DNA from: Candidatus Anstonellales archaeon
GTDB lineage: Archaea > Micrarchaeota > Micrarchaeia > Anstonellales > J096
Direction of reading: 5' to 3'
Assembly (NCBI GenBank): GCA_038740615.1
Contig: JAVYLQ010000021.1
Coordinates: forward strand, 1-8,809
Length of the DNA: 8,809 nt
Shown: positions 1-8,809 of the stretch, piece by piece
Layout: each line of letters begins with the position of its first letter
Position numbering within the stretch: the stretch's first letter is position 1
Position numbers and translations under genes: made by a program
The notes under the pieces: model-generated
Database searches by the model: none
Told to the model about the DNA's origin: nothing
Seen by the model: only the letters and a program-made list of their open reading frames with translations

Positions 1-807
1 TTTGTAGAGGATCGCCCAGTAACTGTTGATAGATTGATACTATATGGGGAGTACGAACTCAGAAATCTGAGTTATTTTGATGGATATGTTACTAGAGAGT
101 TCTGGGGTGTGGCAATATACAATAATTTGGTCAGAAATTTCAATTTCACTTTAAGAAATGATTCATCGTTCCATATAACCTTCTCTAAAATCAAATACTA
201 CTTATCCACTCTGGATGACTCAAGAAGACCTATAAGATGTAATGCTCTTCTGAATAATGAAATGTTCACAATAGATGGTCCTACCGAAATAGAGAGTTTT
301 GATTCTGTTATGAGAGGTTATGTTAATTGTTCTGGAAAGATCAGAGATGTAGTTCTGACCGAATCGAACAATCGTAAAGAATTTATATTTGATATAACCC
401 CACCAGAGATATCTGATTTTAGAGTCGAAAGTTTTACTACAAATGATGTGCTACTAGCTGTAACCATATATGACCCTAATCAGTTTGCAAGTGGTCTCGA
501 TAGAGTTATATTCTACAGAGATGGTCAACAGATCTCGCCTGAAAGAGTATCAGGATCATATTACTATAGAATCCCTAATCAGGATGCTAATCTGAAAATA
601 GTAGCTATAGATAAGGAGGGAAATATAAGAGAATTAGAAGCACAATTCAAGCAAATCAGAGAGTCTAAGCAGGATAGATCCATTCCTACAGATACGGGAA
701 ATAAAGAGGATCCTATAAGTTGGTTTATACTAATAATTGGTATAGTGGTTTTAGGCGGTATAGTTTTGTATATATATAATATGTATAAAAGCGTTAGAGA
801 GGAATAA
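1..807 (+). CDS. Membrane-anchored surface/secreted protein, 5'-truncated; beta-rich (Ig-like) ectodomain with a C-terminal TM anchor
   Basis: Frame is open from base 1 (FVEDRPVTVDRLILYG...), so the true start is probably upstream of the window. It has a DITPPEI...AIDKEGN pattern typical of Ig-like repeats, several N-x-S/T sequons (NLS, NFT, NDS, NCS), and a hydrophobic C-terminal helix (ISWFILIIGIVVLGGIVLYIY) with a short charged tail. Confidence 0.7.
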   Translation, partial: FVEDRPVTVDRLILYGEYELRNLSYFDGYVTREFWGVAIYNNLVRNFNFTLRNDSSFHITFSKIKYYLSTLDDSRRPIRCNALLNNEMFTIDGPTEIESFDSVMRGYVNCSGKIRDVVLTESNNRKEFIFDITPPEISDFRVESFTTNDVLLAVTIYDPNQFASGLDRVIFYRDGQQISPERVSGSYYYRIPNQDANLKIVAIDKEGNIRELEAQFKQIRESKQDRSIPTDTGNKEDPISWFILIIGIVVLGGIVLYIYNMYKSVREE

Positions 808-808
808 A

Positions 809-848
809 TTTTTAAATACTTATTGATAAATAATAATTAGGTGATATT
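809..848 (+). promoter_or_regulatory. Archaeal TATA box (TTTTTAAATA 809-818) and Shine-Dalgarno (AGGTGA 839-844) for the HTH gene
   Basis: Both motifs are read directly. GGTGA is the canonical archaeal SD and ends 4 nt before the ATG at 849. Confidence 0.65.
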
Positions 849-1556
849 ATGGCTAGAAAACCTATGTTTAAGACAAAATATAATCTGAATGACCAAAGAA
901 TATACGAGATTATTCAGAGATTTGAGAACGAAAATTACATAGGGACTGTTAATAAGCTAGAGGAACTGGTTCAGGAATATGAAGAGGAGAGAAGGATGTA
1001 TCAAGACTACTCAAGAGATGAGCTATACACTGTAAATGATGCTTATAAATATCTGAGAGCTAATGGAATAGATTGGGAGTATAATATATTTAAAGGTAGA
1101 TTGGATAGAGGATCTATTCCAGTCATTATCGGAGATGATGGTAATAAGTACATCCTAAAATCTGTATTGGATAATATCATAGACTTTCATAATGAAGTAT
1201 ATAGCTTACACGAGGCTTATGAGAAAATCAGAAAGGTAAATCCAAGATTGACACTAAGAGCATTTATAGGTAGAATTGAAAAGGAAAAGTTACCTGTGAT
1301 TATCGTTTATAGAAAGAGATTCTTGCCTAAGCAGCTGATAGATGATCTAGTTTATATATACTCAAATTACGTTGAAGTATCGCACGCCCTTAGTATATAC
1401 AGAGAGAACGGATTGAATATCAGTAGAAATACTCTGGAGAGAAGATTAGATAGAGGGATATTACCATTCATAAAATTGGGTAAGAAAAGATTGATTCCTA
1501 AGGATGTATTGATGAAATCTATAGAAGAGGAGAGAAGGTTAAAATTTAACCTCTAG
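849..1556 (+). CDS. DNA-binding protein with three tandem excisionase/MerR-like (HTH_17-type) winged-helix domains and an N-terminal helical region
   Basis: Three ~56-aa internal repeats: LYTVNDAYKYL...RLDRGSIPVI...KYILKSVLD; VYSLHEAYEKI...RIEKEKLPVI...KRFLPKQLID; YVEVSHALSIY...RLDRGILPFIKLGKKRLIPKDVL. Each fits the Xis-like pattern Y-T-x-x-E-A...R-x-x-x-G-x-(I/L)-P...R-x-I-P. Confidence 0.8.
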   Translation: MARKPMFKTKYNLNDQRIYEIIQRFENENYIGTVNKLEELVQEYEEERRMYQDYSRDELYTVNDAYKYLRANGIDWEYNIFKGRLDRGSIPVIIGDDGNKYILKSVLDNIIDFHNEVYSLHEAYEKIRKVNPRLTLRAFIGRIEKEKLPVIIVYRKRFLPKQLIDDLVYIYSNYVEVSHALSIYRENGLNISRNTLERRLDRGILPFIKLGKKRLIPKDVLMKSIEEERRLKFNL

Positions 1557-1787
1557 TTCTCTCTCAATTTCTTCTAATATGTTTTTAAATCCACTCTCAT
1601 CCAATCCTGTTATTGAAATTTGGTATTGATGTATCAGAGGATGTATTTCAATATAGGTCGCTCCAACATTATCCCTCCTATTTAACCTGTCTATGATTAG
1701 CTCTAATATTGCTGTATCGTAGGATTCTAGAACCAAATCTATTTTCTTATCCCGAATCTCTTTAGAGATCAGCTTAAAATACTCCAT
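1539..1787 (-). CDS. rpoL: DNA-directed RNA polymerase subunit L (Rpo11), divergent
   Basis: 82 aa. The ATYIEIHPL segment matches the Rpo11 A-x-Y-x-x-x-HPL motif and the beta-beta-alpha-beta-beta-alpha pattern. The usual EDHTLGN motif has degenerated to YDTAILE. Confidence 0.7.
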   Translation of the reverse strand: MEYFKLISKEIRDKKIDLVLESYDTAILELIIDRLNRRDNVGATYIEIHPLIHQYQISITGLDESGFKNILEEIERELEVKF

Positions 1788-1804
1788 GTTTTCTAATTCT
1801 CAAG

Positions 1805-1819
1805 AATATTTTTAAAAAT
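1805..1819. promoter_or_regulatory. Bidirectional TATA box between rpoL and tRNA-Pro
   Basis: Perfect 12-bp palindrome ATTTTTAAAAAT (1808-1819), about 27 nt before the tRNA and about 21 nt before the rpoL ATG on the other strand. Confidence 0.6.
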
Positions 1820-1845
1820 CGATATGATAAACTTAAATTGGAGAA

Positions 1846-1919
1846 GGGGATGTGGGGTAACCTGGTTAGCCTGCGACCCTAGGGAGGTCGAGATCCCGGT
1901 TCAAATCCGGGCATCCCCA
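1846..1919 (+). tRNA. tRNA-Pro with AGG anticodon (1881-1883); no intron, CCA not encoded
   Basis: Acceptor stem GGGGATG/CATCCCC with A73; D stem GGGT/GCCT; anticodon stem CGACC/GGTCG with 7-nt loop CT-AGG-GA (U33, G37); variable loop AGAT; T stem CCCGG/CCGGG with TTCAAAT loop. Confidence 0.95.
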
Positions 1920-2989
1920 TCTTTCAAGGATTGTTCTGCTCTGGGACCGACTACAAAGTCATTATACGGAGAATTGATATTCTTCAACAATACTATTAGA
2001 GAGTTTGGATCCTCATTGTGGAATCTGTAGAATTTGAGTTTACTCTCTAGCCTCCTAGCAAAATCTCGTACCTCATCATGATTAGCAACATTCTCGTAAC
2101 TCAATCTCTTCCTACTCTGACCAAGGAATGAATATGACTTTATCTCTATATAATCTGCCTCCACATTATTTAGTATATCTGCAAACTCTTGTACAGAAAC
2201 ATCATCATCGTTGATACCTCGCATAAGAGTTATCCTTATAACTCTTCTACAATTTAGATCTTTTAGCATATTTAGAGTTCTCATTAACCTTTCCCATCCG
2301 TCTTGATATACTGATCTGATTATTCTCTTAAACATCTGGGGATTGGGCGTGGAGAAACTGATATAGAGTTGTGTGGGTAAAGCATCCATCTCCTTGAGTT
2401 TCCAGATCTTCTCAGGTTCCTGACCGTTGCTAACCACAAATATACTTCTAGTTTCCGGACGTTTTCTTAGTTCTAGTATTAGCTCCCCTAGCCTTGGATA
2501 GATAGTTGGCTCACCAGACAGAGATATTGCCCAGTGTGAAGGCCAGAGTTCATAAGCTTCTCTGAACATTCTCTTATTTACCTTATCATTACCACCAAAA
2601 CCTACCAACAGTTTCTTTCTCTGTTCTACCACTCCATTGATTATATCTACAGGATCATCCACTTCACTATCGTCCATAGTCACTCTTGAATACCATTCCA
2701 TAGGTCTCCAGCAGAATACACATGCCTCATGGCACCATGCAGTGGCAGGAGACATCTCTGCACATCTATGCGTATCTATTCCGTAGAATTTTCTCTTGTA
2801 GCATGCAGGACCATTCTTTAGATTGGTCTTAGTCCAACTACATATGTGCACAGCAGAATGATTACCTACTATCCCATATATCTTACTCCATTTATCCCTC
2901 TGTTTATCATTAAATGTAATCTTTCCATTATTATAAGCTTCTTGAAGCCTATTTTTCAAAGCTTCGTTGTTTATATTTATCTTAGCCAT
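1901..2989 (-). CDS. taw1: Radical SAM tRNA 4-demethylwyosine synthase (Taw1/TYW1)
   Basis: CHEACVFCWRP (CxxxCxxC) radical SAM motif. N-terminal HSAVHICSWTK...CYKRKFYGIDTHRC supplies the auxiliary-cluster Cys residues and catalytic Lys. HWAISLSGEP, SNG and PTQLYIS motifs are also present. Confidence 0.95.
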   Translation of the reverse strand: MAKININNEALKNRLQEAYNNGKITFNDKQRDKWSKIYGIVGNHSAVHICSWTKTNLKNGPACYKRKFYGIDTHRCAEMSPATAWCHEACVFCWRPMEWYSRVTMDDSEVDDPVDIINGVVEQRKKLLVGFGGNDKVNKRMFREAYELWPSHWAISLSGEPTIYPRLGELILELRKRPETRSIFVVSNGQEPEKIWKLKEMDALPTQLYISFSTPNPQMFKRIIRSVYQDGWERLMRTLNMLKDLNCRRVIRITLMRGINDDDVSVQEFADILNNVEADYIEIKSYSFLGQSRKRLSYENVANHDEVRDFARRLESKLKFYRFHNEDPNSLIVLLKNINSPYNDFVVGPRAEQSLKDGDARI

Positions 2990-3006
2990 ATAATAATATA
3001 GATTCT

Positions 3007-3018
3007 AATGTTTTTAAA
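3007..3018. promoter_or_regulatory. Probable bidirectional TATA box between taw1 and top6B
   Basis: AATGTTTTTAAA in a 51-bp divergent spacer, 18 nt from the taw1 ATG and 23 nt from the top6B ATG. No SD is visible, which fits leaderless mRNAs. Confidence 0.5.
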
Positions 3019-3040
3019 CTCATATGCAATATAAAATTTC

Positions 3041-4534
3041 ATGTTCGAAGACTTCAGAGAGTATAGTGTTGCAGAATTCTTCAAGAAAAATAGGCATATG
3101 TTAGGATTTTCAGGTAAGGTAAAGAGTTTAACTACAATAGTACATGAGCTTGTTACCAATTCTCTTGATGCATGTGAAGAGGCAGGTATACTCCCTGATA
3201 TAAGAGTCGAGATATATTCAATAGCGGATGATAAGGTTAAAATAGTAGTCTCAGATAATGGGCCTGGAATCCCTAAAGATTTGATAGGTAAAGTATATGG
3301 TAAGTTACTAGCTGGAACCAAATTCCACAAGTATAAGCAGCAGAGAGGACAGCAGGGAATTGGAGCATCTGGAGTAACAATGTACGCAAAGCTAACCACA
3401 GGTGTACCTGTTCACATAATATCTGCCTATCAGGGTAAGATGATAATCGCTGATGTGAGTATAGATATTAATAGAAACGAACCTATTGTAGAGAATATCG
3501 TAGAGACGGATACAGATATACATGGGGTGATAGTTGAAGTGGTTGCTGGTGAGGTTAAGATAGATAAGAGTGAGTATAGTGTTTATGAATATATAAGACA
3601 GACAGCACTAGCCAATCCACATGCCCAAATAGAACTTATTGTTAATGGTGACAGAATTCTATATGAGAGACAGACAACAGTTACTCCTCCAAAGCCCCAA
3701 GAGACGTTACCACATATCCTAGGGATCCCCCCATACGAATTCTTGGAAATGGCAAAGCTCAGCAATAATAGAACACTCAGATCTTTCATGATAGATTCCT
3801 TTGACAGAGTAACCTCGCAAAAAGTTAAGGAGTTAGAAAAATTATTACCTGATATAGATTTTGATAAGAATCCGAAGGAGATATCTTGGGAAGAAGTAGA
3901 TAGAATCCTAAAGGTTGTTAAGAGTATTAAATGGTATCCACCTAGAAAGGATGTGTTGATTCCAATAGGTGAGGCTAATTTACAGAAGAGTATAGAGGCA
4001 ATATACAAACCTGAGATAATCGTAACCAGAACCAGAGAACCTAAAATATACAGAGACGGGGTACCTTTTGTGGTTGAAGTGGGTATTGCATATGGTGGGT
4101 CTATATCTAGCAAAATTCTTAGATTTGCCAACAGAGTCCCTCTATTATTTGATTCATCTGCATGTGCAATCACCAAAGCCATATCTGAAATAGAATGGAA
4201 CAGATATGAAATAGATGATATCAATACTGCTCCAGTTTTGATAGTGGTACATTTAGCAAGTACATTTGTTCCTTACGTATCTGCTGGTAAAACTGCTATA
4301 GCCCAAGAAGAGGATATTATCTCCGAAATAAAACTGGCTCTAATGGAAGCTGCTAGATCAATAAAGACACATATACACCAGAAGTACAGATTGCATGAAT
4401 TGTCTAAGAAAAAAGAGGCTCTTCTTAGGTATGTAGATCAATTAGCAACAGATATAGCCTCCCTGTCTGGTGAAGATAGAGAATTGATAAAAAATAGACT
4501 TGAAGAAATAATAAGAGAGAAATACTCTATATAG
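3041..4534 (+). CDS. top6B: DNA topoisomerase VI subunit B
   Basis: N-terminus SVAEFFKKNRHMLGF; GHKL motifs HELVTNSLDACE, DNGPGIP and QQRGQQGIGASG; RFANRVPL; transducer VPYVSAGKTAI. Confidence 0.97.
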   Translation: MFEDFREYSVAEFFKKNRHMLGFSGKVKSLTTIVHELVTNSLDACEEAGILPDIRVEIYSIADDKVKIVVSDNGPGIPKDLIGKVYGKLLAGTKFHKYKQQRGQQGIGASGVTMYAKLTTGVPVHIISAYQGKMIIADVSIDINRNEPIVENIVETDTDIHGVIVEVVAGEVKIDKSEYSVYEYIRQTALANPHAQIELIVNGDRILYERQTTVTPPKPQETLPHILGIPPYEFLEMAKLSNNRTLRSFMIDSFDRVTSQKVKELEKLLPDIDFDKNPKEISWEEVDRILKVVKSIKWYPPRKDVLIPIGEANLQKSIEAIYKPEIIVTRTREPKIYRDGVPFVVEVGIAYGGSISSKILRFANRVPLLFDSSACAITKAISEIEWNRYEIDDINTAPVLIVVHLASTFVPYVSAGKTAIAQEEDIISEIKLALMEAARSIKTHIHQKYRLHELSKKKEALLRYVDQLATDIASLSGEDRELIKNRLEEIIREKYSI

Positions 4535-5618
4535 ATTTTAGGAATCCTGGACCAGAACTTCTACTATCTTCGTAATCCCTCTCCTCTTCCTCATATACTG
4601 TTCTTACTCTTGTATCTCCTATACTACTACCTCTCACACCAGCTATTATGGCAACAACCTCAATCTTACCTTCATAATTTGGTACTATTCTAGCTCCCCA
4701 CTTTACCTGGGCATCTGGATCCATCTTATCTGTAATCAACTCTACTGCTTTGGTAGCCTCTCCTAGAGTAATCTCCTCTCCTGCTGTTATGTGCACAAGT
4801 GCTCCCTTAGCACCTTCAAAACTCACATCCAACAACCTATTTTTCACTACCTGATCTACTGCCACTTTAACCTTATCGTTACCTCTTCCCTCTCCTACTG
4901 CAATAAATCCTAATCCCCCATCACCAAGAACTGCTTTTACATCAGCGAAATCTATGTTCATCAGAGAAGGTTGAGTGATGGTCCATGCCAGTCCTGTAAT
5001 TGCTCTAGCTAATATTTCATCAGCTACTTGGAATGCATCGTTCATCTTTAGATTAGGGAACAGTTCTAAAAGTCTATTGTTATCTATAACGATTACAGAG
5101 TTGGAATATTTTAGTAATTGTCTGAGTGCTTCGTCAGCCTTGTTCTTTCTAGCTCTCTCCAGAGCGAATGGATAGGTTACCATAGAAATGACGATTGCTC
5201 CTTGCTCCTTTGCTATCTGAGCTACGATTGGAGCCGCTCCTGACCCAGTACCACCTCCTAATCCAGCACATACAAACACTAGGTGAGCACCTTCTAACTC
5301 CTTCTGAATCTCATGTCTATCCAATTCTGCAGCTTTTGCACCTACATCTGGGAAACCTCCAGCACCCATTCCTTTCGTAAGACTCTTACCAATCAGAATC
5401 TTCTTAGCATTATCATGAATTAGATCTAGATGTTTCTTATCTGTATTAATAGCTATCAATTCTGTTCCTTTTACCCCTATCTTTATTAGTCTGTTTATAG
5501 TGTTGTTACCACCTCCTCCTACCCCCACAGTTACTATTCTTATTCTATCGCTACCTAGATTTTCCTCCTCCTTCTGTGTCTGTGCAGAAGATATTGCAGA
5601 TCTTATCAGATCCTCCAT
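4527..5618 (-). CDS. ftsZ2: Cell division protein FtsZ, archaeal FtsZ2 type
   Basis: GVGGGGNN and the tubulin signature GLGGGTGSG, with T7 loop NIDFAD. FtsZ2-type features recalled from archaeal homologs are [21 protein letters not shown] and TITQPSL. Confidence 0.95.
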
Positions 5619-5658
5619 TGTATCACCTGATAATATTATCCATTAACTTATTTATATA
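5619..5658 (-). promoter_or_regulatory. ftsZ promoter and leader: TATA box (TATATAAATA, 5658-5649) and SD (AGGTGA, 5628-5623)
   Basis: The minus strand reads TATATAAATA-20 nt-AGGTGATACA-ATG. Confidence 0.65.
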
Positions 5659-5679
5659 TCTATATTATCTTAAGAGAAA

Positions 5680-5695
5680 AAATTTTGCAAAATTT
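5680..5695. promoter_or_regulatory. Perfect 16-bp palindrome AAATTTTGCAAAATTT, candidate operator
   Basis: Exact inverted repeat in the divergent ftsZ/vapB intergenic region. Confidence 0.45.
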
Positions 5696-5765
5696 CATGC
5701 CCAGATCAGATTATTGTGGAAGGATTCGTCAGGATTTATAAATGTATTTATTAAATATATTTAAT

Positions 5766-5972
5766 ATGGCAAAGATACTAACTATAAGAGATGAGGTATA
5801 CATTAGATTAAGAAGACTAAAGACCAAACTAGGCACTAGCTTCTCAGATACAATAGACTATCTACTAAACATATATGATAGCCATGGTACCAAATCCAAA
5901 ATTCTAAACCTTAAAGGAATGGTGAATGATAATTATATTTATAAGGATAGGTTGGATAGGTTATTAAGATGA
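5766..5972 (+). CDS. vapB: Archaeal VapB-family antitoxin (DUF217-like, ribbon-helix-helix)
   Basis: MAKILTIRDEVYIRLRRLK...SFSDTIDYLL matches the KTITISDEVYxxLxxLK...SFSDVI consensus. Start reassigned from 5742 to 5766 because TATA TTTATAAA lies at 5735-5742. ATGA overlap with vapC. Confidence 0.85.
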   Translation: MAKILTIRDEVYIRLRRLKTKLGTSFSDTIDYLLNIYDSHGTKSKILNLKGMVNDNYIYKDRLDRLLR

Positions 5973-6331
5973 TCGTAGTTGATACAGATTTTTTAATCGA
6001 TTACATAACTAACAAGCAGGCAGCAGTTAAGAAATTAGAATTGTATATAGGTAGAGAAAAGTTGTACATTACAGATCTGATTTTAGCAGAGTTAACATAT
6101 ACTATCCCATCTCCAGATGTGATAGAGAGCGTTATAGATGCCTTTGAGATATTAATATTTGATGAGAGTGCTGCTCTGGAAATGATAAATATTCTGAAAA
6201 GTTTTCAATTGGAAGAACCTCCTCCATTTAGAATACTTTACAATTCTTCTATAGCACTTTCCAAATCTCTAGCAGTTCTTACCAAGAATAGATCGTTATA
6301 CTCAAGAATCCGAGGAGTAAAGATTCTTTAA
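5969..6331 (+). CDS. vapC: PIN-domain VapC-family protein with partly degenerate active site
   Basis: MIVVDTDFLID, ITDLILAEL and AVLTKN motifs; 120 aa; translationally coupled to vapB. Confidence 0.85.
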   Translation: MIVVDTDFLIDYITNKQAAVKKLELYIGREKLYITDLILAELTYTIPSPDVIESVIDAFEILIFDESAALEMINILKSFQLEEPPPFRILYNSSIALSKSLAVLTKNRSLYSRIRGVKIL

Positions 6332-6354
6332 ATCTTCTGATCAATAGAATAACT

Positions 6355-7353
6355 ATGAACCTACTGAAACAGCTATCTGAAGCTATAGCACCCGCAGGTA
6401 AGGAAGATAGTGTTCGAGATATAATCGTTAATCACTTTAGAGCTTTAGGGTTAAATGTAGAAGTAGATGAACAGGGTAATGTAATAGCATACAGAAATAT
6501 ATCTTCTAGGCCTATAGTACTATCTGCTCATATGGATGAGATTGGGGTATTAGTTAGGTATGTAGATGATGATGGTTTTATCAGGATAGTCTCTCTGGGT
6601 GGATTCCTCCCAGAATATCTGCTTTCAAAGAGAGTTTTACTATTTGGAAGGCAGAATGTTGAAGGGATAGTACAGAGAGAATTTCTAGAAGATTGGAGAG
6701 ATGAAGATAGAAAACTGAAATTCAAAAATCTTTTCATACAGACAGATCTGGAGAGAGAGGATATTAAAAAAATAATCTATCCAGGTGTAGTAGGAGGGGT
6801 ATATCAGAGTTTTAGAGAGAGTAATAGATATGTATTTGGTAAATCCTTGGATGATAGAATAGGTTTATATATTCTAACAGAATTGGCGAAAGATTTACCT
6901 GATAATGTAATCCTTATGGGTTCTACAGAGGAAGAAGTGTCTAGTATAGGGAAAGGTGCTGTGAATGCTGTTTGGAGATTAGATCCTAAATTATTCATTG
7001 CAGTTGATGTTGGGGAAGCGAATGATTATCCGGGAGGAGAAAAGTTTACTAAGCTTGATGGAGGTCCAGAGGTAACTGTAAGAGAGATAAGAGGTATTGG
7101 AAATGTAATAAGAGATAAATACTTGGAGAAGATTGATCGTATAGCTAAAGATAGTGGAATAGAAATCCAATATAGAATAACTACTGATTCAGCCACAGAA
7201 GCTAGCAATGTATATTATCTTAAAGGAGGAATACCCAGCATAGCTATATGTACTCCTATCAGATACATACATACCTTTAATGAAATGGCTAGTAAACTTG
7301 ATATTCAAAATACCATACAATTGCTATCAAATCTAATACATTCTGATATTTAG
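6355..7353 (+). CDS. M42 family (TET-like) metallo-aminopeptidase
   Basis: Metal ligand motifs SAHMDEIG, KSLDDRIG, STEEEV, AVDVG and RYIHT. Confidence 0.93.
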   Translation: MNLLKQLSEAIAPAGKEDSVRDIIVNHFRALGLNVEVDEQGNVIAYRNISSRPIVLSAHMDEIGVLVRYVDDDGFIRIVSLGGFLPEYLLSKRVLLFGRQNVEGIVQREFLEDWRDEDRKLKFKNLFIQTDLEREDIKKIIYPGVVGGVYQSFRESNRYVFGKSLDDRIGLYILTELAKDLPDNVILMGSTEEEVSSIGKGAVNAVWRLDPKLFIAVDVGEANDYPGGEKFTKLDGGPEVTVREIRGIGNVIRDKYLEKIDRIAKDSGIEIQYRITTDSATEASNVYYLKGGIPSIAICTPIRYIHTFNEMASKLDIQNTIQLLSNLIHSDI

Positions 7354-7920
7354 ATTATCATCTATGATAGCATATCCTCCTAGAAAAGCTGGTTTAAGAT
7401 TGTAATGTATTCCTTCTCTACCTACCACTTCATGGATGTGTCCAAATAGATGAGCACGTATGTATTGTCTGTTTTTTTGTATAAACTCTAGAAGACTTTT
7501 ACTGCCCACATTTTTGCCATTTACTGTATCTAGTATTCCATAAGGAGGCATATGTGTAAGGAGTAATGTATCTCTTCTTAACTTTATTTTAGATAGATTC
7601 TTATGAATTTCATTCTCACTCAATTCTCCATAGGTATCGAATGGGGTTGGATTGGAAAAACCAAAACCAAAGATATCAAAGTTCTGAAATCTGATTAATC
7701 TATAGTGAAAATTTTTAGATTCCATGAGGTCTAATATAATAGGTCCATCTATATTTCCAGGAATGTAATAATCTATCATATCGTATATTTTCTCAGCTAA
7801 TCTGATATCTTGTCTATTAGATAGATCGCCTAAAAAACCTACGAAACCATCGAAATTACTGATCTTATCTATAATTTGATCAAGATTATCATGTAGATCT
7901 GTAAATATTAATACTTGCAT
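7333..7920 (-). CDS. Calcineurin-like metallophosphoesterase (Icc-related)
   Basis: TDLH, LGDL, PGNID, THMPPYG and FGHIHE motifs in canonical order. Confidence 0.9.
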   Translation of the reverse strand: MQVLIFTDLHDNLDQIIDKISNFDGFVGFLGDLSNRQDIRLAEKIYDMIDYYIPGNIDGPIILDLMESKNFHYRLIRFQNFDIFGFGFSNPTPFDTYGELSENEIHKNLSKIKLRRDTLLLTHMPPYGILDTVNGKNVGSKSLLEFIQKNRQYIRAHLFGHIHEVVGREGIHYNLKPAFLGGYAIIDDNLNIRMY

Positions 7921-8247
7921 CTAATTGAATGTACAACTAGTTGGATCAAAGGAGCCTTTACCTATCAAAGTTGCTATGATCTCTGGTATTATGAGTAGAA
8001 GTATTATTCCTAAGATTGCACCAACAAATAGATTCTGACCATATACTAGTACTCTAGCTCTAGGATCTGAAGGCAATACTTGTGATATTCCATAGCTAAT
8101 AGAAGAAATCAATATCATTATAAATGCAATACTACCTACTATATCGTATAGGAAACTACATGTTGTTGTTAGTGCACTTGCTAGATTCCCCCCTCCAGCA
8201 ATAGATAGGGCTGTTAAAAATAAAAGTGAAACAAAAGAGTGGATCAT
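7921..8247 (-). CDS. VirB2/TrbC-like pilin-type membrane protein, paralog 2
   Basis: Signal-like N-terminus plus two hydrophobic helices joined by YGISQVLPSDPRAR; clear paralog of the upstream ORF. Start moved from 8259 to 8247, 1 nt after the upstream stop, giving 108 aa. Confidence 0.65.
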   Translation of the reverse strand: MIHSFVSLLFLTALSIAGGGNLASALTTTCSFLYDIVGSIAFIMILISSISYGISQVLPSDPRARVLVYGQNLFVGAILGIILLLIIPEIIATLIGKGSFDPTSCTFN

Positions 8248-8248
8248 A

Positions 8249-8575
8249 TTAGCATACATCCAGAATGTCCCATTCAGGAACTATTGCATCTAATATGTAT
8301 GGAACAACTAGGAATAGTATTGCGGCTAGAATTATGAAAACTATCCCACTAAGTGCCCAAGATGAAGCTCTAGCCTTTAGCTCCTGTGGTAGTAATTGTC
8401 CAATACCATATATGAGTGCAGATAATACTATTCCTGCCAATAGTACCATAGGTAGAATATTTTTCATAGTTGTAATCAATTCGCATAGAACGTTGCCTAA
8501 TCTATCCTCTAACCCAGTCATTCCAGCAACACTAGATAGAACTATCACAGATAATGCAAATAAGACTCTGTTCAT
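8249..8575 (-). CDS. VirB2/TrbC-like pilin-type membrane protein, paralog 1
   Basis: 108 aa: signal-like segment ending VAG, an amphipathic helix, TM1, loop YGIGQLLPQELKARA, then TM2. Confidence 0.65.
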   Translation of the reverse strand: MNRVLFALSVIVLSSVAGMTGLEDRLGNVLCELITTMKNILPMVLLAGIVLSALIYGIGQLLPQELKARASSWALSGIVFIILAAILFLVVPYILDAIVPEWDILDVC

Positions 8576-8594
8576 GATTTTATATTTATTTGTT

Positions 8595-8606
8595 AATATT
8601 TTTAAA
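8595..8606. promoter_or_regulatory. Probable bidirectional TATA box between the pilin operon and tRNA-Val
   Basis: AATATTTTTAAA, identical to 1805-1816 upstream of tRNA-Pro, 32 nt before the tRNA and 20 nt from the pilin ATG. Confidence 0.55.
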
Positions 8607-8637
8607 TCTAATCAATAATATTAAACAATAGTGTTAT

Positions 8638-8710
8638 GGGCCCGTAGTCGAGGGGTTAAGACGCCACCCTGACATGGTGGAGATCCCAGGTTCGAATCCT
8701 GGCGGGCCCA
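8638..8710 (+). tRNA. tRNA-Val(GAC); no intron, CCA not encoded
   Basis: Acceptor stem GGGCCCG/CGGGCCC with A73; anticodon stem CCACC/GGTGG with loop CT-GAC-AT (anticodon 8671-8673); T stem CCAGG/CCTGG with TTCGAAT loop. Confidence 0.97.
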
Positions 8711-8712
8711 CT

Positions 8713-8731
8713 AATCTTTTTAAAGATTTTT
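8713..8731 (+). terminator. Oligo-T tracts after tRNA-Val, possible terminator
   Basis: AATCTTTTTAAAGATTTTT contains two T5 runs and an AATCTTT/AAAGATT inverted repeat. Confidence 0.4.
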
Positions 8732-8809
8732 ACTATATTTTATATCAATGTGATCACTCCTGTTGGAGTGAGATAGGGTAAAAGTTGTCATATTTGTGAA
8801 GTTTGATTT

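Follow-up and report, generated by a model that had tools for sequence, protein, structure and literature searches.

The DNA analysed here (the window) is the whole of an 8,809-nucleotide contig, C21 of a 31-contig assembly, G000, which comprises 541,905 bases at 34% G+C and is 83% complete. Its host belongs to a genus (g1) of hot-spring Candidatus Micrarchaeota (DPANN) with genomes of ~0.5–0.6 Mb, and the runs containing the window's DNA are labelled hot-springs metagenomes. At 1846–1919 on the plus strand lies a 74-nt tRNA-Pro gene, intron-free and without an encoded CCA, whose anticodon, A34-G35-G36, occupies 1881–1883 with A34 at base 1881. The other genes are a helix-turn-helix gene, a weak rpoL candidate and a taw1-like gene around the tRNA, a tRNA-Val(GAC) at 8638–8711 (ARAGORN; RF00005) and an otherwise ordinary complement: topoisomerase VI subunit B, FtsZ, a VapB/PIN pair and an M42 peptidase. 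The VapB-like antitoxin gene (PF02697, E 6e-9) precedes the PIN-domain gene (PF01850, E 1.7e-4, just below the cut-off) and overlaps it by 4 nt, and together they are likely to form a VapBC toxin–antitoxin pair at 5742–6331.

The AGG gene and its surroundings

ARAGORN calls tRNA-Pro(agg) at exactly 1846–1919 on the plus strand, with the anticodon at position 36 of the gene, and Rfam RF00005 matches over its full length (1–71) at 58.8 bits and E 5e-11, the gathering score being 29. The acceptor stem has 7 bp, with G1-C72 and discriminator A73, and the anticodon loop reads C32 U33 A34 G35 G36 G37 A38. ARAGORN, the Rfam score and the sequence agree with a preliminary description of this DNA, which had reported a cloverleaf with U33, G37, G1-C72, A73 and an AGG loop. 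The cloverleaf score and an NGG anticodon with G35, G36, G37, G1-C72 and A73 both assign the gene to RF00005 as a proline isoacceptor of the archaeal type; G35, G36, G1-C72 and A73 are presumably its identity elements for prolyl-tRNA synthetase (ProRS). Single-sequence minimum-free-energy folding gave a D arm unlike that of a cloverleaf and was no better than shuffles (z −1.69); the test of choice for a tRNA is the covariance model rather than such a fold. We conclude that 1846–1919 is a real, canonical and conserved tRNA-Pro gene with an A-starting anticodon.

The upstream neighbour of the tRNA is an HTH_17-domain gene (849–1556, plus strand; Pfam HTH_17, E 8.5e-7), which is kept in both subclades of the genus and serves as a synteny anchor. 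Homologues identified by tblastn lie just upstream of the AGG tRNA in G001, G003, G005 and G002, and the proteins beside the tRNA are 42–58% identical between the two subclades. An A/T-rich stretch at about 1805–1819 (plus strand), 27–41 nt upstream of the tRNA, forms a putative archaeal TATA/BRE region in the sequence. It is identical in G001; A/T-rich stretches occur at a similar distance in G003 and G005 and are absent in G002, and a role as the TATA box of tRNA-Pro(AGG) is plausible.

Downstream, on the minus strand, is a taw1-like radical-SAM gene of wyosine formation (1901–2989; Pfam Radical_SAM and Wyosine_form), which we treat as context outside the decoding function and which adjoins the AGG tRNA in G001 and G003 too. 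The final 19 nt of its open reading frame, stop codon included, lie antisense to the tRNA's 3′ end (1901–1919), and a tail-to-tail overlap of about 16 nt also occurs in G003 and G004. The neighbours had been described as rpoL and taw1. The taw1-like assignment stands, whereas rpoL (1539–1787, minus strand) is weak, its RNA_pol_L_2 match scoring 16.5 bits (E 0.0069) below a cut-off of 27. We considered taw1 as a marker of positional orthology and dropped it, there being no clear ancestral arrangement of a tRNA beside it: of 16 taw1 loci searched with ARAGORN, those of three genus genomes adjoin an AGG tRNA, those of G004 and G014 a UGG tRNA, and the other 11 none.

Contigs of runs X2, X5 and X12, which come from three studies, have A at 1881 and carry the AGG-specific middle of the gene without a difference. 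Run X1 has a single unitig across 1881, and it reads T; because its six differences are exactly those of the UGG paralogue against the AGG gene, we read it as that paralogue (contig C12) and no variant of the AGG gene. A sequencing or assembly error at this base, or a chimera of the paralogues, might be suspected from the 30-nt identical ends of the AGG and UGG genes, at which short-word assemblies break or can mis-join; the UGG–taw1 junction of G004 may be such a mis-join. But with unitigs or contigs from three studies holding the AGG-specific middle, AGG in the independently assembled genomes of four other species, and the same or a variant tRNA with AGG in four GTDB records (L094, L097, L138 and L143), we regard the chance of an error as negligible. 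As far as contigs show, the assembly error that the preliminary description had named as a possible undoing of its claim is refuted.

The X12 contig is 222 nt long, derives from a metatranscriptome library labelled sediment and covers 1861–2075 of the window without a difference. It is the sole RNA-library contig over the anticodon and continues for a further 156 nt antisense to the 3′ end of taw1; the contig may represent the end of the taw1 mRNA, read-through of the tRNA or DNA carry-over. Since it is possibly mRNA or DNA, it makes no statement on the mature tRNA, and we dropped it as evidence on A versus inosine.

Proline tRNA sets in the genus, family and phylum

ARAGORN finds 32 tRNAs in G000, two of them for proline: AGG (C21) and UGG (C12). 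A regular-expression search of this assembly for hidden Pro-like anticodon arms returned only these two genes and no GGG. G34 is present in the boxes of Thr (GGU), Ala (GGC), Ser (GGA), Leu (GAG), Val (GAC), Gly (GCC) and Ile (GAU); Arg(GCG) was not found by ARAGORN in this incomplete (83%) assembly. In G005, 30 of 35 Rfam tRNA matches were examined; A34 occurs in Pro only, and Arg is GCG. The switch to A34 is box-specific, being restricted to Pro among the 32 tRNAs of G000 and those 30 of 35 in G005. This is what the preliminary description had proposed from the G34 of the window's tRNA-Val, now confirmed as GAC. Another ARAGORN call in G005 (L081/L087) is tRNA-Ile(TAT), whose gene has a 7-nt intron; for G000 the program calls only Ile(GAT) and two CAT tRNAs.

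All six genus genomes are 77–88% complete, and absences from them are provisional. AGG accompanies UGG in G000, G001, G003 and G005 and CGG in G002, where UGG was not found, and UGG alone was recovered from G004, which places the AGG pattern in 5/6 genomes. The genes of G001 and G003 are identical or near-identical to that of G000, and G005 and G002 hold a variant that matches it at 62/74 positions; anticodon and D stems differ between the two variants yet remain paired in both. The G004 contig with the upstream HTH gene breaks off 23 nt beyond it, at the expected place of the tRNA, so the AGG gene of G004 is probably unassembled. For the same reason we rejected G004 as a case in which AGG had been lost by recombination and UGG was sufficient by itself. 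In this genome (L004/L254 and L268) the tRNA beside taw1 is UGG, and the flank upstream of it shows homology to the locus of the UGG gene in G000 (C12); the junction is either a recombination between paralogues or a mis-join across the 30-nt identical ends.

The GGG pattern is absent from all six genus genomes and present in 10/13 genomes of six sister genera, in a census whose pattern covers only the 5′ part of the gene. An earlier impression from BLAST and ARAGORN, that most sister genera are without GGG, proved wrong: the genes had been missed because most carry T-loop introns. Insertions of ~10–30 nt lie in the T-arm/T-loop region of tRNA-Pro(GGG) in sister genera g3, g4, g6 and g7, and tRNA-Pro(UGG) of g4 has one too (L166–L169, L171 and L015). 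ARAGORN missed all of these genes and BLAST the GGG ones, so tRNA censuses in these lineages undercount. The AGG pattern is absent in the 11 sister genomes sampled for it, and two further sister genomes outside that sample (G016 and G018) show no AGG among their BLAST/ARAGORN matches. G006 (genus g2, 86% complete) has neither GGG nor AGG.

Across the phylum, the AGG pattern occurs in 11/401 Micrarchaeota genomes sampled, from 4/155 genera and three families; a reversed control pattern gave no match. The state of A34 without G34 recurs in three other genera; of five holders outside the genus that were checked, none has GGG (0/5), three combine UGG, AGG and CGG, and two have UGG and AGG. With AGG in 5/6 genus genomes and GGG in 0/6 against 10/13 sister genomes, and with Pro(GGG) missing and no other A34 tRNA among the 32 of G000, the data support the earlier claim that in this lineage Pro(AGG) has taken over from Pro(GGG).

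Loss of GGG and origin of the AGG gene

In the sister genera the GGG gene sits between two conserved open reading frames. The same frames overlap by 14 nt in G000 (contig C4), likewise overlap in G001 and lie ~45 nt apart in G002, and in neither G001 nor G002 does ARAGORN call a tRNA there. The three genus genomes that are readable at this position (G000, G001 and G002) all have an empty GGG site; as these span both subclades, the gene was deleted before the two split.

The AGG locus is elsewhere: it has the same two genes upstream, orf1 and the HTH gene, in both subclades, and shares none of the neighbours of the GGG locus. The AGG gene of G000 is identical to the UGG gene of its own genome in the acceptor, D and T arms, with 68/74 positions matching overall. 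Compared with UGG genes of their own genome or nearest relative, the AGG tRNAs match at 68/74, 68/74 and 73/74 positions, the last being G005, where position 34 is the single difference. Similarity to GGG tRNAs is lower (55–60/74), the latter differing in the acceptor stem, the T stem and position 38. Because the AGG gene sits away from the GGG site and resembles UGG over GGG, its sequence suggests that it probably arose from the UGG paralogue. The idea that the old GGG gene had merely changed its first anticodon base thus fails on both the empty locus and the likeness to the UGG copy. The simplest reading is that the UGG gene was duplicated once, that U34 became A in the copy and that gene conversion followed while A34 was retained; independent origins of AGG in the two subclades could, instead of gene conversion, explain the likeness between AGG and UGG.

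Probable decoding by A34

Three features of tRNAs whose position 34 is inosine (I34) can be compared with the genus. A34 is encoded in a three- or four-codon box, as the A at 1881 shows; the synonymous G34 tRNA is absent (GGG in 0/6 genomes of 77–88% completeness, with the syntenic site empty); and no CDA-fold deaminase (TadA or ADAT2/3) was found in the genus. PF00383 matched 0/6 genus genomes against 7/13 of the sister genera, in a search that was positive in 12/14 control genomes. PF14437 gave nothing over cut-off in the six, with one 12-bit match in a 770-residue frame of G005 and again 12/14 controls positive. PF02137 was absent from 5/5 genus genomes, a weak negative given a positive control in only 1/14 genomes, and PF00962 was likewise found in 0/5. 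The CDA zinc motif, in the definition that we take to apply, is absent from the 1244 open frames of G000. Within the families searched, and in genomes that are 77–88% complete, an encoded A34 thus coexists with no tRNA A34 deaminase, which is the pattern of an unmodified A34. The undescribed A34-to-I deaminase that the preliminary description had offered as one alternative is unsupported by this search, which found no CDA-fold, ADAR-type or ADA-type deaminase in the genus. Nor do CDA genes and the AGG tRNA co-occur in the other AGG-holding Micrarchaeota, where 2/5 genomes have such a gene. In sister genus g3, G007 encodes a 154-residue CDA-fold protein (L055:1501–1965) whose best NCBIfam match is TadA NF008113, at 95.4 bits with a cut-off of 150; this genome has tRNA-Pro(GGG) and is without AGG.

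The readings cannot be told apart by codon usage. The hand counts in the preliminary description were exact (13 CCT, 7 CCA, 2 CCC and 1 CCG in top6B; 4 CCT and 3 CCA in the HTH gene), but the match of AGG to the dominant codon, which it had stressed, is not specific. Proline codons in G000 are 46% CCT, 39% CCA, 9% CCC and 6% CCG, and the share of CCT mirrors those of ACT (44%) and GCT (47%). The CCC:CCT odds ratio relative to Thr, Ala and Ser has a median of 0.42 (range 0.24–0.87) in 11 AGG holders and 0.62 (0.25–1.25) in nine GGG holders (one-sided Mann–Whitney p 0.086, for related genomes with overlapping ranges). Genes for these counts were non-overlapping ATG-to-stop open reading frames of at least 120 codons, and only 9–60 kb was sampled for most relatives. 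The lowest ratio in AGG holders, 0.24, belongs to G002 (L180–L181, L193–L212; 220 kb, 45% G+C), where CCT makes up 58% and CCA only 12% of Pro codons but codons ending in C are preferred for Thr, Ala, Ser and Arg. Its proline bias may be an adaptation to A34 or a quirk of the lineage. Two GGG holders, G009 and G013, under-use CCC too (0.30 and 0.25), and with ranges that overlap those of the GGG controls (p 0.086) we dropped codon adaptation in G002 as evidence.

We consider it fairly probable that the gene encodes a functional tRNA-Pro with unmodified A34, derived from UGG, that reads CCU and probably CCC and has replaced GGG. The ancestor of the genus lost the family's usual tRNA-Pro(GGG) from its conserved site, and a second UGG-like proline tRNA gene, with A34, is present in the genus. 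In the scheme that we propose, a duplicate of the UGG gene would have become this AGG gene by a U34-to-A change. Gene conversion would since have kept it in step with the UGG gene, with selection holding A34. The product would be charged by ProRS; its body, G35, G36, A73 and G1-C72 match the genome's other tRNA-Pro. Unmodified A34 would pair with CCU by Watson–Crick rules and with CCC probably by an A–C mismatch tolerated in the G/C-rich proline box, leaving CCA and CCG to tRNA-Pro(UGG). No A-to-I step is needed for such decoding, and none of the known deaminases was found that could carry it out. We favour unmodified A34 because the search for deaminases found none and because an AGG tRNA in E. 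coli is undeaminated and yet decodes, as described in the portion of PMC11066159 considered here. According to that portion, an orthogonal tRNA(AGG) derived from M. jannaschii was not inosine-modified in E. coli, decoded CCU and CCC about equally and read all four proline codons to some extent; an A34 mutant tRNA-Pro of Salmonella, which it cites from Chen et al. 2002, was also unmodified. These tRNAs share the anticodon AGG with ours, and their unmodified reading of CCU and CCC is the analogy behind our working model. Unlike them, mutant or engineered and working on bacterial ribosomes, the AGG tRNA described here is encoded by a natural gene that has become fixed across an archaeal genus.

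If instead some enzyme that belongs to none of the known tRNA-deaminase families turns A34 into inosine, the resulting IGG would read CCU, CCC and CCA, as in eukaryotes. This would accord with the excerpted text of PMC11066159, in which an encoded A34 almost always becomes I34 in bacteria and eukaryotes, and the missing G34 synonym wherever AGG was found (0/6 in the genus and 0/5 in other Micrarchaeota) fits the mutual exclusion of I34 and G34 described in the consulted part of PMC8879553. The set of G002, AGG and CGG with UGG not found, resembles the sparing pattern of I34 plus C34. Archaea also make m1I57 by a deaminase; to our knowledge that archaeal enzyme is still unidentified, and it would be one candidate for a non-CDA activity on A34. 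Weighing against inosine, 6/6 genus genomes have no CDA-fold deaminase although sister genera without A34 have one, ADAR-type and ADA-type domains are absent from 5/5, the CDA zinc motif is absent from G000, and only 2/5 of the other AGG-holding Micrarchaeota have a CDA gene. The E. coli case, in the same portion of PMC11066159, shows an AGG tRNA that escaped TadA and still read all proline codons, which makes inosine dispensable. We judge inosine at this position to be unlikely. A broader version, in which several DPANN lineages devoid of all known tRNA adenosine deaminases make I34 in tRNA-Pro with an undescribed non-CDA enzyme and so possess an independent eukaryote-like system within Archaea, strikes us as a long shot.

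The gene could also be a neutral or decaying duplicate of UGG, with tRNA-Pro(UGG) alone reading the four proline codons. The single-base difference between AGG and UGG in G005 would suit such a duplicate, as would G006, whose want of both GGG and AGG at 86% completeness implies that UGG alone may suffice in the family, and the lack of a clear A34 imprint on codon usage. A34 has, however, been retained by five species from two subclades, whose HTH proteins beside the tRNA share only 42–58% identity; base pairing is intact in every stem of either variant, and the gene scores well in Rfam. A34 also persists although the remainder of the gene follows the UGG copy in sequence, and the state of A34 without G34 recurs in three other Micrarchaeota genera. 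A dispensable duplicate is in our estimate improbable, and a functional tRNA with unmodified A34 remains the reading that we prefer.

Eukaryotic tRNA-Pro(IGG) is made by ADAT2/ADAT3 and bacterial tRNA-Arg(ICG) by TadA. Like those systems, the genus encodes A34 and is without the G34 isoacceptor; unlike them, it affects one box only, and the CDA-fold deaminase was not found. Naturally unmodified A34 tRNAs include tRNA-Thr(AGU) of Mycoplasma and some mitochondrial tRNA-Arg(ACG). Among archaea, the nearest likeness is in ARMAN-4 and ARMAN-5, which are Parvarchaeota rather than Micrarchaeota. For these, the excerpted text of Fujishima et al. 2011 (NAR 39:9695, PMC3239211) reports tRNA-Pro(AGG) and tRNA-Leu(AAG) without G34 synonyms, likens the feature to eukaryotic decoding and deals with neither deaminases nor how the gene arose. 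Both cases concern an ultrasmall DPANN-type archaeon with a wobble A in its Pro tRNA and the synonymous G34 tRNA missing; they differ in that G000 has A34 in the Pro box only, its Leu tRNA being GAG. An A34 tRNA-Pro is hence not unrecognised in Archaea, as the preliminary description had supposed, and A34 without a G34 synonym is rare but already known from related ultrasmall archaea. The same excerpt describes T-loop introns in ARMAN-2 tRNAs and tRNA-Ile(UAU) in ARMAN genomes without TiaS. We found no report of A34 tRNAs in Micrarchaeota in the literature searched.

The reviews PMC11066159 and PMC8879553 present archaea, in the parts consulted, as having no A34 tRNA genes, and the AGG genes of G000 and its relatives are natural exceptions to that statement. 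New here are the deletion of GGG at its own site, the probable origin of AGG from a UGG paralogue and the absence from the genus of all deaminase families searched. The locus suggests a concrete route of anticodon turnover in a shrinking genome, in which a G34 gene is deleted and a copy of a U34 gene retargeted by one base. If A34 is unmodified, these would be natural cases of an A34 Pro tRNA replacing G34 and reading CCU and CCC, so far known mainly from mutant or engineered tRNAs. In practice the gain is modest: pipelines that annotate DPANN genomes, and models of their codon adaptation, should allow A34 in the Pro box.

A GTDB-wide pattern scan returned 72 stretches, in which ARAGORN called tRNA-Pro(AGG) in at least 22 archaeal and at least 39 bacterial species records, both lower bounds from a restrictive pattern; two of the remaining stretches were called as other tRNAs and nine gave no tRNA call. 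The archaeal records span Micrarchaeota, Woese-, Pace- and Nanoarchaeota, Iainarchaeum, 'Marsarchaeota' and others, and the bacterial ones Succinivibrionaceae, Puniceicoccales, Alphaproteobacteria and others. Because tRNA backbones differ, the AGG tRNAs of other prokaryotes have, by their sequences, independent origins. The bacterial genes (within L095–L165) cluster in few clades; they are near-identical in many Succinivibrionaceae (Succinatimonas, Succinivibrio and Succinimonas), and further ones occur in Puniceicoccales and in metagenome-assembled genomes of rumen or gut Alphaproteobacteria.
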